From Harriotta raleighana (lineage: Eukaryota), in contig JBNZDD010013678.1 of NCBI GenBank assembly GCA_050575255.1, positions 4,560,753-4,624,752 of the forward strand: a DNA stretch of 64,000 bases. The letters are read 5' to 3'. The notes beneath the pieces are model-generated. The model searched no databases and was not told where the DNA came from. It saw nothing but the letters and a program-made list of their open reading frames with translations. The position numbers and the translations under genes are program-made. Numbering within the stretch: position 1 is the first letter of the stretch; each line of letters begins with the position of its first letter. This document shows, in pieces, positions 1-64,000 of the stretch.

Positions 1-171
1 TAGTAATAAGAGACCAATAGCAAACCACTGCATAACAAGAGGTTTTAAAGTTACGTGACACAGTTCCCTCACTACATTATGCTTCTTTGATGAATTCATA
101 AGAGTACAATGGAACTATTCAAAAGGGGCTTCAAATGTAGCAATTATTTTGAAAGAAAAAGAAAAGTTTAC

Positions 172-474
172 CAAATGGATTTTTGGCAATGACTGGCTGG
201 CTGAGACATGATGGTCCTGGGCCAAATTTATTTTCTGCCGTCACACGGAAAAGATATTCCTTCCCTTCGATAAGTTTAGTGATGTGGTATTTGCGTTGCC
301 TTAGAGTTGACGATATTGTAATCCAACTAGCTTCAGGCTTAGAGTAGTCCTTCTTCTCCAAGACATAATTGAGAATTTCACTGCCTCCATCATCCAGAGG
401 AGCATCCCATTTACAACGGATAGAATCGCTTCTGATTTCCTCAAAGATGAAGTTGATAGGTGGGCCAGGGATAT
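172..474 (-). CDS. TTN: TTN exon, Fn3 (A5 by order)
   Basis: 303 nt, phase 1-1, IPGPPINF...AKNPF. Confidence 0.93.
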
Positions 475-3400
475 CTGCAATATTAATGGAAATGCACAGG
501 ATTGTTATACTGTAGTTCCAAAACTATACACCTACCATGTTTTTGACCCTTGCATTTTAACAACTGACAGTAATTATTTCCTTCAGAAGTAATTATGAAA
601 CTGCTTACCTAGCACATTTACTTGACAAGCGGCGCTGGATACACCATGATCATTTTCTACTTTGATCATAAATTTTCCATGGTCCCGTCTCAAAGAATCA
701 CGGACCATTATATAGGACTCTCCTTCTCTGCTATTGTCAAGGCTTAAACGTTCGGGTAGAGTGAGAAAGAATGGCTCTTCTTCCACAACTGCCTGTTTCT
801 TCTTCACTGGCATTATTGTCCGTTCCCTCTTTTTGATTTCTTCAGGCCGAATCACTTGGTCATCTTTATACCATGTCACAGTTGGATAAGGGGAGCCAGA
901 AACAACAGCGTTTAGGTTAATCTGATCTCCTCTTTTGACACTTAACCCAGACTGTAGGTTTCCACTTAAGAAGACCTTAGGTCGTTCTGTGAAGGAAATT
1001 ATGGTATTGTTAGAACTTTAGATCATCCAACTAACATGCCCTTTAATTATCCAAACTTGATATGGAGTCTTGCTCCTTGGCTAGAGAAACGTAAAATTGT
1101 TGATGCATTTGACTAATTTCATGCTAATGAAGGGCGGCTCACCAACTGGATCCACAGCTTTGATTCCTAGAGTGAGTTTTGAAGGTTCGCTAACTCCAGC
1201 TACGTTCTCAGCACATATGCGATACTGATATTCATTTCCTTCCTCGAGATTCTTTACGGTGTAAGACAGAACAGGCACCAAGTATTCGTTGCACCTCTCC
1301 CACTTGTCACTTCCCTTGGCGATCTTTTCAATAATGTAGCCCATGATTTTGCAGCCTCCGTCGTAGGGAGGTGGCTTCCACGTGAGTGTTATCGATTTTG
1401 ATGTTGGATTGTGGTCCTCGACATCAATTGGTGGATCAGGGCGTTCTGTAGTCCAATTAAAATAATCATTTAGTTCCATCCAATATATTATGAAAATAAT
1501 CCTTACATTTGCTCTACCCCACTGCCTCACACCTCAGGCTGCCGAAACCCTCACACATGCATTCGTCACATCAAGGCTTGACTATGGAAACTCCTTTCTC
1601 GTCGGCCTTCCCTTCACAACCGCAGATCATTCAAAACTGAGCAGCTTGTGTCCTTTCCCACACCAAGCACCGAACCCCTTCACACCCACCCTCCCCTGGC
1701 TCCATTGGCTTCCCATTTCCCAGAGGATCGAATTCAGGATCCTCATCCCCACTCTCAAGGGTATGCGCAGCTGACCTGCTGACTCTCTACCGACCTGTCC
1801 CCCCCTCCTCCATTCAGCGGGCTCCAGGCTGCTCCATATCTCCCACCTGACCCGTCTTTGCTGGGCTTTCAGCCTTTCTGCCCAGACTCTGGAATTCCAT
1901 ACCACAATCCCTTCACCTCACTTCTTCCCTTGCCTCCTTGAAGGCCGGTCACAAGACCCTCCTTTTCGATTGTGCCTTCTACCACCCTCCCAACTCTCTC
2001 CCTTTGCTTCCCCCTACTCAGTACCTCCGACCCTGGACTGTTCAACACCTTGGGATGTCCTCTCGATGTGAAATATGCTTATAACAATGATATGATGGGT
2101 GACAATGATCACAATGCTAAATGTGCCACTTAACTGCTGAGAAATTTTTTGAAAAAAAACTTACGCTTTGGATCTTCAGCAATAACTGGGTTGCGAAGCT
2201 CAGTGTATTCCCCGCCACCTATCTTGTTCACAGCCTTTACACGGAAGTAATATTCACCATTTGGAATGAGATCTTTCAACGGCCAACTGAGTTTGTTCTC
2301 ACCAGACATGACTGGCATATACGTTCTTCTACCAGACTCACGACGTTCAAGCACATAGTGCAAAACGGGACTGCCACCATCATTGTCCGGAGGATCCCAG
2401 GTTATCTTGCAAGAATTCTTAGTGATTTCACTTGCCGCAATATTTTTACACTGGCCGGGCAAACCTTGATTAAAAGAAATTGAAATGCAAAAGATAAGTT
2501 ACACGTTCGTCAAGTGTTTGTAACACTGGTAAGATAATTGTTGAATTGAATGAATTCTCCCCATGATTTAATTTCAGACATTTACCAATGACTTTTACGT
2601 TGATGGTACCGGTGGTAGAACCAAGTTTGTTTTCCAAAGTAATTGTGTAGACGCCAGCGTCAGCGTGGACGCTGCGAGCTATCTCAAGGCACGCACTGAT
2701 ATAATCACTCTTCACAGTGATTCTATCATCTGCTTTGAGTTCCTTTCCATTTTTATGCCACGACACAGTTGGTGCTGGAACAGCTCTGAAGGGTAAAGGC
2801 ACGTTCAACCGTTCACCCTCCACGACAATGACCTCCTGCGATTTGACTTCAATAGTTGGGTTGCCTATTAAAATAAAGAATCATCATTACATCTCGCAAT
2901 GTGAAACAACTTTGCACCACTTCATTTTGTCAAGGGAAGAATTAACATTGGGGAACTGGGGGCTTGTCTTAAAATATGAAGGAGGTTCTTACAGTCAGGA
3001 TCCTTCGCAAAAACATTTTCAGATATATCTGATGGTTCACTTGCTCCGATGGCATTGACAGCCCGAACTCTTAGGACATATTCCTTATCAGGTTTGATGC
3101 CTTCTTCGGCTTTATATTTCAGGTCCTTCACTGGCCGAGAATTAATCTTCATCCACTTGTCGGTTCCTGCCTCACAAATTTCAATATGGTAGCCAAGAAT
3201 TGGACTGCCACCATTTTTCTCGGGTGTCTTCCAAGCAACGGAAATGTGGCCTCTGCTTGCATCTGTCACATGTAGCTCAAGAGGAGGGGATGGAGCACCT
3301 AGACACACAAAGAGTTTGGTTTAATCATCGAATGCTTTTCTCTTAAACTCTTGCATTTCATAGCAAGTCACATTCTTACATTGTGAAAACATTCCTACTC

Positions 3401-6400
3401 ACTTGTTGGATCTTCGATTAAGAGCATGTCTGTAGGTTCACTTGGATGTCCACATCCTGCTTCATTTTCAGCGCGGACTTGGAATTGTACTTCAGTGCCC
3501 TCAATTACATCAGTGACTCTATAGTTACATTCTGGTCCTGGAGTTTTACCGGCTTTAACCCAACGATTTCCTAATTTCTCTTTCTTTTCAATGACGTACC
3601 TGGATAAATATTCGATAAGTCATTAATCGGTATATTAATAATAATAAGCCTTGCATTTGATATAGTGCCTTTTCGGAGGCACTATAATTTAGAAATCTCA
3701 AAGCACTTCACAGAATATATTGTAGTTTAAAACACATCAGCTGTATTGGTACTAAAGTGAGTTAGGTTAACAAAGAAGACTATAATCACCTCTGAATTGG
3801 CCTTCCACCATCGTTTTTAGGAGCCTCCCATTTCAGTTCAACATGTCTCTTGGTTACGTCCAACACTGTAAGTGCATAAGGTGGTCCAGGGGTAGCTATG
3901 GAAGAAATCGAAAGATGTATGTTAGATTGACAGAATTATATTAAACCTTGAGAGTTATTTTAAATAGCATTAAAATCCAGATAGCAATACAGTTTCAAAC
4001 TTACTGTACGTGTCTTTAGCCAGGACCGAATCTTCCAATTCACAGTAATCGCTCTGTCCAATTGCATTTTCTGCAGCAACACGGAAGACATAGAGTGAAC
4101 CCTCAGAAAGGGGTGTCACTGTATATTTAATGTCTTTCACTGTGGTGTCAACAGTCTGCCAACCCTTTCGTCTCACATCTCTCTTCTCCACAATATAATT
4201 TGTAACCGGAGAACCACCATCCTTCTCTGGTGGTGTCCACTTAAGATCTGCGGTATTCTTTGTGATATTAACCACTTCCAGCCAACGAGGAGGTGAGGGA
4301 GGATCTGTGTGTGCAGAAGCAACAAAGTTAGCACATCTCAAACATTTTCAACTTCAGACTTTAATTATTTATCCATTATAAATAGCTCCTTACTCAGTCT
4401 ATCTTTGCACAGGACAGGATCACTGGGTTCACTTGGCTCGCTTTCACCAGCTTTATTGACAGCTCTAATGCGGAATGAGTATTCTTGTTTCTCCATAAGA
4501 CCTTTCAGGAAATATTCAGTCATAGGAATACCCTCAGCTACTCTGACCCAGTCTTCTGTTCCACTCTTCAACAACTCGACAATATAAGACTCAATCTTTG
4601 CTCCTCCATCATGTTCTGGTTTGGTCCACTGTAAGAATACTGATGTCTTCCTGACATCTTTAGCGCTAGGTTTTCCAGGAGGCCATGGTGGATCTGTAAA
4701 TGAATTACATTAATAATATGGGTTTCCTGCAGTAACAACACAACTTGCATTCATATAGCGCCCTATGTGTGGGGTAGTGTCCCAGAGCGCTTGACAGTGA
4801 CTGACTTTGAACCAGGGGGAGAGGGAGAGTGAAAATGACATTAAGTACAATCAAAAAGGAAGGGATATGGGATAAAAGGGATTAACTGGGATTTGAAAGT
4901 GCGGAGGAAGGGGGCGCAGTGGCAGGACTAAGAGCAAGAGTTCCAGAGTTTTGAGACTTCATGGCTCAAGGTACAGCCACCGATGGTAAAACAGAGAGGA
5001 CGAGAGAGAAATTTTCTTAAATTTGTTGACGATCTTTGACAAAACAATCACCCGTACCAATGGGGTCCTTGACAAGGATTGGTTCTGTTTCTTGGCTGGG
5101 AGTGCCAGGACCAGCGAGATTCTCTGCTAGTACACGGAACTTGTACTTCTTCTTTGTTGCAAGTCCTTTCACTCTGTTGGTTGCAGAACACATATGTGTA
5201 CATATTAATTTGTATCCAATGAAATACACACATCTGGATTCAGAACAATAAGGACATTGAAACACAGTGCATGAGATATTTCATATTTTCGTTAATTTTA
5301 AAAAAAAATGCCGCAGTTGTTGAACAGTAAATACCTTAAGGTAGTATCTTTGATTGGGATTTTATTACATTTCACCCATTTGTCAATGTCCGGATCAAAT
5401 TTCTCAACCCAGTATCCAATGATTGGGCTACCACCATCTTCATCTGGTTCATTCCAAGTCAAAGTCAACGAATCTTTGTTGACATCTGAAGGCTGGACGT
5501 GAGTTGGAGCACCAGGTGGATCTAATGGATAAATAATTTTATAAATATAAATATTTAAGCGCTGTGTTACCCAACAGTATTGTGTGGTATATCAACCATA
5601 CATAACATCAAAATTAAATTGTGCAAACTGTATTGCTTACCGAAAGAATATCTGGCTATAATTGGAGTGTGCTCAGAAGGCTCTCCAATGCCATACATGT
5701 TCTCGGCACTAACTTTGAAAACGTATTCTTTCAAGGGTGTAAGATTTGTCGCCTTATATTTGGTGTCTTTGATGGTGGATGAAAGTTTGTTCCATATTTC
5801 GCTAGCTCCTTGTTTGGAATGTACAATGTAATTGGTGATGCGTGACCCGCCATCATCTCTGGGGGGATTCCAAGTCAAGACACAGGTTTCATTGGTAATG
5901 TCAGTGATATCAAATGCAGCAGGAGGCCCAGGCTTATCTGTAAAACAAATGAATGAATTTAATCATTTGTTGGACTTGATGGCATTACTTGAAGTCATTT
6001 AAGATTATTTAACATTGCATGTACTGTAGTATTTGAACATTTAGCTACCTAGGATATTGACTTCCACAACAGCTGTAGCTCGGCCACTGGTATTTACAGC
6101 TTCAATAATGTAAGTGGCGGTGTCACTCCTAGTGGTATCGATGATTGTGACGGTGGATTCACCGGGTTTTGTTTCAATGGTTACTTTGTTGTCAACCTTC
6201 AGTAAACGTTCAGCTTTCGTCCAAGTAATTCTGGGCTCAGGTTTGCCAGTCACAGAAGCTGGCAGCTCAACCTTTGTTCCAGCCTTCACAGTAATGCCAG
6301 CGAGCAGTTTAACATCAAGTTGGATCTCTGGAGACTCTGTCGTAGGCAAAGAACACATGTTATTTAGACCTTTGAATAAAGTGTTACATAGAAGTCTTGT

Positions 6401-9400
6401 TTGCTTGTTGAGCTGGACATCAAAGATCCTATGACACTCTGCTAAAAGAGAATAGATGGTAATGGTATCCACCTGGCTATCAATTCTCCAGATTATTTGA
6501 TAAATCACTTTTCTTGAGTGAAAAATCGGTCTTTCTACAGATTACAATAGGAAGGAATGTCATGCATTGATGGAAATGTCTCAACCATGTGAAAAATTGT
6601 AAGAATTTTCCATATGTTTAGAGGTAACCCAGTAAATAGATCATCTATTATTTCAAATGTTTACCACTGACAAGCACAAAATTTAATCTGCAGGCCTTTG
6701 GAATAATTTTAGATTCAAATAACAGTCAGTATATTTTCCATCTACTTGTAACCTCCCTGCTGGTCCTCTTCACCAATAGGTGGCTACCTAATATCCACAT
6801 GACTGGAATGTACTAAGAAATTTTGTGCTTGATGTATGTTGCAAACAGAAGTCATCGACCATGTACCTTTTGGATCCAAAGCACATATATCATCTGTAGG
6901 TTTGCTTGGTCTGCTGGCACCTTGTCTGTTCAATGCTTTAATCCGGTATGAATACCACTGCCCTTCGGTCAGGCCGGTCACTTCAAATCTATTGAATAAA
7001 GCAATGAATAATTATAGCACTTGCTTCCTTCCGACCACTGGAAAATATTTTCATCACTGGAAATCCAGCTGTGTTAACTTACCTCAGATCAAACACTGGT
7101 TCACCACACATCTCCCACTTTTCAGTACCACGTTGGCACTTTTCTACCATATATCCTTTAATTCGTGAACCTCCATCGTACTTGGGTGGTTCCCATGTGA
7201 GGAAGATACCACTAGCAGATGGATCCCTCCACTTGAGATTTTCGGGTGGGTCTGGGATAGCTGAAAAATTACAGAATGACAATTGGTCATTAAATGTTTT
7301 AAGATCAATATCTTTAATAGAACCATTGAAAACCCTTCACTTCATCCGTTTTCTTTTTGCCTGAATCTACCACATTTGGAAACCGACCTCAAGTAAAATT
7401 ATGTTTGAAGGGACAAGGCGTTCCTGATATGCAGTGAGACTTAGCATTGCAATAAAATATACAAATTCATACATTTGCTAGTTGTGTAGGTACAACTGGA
7501 ATACGAAGTACAAAATATTTTCAGTACAAAAAAAATTAAAATAATTTAGTAACTGAATCCGCCACTGTTTGTGGGGCACTGCTGAATTGCAATTGGCTGC
7601 CTGCCGTATTTCATCCACAAAATATACAGTCAATTTGCTCAGTATTGTTTTGGATAATATTCCGTGAAGTGCTTTGAGACATCTTGAAGATGTGATAAGG
7701 CGCTATATCAAATGCAGGATTATTATTATATATTATATTTTATTTTAAATGATCCAATAGAATAAGGAGAATGGATCATTAGTTTAGGTAAGGTACTCAA
7801 TATTATTTGCTGCCACACCTTACAGATGGTGTCACTAGCAGCTGAATGTTGTAGCTCATATTAGTCTGAAAATGTGTCAAAATGCTGTATATTTCAGGGT
7901 AGATTAACAAAGCTAAACGCTTACTTGCTGGTGCAGATACATTAACGGGTTCATCGATATATCCGGGCTCTCCTGGTCCACATTTGTTGCAGGCTGAAAT
8001 TTTAAACAGGTAATCTCTACCCTGATACAGTTCAGGAACTGTATACTCCAGGTCAAGCACTCCCTCAATAACCTAGAGAGGCACAAATCAAGCAAGACAA
8101 TTTTGATAGGGAAAGAAAACAACGTACACGTCATCAAATCTTCTATAAGCGCAATAACACAGCAAAAGTATAAAGCTTAACCAATAAAGGTTTAGTTATT
8201 TATAAAAATAGTTTTCATACTATAATATGTAGTAGATAGTTCATTACAACCTGATCACTCCCTCTCTTCTATCCATGAAGCCTGTTTTGTTCTCCCCAGA
8301 CCACGCAAAGCATATACACTGTTAAAATCCACCTACCTATTCTATCCTCTGTGGAAACATCAACAAGGATTATCGCTTGATCTTTTAATTAATTAAAATT
8401 CTGCACTATTCAAACAACTCCCATCACCATGATTGCTGCCTTAAACCTTGCTTAAAAGTCCCATGTGAAACTTCAGCAAATGCCATCTAACGAATCCACT
8501 GAAAAACCCATCCATCGGCTATTCCTCGTAGTGTCTGTGTTCTTCCAATTAGAACTCAAGCATTTTCCCTACGACAGATTTTTAGATCTTGTAATTCTCA
8601 AGATTTCTTTTTTGTAGAGAGCGATTGGACTTACTTTGATCCAGGTCTTGCGATTAACTTCTCGTTTTTCAATAATGTAGCCCATCAATGGACTATCTCC
8701 ATCATGTTCTGGTGGCTCCCACGTTAGATGCACTGAATTCCTCCCGATTTCCACTACTTTGATATCTCTGGGTGCGCTTGGGTGGGCTGTGAAATGAAGA
8801 TTAAAACATGATATATTTTCACGGGGTGACTTATGAAAATACTTGTTGATTCTGCTCTCTCTTGGCTTCGCTTTACATCCGCCTACTTACCGATTACATT
8901 CACTTTGATGTCTCCTGAAATGCATAACACAGGATTTTCGAGTGTCAGGCTGTAGATACCCTTGTCAGGAAGTTCACTGGGACAAATGAGCAGTTGTGTG
9001 TATCTCGCAGTTGTCTCCATTTTCACGCGATCACCACTTTCAAGCGGTTTGTCATCTACAGCCCAGGTTGCAGTTGGTGTTGGGTAGCCAGAAATAGGAA
9101 CACGGATCTTAAGTGGCTCTGGGACAATGACCTCAAGTCCATCTTTGAACTCTCTTAAATCAAAGGTAGGAGCCACTAGAAAGAAAACAGAGAGTCAATG
9201 GAGTGCAAAGATTCTTGCTAACGATAACAATATGTTCTAGTCTCTCGCTGTCCTCAAAATCCTTTTCAAATCTTGTGAGAACATTCATTACCATGAGGAT
9301 CGTCAGCTGTCAGCGGCCCGAGAGCATCAGCTGGATCCGATACACCAGCTGCATTTTCAGCTGAAACCCTGTAATAATACTTGACTCCTTGCTTCAGTCC

Positions 9401-12400
9401 AGTGACCTGAAATAGCAGAAAGGAAAAAACATGTTGAAAATAAATAGTGCTTCTGTACATAGCATGTTTCCCCCTCGTTTTGCTATAAATAAAAAAACGA
9501 CTTTTAAGTAATAAATAATCCTTGCATTTCACGCACAAAATTGACAGTCTATTCTGTAAAGTGTAGTGACTGAGACGTCTCGAAGACATGATAAGGTGCT
9601 ATATCAAATGCAAGGATTATTATTATAGTGCCCTTCATCCTATATACAAGGAAAAGGAAACTGAAGAAAAGAGAAGTTACTAACTTTGGATGTTGTTTCG
9701 GGAATGAGTCTGAGAGTAGAACGAATCCATTTATCCGTGTCTTCCTCGCGTTGCTCAACAACATAACCAAGTATTGGGCTTCCTCCGTCTTTCAGGGGAG
9801 CCTCCCAGGTCAGCTGTACCGATTCTTTGGTCTGATTTGAGCATTGGAGATTGATGGGTGGACTTGGTTTGACTGAAAGAGGGTGAGAACAATCAATGAG
9901 TTTAATGTCGCTGCATTGCAGAATTAAATATGATTTGTGGCAGCACATAATGATCGGATACTTACATATTGGATCCATAATCTTGACAGGATGTGTAGCT
10001 ATACTTGGCTTTCCAATGCCAGCCTTGTTCTCTGCTCTGATACGGAATATATATTCTCTGTTTTCCACAACATCATTCAACTGAGCTGAGAGCTCATCTG
10101 CACTGGTAACCATCGCTACGTCCCATTTAACTGATGTTCTGTCTCGTAACTCAATGATGTAATTGGTGATTTCCGCTCCCCCATCATACTCGGGTGGTTC
10201 CCATGTAACAGTGGCACCAAATTTATTCACATCTTTTATGTCAACATTGATTGGGGCATCGGGTATATCTGTAACAGGATAAAAATGAAATGAGTGATTT
10301 ATTCGTACCAATAGTAGAAGTTATACTGAATTGGTAGTAAACGTGTATTTTTTTTATCCTTACCAAACTTATTCTTAGCTTGAACAGGCACATCGGNCGT
10401 GATTTACTCGTACCAATAGTAGAAGTTATACTGAATTGGTAGTAAACGTGTAATTTTTTTTATCCTTACCAAACTTATTCTTAGCTTGAACAGGCACATC
10501 GGTTTCCACAGGTTCACCTGTGCCTACTCTGTTCCTTGCGCTCACACGGAACAGATACTCCAACACTTTCTGGAGCCCAGTCACTATGAACTCAGTGCTG
10601 TCGGCACGATCAGTGGCCAAGGTCCAAGTCTTGCGTTTTACATCACGTCTTTCTACGACGTACCCAAGGATCTTGCTGCCACCATCGCTATCAGGCTCAT
10701 CCCAGGCGAGACTCACTTCACCATCGTACGTTTCTACAATGTTCAAGTTCTGGATTGGGCCAGGCACATCTGTAAATTTGTCAGAGATAAAGCTTTAGTA
10801 AATGCACTTTAAAAAAGTGTGTTACAAGTAGGCTATAACATTGTATTAATCCTAATAATCCTTGCATTTGTTATAACGCCTTATTCCAGCTTCAAGAAGT
10901 CTAAAAGGGCTTCACGGAATCTACTGTAAAGTGAATTGACTGTATAATTTAAGGGCAAAACGCAGCAGGCAATTTCACACAGAAGTGACCCACAAACAGT
11001 CGCGGATTGCGCGATCAAATATTTTTCAAAAGATGCTTTTCTTTGAAGGCTTTTTTGCCTCCCGGAAAAGCGGGAAATACGCCAATCAACTAACAACTGG
11101 GTTCTACTTACTGCTGGATAACCAAAGGCATGTGGCATAAGAAATTTTGCCCCGCCAGGGAGTGCTCTGACCAATTTCTGTAGAAATGCAAGCAATTGCA
11201 GAGATGTAAACTTACCGATGACATTCAAATTGATGTATGCTTCTCCCTTTCCATGTTTGTTTCTGATGACCACCTTGTACCTTCCTTTGTCGGTTCTCTT
11301 TGGATCTGAAAGTCTATAGCTTGTCATGTCTGCGGTCGTGTCAATGTTCTGATTGGGTAGGCTCACATACTCTGAGGTGGTACTATCTTCCTTGAACCAT
11401 TCGGCTTCACCACGTGGATAGGCATCATAAGGGAGTGACATTGTGAAGGGCTTTCCAGCGTCTGTCACCAGATTCAGATCAGTTATCTTGATGATTGGTA
11501 CAGCTGCAATAAAAGGGAGCACGAGTCAGACACATGTTTAGATTTCCGCTAGATATTTAACACAGCAGAAAACCTTCCCGGGACTGTAGGTATTATTTCT
11601 AGGATGAGGCAAAGACTTGATAACTATTTTATTGAAAGGCTTTAAAAGAGAAGCGCTCTGAGATGCTGTCCGCTGTGGAGGGCGCTATATAAATGGAAGT
11701 TGTTGTTGTCGTTGTTGAGAAGAGTCAGAAGATTTTATTTGATTGAAAATTCCGAAAGGAATGGAACATGAATATTTTTATATGTTTAAATGGTTAAAAT
11801 AAAGGGTTGGAACAATGTAACAATGCACTTAAGTAAGGAAGCGAACACACTACCCAGAGTAACGACGAAGCAGATTAGGGCAGTAAATTTGAGGAGAAAA
11901 AACATGAATGCTGAGCGGTCAAAATATACAGTATTGTGTGTTATTGGAACACAGGTATTTCTTAAAGGCAAAGCTTCACCTTGAAATTTCCAGCAATACA
12001 AATCTGTAGAGCCAATTGGCTTGTGTAAAATAATTAGTTTATTTAATTGGTTTATTTTAGCTTTCTGTTTCCAGTCCTCTACATATATAGTGTGTGTGTT
12101 TGTTCACCTATCTGTACAAAACAACGCCAGGGACTATAAAAATTGTTATTGATATTTGAAACTATCGTACCTGCTAGTTCCAATTTCGCTCTGGCATCTT
12201 TATCCTTGGCGATGAACCTGTATTCGCCCTGATCGCGCGGTTTGATGTTACAGATCTGCAATCTGTGCACCTTCCCTTCACTCATCATTTGATGCTTATC
12301 ACCCTGGACAATGATCATATTGTTTCGTAGCCATTTGACTTCCACTCTATCCTTGTTTAATTCAGCTTCAAAGATCACGTCCGAACTCGGAGCTTCGAAG

Positions 12401-15400
12401 ATATTTTGTGGAGGTCTGATGATCTCAACTGGGATTTCTGGATGGAGAAAAAATAATTATTAGTCCTTCACTACCTAGCTTTCAAGACATTTTGTGTGAG
12501 CGAGCGAGGGGGTGATTGAGGGACGGAGCTGAGGCCTTGCCGGGAAGGTATATAGGCTAAGGTGAGCAGGTGATTGAGGGTAAAACGGGAAGGGTACCGC
12601 TAATAGCTAAAACTCAAAAAGTGACCTCAGCGCAGCGTCACAAACAAAAAAAACTAACCCCGCAACCCCCCGCCACCATTAACAGCACATTAACAATAGC
12701 AGCGCATCAGCATCAACACCTCAACACCACTAACAGCGCATTAACAACTAGATCATTAGCACCTCCGGCAATCAGATCATTACGCCTCCGCCCTCTCCTA
12801 CGCTAAGGATAGGTCACAATGGTAGGGCTGACTTGGCTATTAGTCATCCCCTTGCCATGGCCACACATCCTCTGGGATGATGCCACCCCCTGATCCATCG
12901 CTCTCAGCTCACTGCATGCGTGTTTTGGCTGCCGCCCCGACCAGAGCCTCACCCTAAATGTCTCTCTTCCCACCCCCCTTATCCGCTACTCGAACTCTGT
13001 CCTACTCTCCCTCCTGACCCTCTTCACCGCTTCCCTCTGCTCTAGTCTGGGTATCCTCCGTTAGGCCCATTGTGACACCAGGAGCTGGGTGTCCTGGAGC
13101 AGCCACCCCAACTGTCCCATCATCCACTCTCTCCGCTCAAACCGCCTCTTCAAGGCAAACACCACTTCCCCCTCTGTCATACGTACCCTCCCCACTTCCC
13201 CTCCCTCCTCTCCCCCCACACCTCTCCTACACACCCTCAGATCCTCTTCGCACCACTCTCTCCTCCCTCTCCCCCCTCCAGCAAATCCATCCGCAATGCC
13301 CTCCAAAACGTCCGTTCCCTTTCCAATAAAGTCCTCACTACCTATGACCTCATCCTGGATGAGAACATTGATACTCGGGCTTACGGAAACCTGATGATCC
13401 CGTGCCTCTAGGCGAGGCCTCCCCTCCAGACTACATCTTCCACCACACTCCCTAACCTAAACAACGCGGCGGCTGGGTGGCCATCATCTCCAACACTTCC
13501 CTTAGTCTCTCCTCCTATTCCTCTGGCTGTTTCCCCTCCTTCAAGCACTTCACGCTCTGCCATCCTTCTCTTTCCTTAAAAATCCTTCTACTCTATCGTC
13601 CTCGTAAATCCCCTGGGTCTTTCCTCTCCGATATCTCCCCACTCCTCTCCTCGCTCTAACAATCAGATCATTACGCCCCCACCTCTCCCCTCACCCCCCA
13701 CCCCCTCAGGATAGGTCACAATGGCAGGGTTGACTTGACTATTAGTCACCCCGTAGCCATGGCCACACATCCTCTGCGATGATGCTCTGAATGTCTGCAC
13801 ATCATGGGCGACTTCAACCTTCACCTANTATTAGTCACCCCGTAGCCATGGCCACACATCCTCTGTGATGATGCTCTGAATGTCTGCACATCATGGGCGA
13901 CTTCAACCTTCACCTAAACTCCCCCTGCACCACTTCTTCCGAACTTCACTGCCCTCCTCTCCTCCCTAAACCACATTGACTCAATGACCCACAACCATGG
14001 CCATGCTCTCGACCTCATCATCACCCACGGTCTTGACATTTCTGACCCCACCATCTCGGACAAGGCCATCTCGGACCATTTTCTTTTCTCCTTCTCCCCT
14101 TGCATCCCTCCTTCCTCCACCAAGCCCTCAACTCTAGGCTCCCCCTGAGACTCTCACAGATGCCCTCAAATCCTCTGACCTCCTACCCCTCTGGTCTTCC
14201 GACACAGAGATCCTGAAGCAGCTGTTCAGCTGCTCCACGTTCGCCTCTCCTCCACCTTCAACTCTCCCGTCCCCTTAAATCCAGGTCTATCTCCAAACCC
14301 ACCGCTCCCCCTGGTACAACACTCATCTCCACACCCTTAAACACCAACCCAGGCTGCTCGAGCACAGGTAGCAGAAAATGGGTCTCACGGTTCACCACCA
14401 ACTGTGGCTCGAGCATCTCCATAGCTACCACCATTCCTTGTGTTGTGCAAAAACAACATCTTACTGCTTACTATTCCAACATCATCCTGGAGGCAAACAA
14501 TAACCCCAAAGTCCTCTTTTCCACAATCACCACCTCCTCCGTGCACTCCCTCAAGCCTCCTCAATCTTCACTTCAAATGCGAAGTGTCAGGAGGTCATGG
14601 ACTTCTTTTCCTTCAAAATCCACAAGCGTCATCTTCCTGCCTCCCGTCACCCACAACCATGCCCCTCACCCTCCCCGTCAAAAGCTTATACCTCAACCTC
14701 CTTCCTACAATCCTTCTCCCCAGTCTCTTTTTCCTCCCTCTCATGCACTCTCACCTCCATGAAGCGAACCACCTGCTGCCTCGACCCCATCCCCACCCAC
14801 CTACTGCTCACCCAACTCCCCCTCCTCTGCCCACTGCTGGCTGAAATCATTAACCAGTCCCTCCACAGGATCAGTGCCTGCCCTACTCAAAACTGCTGCC
14901 ATCACCCCCACCTCCTTAAAAACCCTCCCGAGACCCCTCAAACCCCAGCCACTACTGCCCTATTTCAAACCTGCTCTTCCTTTCAAAAGCACTGGAACGT
15001 GTTGTTGCAANTCTCCCGAGACCCCTCAAACCCCAGCCACTACTGCCCTATTTCAAACTTGCCCTTCCTTTCAAAAGCACTGGAACGTGTTGTTGCAAAC
15101 CAACTCTGCGCCCACCTCTCCTCCCACTCCCTCTTCGAACCCCTCCAGTCCGGTTTCTGCCCTGCGCTTGTGAAAGTCACAAACAACATCCTCTCCATCT
15201 GCGACTAGGGCTCCCTCTGCCTCCTTATCCTCCTGTCCGCTGCATTCAACACAGTCAACCACGCCATCCACCTCCACCGCTGTCCTCCGTCATCCACCTC
15301 AGTGGGACTGCACTTGCCTGGTTCGAGTCCTAGCTCACAAACCGCCAGTAGTATATCTCCACAGAGGGCTTTTCCTCCTGCTCTNGCTCACAAACCGCCA

Positions 15401-18400
15401 GCAGTATATCTCCACAGAGGGCTTTTCCTCCTGCTCTCTCCTTGTTACCTGTGGGGTACCCCAGGGATCCATTCTTGGTCACCTCCTCTTCCTCATCTAT
15501 ATGTTCCCTCTTGGGGATGTTATCCGCAGACATGGGGCCCACTTACATATGTACGTGGATGACACCCAGCTCTATTTCTCCACTTCACTTTGCGCCTCCC
15601 ATCCCCCAATGTTCTGTCAGACATCAGGAGCTGGATGAGCGCAAATTTCTTGCAGCTGAATGTTGACAAGATGGAGGCCATACTCTTTGGCTCTCAACAA
15701 CATCTCCATTCGTACTCCATGGCTCTCACTTCCTCCAACTCCCTGGTCTGCCCCTAAAACTCTCTGAACCTGTGCACAACCTAGGCGTCAAGTTCGACCC
15801 CCAACTGTCCTTCCTCCCCCACATCCTGTCCCAAACCAGCACCGCCTTCTTCCACATCTGACGGATTGTCTCCGGCAATACCTCACCCCAAAAGCTGCTG
15901 AAACCCTGGTCCAGGCCTTTGTCACCTCTCAGCTAGACTATTCCAATGCCCTCCTCGCCAGTCTCCCCTCCACCACAATCCATAAAATCCAATTCATCCA
16001 AAACTCTGCCACCCGCATACTCACCCCACCAAACTTCGCTCCCCCATTACCCCAGTTCTTACCAGACTTCACTGGCTCCCTATCCCAGAGAGGATCGACT
16101 TCAAGATCCTCACCCTAGTCTTCAAATCCCTCCACTCCTCTGCACCCCTTACCTCTCTGACCTCCTCTCTCCTCAAACCAGCTCCCATTGCCTTCGCTCC
16201 ACTGGGTCTGGCCTCCTCCTTGTCCCCTGAATCTTCCGCTCCACCCTTGGCAGTTGTGCCTTCAGCCACTATGCCCTGAGGCTCTGGAATTCCCTTCCTC
16301 ACTACCTTCGCCTCGCACCCTCTTTTTCCAGTTTGAGGTCCCAGCTGAAGACCTTTCTCTTCGACCGCGCCTTTAGTCACCTATCTACCCCTCCCTCTGG
16401 CTCAGTCCCGGGATCTGCTATTGTGAAGCGCTCTGAGATGCCGTCCGGCATGGAGGGCGCTATATAAATCAAAGTTGTTGTTGTTTTTGTGCTGCAATGT
16501 TTTTTTTTGTCTAACTGATGACTTGCCTTCAACAAACAGCCTTGCCCTGGAACGCCTATCTTCCACACCACAGGAATATTCACACTCATCATCGGGTCTG
16601 CATTCCCTTACAGTAAGTGTGTGGAAAATACTGTCTTTCTCAAACTGGTACCTAAAAAAAAGTAGCATTAGTAATTGTCCGCAGATCAGTAATATGCAGG
16701 TATGAAAGATCATTTTTTGGTTTAAAAAAACACTTAAAAAATACGTACTTCTTGTTCTCCCTGAGCTCGCGACCATTCCTGTACCATTTCACTGCAACCT
16801 TTTCTTTTGACAACTGACACGAAAACATTGCGTCTTCAAACTCAGTTACAGTCTGATCCTGGAGATGCTGCGTGAAGTCTGTGGGCGCTTCTGTGATAAT
16901 CAATTCACCAACAGATTTGTCCTGTCCTGCTGTTACAGTGTATTCACCTTCGTCTGCAAAGCTACAGTCTTTGATTATAATGGAGTGCTTTTTCTTGTCG
17001 ATTTTATATAAAACTCGCCGGTCAAACGTAATCTCCTGCCCTCCCTTCATCCATGCTAGAGTGACGTTTTCACGGTTCACTTTGCAAGCGAAGGTCACAG
17101 ACTTCTTCTCCATTGTTTCACAATCCTGAAGAGGCTCAATGATCTTCAGTTCCTCCTCTGTTAAGACGAACATTAATATTTAATATCTAAAGTCTTTTAC
17201 GTGCATTATGCGCTGCTGGCAGAGAGCGATTACATATATAATATCTTAACTTTCAAGAAAACCCATTTACCTTGTACTTCCATTTTTGCAGAGCATTTTA
17301 CATGTTCTCCTCTATTATTTGTCAATGCAATTGTGTATGTTCCTTGATCCTCCGTTCGGCAATTCTTAAGTCTGAGAGTGTAGACCAAATCTTTTTGGAC
17401 CAAAACATGTTTTGCGCTATCGAAAATAACCTCATCATCTTTCAACCATTTCGCTCTGGCACCTTCAACATTGACTTCACAGTTGAATACAAGCTCTTCT
17501 CCTTCTAGAACAAACTGGTCTTTGATGGGAGTTATTATCCTGAGGTTTTCTGAGAAAGAAACGCCGGGTGTTAAAAAAACAACTAATTTTTTGATTCGAA
17601 ACATTGATTTAATCTATCTACGAGTAATATAATCTTGAGGACCTACCAATCACTGTCAGATCTGCTGTCGCTCTTGAAGAGGCAACCATTGCAGCATAGG
17701 TTCCTTCGTCATCCATTATGGAGTCCTTAATAACAAGCACTCGTTTATGGCCCTCTGATATAATCTCGTACTTATCCCCGGTCTCAAGCTCCTTGTCACC
17801 TAAGAACCATTTCACTTCATAGGTCTCCTTAGATACGGAGCAAACAAACTCTGCCTTGTCTCCTTCTAACACCTCCTGGTTCTTTGGCCGAGAAGTAAAT
17901 TCTGCTGCCAGTTCTGCAATAAATACAACGATTTAACAGAGCGGGTTAGAATGGGAAAAGTCAAAGAAAATGTGAGAAATACATGTAATAATAATAATAG
18001 TAGAGCAAATTATAAGCTCTAGTTCGTACCGTTGACTGCCAATTCAGCTGAAGTATGAATGCCTTTGGGGAGCCTGCAGGTATATTCACCCACGTCTTCC
18101 GGTTTAACATTATGAATGATGAGAATTCGTTTCTTGCCATCTGTGAGCTGTTCGTATCTGCCGACATCGGGCAGCTCCACGTCTCCCTTGTACCACGTTA
18201 CCTCGGCATCCGGCTTGGAAACTTCACAGACCAGCCTGATGGTGTCTGTTTCGGAAGCTTCAACATTTGCGAGCTTCTTGGTGAAGTCAGCTTCCTCTTC
18301 TGAAAGTGTAAAACAGTACACAAAAGTGGGAAACAACCATATTAATAATAATAATAGTAATAATACCACCATAATATGTACGCTCCCGCAATTTAAAGTG

Positions 18401-21400
18401 ATACAAAACAAAAGTATGATTGTTTACCTAACACTGTAAGCATTCCAGATGTTTTAGCTGTCTTGGCATCGCATTCATATTCAGCTTCGTCATCAAAGCT
18501 ACACTTGTGGATGGTCAACAGTCTCTCGGTACCTTTAGCTGTGATATCATACTTTTTGCCTTTCCTTATTTCCATGCCATCCTTAAACCAGCGAACCTGA
18601 AGCAACAAAATGTTTTCTTCAAGTCAAATGTGTTTGCTCCACAGAAATTCAAACTGCTTTACATTATACAATAATTCACCACCAAAGTTTTCTTTTTGCT
18701 TTATTTATATTCCTCTTTGAATGATCATTTTAAAGTTAAAAAAAACAAACACACACAAACCCACTCACACAAACATAATCCTCAAATGAATCAGTACACA
18801 AACCTTTGCATTTTCACGTGAAACTTCACACACAAATTTAGCAACATCCTTTTCTTTCACTTCAAGATCGGTGAGAGGCTTTGTGAACTCAATATGAGGA
18901 GCTGTAAGCAACAACAACAAAATTACATTTGTAGAGAGCTTTTCATATTGGGAGGACTTCCCAAGGGGCTGAAAAAGGGAAGCCTTGTTAGTAAGTGCAT
19001 ACTAGCTAAGTTATCATGTTGCCACAGAGGATATCAACATTGATGTACATCGATAGGTTTAGATACAAATCTTTCTCTACTTACGTTCCACACTGAGGAA
19101 GCAGGATGTTTTAAAGTCTTTGGAATCACAAGTATACGTTTTAGAATTATCAGGCGTGCAGCCATGGATAATAAGTCTTCTAATTCTTCCTTCTGCAACA
19201 ATATCGTACTGCTTGGACTTAAAGATTTCCTGTCCAGCCTTAAACCATTTCACTTCGGCGTTTTCTCTGGACACTTCACACTCCAGAATAGCAGTGGCCT
19301 CTTCTTCCACGGTCTGGTCCTCCAGGGGTTTAGTAAAGTCGACTGGTGGTTCTGTAACAGATTGATATGAAAATTCAACACAAGTAAACAAAGAATAACA
19401 ACAACAACAACTTCGATTTATATAGCGCCCTCCACACCGGATGGCGTCTCAGAGTCGCTTCACAATAGCGGATCCCGGGACCGAGCCAGGGGCAGGGGCA
19501 GAAAGGTGACCAAAAGCGCGGTCGAAGAGAAAGATCTTCAGCTGTGACCTGAATTTGGGAAGAGAGGGGGCGAGGCGAAGGGAATGAGGAAGGGAGTTCC
19601 AGAGCCTCAGGGCGTAGTGGCTTGGACCCCAGAGTATGTGTCAAGGTAGCAGCTGGAGTCTGACCTGCCAAAACCGCATTGTTCGCTTTTGATATTGTTG
19701 TCTGAACCACACTACCCGCTAACACTTTGGCTTGCAGGGTTAACAGCAGGTTAACAGGGGATGATTTCTCTGCTCCCAGTTACTGGTCTATTCTTCCAAG
19801 TCTTGCTGATGAGCCAGGCTAGGTTGGCTGTGCTGTCATCAGCAGTGCCCTAGAATACAGTACTGCTAACTATTCCATAAGTAAACATCAAAACCTGCAA
19901 CCCCAGTGGGGGAAAACAAATAGAACAAAGCTTCAAAGAATTGTTGGACATCTGTCACTCACCTTTCACAATAAGTTTAGCAGATGTAGAAAAGTCCTTG
20001 GCGGTAATTTTGACTTTTCCTGTTTCAATTAACTGGACATCTCTGAGGGTGAAAGTGTGCACTCTGCCTTCAGCACGAGTAACAACCTACACCAAAAATT
20101 ATTTGAAATGTTAAACTCATTAAATATCTGTTCTGAGCATTTTTAACGCATCTAATGACTTACTAAATAGAAGAAATTTAAGAGAAATTACGCATATTAA
20201 CAAAATGTTATTCTTATTATCATAAATAGGATTGTTTGCAGCTTTTTGAAAGCATTGTTATGTTTGCAAGATCGACCATCGCTTAAATTGAAATGAGATT
20301 AAACAAAAAGTTAAGACATTACGTCACAATTCTGCACATTTTTAAAATTTGCAATAAGATTTCAATAAACCACGACACATACATGTTTAAAGTTAGTTCA
20401 GAATGTTGCAGCTACAATGAAAATTTGTAGAACATTTATTTTCGTTCCTTTCCAACAGGTGTGGTACAAAAATATGATTAGTTAGCCAGTCAAAGCTATT
20501 TGTGGAATCAAACAGCAAGTGGAAACAACTGTTTCTATCAGCTGTTACAAACATGACACAGAAGCACAATCAACACTGCTATCTGTATTTCTCACAAATC
20601 TGTACCTAGATTGAGTTTTCTCTGAAAATACTATTGAACATGAAGGTTATGTAAGGCTTTTTGTTTCTTTCGGTTGACACATATCTAAGTATTAAGTAAA
20701 TTCATAACAGAGTGTACTAAGGGCAGTTTTTAGTGTCTGGCGTTTTAAAGATTGCATTTGTATTTATTTTTAAAATAATTTCCAGCAGTGGACTAGCTTA
20801 ATACTACGTAGAAAAATTCTATCAGGGAAAATATTATTCAAACTATTGGAGCAATGCTTTTAAACAGATTGTAGGAAACGAGAATGAATTGAAATCGACA
20901 TGTTACACTTGTTAGCCGCATGCTGGGGAATGAATGAACATTTCAGTTTAGTTGTTTGATGATCGAGTTGGTTTAATTGATATCAATCAATCAAAATTTT
21001 ATTTATATAGCGCCTTTCACGTCGGGAGGACGTCCCAAAGCGCTGTACAGCCAAGTAGGGGGGGGAGGGCTCAGGGAAAGGAGTAGGAAAAATTGACTGT
21101 ATATTTGTGGGCGAAACGCGGTAGCCAAATTGTTTCTGAGGTTTGATTTCTGGGATACACTTCAGTAAGCAGTAAGCATTAAGCAGTTTTCATGTACATT
21201 TCCCTCCGGAGTGACTCCGAGGGAAACACCTGCTGAATGTAAGGCAATCACTACAAAGATGCTACAAAAACTATAACATAACTCTGGACTCCTACGTGAA
21301 TACTTCACTAGATTTTATCATTGTGTTGCACTGCGGGACATGGCGGTATTATTTTTTTGCTAAACTGATCGGCCCATTATTTCTCCAGATTCCTGCACTT

Positions 21401-24400
21401 TATTCAATAAATTAAACTTCCACACCTTGTTTAAGGGTTTTAACCAGTCAAAACTTTGTTTACAACAAAACTGAACAGCAGATAAAGGAATTGGTGGCTA
21501 GAGATTAAAGACATTAACTATAGAATAAAATGAAGGTTCACAGAAATGCACTTTTTTGAAAACAAATTATAGATGCAGTATTCAGTGCTGCAATTGGCTT
21601 CACAATCAATCAAAAAAAAAATCAAAATTTTATTTATAAAGCGCCTTTCACGTCGGGAGGACGTCCCAAAGCGCTGTACAGCCAAATAGGGGGGGAGGGT
21701 TCAGGGAAAGGAGTAGGAAAAATACATTTCAAGCAGAGGATTTTTCTTGGGACATAAGAATTTCAGTGCAGATTTCAATTGTACCAAACACAGAGAGTAA
21801 AAAAAGTTAATTTTTTTAACATATTTTTGTTGCAGAACACTATCAACCTTATAGTTCTACTCTGTAGATTATATGCAATGTACATATGATTGAGTATGTG
21901 TGTGTTTTTTCTTTTGGAAAATTGGCCTTCTGAAAATGCAGCTCTTGCAATATATCGCTCGCAATAAAAGATTCAGCAATTTGCCCATGTCAAACCGTAC
22001 ATGCAGGCAACTTGTAGCATTTAAAAATAGCCCAGATTGAATGCTTGGAAACCCAAACTTATGCCAAATGTTATCTTATCTTAAAGCCACTGCCTGTCAA
22101 TTGCCTGAAATGGAATTGGAAGCCACCAGAGTCCCTTATATGCAGAATGCTTAGAGATAGACACAGAATCAGAAGAGAAGAAACTTTTGGAATGTAGACT
22201 GGATAACTAACCACAGTGTTATAGTATATAGTATAGTATATGTAGATAAAGAAAGAAAAAACAAGTTACCAACATCAATGTTGGTATATAATTTTTTTAA
22301 ATAAAATGCTAAATGATCAATGTTTAAACGATTGAAATGGTCTTGCATAAAACAATTCCCTTAGGGTCATGCATGTTGAAACAAATTGAACACACACAAA
22401 TGAAATGACTTACCCTGTCACTGGATTCCAACTTAGTGTCCTTCAAAAACCACTCAACAGGAATACCCTCATATGAGAGCTCACACTCGAAGGTAGCAGA
22501 ATGCCCAGCTACAACAGTCACATCCTTCAGGGGTTTGAGTAAGCCAATGACTCGTGCTTTGGATGTGGGGGAGAACATGGTTAATTCTGCAGTCCCCCGA
22601 GAGGCTTGTTCATTTTCACCTGAACCTCATCTCAGCTCCGACCCAAGAGACCAACCCCCGTGTGCCTCACTCCCAGGCCCACCAGAAGGAAAGAGATAGA
22701 CATTCCAGCTATATTTGCATATTATCCTCCTGACTTCTAACAGTCAGCAGTAAATCTGAGGGGCATCTGCTTGAGCTGCCAATCACATCTGCTCCCATGT
22801 TACTACATAAGGTATGTCCTTTTCAAAATAGCCACACCATTGGTTACACAGCAAATTCCTCTCTGACAACCGCCCGTTGCCGTCAATCAACCCTCCCGCA
22901 AAAATGCAGACTTGAATATTATTTTGCCTCCAAATTACAAACTCAGCAAAAAAAAAGCAAGTTAATGTGTTCCAACACTGTGTTTCCTTGTTGGATAATT
23001 ATCTGTTAATCATTTTATAAGCAATTTACTTTAATACAAAACCTACTTTTACTTTAGAAACTCAAGAGAGTGGTGAATGGAATAAGTAAATACAGTACAA
23101 TGTGGATTTACATTTACTGAAGCGTCTTTCACTTCAAGAGGGCTTCCTAAGGCGCTTAGGGATAGAAGCAAATGAGTGGGAGGATTAAAGATGAGGGAGA
23201 GCAAGGTTAGGGAATGTCTTGAGATGGATACGGAGCAAGGGGAGGGAGCGGGTTTGAGGGACTGTGGGATGGAGTTCCAGAGAGTGGTAAAAGATAAATT
23301 AATTATCTGAATTGAAAGAATACAGTAAATTGCCTTACATGGTTATAAAGAATAAGGTAAATTGTCGCGGGGAAATTTCCATGGGGAGGTTGCCTGTATA
23401 TGTGGAATTGTCAGTCTGGTTTAATACTCTTAAGTGTGGTGATGCATTTCTGCAAGTGTCAGACAGACAGCCTGGGTGATCTCATATCATTTATCAAGAA
23501 CTGATGACCCAAAACATGCATTTGTGTTTAACAGGCTTATTGTATATAAACGCTATTTATTAAACATGTAATGAAAAGTGATCTACCTTTGACTCTCAAA
23601 TGAGCGTTGGATTTGGCATTTGCAGCTTGGAAATCAACTTGACCAGCTTGACCCAATGGTACATTGTACAGAATAAGAATATGCTTAGTGCCTTCCTCCT
23701 TAATCTCACAATCCTAAATTATAATGTTAAAAAAAAGACCATTAATACCATATGTACCGTACAATTTTCCCGATAAATAAAAGTAAAACACTTGTTTATA
23801 AATATACGGATTAGCACTTACAGGTGATTGTCTTACACTTTCCCCCTTCAGCTTCCAATTGCCGTGCACATCTTCTTCGGAGATTTCAACTTCAAAACGA
23901 GCAGTTTCGGTTTCTGTGACCTCAACACTGTACAGTGGCTTCACTATCTTAATGTCACGCTCTGAAATAAAATTCATTCAAAGTGTTAATTTGCCAGAAA
24001 AATCAAAACAATTCACTGAACGCAAGGGGAATGCAAATGGTACACACACTATAAACTTCTGATTTGTATCATTCATACCTTCGATGTTCAGCTTGGCAGT
24101 AGTTTTATCAAAACCGCAGTCACATGAAAACTCTCCCTGGTCGGTCTTTAGCGTTCGTTTAATGATTAAGATGCGCTTCTTGCCGTCGGTCTTAAATTGA
24201 ACGTTCTTTGAAGGAGTCAGTTCTTTTCCGTCCTTCAACCATTTAACTGGTGCTCCCGCTTTGCTGACCTCACATTGGAATGTAACTTCATCTTTCTCTA
24301 CCGCCGTGTAGTCCTGTAGATTCCTGACAAAGTAAGGATCCCCCTCTGGAGAACCATAAAGAAAATAATTAGTAGACGCGAAGAGAACAAAGGAACATTT

Positions 24401-27400
24401 CTGCGTGAACTTCAGTCTGTAAAGTACATGTGTGATAATGCAGAAATAATCTTTACCAAGGACGACGAGTTTCGCCTCTGAACTCTTGTCCATAGCTTCT
24501 ACTTTGATGAGGGAGGTATCATCGATGGTCACATCTTTGAACGTGATGCCGTGAATCTTACCCTCGTCTTTCATGGTTACCACCCGACTCGGGTGCAGCC
24601 GCATGTCATTTTTGTACCACACAACCTGTATATTCTCATGAGAAAGCTCGGCTACAAATTCTGCTGTCTCGCGCTCTTTCACAGTTTGGTCTTCAATGGG
24701 TTTGCTGAATTCAAGTCGGATACCTATAAGGAAAAGAAATATTAATCTCCATCAAACTGCACTGGAAAGAGAGCACCTTATCCCATAGCTCTTTGAGATG
24801 CCTAGAAGTCGTGAAAGGCGCTATATCAAATGCAAGTATTATTATTCTTATAGTGTGGGAATGACATTAAAGCAGATTCCAGTGGTGCAGAAGCAAAGCG
24901 TATCTGAGATGCAATGGGCCGAACAATCTCTTGTACTACAAATATTCTATTATTTTACACAGCGCAATGGAAGCACTGTTGCCACTTGCCTTGAATAATC
25001 AGTTTGGCACTTGTCGCCTTGTCCTCTGCTTCAAACATATATTTTGCTTCATCATCAAACGCAGCTTCTTTAATTACCAATGCATATTTGGTTCCTTCTT
25101 CTAAGATTTCAAACTTAGCATCTGCCTTAACCTCCTCTGTTCCTTTCAGCCAACGGAATGTCTTTGGCTTCCTGGATAATTCACATTCAAACTTTGCTTC
25201 ATCCTTCTCATACACTTTCACATCCTCAAGCGGTTTCATGAAGGTAACTGGGATTTCTAGATGGGTATACACAAAGCAGAATACCACTTAGCAATTTTAA
25301 CAAATACAAAACTTGCAAGAAAGTGCATTGTTATAACACTTGTAACATCAAAACACTCCACAATAACAAATCCTGTCCAATCATGACTATTTTTTGTAGC
25401 CGTATATGGCAGCTATTTTATACTCAACAATGAAGCACAAAGAACCATAATCTAAATGACCAATTAATCAAGGAAAGTGTTAGGCACGACACCAAGGAGT
25501 TGGAAAACTCTCTTTTCCAATTGTGACGTGGGATCTTTGGTCTGACTGAAGGACATCACCTCCGACAATACAGTAGTTCCTCTGGAAAGTCAGCCTCGAC
25601 TATTCGTGCAAGTCTTTCCATGGGGCTTCAATCCAAATGCGTTTGACCCAACGGTGAAAGTGAGGAATAGAATAAGTGTTGCAGAATTGAGCAATAGTTA
25701 TTCCAAATGAATTGGAAATTACCTTTGACTTTCAAGTTAGCTGCACACTTAGCATTAGCAGCCTGAAAAGCAACTTCTCCCGCATCCTTCAGTTTGCAGT
25801 TGTACAGGATCAAGGTGTGCTTCTTGCCATCCTCGAGAATCTCACAATTCTGTAAAGTACAAAAATCAAAGATGTATAACATTATCCTGCATTTGGTTAA
25901 ATGTTTGCCCCATGTATTCTCAAACACGTCAATAAGACAATGCTCCTAAATTGAATTAAGCACCAATTATCAGGAATAAGAATTTGAGGTTTTACGCTCA
26001 ATGATTTTATCTCAGAATTGGCCAGTTGGTACATCTATTTGAGTTGTTTTGAATTACTTATTGAAAGTTGCCACAAAATACCCTTGTGTTCAACTGAATT
26101 AGCCAACAGTAAATCTATTTACATCAAAAGTTACTTACTGGTGATGGCAACAAACTTTCTCCATTCAGTTTCCACTGAGAATGCACTTCAGACTCTGAGA
26201 TGTCTACTTCAAAACGTGCTGTTTCACCCTCAAAGATCTCTACACCAAACAATGGACGCACTATTTTGATAATGCGTGCTGCAACCACAGAAAGTAAAAC
26301 AATGGATGTTTAATAATTATTATCCTTGCATTTGCATTTCATCGCTACTTCGTGTCTACGTTGCAGTTAATTGGGCATAACGGTTCAGAAACTCGTTGGA
26401 TATTATTTTAGGATTACATTCTTGAAGATTATAAGCATATTAATTTGGAAGACCTACCTTCAATATTCATGGAGGCTTTGGTGACATCAGTCCCACAGTC
26501 ACATTCATAATCACCCTTAGCTTTGTTGTCAACCTTCTTGATCAACAACGTATGGCGTTGACCCTCAGCCTTTATAGAGACTGTCTTTGATGCTACAATT
26601 TCTTTGCCATCCTTCTTCCATTTCACAGGCACATCCTTGCTGAGCTCACATTCCAGTTTCACGTCATCTCTCTCCACGGCAGTGTAATCCTGTAGTTTCA
26701 CCGTGAAATACGGATCTGCCTCTGTAGATGAAAGAAGAAACAACAAAGATATTTATCCTATAAAACTGCACAAAGAAGTGTTATACCATGGTGCGTTGGC
26801 TGAAGTACACTACAGGGAATTTAGGTGAAAAGTCTTCTCCCAGAGGGTGGCGAGAATGTGGAACTTACCCCCGGAAGCCGTGATTGAAGCAAAAAGCATC
26901 AACGTATGTAAGTGAAAACTTGATGTGTAATAATAATAATACTTATATTTGGCACAGTGTCTTATCACGTCTTCTAGTCGTCTCAAAGCACTTCACAGAA
27001 TATACTGTAAAGTGAATTGATTGTATATTTTGTGGGCAAAATGCAACAGCCAATTGCGCGCAGTATTGTCCCACAAAGAGTTGTGGATTGAAATGACCAA
27101 TTTTTAGTTTTTTGAGGGATTATTAGTAGGCGTGTGGAGTAAGGAAACTGGCCCAAGGATTCGCCCTGCCTGGAATTGAACACCGGTCTCTCACTTGTAA
27201 GGTGCGTGCTCTAACCACTGAGCTACAGGACTTTACGTACATGAGAGAGAAGGGAATAGAGGAGTATCGGAGAGTGAAATAGGAGGGGTGGAGGCTTGTA
27301 TGGAGTATAATCACCACTGTGCATGGCCTGTCATATAATTCTGTATAATTTAGTATAAGACAGAGAACAATATTACAATTACTGTATTTGAGCCTTACCG

Positions 27401-30400
27401 AGGACAGTCAGGCAACCTTTGGTGGAGAGTTCAGCGACTTCTGCTTTTATCTCACATGTATCATCCAGAGTCACTTCTCTAACATCTAATATATGTTTCT
27501 TCCCATCAGTGGAGATCAGAACAGTTCTGCTTGAATGAAGCACGGTTTCATTTCTGTACCAAGTCACCGGCATATTTTCGTGGGAAAGCTCAATTTCAAA
27601 ATGAGCTGTGTTTCCTTCTTTAACTGTCTGGTCCTTCAGTGGTGTAAGGAATTTCAATCTCATCCCTAAAATATCAATGTATATGTTATCAATCAATCAA
27701 TAATGAGTTAAGAGCAAACTATTACACATTCCCTGACACAGTTTAAAATTTAGTCTCTAATTCAATTCAACGCCACAATTACATTAAATCTTCATGTAAA
27801 CTTTTTTAAAACATTGAATATCTGTGACCAGTACGAGATCTACAAAGGGCTGATAATTCAGAGTAGGTGAGCTCAAATATAATCAGTGTCTATCACACTT
27901 GTTGCCATGCCAAATCATGACATCAACAACAAAAAGTGAATTGATTGTATATTTTGTATATAGCTTAAACAGCTTATTATAAAACACTAGCAAAATGTAA
28001 ATCCCTTTGTTTGCTCATGTGGACAATGATAATAACAATGATAATAATAATCATTGCATTTGATATAGTGCCTTATCACATCTTCTAGATGTCTCAAAGT
28101 GCTTCACAGGTAAAAAGCATGAAAACATACCTGTGACAATCAGCTTTGCAGTTGTTTTCTTGGTGTCAACTTCAGCAGAATATTCTCCTTCATCATCAAA
28201 AGCAGAGTTATTGATGACAAGAATCTGCTTCTTTCCATCAGCAACTAAATCATACTTTTCACCAGACTTAAGTATATCTGGGCCTTTAGTCCATATAATC
28301 TTCGCAACCACTCTGGTGAGGACACATTCAAACCGCGCTTGGCGTTTTTCTGGGACAGTCACATCAGTCAGTGGCACCTCAAAGTCAAGTTCAATTTCTG
28401 CAAATAACATTGGTTACATTTGAATAAGATGCTACATGAAGAAGAAATCATACTACAGCAAACTTGTATTTGATTCAAAGCCGTTTGGAAGCAGAGAAGG
28501 TATTACTATCAATGGCGCTTCTTTCACAGATGTATCACTTACCTTTGACTCTCAGGTAAGCAATGGAAGTGGCATTGCGTGCCCTGAAGATAATTTCACC
28601 AGCTTGATCCAATCTGACATTGTGAAGGATCAAGCTACGTTTAGTCCCTTCATCTTTCATTTCACAGGTCTGCAAAAGATAACAAAGTTCAGCTTGTACT
28701 GGACTGGTCCGTAACAGTGTAAGGTAATGTGTCCTTGAATTTCATGCAAGCTATCTAGAAATGGCAGGTACAAAGGAAAAGCTTACAGGAGATGGGCGCA
28801 GTATTTCACCCTTGAGTTTCCACTCTACTGCAACATCTTGCGAGATCTCAGTCTCAAAGACAGCAGTTTCTTTCTCGTAAACTTCCACACTTTGCAGTTC
28901 TGAAAGTATATCGATCTCACGCTCTGTCAATACAAAAAGAAAGGTCATTATTTGGAGCCTTGCAGCATTCATCACCATCCTATGAATAATACCATTGTCA
29001 AGGCTTTCCTTAGCGGATTTTCATGTAAAAAGGGATTTTTAAAAATATCATGTTGTTAGTTGTCAGTTTGGCACGAAGGACAGAAATTTTGCCTTTGAAT
29101 CAGGATGTTCATTAGGTTCAAGCTCCACATCAGAACTTCAGCTAATAGTCTCAACATAGGGGGAGGGGTGCATTTTTGGTGTATTGTTGAAGTATTGTTC
29201 AGATGAGACATTAAACTCAGATTCCCTCCTACCTGTAAAAAACCCACCATAATAAAATAGAAGGAAGTTTATCTCTATCGTGGACAAGAATCCCTCAGAT
29301 TAATTGATCAATCACCTCAATGTTACAAGATTTACCCACAAAAAACTACACAGCCATTATTTGCCAAGTGCTTGAGATTGCTTTGACGTAAGATGCTAAA
29401 AATATGTATTTTCCTTTGTTGATTTACACACGTTTGTTTAAAAAAAACAAATTGAATGTGATAACAAGACTTTTTTTTTCCAAAGTGTGAACTTTGCAGA
29501 AATCAAGACATTATTTTATTGGTGGTGGCAGATCAACTGGGATGTACACATCAAAATTTTAGTTTGTTTTAAAAATAATATCTATATGTATATACATGTC
29601 TTACCATCGACGATCAAGTTGGCTGTGGAGGCTTGACCTTCCACCTCCACTGTGTATTCACCCTGGTCCTCAGGGGTCACGTTCTTCAGAGTGAGAGTAA
29701 GAATTTTGTCAACTTTCTTAATTTCAAACTTTGCTGAAGGCATCGCTGGAATCTCCTCTTCGCCTTTGAACCATTTGATATTTGGAGTATCCTTTGCAAT
29801 TTCGCATTGAAAGATCGCAGTTTCCTTCTGTTTGACCCGTTGGTCACGAAGTGGTTTGACGAACCATTTCCGTACAATTTCTGCCGGAGGAGGAGAAAGT
29901 TACAAACTGAGTACTCTTTGTATGTTCACTAGTTAAAGAGCAACTAAAGCAATAAACTTATGGAACAAGCACCCGAGGGAGACAATGGAAGCAGAAAATG
30001 TCACTTTTCAAGAATAAATTTGATGGATTCTGCTGGAAAATAATATCTTGGGATACAGTGTATAGTTTGGGACACAACACGTCACGTGACTGCCGGTGGA
30101 AGGCAAACTACATGAACTTTGGTTTTCTTCCGCCGAGCATGTTCTTATGTGTTTTTTAATCAACGGAATAGCAATTGATGGAGAAAAAGATGGTAATAAA
30201 CCTCAACTGTAATTACCTTGTACGATAACTTTTCCTTCGCATTTTATATTAGCAGTCTCAACAGTATACACTCCGGCATTGTCAAAGTCACAGTCCGAGA
30301 TGGTGATGGACCGCTGTAGTCCGATGACACTGATGGTTAATTTGCCAGGAATATTTTCGACAACTTCACCATCCTTCTTCCAAATCACATCTCTGTCCTT

Positions 30401-33400
30401 GTTCAACTCACAGGTCAGATACAGAGGTTGTCCCTTGAAGACCATCATCTCTTCTTCCAGAGTCTTAAAGAATTGTACTGGCAGCTCTAAACCATTTTAC
30501 GGTGGGGTGGGTGGTGGTGTGGCGGGGGAGAAAATAGCAAATTAATGGTCTATCACAAAAGAAAGAAAAGTTAAGCATGCAAATTCCCATCTAATTGTCT
30601 GGATTAACTTGAACTGACCAGCCCTTTAAGTGACAACAAGGTTAAAAAAAAAGTTTAGAGTTAACTTCAGAATTATTCTGAGTAAATACCACATGTTTCC
30701 GCGAGCTTCCTCTGCCTATAGCTATTTTAATGGAATTCCCAGTCGTGTTCTTGGCTTGTGCCATGCAATGGCTCAGATAGGAATGCAAAAATACCTTGGA
30801 CAATTAGTTTGGCTGTGGACATCTTTTCTTGCTTCCCGAGACGGCCTACACAGGTATATTCACCGGTATCTGAAAGTTGCACATCAATGATATGCAGCTT
30901 CCTATCTTTGCCATCAGATGTAAATTTGTGCTTGGGGCTCTCTCTCACAGTGCTTCCGTCCTTCATCCAGAATGTCTGCGCTGTCGAAGGCGAGATTTGG
31001 CATTCAAAGACAGCAGAAGAACCTATAGACTCGGCCTCCTCCAGCACGATATCTTTTAGCTCTTTGACAAATTTCAGTGGGACTGCTTTAAGCTGGAACC
31101 CTGCAAAAGGTGGCTCTTCTCCCGGCGGCTTGCCACCACCTGGTTTAAGTCCCTTCTTGTCTGCGTCTCCAGGCGATGGCGTTTTTCTCGCTAAAATTCA
31201 GAGTTGGACATAAATACATTGGATTTTTGGTTTGTTTTATTTCTCTCTCGTTTCGCATGCTTCTGAAGGAGGTTTGAGGTGAACCAGACATGAGATGCCG
31301 CCACGTGCCAAGTTTCAGTTGGTAAAAAAAAAAACTAAAAGGGGGAGATGCAAGCAAGAGCAATGGCAACTGACTGGCCAAGGAGATGCAAACCTGGTGC
31401 ATGGAAGCCCATCATTCAAAGTCTATGCATTCCATCATGCCATACTGATTTCAGATGATAGGATTTATTTATGCCATCTACAGTATCTACAGCTACTATC
31501 ATTTCTATATGGATGCAGAATATTCGCCATTCACCAAGGAAGAAGCAACGATTCCAAATCATAAGTCTTCAGAACAATGCAAGTGTAATTCAACTTGTAA
31601 CTAATCTGGTACAGTCGCAGAAACACTGTTTCCTTAGCACACACAGAGTTAAAAAATGCATGCATCTGTGATCATTAGGTCCCATCGAGGCTATCACAAT
31701 CAAAGCAGAGACTAATTTTCTCGTTTAGTTTCCATGCAAACATGCTTCTGCAAGTCTCAAGTGCAGCAACTCAGCAGAATGCAAACTGAACACACACTCT
31801 TGTATAGTATTTATTGTTTATAGGTGTAAAGATACTGTATAAAGTGGGCGAACAATGCAGGACAAACTAATATTCGAATTTACGGATTCACTCAGTTAAC
31901 CATACTACAGTAATGAGATCGCAAGGCCAAGCAAATCAATTTGACGTATCACAATTCTGAAATAACTCTTTTTTTTAAAAAAAAGAGCAGTGGAAACTTC
32001 AGAATTTTTCCACAGCCATAAGTGTGACATTCTAACAGAGTGGTTTAGATAATAAGATAATTTATTAATATTGCATAATTCTTGATGTGACACATTGAAA
32101 CACTATTATAGCCTTCGGCTGAAGTGAATAGTGTTCATGTGACACTTATACATGTGTATAATCATGCAGCCAATTGAAGCTGAGACAGTCTGCTTGTTAG
32201 ATCCGCTCACCTCTTGGAGAACCTCTTCCCCTGCCGGCTTCTTCACCTGGTGCCTTAGCATCTGTAATGAGATTGTAGTGTGAGCATCAGCACACCACAA
32301 CTTTCCTAGCAAATAGTTAGGTGTTATAATAATCTTTGCATTTAATAGAGTGCCTTATCAAGTCTTTGAGATGTCTCAAAGCTCTTCACAGAATATACCG
32401 TAAAATGAATTGACTGTATATTTTGTGGGCAAAACACGGCAGCCAATTGCGCACAGCAGTGTCTCACAAACAGTCGTGGATTGAGCGACTAAATTATCAT
32501 TATTACTGTTTCCTTGTTTTTTTAGAAGGGATTATTGCCCCATGAAAAGCGAACTGTTAAACGACTAGTAACTCACAAATGAAAATTGAGACGAATAAAA
32601 TGTTTTTCAATAAAGCAAAATTATTTATGTCGATACAAAAAATATTTTTAAAAGAATACTGGTACCATCTTAATGTATTAATTAAATGCTTACTTGATAT
32701 GCTAGAAGAAATTAAAATGAATATCTGTTAGCTTAAAGATGAGAAAAATGTGATACCAGACATTTTTGTTTACATTTTCACAGAATTCCCTAACCATGAA
32801 AGGGATGTGAAAATTACTGAATAATTCACCCATAGTTCTGTTAATAGCAAACAGAAAACAAATGATCTTTTCAGACAGAAAAGATGAAACCACATGGACA
32901 AAGCACAAATAACGGACATTAAATTTGCATCACGGTTGATATCCCTAGTGCTTCATGCACACACCAGCAGACAAATTGCCAAGAGAAAGATATTTAACAC
33001 AGACGGACACACATACACAACACTGAGGAACACTGACTAGTTTTCCAAGCATATGATGAGTGTAGATCTGCAGCCATCTCACCTCGTTGCTTGGAAGACT
33101 GTCCAGGAGTCTGAACTACACCCTCAACTAATTCTTCATCATCTTCATATTCCCAATCCACAGATGAGCCATATTCTTCCTCTCCTTCGGTTCCTTCCCA
33201 TTCCCAATCCTCTGTGTATGGTAATTCTTCGGATGATATCTCCTCAGTCTCTTCTTCTGGCTCTTCATACCTGCCTTCATCAGCTTCTTCATCAGCTGCT
33301 TCATGCGTTTCTTCAGATTCTCCCTGTGAAGTGTCTTCTGAAGGGGCCTTGTACAGTTCTACAGTTTTGCTTTCTATGCCTGAAATGGGCACTTTTTCTT

Positions 33401-36400
33401 TCCTAACTTTACGATCTACAGCCTCAGGTTTCTCTTTAGGGGAAATCATTTTCCTTCCAGGTATTTTCTTTGGTTCTTTTTCATCAGCCACAACTTCCTT
33501 TGAGGGAAGTTTCCTCATCTCTACAGTTTCCTTTAGTATTTCTGAAACGGGCACTTTGCTAATTTTACTGTCCACAGCATCTGGTTTCTCTTTAGGGGAT
33601 ACTTTAGGTGATATGACTTTCCTTCCAGGTATTTTCTTTGGTTCTTTTCCATCTGCCACGATTTCCTTTGAAGGAACTTTCTTCACCTCTGCATTTTCCG
33701 TGGGTGTTTCTGATAGGGGCACTTTCCCTTTGCTAATTCTAATATCTACATCATGTGGTTTCTCTTTTGGGGAAATCACTTTTCTTCCCAGTATTTCCTT
33801 TGGTTCTTTTCCATCTGACACAACTTCCTTTGAGGGAACTTTCTTCACCTCAACAACTTCCTTTGGTATTTCTGATATGGGCACTTTACCTTTGCTAATT
33901 GTACTTTCCACAGAATCTGGTTTCTCTTTTGGGGATGCCTTAAGGGATATGCCTTTCCTTCCAGGTACTTCCCTTGGTTCTTTTTCATCCGACACAACCT
34001 CTTTTGAGGGCACTTTCTTGAGCTCTGCGGCAACTTTCCCTATTTCTGAAACTGGCACTTTGCCTTTGCCGATCAGAAGCTGCCTCTCACCAGGCGTCTC
34101 GTCGGATATTGGCATCTTGTCCGCTATTTTCTGTAGTTCCTTTTCCTCTAATATAGTTTCTGGTGTAGGGACTTTTTCAAGTTGCACAGGTTCTTTCTGT
34201 TCTTGTGAGACTGGCGCTTTGCCCTTCCCCATGGGAGAGGGTGAGGCATTAGGTTTTTCCTTTGACGTAATGAATTCCCTTGGTATAGTTATTTGCTTTT
34301 CGGGTACTTTAGGAGGTTTCTGAGGCTCTTTTTCATCCGACGGCTTTCTTTTTGAGGGAATCGGTTTTAACTCAACATTTTCCTTGTCCTCTTCCAATCT
34401 CGGCACTTTCCCTTTACCAATTTTTAAACGAGACTCAGGAGGCGTCTCTTTGGGAGCCACCACTTTCTTCTCAGGTACTCGCTTAGGAGGAACATCAGCC
34501 TCTTCGGGGGTAACTTGTCCTGGAAGAGGTTTATCTACAGGCTTTTCCAAAATGGTCTCCCTTGGCGTTCTTTCCATTGGATGGATATCTATCCCTTTAG
34601 GTTTCTCTTCTTCAACCGATGGTTTAATCCTGGGTTCATCTTGAACAACTTTGGGAAAATCAACTCTCTTGAGACTTGGATGTTCCATTTTCTCCTCCTC
34701 GGCTTTGGGAATTGTATGAACTTTTTTCTGCACCAAATGTTTTTCTTCTTTCTCTTGCTCTTTGGGGCTTTTGCTCGCCTTCTTCATTGGAACAACAGTT
34801 TGTTTCGCTTTCTCTGGCATAGGAACTTCAGCCCATTTCATTGATGGCTTTTCCCTGTCACCTACCTCCACGGGAACCTTTTCAGGTTCTGTCACTGTCT
34901 CTTCACCTTTTTCTAAAGGAACTTCATCATCCCTTTTGGGTGCTATTTGCTTTCCTCGGTCTTCTATGCCTTTGGGGACTCTACTAGGTGTCTTTGCTGC
35001 TAACTCTTTTTCTTTCATGGTTTCTTCTTTAGGTTTCCTCGCTAATCCCTTATCTGGCTCTCTCTCTTGTTTGGGGACCCTACTTGGTGGTTTAAGTACT
35101 ACACTTTCTGGTTCCTTTTCTTCTTCTTTAGGAATTCTACCAACCCTTTTCATCAGTGGTTTGTCTAGGATCTCTCTTTCGGTAGTAGTCTTATCTGGTT
35201 TTTTGAGTGTTGTTCTCTTTTCCTTATCTTCTATTTTAGGGACATCACTAACTATTTTTACTACTGACTGTCTATGTTCTTCTTCCTCCTTTGCAATTAT
35301 TCCATCTTTCTTCAATGCCAAAATATCCTGATCAGGTTCTGTTTCCTTGGGGCTTTTAACATGTATCCTATGTTTTAATTCTAATTGTTTTTCCTCTTCT
35401 TTAGGTGATGCATCAAACTTCCTGCGTATAATGCGTTGTTCACCTTCCTCTTCCTTAGAAATCTTACTAGTTTTCTTCAGATTTGAGATTTCTAACGAAT
35501 CTTCCACTACTTCCTTTGGAACTTTGACTGATGGTTTTAATTTCAAAGGTGCCTCTGTTTTTTCTGTAGCTACAAAGGTTTTATATTACATTTAGTGATT
35601 GATTAACAAGGACAACATCAATTCCATAAAAGAAACGTTTAACAGGAGAACAACATAAATCAAACAGTATTGAACTCTCTGGACTACATTTAGGTTCCCT
35701 AGGTTGAAACAGACTGAGGAACGTTTTGATAGACAACCAAATACTCCTAAAGACATATAAACAGAAAGAATAACAAGACGTAATTTACATAAATTGCAAC
35801 GGATTCTTAAACGGACCGAAGGACAGTTTGATACGTTACCAATGCACAACATTTATATACCTGTGGACTAAAGTTTAAAATTATGTAGCATTTCATATCC
35901 AGTTGGCCCAAATATTGAATCATCAGGAAACCAACATATCACATTTGGATGTTTTGCATTTATTAAACAAAGCTTCAAGTTGCATTTGATAGATGGTACC
36001 TTTTAGAGGTCTCTTGCCTCCGATGGGAGTTATAGGAACTGTAATACCAGGTACTTCTGAAAAAGATTAATACATAATTCAGGCACTGTGATAATCAGAG
36101 ACTCAAAAATGTACAATCATATGGAACTCAGGCATTCTGTACAATTACACAAAAAGCTGTCCCTCATCATAGCAGTTGCAATACCGGGTATCTTCTCGGA
36201 ATCACCTATTGATAGTTTTGTGTGAACTTACATTTCGACTCAAAGGCTGCAGATTGATTTGTCAGATGTGGGAGGGATTTTACTACCACAACTGAATATA
36301 TAGTAAAGCTGGAATCTTGTTGCATTTCAGAGGTAACGAAGAGAGATTTTTCCCTCTATTTACATAACCTGGAAAACATTGGGAATTTCCACGGAGAAGA

Positions 36401-39400
36401 GCCATGATATCGTAAATTTAAGAAATTTGTACTATTGTACTTTTCAGTGGCTTGAAAGTCGCTATACAAATGTAATTTTGTTGTTGTTGTTGTTGTTTTC
36501 TCGTTCAAGGCCAAAGGTTGTCTGTGATGAATGAGCAGCATGGGTCTTGCTTTAGAGACATACATGGTCGCATAGGCTAAGAGTCAAATGGGCTTCAGTT
36601 TCCAAGGAGCCATCTTCCAGAGTCGAAGAACGTGGACATAACTTCCAATTCCAGATAATCTTTAGAGGGTGATTTGGTGACTTTATAGACAAGCCTTTTC
36701 AAACCTCAGCAAATTTGCTTTACTTACAGAACCCACTAATGGCATAGTATGACTATCCTTAAAGTCACAAGACCTTCCACAATGACAATTCTAGATGCTC
36801 AGCTCCCTGGTACACCACCAGATAGTGTTTTTTGATCCCTATTCCTGCCCCACTGAGTCAAGTGTACCTCATTTTATATGGAGGCAAAGCCTTTATTTTA
36901 GTGGCATGAGCATTACAGTGGAGGTACATAGAGCACTAAGGTCGTCCCTCTCCCCCTGGCTCATTGTCAAACTCGCTATCACTGTGAAGTGCTCTGGGAT
37001 GCTATCCTGCCTGAAGGGTGCTATATAAATGCAAGTTGTTCTTGTTGTTATCCTAAGGCATGTAAATAGTCCTATTGAGAGATTTCTCGTTGGCTATAAG
37101 CAAGTATCTCATACACATAATAACCACAACATATTCTTTTATTTACCAAATATGATTAATTGCATGTTCACACACATGCCATTGTTATTGTGGTTAGCTA
37201 CAATAATGTGGATATAGGGTTAGTTGTTATGCATTGCTATGGAGTCTGAAAGTCACCAACTAGAGCTATTGCTTCCTATAAAGAGCTGTGATAACTAAGC
37301 AGCGATAAATTATTCTGGAAATTCAAATAGAGCAGCAGCACCTTGAGATATGTCAGAAGAATGCTTTTGAACGTGCCAAACAACCAACTGAGTCCCAATA
37401 ATCTGGGCTCCAATTTGGTTCTCCTCAGACTGCTGGACTTCTTCAACTGTATGAATTTTCTTGACAATGGCAAGTGGTGAAGAATCTTGGAGTTCTTTGC
37501 TGGATTATATTAATGGATACCCTCCAATAGTCCAGCTACTAAATTCTTGCTGCAAAGCACTGTATGATCCTTGATGATTACCCTTGTCCTTGGCAGACTT
37601 CACTGACAGACGGTCACAGAGCGGATTGTCTTCAAGATCCTCACTCTCGTGTTTAAATCCCTCCACTCCTCTGCATCCCCCCACCTCTCTAACCTCCTCT
37701 TTCCTCACATCAGTACCCCTGCCTCGGCTCTACTGGGTCTGGCCTCCTCCTTGATCGCAGAATCCTCCGCTCCACCGTTGGCGGCCTTGCTTTCAGCCAC
37801 TACGCCCTGATGCTCTAGAACTCCTGTCCTCAATCACTTTACCTCGCCCCCTCATTTTCCATTTTCGGTCGTGCTTGAAGAGCTTTCTGTTCAACCGCAT
37901 CTACAGTTCACCTTCTCTCTCTGCTTCCCCCTAGCTCAGTTCTGGGCGCCACTATTGTGAAGCGCTCTGACACATCGTCGGGCGTAGAAGTTGCTATATA
38001 AATCCAAGTTGTTGTTGTCATATCTTGAGATACACTATAGAGTTTGGGGGAAGGCAAACTGGATGGTTCCTGGTCTTCTTTTGCCAAGCAAATTCTTATG
38101 TTCTTATCTTGTTACAATCCTTTGATTTGCCAAAGGTTTTATCATTGAGGTCCAGTTACAGTTAAATGTGGAGAATCCTTTCCATCTGTGGCCTCGTAAC
38201 TTCCTTTCATCCCTTCTCCTATTTGCTAGAATTTTTTGACTCATCACTCATCACTATAGAAAGGATGTTAAGGCATTGGAAAGGGTGCAAAGAAGATTTA
38301 CTTGAATGGTACCACGATTGAGGGACTTCAGTTATGGGGAAAGGCTAGATAAGTTAGATTTATTCTCTTTGGAACAGAGAAGGTTGAGAGGAGACCTAAT
38401 AGAGGTTTATAAAATCATGAGGGGATTCAACAGGGTGAATAAGGAAAAACTGTTTCCACTGGTGGGTGAATCTGTGACTCATGGTCACAGATTTAAAATA
38501 GTTTCCAAACGAAGCAGAGAGGAGCTGAGGAGAATTTTTTTCACTCAGCGGGTTGTTCGAATCTGGAATGCATTGCCTGAAAAGGTGGTGGAGGCCGATT
38601 CGATAACAGCTTTTAAAAGAGAATTAGATCTTTATTTAGGGAGAACAGGTCTGTTAGGTTATGGGGAGAAAGCTGGGCAGTGGGATTGAGTTGCTCTTTT
38701 TAAAGAGCCGGCACAGACTAGATGGGCCGAATGGCCTCCTTTTGTGCCATAAAATTCTATGATTCTATGATCATGCATGTATGCAATTATTTGGAATATA
38801 AAAGTATTTACAATATGAAATACAGTACTGCGATTTATTTTCAAATCAGAATAATGTACAGATGTTGTGCATTGTGACATTGCTCCTTTATTGACAAAAG
38901 CTGCTCTTCTGTGAATTGGGCTAAAATATGAACCTAAATTTTCAAGGCTCAAGAAAATTCCTGAATATAATTCTGCTGCATTCACATTAATCTTTCAATC
39001 AGAGAAAGCTGACATTGTCTGAGGACAAGAATAAGAAGCTGCTAGAAAAAGTACCATAATCGCAAAGCTGGGAAAGTTCAACTCTAAAATCATGCTGAAA
39101 TATAATTATTTTATATATATTACCTTTTGTTGGTTCTGCTTCAGAAACTTCAGTGGGTGATGGTATTTTCTCAATCTCGGGAGCTGTAAGGAGATTGAAA
39201 TATAGTAGATGAGCGAGTTTGAAAGGCATGTAGATTCCAAGCATAATTTTTTATTTGAGGGACATGGTACATAGGTAATTTGGGACATATGTACAAGCGA
39301 CTGCCAAGAAAGTGGAAGGCGAACTAGATGGACCTTGGTCTTTTAAAATCCACCATTTCTTATGTTCTTAGAGCGTTTAGCAACATCTCCACCTATAAAT

Positions 39401-42400
39401 TCTAAGTGAACACAGATACACTTCTGCTATCTCCAATTAACATAAACAGCCTGACATATTTTGCATTGTTTTAGCTCCATAATACGTGGGATGTCAGTAG
39501 GAAATCCATCCAGAGGATTGTAGGACAGGATGACACATAAGCAAACAAAAATTAAAAGGAAAAAGTTTCAAACTGCAGTAGGAAATAATTTTCTATGGGA
39601 AGTAAAATATCTGAAAATGAAGAAATGTCATGAGGATGAAACTTAGAACAGTTTGTGGGCTTTGTACCAGTGATACATGATATTGAGTTACTCTCATCTG
39701 TTTTACATTATATTGATTCCACCACAAGTTTCACAGAAACCATAGACTATCAGGCGCATTCTTCTAGGTAACTGTCACCACTTATTAATTTTTTAGTAAT
39801 ACTGAACTCATATAGAAAATCTGCAACACTGACAAAAAAGGTAACTACTAATAACATTGCACTGACAAACAAATACATGGGAACAATTCCACAATATAGA
39901 AGACATAAAAAGCAGTAATTTGCTGCAGTAGAGGGAGGGAGAAAGCAGGTAAGTGGGCCTGAATGGTTTGCTTGTTCAATAGCCTTCTTCTGTGGTGTAA
40001 ATTTCTATGGTTCTGAACTGTAGAATATATTCTCAATATTCCTTCAATATATCTTTCTGTAAATCTTATAACTCTGAATTTTTTTCAGTTTCTACCACCT
40101 TCCAGATGTATCCATCTACCCTTGTAATGTTAAAGGTTTTAATTAGACATTCACTTTGAAACCCCACTTTTGGCAGTTGTTTCACTCGCTCACCCCCCAC
40201 CCTCCCCACCCACCCAACTCCCAACCAATTAAACATGGCAATGCCCTGAAATTAATGGAGATCCTTGAATACTTTGACTGCTAAAAATATTTAAGGGAAA
40301 TCAGATGCAATTCTTTTACAACTATTTGGATTCATAACAGCAAATATATCAGCGCGGAAGTGTAATCAAAAAAAATCACGTTTACAAATTCTTTCACAAA
40401 ATACTGTAACAAGAGCAAATACTCTTCTGAAACTAAAGAAAGTACAATAAAACAAAAAGACAAATGAGATGATAAATTGGTAAATGGTGACACTTAAATA
40501 TGGGTGATAACAGCAAAACAGGGAGAGTCCAGAAGAAATGATGCAAAATCCCAGAACTTTTCCAGTGGATGTGAGATAAGGAATTTGGGTTGATTAAAAA
40601 AAGGATCTTCTATCTGAATTGATACCTTTCTCTAGAATCATTTCCTCTCTTTCTGAAGGTATGTCGTAATCGGCTTCTTCATCTAAAATCTTCTCGTCAT
40701 CTTCAGGGACTTCTAACACAAAGTTTCAAAGCGTTGTGAAACATGGAGACGATTTTCACGAGAAAAGACACACCAGGAGATGCAAATGTCACAAACATGG
40801 GAAGCACATTAGATGGTTACAAACGTGGTACAAAACTTCAAACGGGAAACCAAGACTCAGTTTAGACACCAACCAAAGCAAAACTCACCAAACAGTGAAA
40901 ACACACACAACACAGAATGTGTGAATGGTGAAGGAAACGGAATGGAAATACAACAAGTTAGTGGATGAAGTCTGTGAAACATTGTGGTAGAAGATTAGTA
41001 ATGAACCTGATTGGATTAACTAGATATGTTATCAACTCTATACCTGGAGTAACATCCTCACCTCCTGGAACTGTGATTGGAACTTTTTGAGGCACGAGTT
41101 TCTTGGCAACTTCAGGCACTTTAAAAAGATGATTAAAATCACCGTGAGCCATGTTCATTTTTTTTTAAAAAGAAAAAACGTGAAATAAAAAGTTATCAAA
41201 ATCAAGAAACACTTCTTTAAAGTGACCTAACAATTGACAATAATTGTTCATTGTTACGTTGTTTTAGATGGTTCTATGCATCGGTAGTGAAATTGAAAAG
41301 AAAATTGGAATTTTCTAAATAATTCTGAGATTAGTGGCAGAAAAGAAAAATCTTGTGAGCCGTATACATAAGGAAAAAACATATTTGAAAGAATTTAGGA
41401 AGGGAAGAATTCTAAGGCTTTTAACTACATATTCGACAACTATATACAGTATTGTTCTTGCTCTTAAATAACATGTTTGTGTATGTAGTTAATTCTAAAC
41501 ATAAGCTTCCCTTAAGACGCAGGTGCTTTTGTTATGCTGTTTTGATCTTGAAATTGTTATTTTTAGCAACAATTTCACAAATGTAGTTCTGCATAAATCT
41601 GTAATTAATATGAATATAAATTTTGCTTATTTTAATGAAGGCAGGAGGAGCAAACCTCAGGTTATTATCGTGTGATTTTCTACACAGTTGAAAAATGTAT
41701 TTTATATAACTACAAAACTGAACAGTTCGCACTTATAATCAAGATAATGCCCGAGACATAAGAGTTTGATAGCATGAAAGTAGGCAGAGCATGGCATAAT
41801 TGGCACTGGTAGAAATGCTAAAGCCAATAAATGAAGTAGCACGTCACCTGTAAGAGAATAAAATGCTTATTGGCAGCCCACAATTGTAGGATGTACACAT
41901 CTATTATGTACCTTTAGGTCGTATGGTTATTTCTTTTTCTTTATATACTTGTGTGTCTTCTTCATTTTCTTCCGGTTCTTCAACATAGGCTTCTGTATAT
42001 TCTTCAACCTCTTCTATCTCTTCATCATATACTTCTGTCTCTTCATCATCATATGGCTCTGCTATTTCATATTCTTCTTTGTACTCTTCCTCTGCTTCTA
42101 TGACCTCATACTCTTCCTTATATTCTTCATAAGCTTCTATAACTTCATAAGTTTCTCTTTCTTCTTCATAAGCAGGTTGATTTGTAACCTCAGCTTCTTC
42201 AACAACAATGTACAGTTTAGAGCAAACAGGAATCACTGTTGTAAAATATTATACACTCACGTACTAGGTATTAACAGAACAAGACACTACTTATTTGACA
42301 TGAAACAAGCCAACACAGTGAAATGACATAAACATAGTCAAGACATAAAAGAAAATATATTCTAATTATACCAACGACTGCATCCAACAACAATTAACAA

Positions 42401-45400
42401 ACACGCCTACTTCTTAATAAAAATGTACTTGAGATAGGGTGGATGATTTTTGATACCTTTCAGAGGCACAACTTGCTTTCTTGCTGTAACAGTGATTGGT
42501 GTCACTTTTTCAGATGTAGGCTTCTTTACATCTTCCGGCACTTTAAGGAATATGATTTCAAATTCAGACCTTACTATCATAATGAATAACGTAACGCATA
42601 CATAAAAAGACAGGACACATAACAGGTAACATTAAAGGACAGGACTCGTATCAGGTAACATTAAAGGACAGAACTCGTAACAGGTAACATTAAAGGGCGT
42701 AAAACACAACAGGTAATATTGAATAGTTGGTTATAGTTTATTGCATTTTGTTGCATTTTATTTCTTTCAAGTGTATTTTACTTTAGATGTGCATTTTTTT
42801 GTTTCATTCAACTTAACCTCTTCAAAACAGGAAATTGGCTATGTGATGATATAAATTTGTGTTAAAAACATTATGTGCTAAAATAATACAGTATCGTGCA
42901 CAGCAGCATACTGCATTAACAAATACTGGTGCATGTCTTTAAGTAAATAATTATTCAAAATCAATTCCTTGTGTTTCCGTGGATGTGCAGAGAAGTTAAT
43001 GAAATACCAACTTTCCAAAAGCACTTCAAACACAATTTGCAATAAGCACAACAGCAACAAATTACATTTGTACAGAGCCTTTCACATCAGGTAAACGTCC
43101 CAAGGCGCTGAATGATCACAAGACAGATCACAATGATCACAAGACAGATGAAACATTCATTTTTTAAGACTAGACGCACCGGTAGAGTAAAAATATTACA
43201 TTAATGTTATTGAAACAAAACAGACAACAACCATTAACCACAAACAAGAAGAATTCTGGTGAAGCAGGGAGTTGCTCTGTGTATTTTGTACCTTTTTTTG
43301 AAATAATTGCTTCTTTTCTTGAAACGCTGATGGGTTGTACCTTCTTGTCAACTTTGGGCACTTCAAAGAATATTATTTTTTAGGACAGATGTACCAAGGA
43401 AGCATTGAGCCATACAAATACAGCGAGACACAATCACACACAACAGACATAGAAACAGCTACTGTCAGTCAAATCTATTTCTTTACACTGTCTGCACTAC
43501 ACAATTGACACACAAACTTTTCCAGATCAATATTAGAAGACTTGAGAAAGGCGAATTGTGGGTCTTACTTGCTAAGTAGCTACTTTAAACAATTATAAAC
43601 TATTCCAAAGATAAAACGCTATCCCTTTCTGTCCAAATATATATAACAAAACAGGGAATTGATTATATTTTAATACATTGGAAATTAATTTGAACAAAAA
43701 TCAAAGTATTTGAAATGTTAAGTGTGTTGTGCTACAAAATGTAAGGTCAAAGGAGCTAAAGGGACTTCTTAATTCAAACAAAACCTGTGAGCTTGTGATG
43801 GCTGTAATACTGCTTCCATTCTTAATCTAAACTTTTCTGTAATAGTGTTCTATTTTCTACAAGATAGATTAAGAGATTAATCTAACGACACTATTCTACC
43901 TCTCTGTTTTCAAGTAAAGTAAATCTATGTATGCTTTTCTTCACGTGAGAAGGTACGGGTATTTTTGAATGAAAACAGTCAACCATAATAACAGAACAGA
44001 CACAATTTCACAACAGGTAAAACAGCTAAGATGTTATGAACACAATCTCCAATCTCCAATGGATTACAAAGAGGAGTTTCAAGAGTTTTCGGAATGATTC
44101 TTTTGAGAAATGTTGATGTGTGTTGCCTTATTGTTTTACCTTTTGGTGCTTCTTCTTTTCTTGGAACAGGTTTAAGTTGTACAGCATCAGGCTTCTTTGG
44201 AACCTCTGGCACTTCAGAGAATATTCTTAGATTAGACTTAAATTACTTCAGGACAGTAATTCCTCTATACTTATTCAACAAAACAACACTCGCATCACAA
44301 CACACCCACAACGTAATTAAACACCAAATGAGGACATTTTGCACAATCAATAAAAAGATATTACGATATTAACCAAATTATTATCAAATGATAACCAAAT
44401 TATCAGGAGAAACATTATATTGTAGATCATTTCCATTGTCTTTATAGATAAAGGGAAATCTTTTGTTTATACCGTATATAGTTTCCAAAATAAATGCTAG
44501 ATGTGTACAAAAGGACCCTCCTTAGATAGAATTATATAATGAGCAGTTCCTGTAGCCACAAAGTACAGAGATAAAATAGAATATTAATACTTCATCCTCA
44601 GCAAGGCATTTTCTTCATATAACATAAATCAATGAAGTATTTCCATGATTAAATTAAAGTGTTCTGGAATTACAAAGGGGGCGCATAACACTGGGTTCAT
44701 TTCTGTACCTTTTTCTGCATCTTTCTTCGGAATAACGATTTCTTTCTTTGGAACAACAGCTGGTTTCACTTTCTCAGCAACCTCCTTCTTGGGAACGGCT
44801 GGCACTTTACACAAACAAAATAACAGCTTCATGATCAATTATCTTTGTTGATGTACACAATATGTTAAGGTAACATGAGCTCCAAACTTTAGCGGAATAT
44901 GACATTTTTTAAATCAAAAGATCAAAATTGTTGGACCATAAACACGGGTTGCAAAACACTTTGCCTTCTCATGAAAATATGATTTTTTTCAAAAAACTTC
45001 CACATGTTTTGTACTCCAGAATTCATTCTTTTCAGAGATAAATTTGCAAATGCATCGATTGAAATCAGCACCCTCTGATCAATAGACGTTTGCAGTGAGA
45101 TAATACACATTCAAGGTCTCAAAATTCACGAGACATTTAACTGGTATTACGCAGTTGCTTTGATATCAGGACCAAAGACAGGACAGAGATTAATGATCCA
45201 TTCAAATAGAACACACAGGCACATGACAATGTCCAAAACAACACAAATGTGAGATACAGTACATAAGAAATACAATGTAAAAATAAGACTGTGTAATCTC
45301 CCTGTGCTTCTGTACCTTTAGCTGGAGCAACCTTGTCTTTTGTTGGCACAGCTTCTGGTTTCACTTCTTCGGGAACTGGCTTCTTGGGAACCTCTGGCAC

Positions 45401-48400
45401 TTTAAAAAACATTATTTGTATTTCAGACCCAAGCCATTCATGAAAACAAAGACAACGTTTAAAATACGTATCCTCTCCCCAACCCAAGAATTCCTCCCCT
45501 CAAAATTATGAACAAATAAAGTCAAATAGACAAATAGACTTGACAATTTTCCAGTTTGACAAAAATGACAAAACATTTTGACTCATTGTGTTGCTTTGAG
45601 GCAGTGATTAGTGGCAATTTTCTGTATTCCTACAATTCCTATAAAATGCACAATAATAATTTTTTTGAAACAAGATTTCATACACGAAATCAATTAATAA
45701 TAATAATAACCTTTGCGTTTGAATAGAGCTCCTTATCACATTGTCAAGGTGTCGCAAAGCTCTTTACAGGATACGCTGTAAAGTTGATTAACCGGGGAGC
45801 GAATCGTGGCAGCCAATTTGCATAAAAATATCCCCAAAACAGTCTTTCAGTGGGTGACCAATTTTATTTTGGGAGATTGTTGGCGAGGACACTGGGAAAA
45901 TCTCTCTTCTCTTTTTGAATTGTGCCATGGGATCTTTAACATACACCAGAACAGACAGATGGGACCTCAGTTTAATGTCTTGCTTGATGGACAGCAACAA
46001 TGCATCACACCCCCCAGAACTGCAGTGGCGTTCTAGGACAGACTATGGTGATTCTAAGCCCCGACGTGAGGCTTCAATCTACAATCTTCTGATTCACAGG
46101 CAAGATTGCCAGACTAACACCCCATTTCTAATCCAAAACAATTGTTCACTGATAAAAGGAAGCAGGGATTTGGGATGACGGAGGTGAGAGTCAGGCTGGT
46201 GGGCCAAATGGCCTTCTCCCATCCTTAAATATTATGAATTGATTTCCACTGTGGCTTTGGCTGCACTTAGATAATGCACACTTCTTAAGAGATTCAACCT
46301 TTCAAGATCTTACTTCATCCGACATTATATTCTTAAGAGGATTTGTTTTTAAAATGACAATAAGAGGAGACACAACACATCACAAGAGAAGAACACATGA
46401 ACAGACAAGGCATTCCACAATAATTGCCCCATAATTGATTGTTAGTGAGCACTAAAAGATGATCATGAAAAGTAGGCAACTTATCATTGTAATGATAAGA
46501 GCAACGCAACATAAGCATGGATGTCTCACAAACCCTTCTGTGGGTTTTTGTACCTTTTGTTGGAGCAACTTCCAATTTTCTTGGAACAATGACGGGTTTT
46601 TCTTCTTCAAGAGCTGGCTTCTTAGGAACCTCTGGCACTTTAAAGAATATTATTGTCTTAAAATTAGATTATTTCTCCACATAACAAATTTGAACAACCG
46701 GAAGACAACAAATTAATAACACTTATTTGCATGTTTACTGTGCTATTACTGGCAACTAACACATTGCCTTACACAAGGGGGTAAGGATCTTTCTGTTAAT
46801 CAATCAGATTTGGTGATATAATTAAAATGAAATAGGATTTACCTTCTTCATAAATTAAGCACACGTTTATTCGCTCAGTTATTTATTAATATTGTTCCAA
46901 ATACAATAAACTAGTTCTCAGTGCATAATAAGTAATATTACTTTTAGTTCCTGTCACTCGAATAATGTTAAGCCTCATTACACCTTGAAAAAATATGTAT
47001 TTTAAAAATTCAATGGGATTTTTATCATGCCAATAATAAACAGCTAATTTTATGACATGTTTGTGATAATACGTGATAGCACAAGTGGTACACACAGATT
47101 TCACACAATTGCTATTATCTGTCTCAGAGAAACAGAGTTGCACATGACAACAAATAAACACAGGGAAAGATAGTGACATGAATGGTAACAATGACAAGAA
47201 GCACCAGAAGATGATTTCTGGCTATGATTGATGAAAAGACTATGAACGTAGAAACTTGCGTTAAATATCATGAAAAGAAAAAAGATGGCACAATACGAGA
47301 TTTATATCAATCCGAGTGTGTAGTTTTGTACCTTTGGCTGGTTCAGCTTCTTTCTTTGGCACAGTAACTGGTTTAGGTTTATCAGGAACTGGTTTCTTAG
47401 CGACTTCTGGTACTTTAAAGAAGATTATTGTCTCAAGATTAGATTATTTCATAAAGGTTCAGGTAACAAATTTGAACAACTGGAAGACAAAGTGACTAGA
47501 CAAACAATAATGACAAGTGAATAACTAGCAATTAACAACAACAACAAAAATACACTTGTATAGCTCATGTTGGGAGCACGTCCCAAGGCAATATTTCAGA
47601 CCCGAGCTGGGGTCGGGATTGGGGAGGGTAGAGGGGATTTGGGGTGACTGATGGGACCATCGAGGAGGAGGGTTTTGAGGTGGAACTTGAAGGAGGCTAG
47701 GGAGGAGGTGAAGTGGAGGGTCTGGGGAATGAAATTCCAAAGGTTGGGGCAGAGTTTCTGAAGGTACGCCTGCAGATGGTGGGGTGGGTGGATCGGGGGA
47801 CATGGAGCAGGTCACAGCCCGCTGAGCTAAGGGAACGGGCAGGTTCGTAGGGAGTTAGGAGGTCACAAAGGTAGGGTGGGTTGAGGCCGTGGAGGACTTT
47901 GAAGGTGAGAACTACAATCTTGAATTGGAGCCAACGGAGTCAGGCGAGAATGGGGGAAATGGTGTCACAGAGCTTGGACCGGTAGAGGACACGGCCGCAG
48001 AATTCTTGATTATCTGCTGTCTATGGAGGGAGGAATTGGGAAGGCTGACAAGCAGGGCATTGGCGTAGTCGAGCCTGGATGTGATGAAGACATAAATGAG
48101 GGTTGCAGCGTGGCCTGAGGGGTGTGGTTGTGGAGGGGTCGGGCAATGAACGCAGAGCTGCACATGACAACAATTCAACACAGGGAAAGATATGACATGA
48201 ATGGGAACAATGACAAGAAGCACCAGAAGATAGATTCTGGCTATGATTGATGCAAAGACTATGAGAAACTTGCATTGAATATCATGAAAAGATAAAGGAT
48301 GGCACAATACGAGATTTATATCAATCCGAGTGTGCAGTTTTGTACCTTTGGCTGGTTCAGCTTCTTTCTTTGGCACAGTAACTAGTTTAGGTTTATCAGG

Positions 48401-51400
48401 AACTGGTTTCTTAGCGACCTCTGGCACTTTAAAGAAGATTATTGGTTCAAGATGAGATACATTCAGGACAATTTAGATTGAAGTCATTTAGACAAACGAA
48501 GGCAATACATAAAAGCACACAATAGACAAAACTAGCACAACATGACATCTATTCTTGAAAAAAATATAATTAAAACTGAAAACCCTTAATGTAATGTAAC
48601 TCCTGATTTAGCAATTAGCAATAGTGGGTACATTTCTGCAACCATTAAATAATGTAATTACTTACTTGTTAATTTTTTCTGTGTCATCTATATCATTTTA
48701 AATTATTGCAAGATCAAATCTCCTTTAAATTAGTCACATGCGACTGTATTTGAAAAGGAATACTTGTTTCTCTCTAAAAAGGCTATCATTGGAAAAGCAC
48801 GAACAATGCACATGGATTGAAACCAAACATAACAGAGGAGCACAATTAGGTGAATGAATATGGAGGAGGAAGCTACATTGAGTAAGTGCCAGAGCTGTGT
48901 AATGGGTAGGACCATTAAGAATGAAATGTTTTCAGCTGGAATGCATGGTAAGTAAAAATATGCCTATGAAATCCTTTTTTCTTTTACCTTTTGCAGCAGT
49001 GGTTTTTCTTGTTAGAGTGACTGGTTTCTCTTCCTCAGCTACCAACTTCTTAGAAGGCACTGGCACTTCAAAGACAGTATTATTTTAAGGTAAGGTTCGT
49101 TCAGTTTTTAGAATATTTCAATATATGAAGATGATATGAAACCTATATATGACCAGCACAAAGTACTATTTCTCAACCTGCACTTGTCAATTGTTGCTGT
49201 TGTGCGGTAATCGGTAAGAATCAAGATATTTCTGCAGTAATCGATTATTTATCACAATATCATTTGCTGTAAATGAATTATTCTCTCACTATTTATACTA
49301 TTAATTTAGTAAATGCAACAATCACATCAGCAAATGATTCCAGTTTTGATTGTTTTGTAATACATTAAGTAACTGCTACAAGTCATATTCAAATTGACAG
49401 TGTGTTGTTATATTAATAATTACTTTTATTAGCCTAGTAGATAAGGCTAGTGGCATTTTAGCACTTATGGTGTATGCAAACTTCAAAGATAATCCGGATG
49501 TCAGAGTAAATGAATGCACAATAATAGACAAATACAGAGACAACAAATAATATTTGGGTAAAAAGAAGCACCATTCAAGAGATTATTTTCACTACAACAG
49601 TAAAAAAGTGGTTCAGTTAAAAAGCTAACAGGAAATCCTGTGTATTTTATACCTTTCACTGAAGAAACTTCCTCTCTGCTTTGAATGATGACTTCTTGAT
49701 ATTCTTCTGCATAAACCTCCTCGTAATACTCCGTCACTTCGAAGAATATTATTTTGTTTAAGATACAATCATTCAAGAAAGTGCAAGCAATTCCGAATGG
49801 TTTCAAAGTAATTAAGACAGAAGAAACATATGAACCCGACACACTTAACAAACACAAAGTGATGTTAGGTCACTTAACAAAGACAATTGGTAACAAAAAG
49901 GGCAATATCTCCATTTTGACAACAAAACAGTAGCAGTTAATAATGGGGATCTTTGAATAAATCAGCCAACATCATTTTGATTTTACCAATTCAATAATAT
50001 ACTGGAGCAGGTGAAAAAAACAGCAACTCCTGATCAGCAACACTCGACTGATTGTGCATGAATAAAGCCTGCGTTGGAATTAGCTTTGACCACATCTGCC
50101 CCTGTGACAATTCTTGCTGTGTGATCTGGACATTCATTGCCAGGCATCACATGTGAAAAATAATTCTACTTCAACAAGATTTCAAATGGGTGTCAATACT
50201 TTTGGAATTGTATCCTTGGACGAATTAATACCTTCAGATGAGGAGGGGGAGGAATGGAAGAAGGAAATTCTCAGATTTCAATTTTGTTCATCAAATTTCT
50301 ATAAATTTCAATAAAGGTTCAGAACTTCAAACTCAAATGATCATTTCAATAAAGCGTGGAAACAATCTTGTTGTAAGATTGCGATGGGCTACTGTTTTGA
50401 TTGTTTCGATGCCACACACTGCCGTAAAACAAGTTATGACACTACAGCGCACATTCAGGGTTCAGTGTGAATGTTATGCTTTGACTTCTGTATAGAGAAG
50501 ACAAATAGCATTTTATTAGCACAATGCATCAGAAACAAGTTTTGATTATTCTGTATGGGCCAAACATGGAAAACAGACATGATTTACAGTAAAATGATGG
50601 GATAAGAATGTAGCATGTGGCAAGAATGTGGCAACTATGTTGAACACATGAAATTCTCTGCAAATTTTGTACCTTGTACTTCAGTGACCTCTTCTTTTCT
50701 TAGCACAGAAACTGGTTTAGGTTCTTCAACAACTGGCTTCTTATGAGGAGCTGGGTGTTTAAAGTGCACGATTTTATAAAGATGAGACTTACTCCAATAA
50801 ACCAGCAATGATGCTTAGAAACAATAAGGTAAGATGAGACACACAAGACAAACAGAACAAGCACACAACAGCATTCCCTGCTGTGTAATACTGATATACA
50901 ATCCATTTGATATTAAAACTACATCATATGAATTATATTGACAGAATCCTTTTGCCAACATAAGACAATTTTTTTTAAAATTCTGTTTAATTTGCAATTT
51001 GCAAATTTAATTTCACAAGTTTTAATAACTGCAAAGATTAAGCTCCTTTCCCATGGAAGCTACAATTATGACAGCACACACAGACCTAAAGTTTAACATA
51101 AAACATTACAGTTTCACAACACAACAAAACATCACAGAAAAGAAGCACTTTAACAAACAGCACCAGAAGCTGTGTCCGGCTCGGAATTACAAGAAAGCAA
51201 TAAAGAGCAGAAGTAGATTTCTCTATAATGCTACAAACATAAATTCTGCAGTAAAACTGAGAGTATAAAGTTCTTCTGTATTTTTTCTATACCTGCAACT
51301 ATGATGACTTCCTCTTTTCTTTGAACAGTAATTGACTTCTTTTCTTCAACAACTGGTTTCTTATGGATCTCTGGCACTTTAAAGAACATTAGCGATTCAA

Positions 51401-54400
51401 GATCAGACTCAATTGTTGAAACGATTTGAAAACCGCATTGGACAACATGAAGTGCACACATGATGAACAAAACTAACACAAAGGTAACAATTGCTTTTAA
51501 GCACACATTCTTCAATCCCAAACAATGACACTGAATGGTGACCTCTCTGCATCAAGATTCATTGTACAGTAAAAGCCCATTTATCCGTGACGCGATGAAC
51601 CGGAACATCCGTTTAACCGGCACCTCAAAAAAGTCCTGATTCGTTAAACCAGAAGTTATCTGGCAGAATAGTGGTGGTGGCATTTAATGAATCGATTGTC
51701 ATATGAGAGTACTGTGCAGGTATGTCAGCTGCTGCTCGGACAGCCTGAAAATCGCGCTGCCGTTTTTTTTTCCTTCAGTAGCGGCTGCCATTGCAGAAGT
51801 TAAGTATGAAACATAAAGTACTAATACAATATTCTGTTATTATAGTATCTGGTTATTACTGTATTTAGTCTATTATTTATATGGTACAGTGTACAATATT
51901 TACAAAAACGTACCTATACAATATTCTGTTATCACAGAATCTGTTATTACTGTATTTGGTCTTATTTATATGGTACAGTATACACATTTATAATAAAGTA
52001 CCCACACAATATTGTTATTATCTGTTATTATTTAGTCTATTATTAATATGGTATGTATTAAAATAATTTTTAATTTTAAAATTATTATTTTTAAAAAAGT
52101 TCATCAGGCACTGGCCAGGTCCCGTGGGTGCCGGATAAATGAGCTTTTACTGTATTAGCATTCTGAGACACAACCAGCACGAAGGGTGCTGAATATATGC
52201 AAACACTTCTCGTTGCATCTTAGTTTAAATTTACCATCTTCACAATTATTCTATTTGTTTGCTTTTCCAACTCAGTTTGATGCAAAACAATCTCGTAAAT
52301 ATTCATCAAGTCAATTCAATTTTGCAACAAGAATTGGGTGCAATCAGATGGCAATGGTCTAACTATAATTAAAGAAGATCAATATCAGGGAGGCTTGATA
52401 TGTAATATTAATGTTTGTGTGAAGTCTTTTTAAAAATGGTTTACCTTTAACTGGAGCGACCTCCTCCTTCCTTGAGACAGGAATTAGTTTAGGTACTTCT
52501 TCAACTGCTTTCAAAGGAACCTTGCCTACTTTAAAGAACATGAACATTTTGAGATGAGATTCACTCAAGAACTTAATTGCCAAGTTACATATTTGAATGA
52601 CAGATCTAGAAAAAAACAAGACTCACAAGAGACTAAACACACTCCTCTCTAATTTGATACAATTTTCTGAAAGTGTATGACTTACTCCCAGGGTAACACA
52701 ATAAACTAAATGAGGCTGAGAAAATATACATACCTTTGAAACTTCTGGAATGTATAGATATACAGAGAAAGTATTTTAGGCAGTGTCACAATATATCAAT
52801 TGNGATATTTGAATGACAGATCTAGAAAAAAACAAAACTCACAAGAGACTAAACACACTCCTCTCTAATTTGATACAATTTTCTGAAAGTGTATGACTTA
52901 CTCCCAGGGTAACACAATAAACTAAATGAGGCTGAGAAAATATACATACCTTTGAAACTTCTGGAATGTATAGATATACAGAGAAAGTATTTTAGGCAGT
53001 GTCACAATATATCAATTGAAAATGTGTTGAAATTTTATTAGAATTATATTAAATGACTATTTTCCACTCATTGAACCTCATGCCAAAGTGATGTTAAATT
53101 CGATGAAACATCGTAAGTTCAGCAAATATCTTGCCTGCACTTNCGTGTTGAAATTATATTAGAATTATATTAAATAACTATTCTCCACTCATTGAACCTC
53201 ATGCCAAAGTGACGTTAAATTCGATGAAACATCGTAAGTTCAGCAAATATCTTGCCTGCACTTTAAAGCAACTATTCTTAATATTAAAATATTAATTATT
53301 ACTATTTCTAGCACAACAAATGACAGAAACACAAACGGAAAACATAAACGCTGACTTTGAAACACCGTAACAGAACAGAACATTGTGGCGATTAATTTTG
53401 CTACAAATAAGAATGAGCAGCAGAGTTTAAGGGATGACTGAGACATGTAGTTTTCATTCTCATGGTGGAAACAGACCCATCAATACACTGAATAAGAATC
53501 AAGGTTTTATACCTTCAGTTGGAGGAATTTCCTTCTTTCTTGCAACAATAACTGGTTTCACTTCTTCAGCCACTGGCTTCTTAGGAACCTCAGGCACTTT
53601 AAAGAATATTATTGTTTAAGAAAAGATCCACTCAAGACAATGAGAACTTTGTAGACAAAAAAAAATGATCCAGACATACATAGCAGTTAAAATTGCCTCA
53701 AGATGACACATTTAGTGAGCAGTTTTAGGAACGAATAACAAGGATTTGGGATGACAGCTGGAATTAATAGGCACCCTTCAACACTGATACAACAAAGGGT
53801 CGTATGAGATGAGATGCAAGAATTATTTGAAATGGTTTAGTGTCACAAATAATAATTATTTACCCACATATCCAAACTTCAAAGCAGGTCAGCTTATAAA
53901 ATTTGGTAAAACATATCATAATGTCCATTGGTTTGGGGTTGAATTCTGCTGATGATTATCTTCTTATTTACAGATTTAGTGAGTTTGGCAGTTAGTAGGT
54001 GAAAATTCAATCTGGGTCTCGGTTTACTCTATTTATGCAGCACTTTAGCATATTCTTAAACATCTCTTCTATTTTGAAACAGTTTTTGTGTAAATTGTTT
54101 TTAGCGCTATAGAAAATCAACTTCAAAGTTAAGACTAAATTCACCAATTTGCCAAATGCTGCACACTTTAAAATGCTTCTTAAATGGAGGAATTCTAAGG
54201 CCAGTTGGGAAAGTTTGGTGTCCTAGAATGTGTTCGAGTTGAATTCTTGGGAAGTCTGTAGTCCTGCTACAATTTCCCCTTGAAAATATAAGATTACTGC
54301 TATTGAATAAAATATGAAAGATACAAACACACAGATATGAACACAAAATGGGACATCACAACACTGCAACAGAACACAACACAAATAAAGATTGACACAC

Positions 54401-57400
54401 AATAAATAACAAGTGAATAAAAAAAAATGGTGGTTAATTCCACCAAAACAAGAAGTTGAGAGATGAATGAAAGAAGAAATAGGGAGACAGTTTTCATTTC
54501 TAAAGATGGGCACTCGATAATGAGCAAGGTTTTCTAAAATCTCTCTCTTAGTTTTGTACCTTCAATTGGTGGAGACACCTTTCTTCTTGGAACAGTAACA
54601 GGTTTGACTTCTTCAGCCACTGGTTTCTTAGGAACCTCCGGCACTTTAAAGAATATTAACGGTTTAGGGAATGATTCGCTCCAAAAAATATATGGAAAGC
54701 TCAACACAAAGTAGTAACATTTAAACATCACAGACAAAACCAGCAGCAAATAAGATCAGAAGAAGAACCAAAAGTGGGGTCTGGACAGAGGTTTAAGAGA
54801 AGACTGTGAAATGTAGACACCGTTTTTATTTTAATGGTGGGAACTTGTAGCCACACTGATTAAAGATGAAGATTTTATGAAATCTCTCTCTTAGTTTTGT
54901 ACCTTCAGCAGGAGAAATCTCTTTTCTTCTTGGAATAGTGACAGGTTTGACTTCTTCAGCCACTGGTTTCTTAGGAACCTCCGGCACTTTAAAGAATATT
55001 ATCGTGTAAGAATAGATTCACTCCAGAAAACATACAGAAATAACAGGGGACGTACAAATACTATCCCACAGTAACATGACAAACATGAAANGGCAAACAT
55101 TGACTGAAGACAACACACTGTATCGGACTAAAACTATGAATAATAAATCAAAGTAAAAGTTTATTTAAAAAATAATGTGTCATGATGTGATATTCAAAAG
55201 AAAAAAATTTGGTCACTNAGCAAACACTGACTGAAGACAACACACTGTATTGGACTAAAACTATGAATAATAAATCAAAGTAAAAGTTTATTTTAAAAAT
55301 AATGTGTCATGATGTGATATTCAAAAGAAAAAAATTTGGTCACTCAATCAACCCCTGTTTGTGGGCCATTGTTCTGCTGCGTTTGTCGCCACATAATATA
55401 CTGTCAATTCACTTTATAGTATATTCTGCAAAGTCTTTTGAGATGTCTCAAAAACATGATTAGGTGCTATATCAAATGCGAGCATTATTATAATATTATC
55501 ACAAGCTGGACAAAACTGACTCTTCTGTATTGAGAGAATACACATTGAGCAAATGATTTGAGAATATTGTTACCCTCTTTACAATTATGATACATTTTGC
55601 AGTTTGGTTTTGTTCAAGCATTTCCTAATATAATCCTACCTAGTTTGTAATTAATGTTGGATATAATTTCTAGTGGATTTTTAATTTACTGAAGCATTAT
55701 GAGTTCTGCAAACATTGAAATATGTTGCAAGAAATTGTTGCTTTGCAAGTTATCATAAAATGTTACCATATTACAACTACTGTTCATCCTAACACCGACA
55801 AAGTAAAACATAAACTCACACTTCCCAAAGACTGTAACAGAACATCAAAGAATAAATATGGTGTTGATTCATTCCACCAGAACAATGACCAAGAAATGAA
55901 GATCCTTCTTGGAAGAATTCTAAGATGAATGGGAACTTGTAGTTGCAATAAAATTTGCTTTGTACCTTCAATCGGAAGAACCTCCTTCTTTCTTGGAACA
56001 GTAACTGGTTTCACTTCTTCAGCCAGTGGTTTCTTAGGAGCCTCCGGCACTTTAAAGAACATTAGCATTTTAGAGAACGTTTCACTCAACAAAATACACA
56101 GAAGGTTGAACACACAAACTAACATTAAATGTCACAGACAAAACCGATAGAAAATAAAATCAGAAGAAGAACCAGAAGATGAATCTGGACAGTTGAAGAG
56201 ACGTTTGTGAAATATAGTCACAGTTTTCATTCTAATGATGGGAACTTTTAATCACACTAACTAAGGATGAAGATTTTAGAAATTCTCTCTTTTAGTATTA
56301 TACCTTCAGTGGGTGGAGACACCTTTCTTCTTTGAACAGGAACTGGCTTGACTTCTTCAGCCACTGGCTTCTTGGGAACTTCCGGCACTTTAAAGAATAT
56401 TATTGTTTTAGGGAATGATTCACTCAGGAAAATATACAGATCTTTTCCCACAGAGAAGTAGTAACTCAAGGAAATGTGGACATGACAGACAAAACTAATC
56501 ATAACATGACACAGTGAATCAACAACAAAAGGAGGATTATTATTATAACTTTGCATAGTTACTCATTTGAAACAAGATCTCTAGTTTTGACAATTAAATG
56601 TTATTTCTACATTTGTATAGCACTTTTAACTTTGGAAGGATGTCCCAAGATACTGGACAATAAGGAAATTGGGATGGAGTTCCAAAAGATGGGGTGAAAG
56701 AGGCTGAAGGCCCAACAACCAATAGTGGGGAGGGCCGGGCGGTGGATGTGGAGCAGATAGGAGCTTGCTGAGCAGAGGGAGCAGACAGGTTGATATGGAG
56801 TTAAAAAGTCACAAAAGTATGGAGGAGCAAGCCCGTGGAAGGCTTTGAAGGTAAGGACAAGGATTTTGAACTCTATCCTCTGGGAGATGGGGAGCCATTG
56901 GACCCTGGCGAGATTGGGGTGATAGGGTCCTGGAACCTGATGTGGGAGAGTACACAAGCTGCAGTGTCTGGATGATCTGCAGCATGTGGAAGGAAGAGTT
57001 GGGAAAGCCAACAAGCAGGCAGTTAGCATAGTTGAGCCTAGAAGTAGTGGAGGGACTCAGAGATAGAGGCAGTGATGGAGGTGGGGGAAGACAGAAAGGT
57101 TCATGGTACGGATGTGGGGCGGAAAGGACAGTTGGGGGTCAAAAAGTCACCAGGAATCTGGACTGGCTCTGAAAATAATACAGGTTCTGCTCCACTAAAT
57201 AATGCTAATACAGAACAAATCAAACAGTTCCACATACAAGATGTCCACTGTTTAAAACAATGTGAAAAAAACACACACAAAGATGTCAAACATGAAACTC
57301 CAATATCACTGTGAATAAATAACGTGATGATTAATTTCACCAGAAGCAGATTCTGGGCAGAGTTTGAGAGAGGAGCAAGATAAACGGGGATCAACTTTCC

Positions 57401-60400
57401 ATTGTAATGTTGGGAACAGACTGTAGAAGGATTCAGGTTTTATAAGATCGCTGTCTAGTTTTGTACCTTGAGTTGGAGGAGTTTCCTTCCTTCTAGGAAC
57501 TGCAATGGGTTTAACTTCATCAGCCGCTGGCTTCTCAGGAGTTTCGGGCACTTCAAAGAATATTAGCGTTGAAGTAAAGATTGACTCAAGAATATACAAT
57601 ACATATAACTGTGTAGACATACAACAACATCAACTTGCATTCATAAAGCGCCCTTCACGTGGGCAGTGTCTTGGAACGTTTAAACACATAACAAGACGCA
57701 CTAACATGAAACACACGCACAGCACATAAAACTGGTTCAAGATGATACTTAATGTTTGGTCAATATTTGGGATAAATGCGACACTTTCAATGTTGATAAA
57801 ATACAGAATTTAGTGGTAATTTTTTTAATGTTGTTTCTTCTCTCTATTAATTCTAATTTTAAATATCCAAATGATGATTTGAATCAGTTTATAATACAGA
57901 TAAAATATACTTTTAGCAATTCTAATGAAGTGTCGTGGATCCGAAACGTTGACTCACTTTCCTTTCTCCATACATGCTGCCTGACCTGTTGAATGTTCCC
58001 AGTGATTTTTGTTTCATACTTTTAGCACTTTTGTATTCTATAAGAGATATAAATCAGTAAATGTATATTCCTCATTGTAGTGCGAGTTTACCGTGGAATG
58101 ATCTTCCTCTCGGCTAAAAACACTGGTCAGTAAATATACTGATCATCAAAAAATAAGGTAGCCCCTATCTGCTAAAATCACAAATTTTATCGATGTGTGG
58201 AGAACTACTTCTTTAAAATTGCCAAGAGCATGATTCCACTCAACACACAAGTGATCAGAAATGTGTTGTACATTTCCCCAATGTGTTGAAGTGATTGTTT
58301 GTGACGATATGGAACAACAAGCCACAGATGTGAAACATAATCTCCAACAGTACAACATGACAACAGAACATCTACGACTAATGCACAACGAGGATTGATT
58401 CCACCAGAAGAAGAATCAGAAGCAGAATCTGCACACAGTTCAAGACATGGCTGACAACACACCATTCAGACAAACATATGGTGTGAATAGAACACCACAC
58501 TGAGTAAGAATTAAGATGTTTATAATATTCTTTCTCTTAGAATTTGTACCTTCAGCTGGAGGTATCTCCTTCCTTCTTGGAATGGAAATGGGTTTGACTT
58601 CTTCAGCCACTGGCCTCTTAGGAACTTTAAAGAATATCATTGTTTTAGGAAAAGATTTAGTCAAGAAAATAGAAATGCACCATTTGTTTATGACAATGTA
58701 AATTGCAAATCTATGGTGACATGAAAAACACATATGATGGACAAAGACAACACAGTCACATGAATCAAACATGAACATGATGAATCAATCAAAACAGGAT
58801 TATTATAACCATTTGTGATCCAATTTTTGCTAGTTACTGGACAGAGTAGGGATTCTTCTACAGTGATAATATCAAATCAAATCCATTTGATCTTTTGAAA
58901 GGTTTGCCCACCTTATAAAGAAATTAGCTTTACTCGAGATATCTTTCTTTTAAACACACACCATTTTAATTATTATGATGAATCAAGTTGGCTTGTTTTT
59001 AATAGGATTTATTACTTCTAATGGCTTTGTATTTAATGAAACATTACAAGTTCCACAAATATTCAAAGCGCATCAGTAGATATTTGCTCTGTATCACACA
59101 TCAACTGAAAATAACTAAACATTTCCTTGCCCCTGAATTACCATGTTCTGGAATGCTCTGCCTGAAAGGGAGTTGGAAGGTAGATTCGATAGGAGGTATT
59201 GAAAAGCGAATTGGATGAATATTTGTAAAGGAAAAAAATGCAGGGCAATGGGGTAAGAGTGGGGGAGTGGGATTAATTGGATAACTCTTTCAAAGAGCTG
59301 GCACAAGCACAATGGGCCGATTGGCATCCTTCAACACTGTTTGATTTGATAAATTCACGTTATAACCACTATCCATGGCAACATGAACAATACATGATCA
59401 CATGAAACACAAAATCCAACATTGCAACATAGGAACAGAACCCAATTGAGGAATACAAATGGAGATGATTGGTTCCACCCAAACCAAAAGGACACAATGT
59501 TGAGTGTGGACAGAGTTTGAGACACGACTGGGAAACGTAGACACAGTTTTCATTCTAAATTGGGAACATACAGCACACAAAGTAAGATTGAAGATTTTAT
59601 AAAATCTCCCTCTTGGTTTGTACCTTCAGTTGGAGATTTCTTCCTTTCCGGAACAGTAACTGGTTTCACTTCTACAGCCACTGGCTTCTTGGGAACCTCT
59701 GGCACTTTAAAGAATATAATTATTTAAGAAAAGATTCACATGAGAGTAAGTGTAACATTGAACAACAACAACAAAATTATATTTGTAGAGCGCCTTTCAC
59801 GTCCGGAGAACGTCCCAAGGCATACGAGTCAAGATTAGATGGAATTTCACAGAAAAACATATCCAAGACAACATATGTTGATGAATGAACATAATTACCA
59901 AGTGAAAAGTAAAACTATTTGTCAAAATAAACTGTTGCTGTTATCATATTGGACAGTATCTGGAATTAACACAGACCTTTTACAAAAGAAATTTGACTAT
60001 GAATTACTCTGCATTTACTGAGCTCTCTGTAAACACAGCGATTTAAATCAACCTATGCCAGCCTTGAAGATAACATGTGGATGAATGAAAAACAAATCAA
60101 AAATGAAACCACATGTCAATCAAAGTGCCGTTATTGTTACTTTGGACAGTAACTGGAATTAATAGGGAACTTTCGCAAGGATTTGTTGGAAATGTGTCGC
60201 ACAAATTACATTTCTTTCTGTGTTTTCTTAACCTATATTTGTTTCAGTAAATATAACACCAATAAAACATATGTTTTAGCATTTTAATATTACATTAAGA
60301 ATAATGTAGTCAATGTTCAATCATTGGTAAATTCACTAATTTAGATTTATATATTGTAATAGTCCAATTCTGCTCTAAGCTGAGCCCATCAGTCAGCAGA

Positions 60401-63400
60401 TTTCCAAGTGGGAGTGTAGTAAGCTAAACACCCATAACCACAGTCACACATTTCATAGTGGCCAGAAAATCGCTCAATAAATTGAACAAGAATTTGGCCC
60501 AAGAAATTGACAAGAATTAGCTGAAATATGCTGAATTTTTTGCATGTATTTTGTAGTTGCTGAATATGACAACATGAAAGATATACACAAATGTAAAAAC
60601 ACAAATACACAGGTGTCACGACAGAACAGACATCAATTAATGAATACTGTGGTGATTAATTCCACCACAACAAAAAACAGAAGCTAAGACTGGACAAGTA
60701 TTTCATAAACACACAAGAAACATGGACAAATTTTCATTGTTATGATCAGAACAAACCACTGCAATGATTTTTTATTAAAAAAAAATTTGTACCTTCAGTG
60801 GGTAGAGCCTCCTTCCTTTTAGAAACAGTAACTGGTTTCACTTCGTCCACCACTGGCTTCTTAGGAATCTCTGGCACTTTAAAGAATATTATTGTTTAAG
60901 AAAAGATTCAGCCAAACATATATATAACATTGAAGGCAAGTAAACCAGGATAACAAGAAACATCACAGGAGAATGAACTCAAGGCAACATAAATTGGCGA
61001 ATCAAAAATATTAACTCAAAACAAAATCACTTGTATTGTTACTTTGCTCAGTCTCTGCAATTTTTACAAAAGCTATTTGCACTAATGCATTAGAAATTTG
61101 ACTATAATTAAAAATTCAGCCCATGATTTGAATAAAATATATTTTTTTAAAGTATTTTAATATTACATTATGAATAATATGTTGAATCTACCAGTCATTG
61201 ACAGTCTTCAAATAAGAATTGTTTTTAATGATCGAATCATGCTCGAAGGTGACATCATATCAGCCTATAAATTTCCTGGGTGGAGAAGAGTAAGGTAACC
61301 CCATTGGTGACAAAGCCACCAATTTAATTGGGTACAATAAATTGACCAACAACTTGTCCCATGGAATTGTAAAAGTATGTTAACTGAAATATGCTACACA
61401 TTTTCTCTGCGTTACTGCATATGATAAACATGAAAGATACACACAGATGTAAAACACACAAACACATGAGTAACACGAACAAAACAAACATCAATGACTT
61501 AATATGATGTTGATTAATTTCAACACAACAAGAAGAACCAGTAACAAAGACTGGACAGATCTTTGAGAGACAACTGTGAAATGTAGACATCATTTTCATT
61601 CTTATGGCGGGAACAGACCAGAGCACAAACAAAGAAGGAAGATTTTATAAAATCTCCCACTTGTTTTGTACCTTCAGTCGGAGGAGATTCCTTCCTTTCT
61701 GGAACAGTAACAGGTTTCATTTCTTCAATTACTGTCCTCCTAGGAGCTTCTGGCACTTTTAAGAATATTAGCATTTTAGGAAATGATTCATTCAAGAAAA
61801 TACAAAGAACATTGAACACACTAATGTCACAGACAAGACCAACTGATGCTAGATGAAGAACCAGAAGCTGAGCCTGGGCAGAGTTTGTGAGACGACAATG
61901 AAACATAGACACAGTTTTCAATCTAATGATGCGTATATGCAGCCATACTGAAAATGTTATGAAGTCTCCTATTGTTTTCGTACCTTCAGTCGGAGGAGAC
62001 ACCTTCCTTCTAAGAACAGTAACAGGTTTGACTTCTTCAACCACTGGTTTCTTAGGAACCTCCAGCACTTTAAAGAATAGCGTTGTTTAAGAAAGGATTC
62101 GCATAAGACATGTAAACCACAAAAACCAAGACAACAAGAAACATAACAGGAAAGCTTGTCAACATAAAGTGTTGTTACCCTGGACATGCTCTGGAAGTAA
62201 TAGGGACTTTTTGCCTTGATAAGTTAGAAANCAGGGACTTTTTGCTTTGATAAGTTAGAAATTTGACTATAAATTACTCTACACTGCTGGCAATCGGGGC
62301 TTCAGTGTTTCAGTGTTTCCTATGCTTTGCAATTCCATCCCGGAATCCCTCCCATTTACCCCTCCTTTGCCTACTTCAAGACCTGACCGAAGACCTTTTC
62401 CTTTGACTGTGCATTTGGTCACCCACCCAACCCCNTAGGGACTTTTTGCCTTGATAAGTTAGAAATGTGACTATAAATTACTCTACACTGCTGGCAATCA
62501 GGGCTTCAGTGTTTCTGCCCCTATGCTTTGCAATTCCATCCCGGAATCCCTCCCATTCACCCCTCCTTTGCCTACTTCAAGACCCGACCGAAGACCTTTT
62601 CCTTTGACTGTGCATTTGGTCACCCACCCAACCCCTTGCCCTGCACTGTTGATTCCATCCACCAGCTGGAATACAAACACTTGACTGTCTAGCACCTTGG
62701 AGCATCCATCTGAATTAAAAGGCACATTATAAATTTATTTTGATGTTTGTTTAATACGACATTAAATAATGCAGTGAGCCAACTGCAATCATTGGCAAAG
62801 TCACCAATTGAGAATTATGAATTGGGTCTAACCTGACACCATATCAATATGTAAATATCCTGGTTGATATAGATTAATGTAACCAACTCCATCGGTGATA
62901 AAGTCACCAATTTAAAGGGGTTTAGAAAATCACCACTCAATAAATTGACTACAAAATGTGTTGCACCAACATGACAGTAGTTAACTGAAATATATTAAAC
63001 TGTATGTTACAGTTACTGCATATGACAGCATGAAAGATATTCACAGACGTAAAACACAAACACATGGATGTCACAACATTGTAACAGAATAGAACTTGGA
63101 TGACTAAATATGGTGATGATTTATTCCACCACAACAAGAAGAATCAAAAGCAATATCTGGACAGTGATTGAGAAATGCCTGAAAAATGTAGACACTATTT
63201 TCATTCAAATGATGGAAACAGACAGCCAAACTGAGTATGAATGAAGATGTCATAAAATCTCTCTCTAGTGCTGTACCTTCAGTTGGAGGAATCTCCTTCC
63301 TCCTTGGAACAGTAACAGGTTTCATTTCTTCAACTACTGTCCTCTTAGGAGCCTCTGGCACTTTTAAGAATATTAGCATTTTAGGAAATGATTTATTCAA

Positions 63401-63671
63401 GAAAATACATATAACATTTAACACGTTAACGTCACAGACGAGACCAACTGACGCCAGACGAAGAACCAGAAGCTAGGGCTGGACAGAGTTTGTGAGACGA
63501 CAATGAAACATAGACACAGTTTTCAATCAATGATGCGTATGTGCAGCCACACTGTAAATATTTTAAAGTGTCCCATTGGTTTTGTACCTTCTATTGGAGG
63601 AGACACCTTCCTTCTAAGAACAGTAACAGGTTTGCCTTCTTCAGCCACCGGCTTCTTAGGAACCTCCAGCA
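172..63671 (-). CDS. TTN: Titin/connectin, internal part of a multi-exon gene (PEVK, distal Ig I84-I105, I/A junction, A1-A5); continues beyond both window edges
   Basis: Exons with AG/GT ends join in one frame and give Ig, Fn3 and PEVK modules in the order I recall for human titin (e.g. [33 protein letters not shown]). Confidence 0.98.
609..986 (-). CDS. TTN: TTN exon, Ig with charged insertion (A4 by order)
   Basis: 378 nt, RPKVFLSG...EEIKKRER...QVNVL. Confidence 0.93.
1143..1445 (-). CDS. TTN: TTN exon, Fn3 (A3)
   Basis: 303 nt, RPDPPIDVE...AVDPV. Confidence 0.93.
1520..2085 (+). mobile_element. L2-clade LINE 3' fragment, degraded
   Basis: Translates to L2 ORF2 C-terminal motifs ([29 protein letters not shown]). 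Confidence 0.85.
2165..2464 (-). CDS. TTN: TTN exon, Fn3 (A2)
   Basis: 300 nt, LPGQCKNI...AEDPK. Confidence 0.93.
2586..2864 (-). CDS. TTN: TTN exon, Ig (A1)
   Basis: 279 nt, NPTIEVKSQ...NVKVI. Confidence 0.93.
2993..3298 (-). CDS. TTN: TTN exon, Fn3 (I118)
   Basis: 306 nt, APSPPLEL...AKDPD. Confidence 0.93.
3403..3599 (-). CDS. TTN: TTN exon, Fn3 C-terminal half (I117); missing from the ORF track
   Basis: 197 nt, phase 2-1, [19 protein letters not shown]. Confidence 0.9.
3790..3895 (-). CDS. TTN: TTN exon, Fn3 N-terminal half (I117); missing from the ORF track
   Basis: 106 nt, phase 1-2, [25 protein letters not shown]. Confidence 0.9.
4005..4304 (-). CDS. TTN: TTN exon, Fn3 (I116)
   Basis: 300 nt, [10 protein letters not shown]...AKDTY. 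Confidence 0.93.
4394..4693 (-). CDS. TTN: TTN exon, Fn3 (I115)
   Basis: 300 nt, PPWPPGKP...CKDRL. Confidence 0.93.
4734..5010 (-). mobile_element. L2-type 3' end fragment
   Basis: Reverse complement ends in the GGGCGCTATATGAATGCAAG-(TTG)n tail seen on other L2 copies in the window. Confidence 0.6.
5058..5173 (-). CDS. TTN: TTN exon, Fn3 C-half (I114)
   Basis: 116 nt, phase 2-1, [18 protein letters not shown]. Confidence 0.9.
5335..5521 (-). CDS. TTN: TTN exon, Fn3 N-half (I114)
   Basis: 187 nt, phase 1-2, [12 protein letters not shown]...IKDTTL. Confidence 0.9.
5641..5937 (-). CDS. TTN: TTN exon, Fn3 (I113)
   Basis: 297 nt, [10 protein letters not shown]...ARYSF. Confidence 0.93.
6049..6336 (-). 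CDS. TTN: TTN exon, Ig (I112)
   Basis: 288 nt, [10 protein letters not shown]...EVNIL. Confidence 0.93.
6867..6988 (-). CDS. TTN: TTN exon, Fn3 C-half (I111)
   Basis: 122 nt, phase 2-1, [12 protein letters not shown]. Confidence 0.9.
7083..7260 (-). CDS. TTN: TTN exon, Fn3 N-half (I111)
   Basis: 178 nt, phase 1-2, [10 protein letters not shown]. Confidence 0.9.
7565..7740 (+). mobile_element. SINE 3' part (same family as 26928-27231)
   Basis: CAATTGGCTGC...GTGAAGTGCTTTGAGAC...GATAAGGCGCTATATCAAATGCA-(ATT)n; related partial copies near 3640-3725, 9500-9625, 10853-11020, 24790-24850, 28026-28110, 32326-32500, 55355-55500. Confidence 0.8.
7925..8072 (-). CDS. TTN: TTN exon, Fn3 C-half (I110)
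   Basis: 148 nt, phase 0-1, [12 protein letters not shown]. Confidence 0.9.
8635..8786 (-). CDS. TTN: TTN exon, Fn3 N-half (I110)
   Basis: 152 nt, phase 1-0, [10 protein letters not shown]...KTWIK. Confidence 0.9.
8891..9175 (-). CDS. TTN: TTN exon, Ig (I109)
   Basis: 285 nt, APTFDLREF...KVNVI. Confidence 0.93.
9292..9406 (-). CDS. TTN: TTN exon, Fn3 C-half (I108)
   Basis: 115 nt, phase 0-1, [12 protein letters not shown]. Confidence 0.9.
9685..9872 (-). CDS. TTN: TTN exon, Fn3 N-half (I108)
   Basis: 188 nt, phase 1-0, KPSPPINL...ETTSK. Confidence 0.9.
9966..10268 (-). CDS. TTN: TTN exon, Fn3 (I107)
   Basis: 303 nt, IPDAPINV...IMDPI. Confidence 0.93.
10470..10769 (-). CDS. TTN: TTN exon, first Fn3 of the I/A junction (I106)
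   Basis: 300 nt, VPGPIQNL...AKNKF. Confidence 0.93.
11216..11503 (-). CDS. TTN: TTN exon, Ig (I105)
   Basis: 288 nt, VPIIKITD...NLNVI. Confidence 0.93.
12171..12437 (-). CDS. TTN: TTN exon, Ig (I104)
   Basis: 267 nt, [10 protein letters not shown]...KLELA. Confidence 0.93.
12497..16484 (+). mobile_element. About 4-kb L2-clade LINE with disrupted APE endonuclease and RT, antisense to titin
   Basis: APE motifs ([22 protein letters not shown]) and RT motifs ([45 protein letters not shown]) across frameshifts; (GTT)n tail; TTTTGTG at 12490-12496 and 16485-16491 is a possible TSD. Confidence 0.92.
16527..16651 (-). CDS. TTN: TTN exon, Ig C-half (I103), GC donor
   Basis: 125 nt, phase 2-1, [10 protein letters not shown]...RLFVE; donor G|GCAAGT. 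Confidence 0.9.
16749..17157 (-). CDS. TTN: TTN exon, Ig I102 plus N-half of I103
   Basis: 409 nt, phase 1-2, EELKIIEPL...RENK. Confidence 0.93.
17271..17549 (-). CDS. TTN: TTN exon, Ig (I101)
   Basis: 279 nt, [10 protein letters not shown]...MEVQ. Confidence 0.93.
17647..17913 (-). CDS. TTN: TTN exon, Ig (I100)
   Basis: 267 nt, [10 protein letters not shown]...LTVI. Confidence 0.93.
18030..18299 (-). CDS. TTN: TTN exon, Ig (I99)
   Basis: 270 nt, EEADFTKKL...LAVN. Confidence 0.93.
18428..18596 (-). CDS. TTN: TTN exon, Ig C-half (I98)
   Basis: 169 nt, phase 0-1, VRWFKDG...MLTVL. Confidence 0.9.
18804..18901 (-). CDS. TTN: TTN exon, Ig N-half (I98); missing from the ORF track
   Basis: 98 nt, phase 1-0, [17 protein letters not shown]...RENAK. 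Confidence 0.9.
19085..19351 (-). CDS. TTN: TTN exon, Ig (I97)
   Basis: 267 nt, [11 protein letters not shown]...LSVE. Confidence 0.93.
19396..19630 (-). mobile_element. L2 3' end fragment, same family as 12497-16484
   Basis: Reverse complement matches 16265-16484 including GGAGGGCGCTATATAAATC and the (GTT)n tail. Confidence 0.85.
19963..20086 (-). CDS. TTN: TTN exon, Ig C-half (I96); missing from the ORF track
   Basis: 124 nt, phase 0-1, [17 protein letters not shown]...LIVK. Confidence 0.9.
20982..21093 (-). repeat. Short retroelement 3' end, copy 1 of a near-identical pair
   Basis: L2-type tail (GACGTGAAAGGCGCTATATAAAT then (TTGA)n on minus); copy 2 at 21604-21723. Confidence 0.8.
21604..21723 (-). 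repeat. Short retroelement 3' end, copy 2
   Basis: Near-identical to 20982-21093 with the same boundary. Confidence 0.8.
22021..22030. promoter_or_regulatory. MEF2 consensus site
   Basis: TTAAAAATAG matches YTAWWWWTAR exactly; function untested. Confidence 0.4.
22414..22556 (-). CDS. TTN: TTN exon, Ig N-half (I96); extends in frame to an intronic ATG at 22578
   Basis: 143 nt, phase 1-0, [14 protein letters not shown]...ESSDR; acceptor CCAAAG|CA. Confidence 0.92.
22557..22850 (-). promoter_or_regulatory. Candidate Cronos-type internal titin promoter and 5' UTR with alternative start codon
   Basis: AACCATG in frame (MFSPTSK); AGATAG 22694-22699, CATTCC 22701-22706, A/T-rich TATA-like 22709-22716, CATCTG 22764-22769 and 22786-22791, CCAAT 22779-22783, MEF2-like 22822-22831. 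Confidence 0.65.
23587..23713 (-). CDS. TTN: TTN exon, Ig C-half (I95); missing from the ORF track
   Basis: 127 nt, phase 0-1, [11 protein letters not shown]...HLRVK. Confidence 0.9.
23822..23961 (-). CDS. TTN: TTN exon, Ig N-half (I95)
   Basis: 140 nt, phase 1-0, [12 protein letters not shown]...RQSP. Confidence 0.9.
24079..24345 (-). CDS. TTN: TTN exon, Ig (I94)
   Basis: 267 nt, GDPYFVRNL...LNIE. Confidence 0.93.
24457..24723 (-). CDS. TTN: TTN exon, Ig (I93)
   Basis: 267 nt, [11 protein letters not shown]...LVVL. Confidence 0.93.
24990..25256 (-). CDS. TTN: TTN exon, Ig (I92), GC donor
   Basis: 267 nt, IPVTFMKPL...LIIQ; donor G|GCAAGT. Confidence 0.9.
25400..25660 (-). mobile_element. 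Decayed Deu-domain SINE remnant
   Basis: Patchy similarity to 45693-46120 (e.g. GGGATCTTT block). Confidence 0.45.
25723..25849 (-). CDS. TTN: TTN exon, Ig C-half (I91, formerly I27)
   Basis: 127 nt, [18 protein letters not shown]...ANLKVK. Confidence 0.92.
26139..26278 (-). CDS. TTN: TTN exon, Ig N-half (I91/I27); missing from the ORF track
   Basis: 140 nt, [24 protein letters not shown]...LPSP. Confidence 0.92.
26458..26721 (-). CDS. TTN: TTN exon, Ig (I90)
   Basis: 264 nt, ADPYFTVKL...MNIE. Confidence 0.93.
26815..27345 (+). mobile_element. CR1 LINE 3' remnant interrupted by a SINE
   Basis: TTCTCCCAGAGGGTGGCGAGAATGTGGAAC resembles the CR1 copy at 38255-38770; similarity resumes after 27232. 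Confidence 0.65.
26928..27231 (-). mobile_element. Full-length tRNA-headed SINE with L2-like 3' tail
   Basis: Head 27163-27231 has A box TAGCTCAGTGG, B box GTTCAATTCC and a TAC anticodon-like loop; body and (TAT)n tail shared with truncated copies in the window. Confidence 0.88.
27399..27665 (-). CDS. TTN: TTN exon, Ig (I89)
   Basis: 267 nt, [11 protein letters not shown]...LTVL. Confidence 0.93.
28131..28397 (-). CDS. TTN: TTN exon, Ig (I88)
   Basis: 267 nt, IELDFEVPL...LIVT. Confidence 0.93.
28543..28669 (-). CDS. TTN: TTN exon, Ig C-half (I87); missing from the ORF track
   Basis: 127 nt, [11 protein letters not shown]...YLRVK. Confidence 0.9.
28787..28923 (-). CDS. TTN: TTN exon, Ig N-half (I87)
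   Basis: 137 nt, REIDILSEL...RPSP. Confidence 0.9.
29100..29410 (+). mobile_element. Strongly decayed Deu-domain SINE remnant
   Basis: GATGAGACATTAAACTCAG block resembles the Deu core at 45960-45990 (minus strand). Confidence 0.4.
29605..29880 (-). CDS. TTN: TTN exon, Ig (I86)
   Basis: 276 nt, [13 protein letters not shown]...LIVD. Confidence 0.92.
30217..30486 (-). CDS. TTN: TTN exon, Ig (I85)
   Basis: 270 nt, [12 protein letters not shown]...VIVQ. Confidence 0.93.
30795..31190 (-). CDS. TTN: TTN exon, PEVK C-terminus plus Ig I84
   Basis: 396 nt, [22 protein letters not shown]...[10 protein letters not shown]...LIVQ. Confidence 0.93.
32211..32261 (-). CDS. TTN: TTN small distal PEVK exon
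   Basis: 51 nt, phase 1-1, [16 protein letters not shown]; CAG acceptor, GTGAGC donor. Confidence 0.85.
33083..35569 (-). CDS. TTN: TTN giant PEVK-type exon (829 codons)
   Basis: 2487 nt open frame rich in K/E/P/V; TAG|CT acceptor, G|GTGAGA donor, phase 1-1. Confidence 0.85.
36000..36056 (-). CDS. TTN: TTN small PEVK exon
   Basis: 57 nt, phase 1-1, [18 protein letters not shown]. Confidence 0.8.
37610..38020 (+). mobile_element. L2 3' fragment
   Basis: Aligns by eye to 16090-16484, (GTT)n tail. Confidence 0.85.
38255..38770 (+). mobile_element. CR1 LINE 3' end
   Basis: Open frame [19 protein letters not shown]...[14 protein letters not shown] and terminal ATTCTATG repeats typical of CR1. 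Confidence 0.92.
39124..39183 (-). CDS. TTN: TTN small PEVK exon
   Basis: 60 nt, phase 1-1, [19 protein letters not shown]. Confidence 0.82.
40626..40712 (-). CDS. TTN: TTN acidic PEVK exon; missing from the ORF track
   Basis: 87 nt, phase 1-1, [28 protein letters not shown]. Confidence 0.8.
41044..41118 (-). CDS. TTN: TTN PPAK-like exon
   Basis: 75 nt, [25 protein letters not shown]. Confidence 0.85.
41912..42196 (-). CDS. TTN: TTN polyE (Glu/Tyr-rich) PEVK exon
   Basis: 285 nt, phase 1-1, [12 protein letters not shown]...ITIRPK; tandem AAGAAG acceptor allows an alternative start at 42193. Confidence 0.85.
42457..42540 (-). CDS. TTN: TTN PPAK-like exon
   Basis: 84 nt, [28 protein letters not shown]. 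Confidence 0.85.
42604..42720. repeat. Minisatellite, about 29-bp unit, about 4 copies
   Basis: Repeating CAGGTAACATTAAAGGACAG(G/A)ACTCGTA. Confidence 0.85.
43292..43360 (-). CDS. TTN: TTN PPAK-like exon
   Basis: 69 nt, [23 protein letters not shown]. Confidence 0.82.
44140..44211 (-). CDS. TTN: TTN PPAK-like exon
   Basis: 72 nt, [24 protein letters not shown]. Confidence 0.87.
44709..44804 (-). CDS. TTN: TTN PPAK-like exon
   Basis: 96 nt, [12 protein letters not shown]...KDAEK. Confidence 0.85.
45316..45399 (-). CDS. TTN: TTN PPAK exon
   Basis: 84 nt, [28 protein letters not shown]. Confidence 0.9.
45693..46120 (-). mobile_element. Deu-domain SINE (AmnSINE1/SacSINE1-like)
   Basis: Minus strand AGACATTAAACTGAGGTCCCATCTG...TAAAGATCCCATGGCACAATTC...GTGTCCTCGCCAAC matches my recall of the Deu core, followed by AAATTGGCTGCC and an L2-like tail. 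Confidence 0.75.
46554..46637 (-). CDS. TTN: TTN PPAK exon
   Basis: 84 nt, [28 protein letters not shown]. Confidence 0.9.
47332..47412 (-). CDS. TTN: TTN PPAK exon (paralog of 48346-48426)
   Basis: 81 nt, [27 protein letters not shown]. Confidence 0.9.
47535..48148 (-). mobile_element. L2 3' fragment
   Basis: [20 protein letters not shown] motif and (GTT)n tail. Confidence 0.85.
48346..48426 (-). CDS. TTN: TTN PPAK exon
   Basis: 81 nt, [27 protein letters not shown]. Confidence 0.9.
48988..49065 (-). CDS. TTN: TTN PPAK-like exon
   Basis: 78 nt, [26 protein letters not shown]. Confidence 0.85.
49653..49736 (-). CDS. TTN: TTN Glu/Tyr-rich 84-nt PEVK exon
   Basis: 84 nt, [28 protein letters not shown]. 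Confidence 0.83.
50673..50750 (-). CDS. TTN: TTN PPAK-like exon with shifted acceptor
   Basis: 78 nt from CAG at 50753-50751, [26 protein letters not shown]; the usual AAG position reads AAC. Confidence 0.7.
51293..51376 (-). CDS. TTN: TTN PPAK-like exon
   Basis: 84 nt, [28 protein letters not shown]. Confidence 0.87.
51567..52152. mobile_element. Non-autonomous Tc1/mariner-superfamily (pogo/Tigger-like) MITE
   Basis: TIRs CAGTAAAAGCCCATTTATCCG and CGGATAAATGAGCTTTTACTG (20/21 match), TA on both flanks, no transposase ORF. Confidence 0.88.
52445..52528 (-). CDS. TTN: TTN PPAK-like exon
   Basis: 84 nt, [28 protein letters not shown]. Confidence 0.87.
53513..53596 (-). CDS. TTN: TTN PPAK-like exon
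   Basis: 84 nt, [28 protein letters not shown]. Confidence 0.9.
54560..54643 (-). CDS. TTN: TTN PPAK-like exon
   Basis: 84 nt, [28 protein letters not shown]. Confidence 0.9.
54903..54986 (-). CDS. TTN: TTN PPAK-like exon
   Basis: 84 nt, [28 protein letters not shown]. Confidence 0.9.
55966..56049 (-). CDS. TTN: TTN PPAK-like exon
   Basis: 84 nt, [28 protein letters not shown]. Confidence 0.9.
56304..56387 (-). CDS. TTN: TTN PPAK-like exon
   Basis: 84 nt, [28 protein letters not shown]. Confidence 0.9.
56610..57170 (-). mobile_element. L2 3' fragment
   Basis: [27 protein letters not shown] motif. Confidence 0.85.
57467..57550 (-). CDS. TTN: TTN PPAK-like exon
   Basis: 84 nt, [28 protein letters not shown]. 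Confidence 0.88.
58550..58624 (-). CDS. TTN: TTN PPAK-like exon (9 nt shorter)
   Basis: 75 nt, [25 protein letters not shown]. Confidence 0.88.
59117..59345 (+). mobile_element. CR1 3' remnant
   Basis: CTGGAATGCTCTGCCTGAAAG...GATTCGATA...GAGCTGGCACA...ATGGGCCGA parallels 38560-38740. Confidence 0.8.
59624..59704 (-). CDS. TTN: TTN PPAK-like exon
   Basis: 81 nt, [27 protein letters not shown]. Confidence 0.88.
60793..60876 (-). CDS. TTN: TTN PPAK-like exon
   Basis: 84 nt, [28 protein letters not shown]. Confidence 0.88.
61672..61755 (-). CDS. TTN: TTN PPAK-like exon
   Basis: 84 nt, [28 protein letters not shown]. Confidence 0.9.
61984..62067 (-). CDS. TTN: TTN PPAK-like exon
   Basis: 84 nt, [28 protein letters not shown]. 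Confidence 0.9.
63277..63360 (-). CDS. TTN: TTN PPAK-like exon
   Basis: 84 nt, [28 protein letters not shown]. Confidence 0.9.
63588..63671 (-). CDS. TTN: TTN PPAK-like exon
   Basis: 84 nt, [28 protein letters not shown]. Confidence 0.9.
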
Positions 63672-64000
63672 CTTTAAAGAATAGCGTTGTTTAAGAAATG
63701 ATTTGCTTAAGAATACACATAACATTGAAGGCACGTAAACCAAGATAACAAAGAAACATCACAGGAAAACGTACTCAAAATGACATATTGATGGTACGTG
63801 AAATGCATGAGTGAATCAAAAGTAAAATGACTTGTCAACATAGTGTTGTTATCCTGGACAGGATTGCCTCCTTCTGGAAATAACAGGGACTTTTTGCCTT
63901 CATAAGTTAGAAATGTGACTACAAATTACTCTACTTTACACAAATGCCAGTCAGGCCATCAGCGTTTCTGCCTCTACACTTGGAATTCCATCCCCAAATC

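Follow-up and report, generated by a model that had tools for sequence, protein, structure and literature searches.

The titin gene of the window

The minus strand of the window, by which we mean the whole 64-kb stretch of DNA that was analysed, is part of a vertebrate titin gene. The exons follow one another in the order PEVK, tandem I-set Ig and Ig/Fn3, collinear with known titins. The features of the gene and of the intron studied here are as follows.

~63700 to 33000 (−): PEVK exons of titin
From 31190 (−): distal Ig series of titin
23587..23713 (−): titin exon orthologous to zebrafish ttna e115 and human exon 239; encodes the second half of Ig domain I95 and ends at a GT donor (e115 primer match)
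22557..23586 (−): putative Cronos intron, 1030 nt (donor and acceptor, flanks matched to published e115/e116 primers)
23108..23334 (strand not assigned): remnant of a degenerate interspersed repeat, within the intron's 5' half (relaxed self-blastn)
22414..22556 (−): titin exon orthologous to zebrafish e116, mouse e223 and human exon 240; encodes the first half of Ig domain I96 (Pfam I-set and primers)
19963..20086 (−): next exon, encoding the second half of I96, common to the full-length and the predicted Cronos transcripts (exon mapping)
Below ~10800 (−): Fn3/Ig exons of the A-I junction of titin

The original prediction dated Cronos on the condition that the DNA came from a cartilaginous fish. 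This lineage was borne out by the I96 domain, which is 94% identical to that of elephant shark (5 of 88 residues differ from the reference), compared with 76% for frog, 76% for starling and 69% for grenadier. A tree of I96 grouped the window with elephant shark with support of 95/92; it was built from 5 rows and 88 columns, with five partial records left out and without any shark or ray among the rows. By its sequence, the titin of the window is that of a cartilaginous fish close to elephant shark, most likely a chimaera of another species than the elephant shark of the reference. Cartilaginous fishes have a single titin gene, compared with two in zebrafish (PMC12241362).

In the literature consulted, Cronos is described for zebrafish, mouse and human only, and a 2026 paper names the same three. 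In zebrafish its transcript starts 110 bp before ttna e116, in mouse 257 bp before e223 and in human 256 bp before exon 240 (PMC4720518). Published primers place the corresponding intron here. The zebrafish e115 primer matched 21 of 27 bases at 23617, a site unique in the window, and none of 300 shuffled primers equalled it. The e116 gRNA and nested primer encode, by eye, the same peptide as exon 22556-22414, which the junction primer matches as well. The elephant shark primer SCi94F matches 16 of 18 bases at the start of this exon by eye, and this match, together with an offset of two in the numbering of PMC12241362, identifies the exon as human I96, in agreement with the label first given to it. 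The exon had been predicted to be the Cronos exon, the one before which the human promoter lies (exon 240), and the e115/e116 primers uphold this. This primer evidence identifies 23586-22557 with the Cronos intron, which is e115-e116 in ttna and 239-240 in human.

Its donor, acceptor and frame are all intact. There is no stop across the four exons of 23713-19085, the Ig and Fn3 exons mapped after them are open, and the gene runs beyond the window. An artefact of assembly was rejected, since no N lies closer than those at 15385 and 52803, and 22.4-23.6 kb is free of tandem duplication. A scan of 22300-23700 gave 0 Rfam matches at E values up to 0.1, and a structured RNA in the intron was rejected. 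A PDB search with the I96 exon returned 22 sequences, of titin and other Ig domains and none of them close; the best E value, 7.6e-17, came from three weak domain matches. All 7 relaxed self-blastn matches of the intron elsewhere in the window arise from the remnant at 23108-23334. The 3' 550 nt of the intron (22557-23100) had no self-match in the window, so a repeat origin of the candidate promoter region was rejected.

Several other features of the window were observed. Two copies of a short interspersed-repeat tail, related to the remnant 23334-23108, lie at 21700-21630 and 21060-20990 in the intron after exon 22414-22556. The exon from 17157 to ~16750 (−) encodes, uninterrupted by an intron, a whole Ig domain together with the first half of the one after it. 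An E/K/P/V-rich open frame of 863 codons at 35585-32997 (−), apparently one very large PEVK exon, contains internal repeats of ~162 and ~336 nt and gave no Pfam match; it exceeds the expressed PEVK segments of elephant shark, which are 372-774 aa long (PMC12241362). The many short PEVK exons of 63690-43000 (−) are near-identical and have similar flanking intron sequence, which suggests recent tandem exon duplication. A degenerate non-LTR retroelement lies at ~14500-16450 (+) within a titin intron, antisense to titin (RVT_1 match at 15174-15635, E 1.7e-6), and a strong C-over-G skew over 12001-16000 suggests more retroelement sequence there. Near-perfect two-copy tandem duplications at 13740-13916, 14925-15098, 15333-15437, 52589-53018, 53024-53263, 55093-55344 and 62233-62636 are centred on or beside single Ns and resemble contig overlaps left unmerged at gaps of the assembly.

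The predicted start codon and its seven-residue leader

The 3' end of the intron carries the following features.

22557..22578 (−): predicted Cronos-specific coding start, ATG and leader MFSPTSK, overlapping the pyrimidine tract and the AAG acceptor (primer and leader comparison)
22579..22584 (−): branch-point-like YTAAY with its adenine at 22581, 25 nt ahead of the exon (match to the consensus; use putative)
22581..22630 (−): two short out-of-frame uORFs, 22630-22616 (4 aa) and 22613-22581 (10 aa) (frame reading)

As originally described, an ATG at 22578 (−) lies in frame 22 nt, or seven codons, ahead of the acceptor at 22556, and the same bases (22557-22578) serve as pyrimidine tract and acceptor and as possible coding sequence. 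The context of this ATG had been called good. Under the Kozak rule it is adequate and not optimal, with the purine A at −3 and T at +4. Of 40 titin acceptors in the window, 9 have an open in-frame ATG within the 60 nt ahead of them, and 3 of these ATGs also have a purine at −3.

The distance from the ATG to the exon is that of zebrafish ttna (ttn.2) Cronos, where 5' RACE placed the Met 7 residues ahead of e116 (PMC4720518). The two also share the intron, a similar leader, YTAAY before the ATG, the AAG acceptor and an upstream ATG in the leader. With its register fixed by PMC4720518, the zebrafish Cronos primer matched 15 of 22 bases here (binomial P ~3e-4); in the same register the 41 other titin acceptors scored 6.8 on average (sd 2.3) and 11 at most. 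The primer translates to MSSPES, and 4 of the 6 residues that it covers are the same here, the best of 42 acceptors. When scanned window-wide without a fixed register, the zebrafish and mouse Cronos primers tied at 5 and 4 places, and of 300 shuffled primers 292 and 249, respectively, did as well, so these primers are informative only in the register and intron set by PMC4720518. Two of the eight Cronos-leader oligonucleotides in that paper were scanned, chosen after the resemblance had been seen; a comparison of the others by eye brought out no likeness beyond the branch-point motif.

Protein models from other fishes carry the same leader. A barramundi model reads through the intron end with MSSPQSK, identical to MFSPTSK at 5 of 7 residues; none of the other 41 acceptors exceeds 2/7 against it, and a control intron end in that barramundi model gives 0/7. 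An elephant shark model (UniRef P0005) begins with an identical MFSPTSK (7/7), while P0006 represents the spliced junction. Elephant shark is already identical at 4 of 7 residues at the control intron end, so its 7/7 is modest evidence. P0005 was rejected as proof of a transcript start, being an automated two-exon fragment that ends on a donor read-through stop. Leader conservation rests on four taxa; unnamed protein matches (37/44 and 69/73) were left out of the comparison.

The conserved stretch coincides exactly with the 3' splice region, and the ATG could be a passenger where a constitutive exon conserves its branch point, pyrimidine tract and acceptor, with no Cronos here. The YTAAY fits a branch point, in-frame ATGs ahead of 9 of 40 acceptors show that such codons occur elsewhere in the gene, and upstream of the branch point no conservation with the zebrafish leader is visible by eye (dr_altprom_f matches 8 of 24 in register). 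Even the two synonymous differences from zebrafish within the leader are T/C swaps, which splicing would tolerate too. Against this, other titin acceptors have equal splicing needs and score no higher than 11 of 22, the barramundi control intron end is not conserved, and zebrafish uses the same bases as a demonstrated start (PMC4720518). Splicing needs explain neither the ATG nor the purine-rich AAG end; an A at acceptor −3 is found at 2 of 42 titin acceptors. We therefore regard a signal for splicing only as unlikely.

An AG at 22587 could also act as an alternative 3' splice site (acceptor 22586), adding an in-phase 30-nt extension to the exon, so that the leader residues would be an optional linker of full-length titin. 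The phase is the same and the frame is open, but the AG is preceded by a G-run instead of a pyrimidine tract, and the models from elephant shark, frog, starling and Lucifuga use the normal splice site. In zebrafish a stop lying three codons ahead of the ATG closes this frame, as read by eye from overlapping primers and a 38-nt morpholino distance (PMC4720518). Such an extension is very improbable. We consider it highly probable, from the published primers and the leader comparison, that in this cartilaginous fish the start at 22578 is orthologous to the known start of titin Cronos. What supports Cronos in this sequence is the conserved position of the ATG and the seven-residue leader, not the list of promoter motifs.

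Adenine 22581 (−) seemingly has three roles, as branch point, as the −3 base of the Kozak context and as the last base of the stop of the 10-codon uORF, whose TAA lies two bases ahead of the main ATG. If branch point and Kozak −3 base share this adenine, the ATG would be held at a fixed position. The two uORFs had been raised as a caveat. Both are present at their predicted positions, and further upstream ATGs lie at 22703, 22720, 22766, 22788, 22798 and 22808; the leader would hold 2 upstream ATGs with a proximal start and 5 with a start at 22773. As an objection they carry little weight, since upstream ATGs are seen, by eye, in the Cronos-specific probe primer of zebrafish and in the TSS-proximal primers of mouse and human too.

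Candidate promoter and transcription start

The original prediction placed a cluster of muscle-type promoter motifs upstream of the ATG. Motifs were scanned by their consensus definitions, and those found are listed below.

22690..22900 (−): candidate proximal promoter, of putative function (motif cluster)
22875-22870 (−): GC box, one of 6 in the window, an addition to the original list
22843-22839 (−) and 22779-22783 (+): CCAAT (motif scan)
22831-22822 (−): MEF2-like site with one mismatch (motif scan)
22791-22786 and 22769-22764 (−): CAGATG E-boxes (motif scan)
22750..22773 (−): stretch resembling, at 16 of 24 bases, the mouse primer (near-identical in human) that sits at the mammalian Cronos TSS or close to it; weak candidate for a distal start region
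22720-22713 (−): perfect octamer, one of 8 in the window, also an addition
22716-22709 (−): A/T box (motif scan)
22700-22707 (+): MCAT (motif scan)
22694-22699 (+): GATA (motif scan)
22622-22617 (−): third E-box, likewise an addition

All of the motifs first described are where they were said to be, and the GC box stretches the candidate region slightly past its original limits. As single motifs, most of them are within chance: a broad E-box, MCAT, GATA, CCAAT and MEF2 were each reached in 16-51% of 2000 dinucleotide shuffles, and one-mismatch MEF2 sites number 548 in the window, or 2.6 per 300 nt. The A/T box at 22709-22716, which had been described as TATA-like, is off the TATA consensus pattern. 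MEF2, TATA, GATA, CCAAT and MCAT were accordingly rejected as single-motif evidence, being at chance level or off consensus. Less common in the 2000 shuffles were two CAGATG E-boxes (3.7%) and the octamer (2.0%). The combined cluster was reached by 0.5% of shuffles and by 6 of 1274 sliding windows, at 3 loci, for a composite that was defined after the region had been seen. The 300 nt ahead of the exon are 48% GC, and the range at other acceptors is 27-51%.

The start of transcription had been predicted near 22680. That position rests on the non-consensus TATA, and the weak mouse-primer match points to ~22775 instead. In zebrafish the TSS is mapped at −110, and the leader above the branch point cannot be aligned by eye with that of the window (PMC4720518); applied here, the zebrafish distance gives ~22666. 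Mouse and human TTN Cronos share the intron. The mouse TSS-proximal primer matched 16 of 24 bases at 22773 (−217), the best of 42 acceptor-upstream regions (15 or fewer in the others) for a primer chosen post hoc; 58 of 5000 shuffles within the intron reached this score, and window-wide it ties with 3 other places. We take this match as a weak lead to a distal start. The mammalian Met lies 12 residues upstream of the exon (PMC4720518), so that the leader differs in length from the 7 residues here. A zebrafish-like start at ~22670 and a mammal-like start at ~22775 appear about equally likely.

E-box, MCAT, GATA and octamer sites suit an enhancer as well as a promoter. The start may thus have been inherited while the motifs belong to an intronic muscle enhancer, or to a promoter that has faded, with little Cronos made. 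The lack of a consensus TATA near the predicted start would fit this, as would the near absence of Cronos from some adult muscles (PMC4720518, PMC7478974). On the other hand, the window and elephant shark agree in the ATG, in the frame and in 7 of 7 residues, and the GC box and CCAAT lie upstream in promoter-like order. A vestige or enhancer of this kind seems quite unlikely; if it were the case, the dating of Cronos to the jawed-vertebrate ancestor would still hold. An active promoter in 22690-22900 remains the reading that we prefer, and we infer that both the transcript and the protein are made in the cartilaginous-fish lineage.

Predicted isoform and its meaning for titin evolution

In the proposed scheme, the full-length titin pre-mRNA would be spliced from 23587 to 22556, and the last 22 bases of the intron would act as splice signal. 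In muscle, a second promoter, probably TATA-less and lying within the intron's 3' third, would start transcription between ~22815 and ~22665. The Cronos transcript would continue unspliced into exon 22556-22414. Ribosomes may bypass or complete the short uORFs and then initiate at 22578, which would add MFSPTSK ahead of I96; in the frame observed, the K-A junction is the same as in the spliced form. The predicted product would be without the Z-disc part, most of the I-band and the PEVK and would keep the distal Ig domains, the A-band part and the M-band part. By analogy with mammals, where Cronos is ~2.2-2.3 MDa (PMC7478974), it may be of similar size. Cronos is high in developing muscle (PMC4720518) and supports A-band assembly in zebrafish (PMC4720518), and by analogy the product here may help assemble or stabilise thick filaments, chiefly in developing and fast muscle. 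In mouse, Cronos does not rescue loss of full-length titin (PMC7478974), and its necessity is disputed (PMC7478974). It has been invoked for the higher frequency of pathogenic effects among titin truncations downstream of the Cronos intron (PMC4720518, PMC5068190).

The literature searched contained no report of Cronos in cartilaginous fishes, most subscription papers lie outside it and an earlier report is possible. A literature search for "Cronos", titin and shark gave no match, the matches listed for a titin evolution paper do not mention Cronos, and the word is absent from the supplements of PMC12854356 in the portions available. The elephant shark connectin/titin paper covers N2BA, N2A and Novex exons, with "Cronos" absent from the main text as available (PMC12241362). 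That species nevertheless shares with the window both the exon (SCi94F) and, in an automated model, the leader (P0005, P0006), and the Ensembl-type model already starts at the Cronos Met without naming Cronos. The rest of the titin isoform plan is already known to be common with elephant shark, so Cronos here is an expected extension and no surprise.

Invertebrate projectin and twitchin are likewise titin-like products of the A-band only, but they come from separate genes and have no internal start (PMC12198301, PMC4720518). It is conceivable, though doubtful, that Cronos is an ancient second transcription unit in titin, possibly a surviving start of this A-band-only kind. Its leader M-x-S-P-x-S-K, kept for ~450 million years in fishes, would then be a functional tag, such as a proline-directed phosphorylation or docking site, replaced in mammals and locked by the shared branch-point/Kozak adenine. 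Such a unit would bear on the question of whether titin arose by fusion or fission.

The conserved start suggests, at the level of sequence, that Cronos dates to the jawed-vertebrate ancestor. A slowly evolving genome with a single titin would be useful for footprinting the Cronos promoter, the control elements of which were found described nowhere in the literature searched, as far as its text was available. If Cronos is retained in cartilaginous fishes, it would be as old as the jawed vertebrates, it would have been under long purifying selection, and the seven-residue leader of fishes would be the ancestral one.
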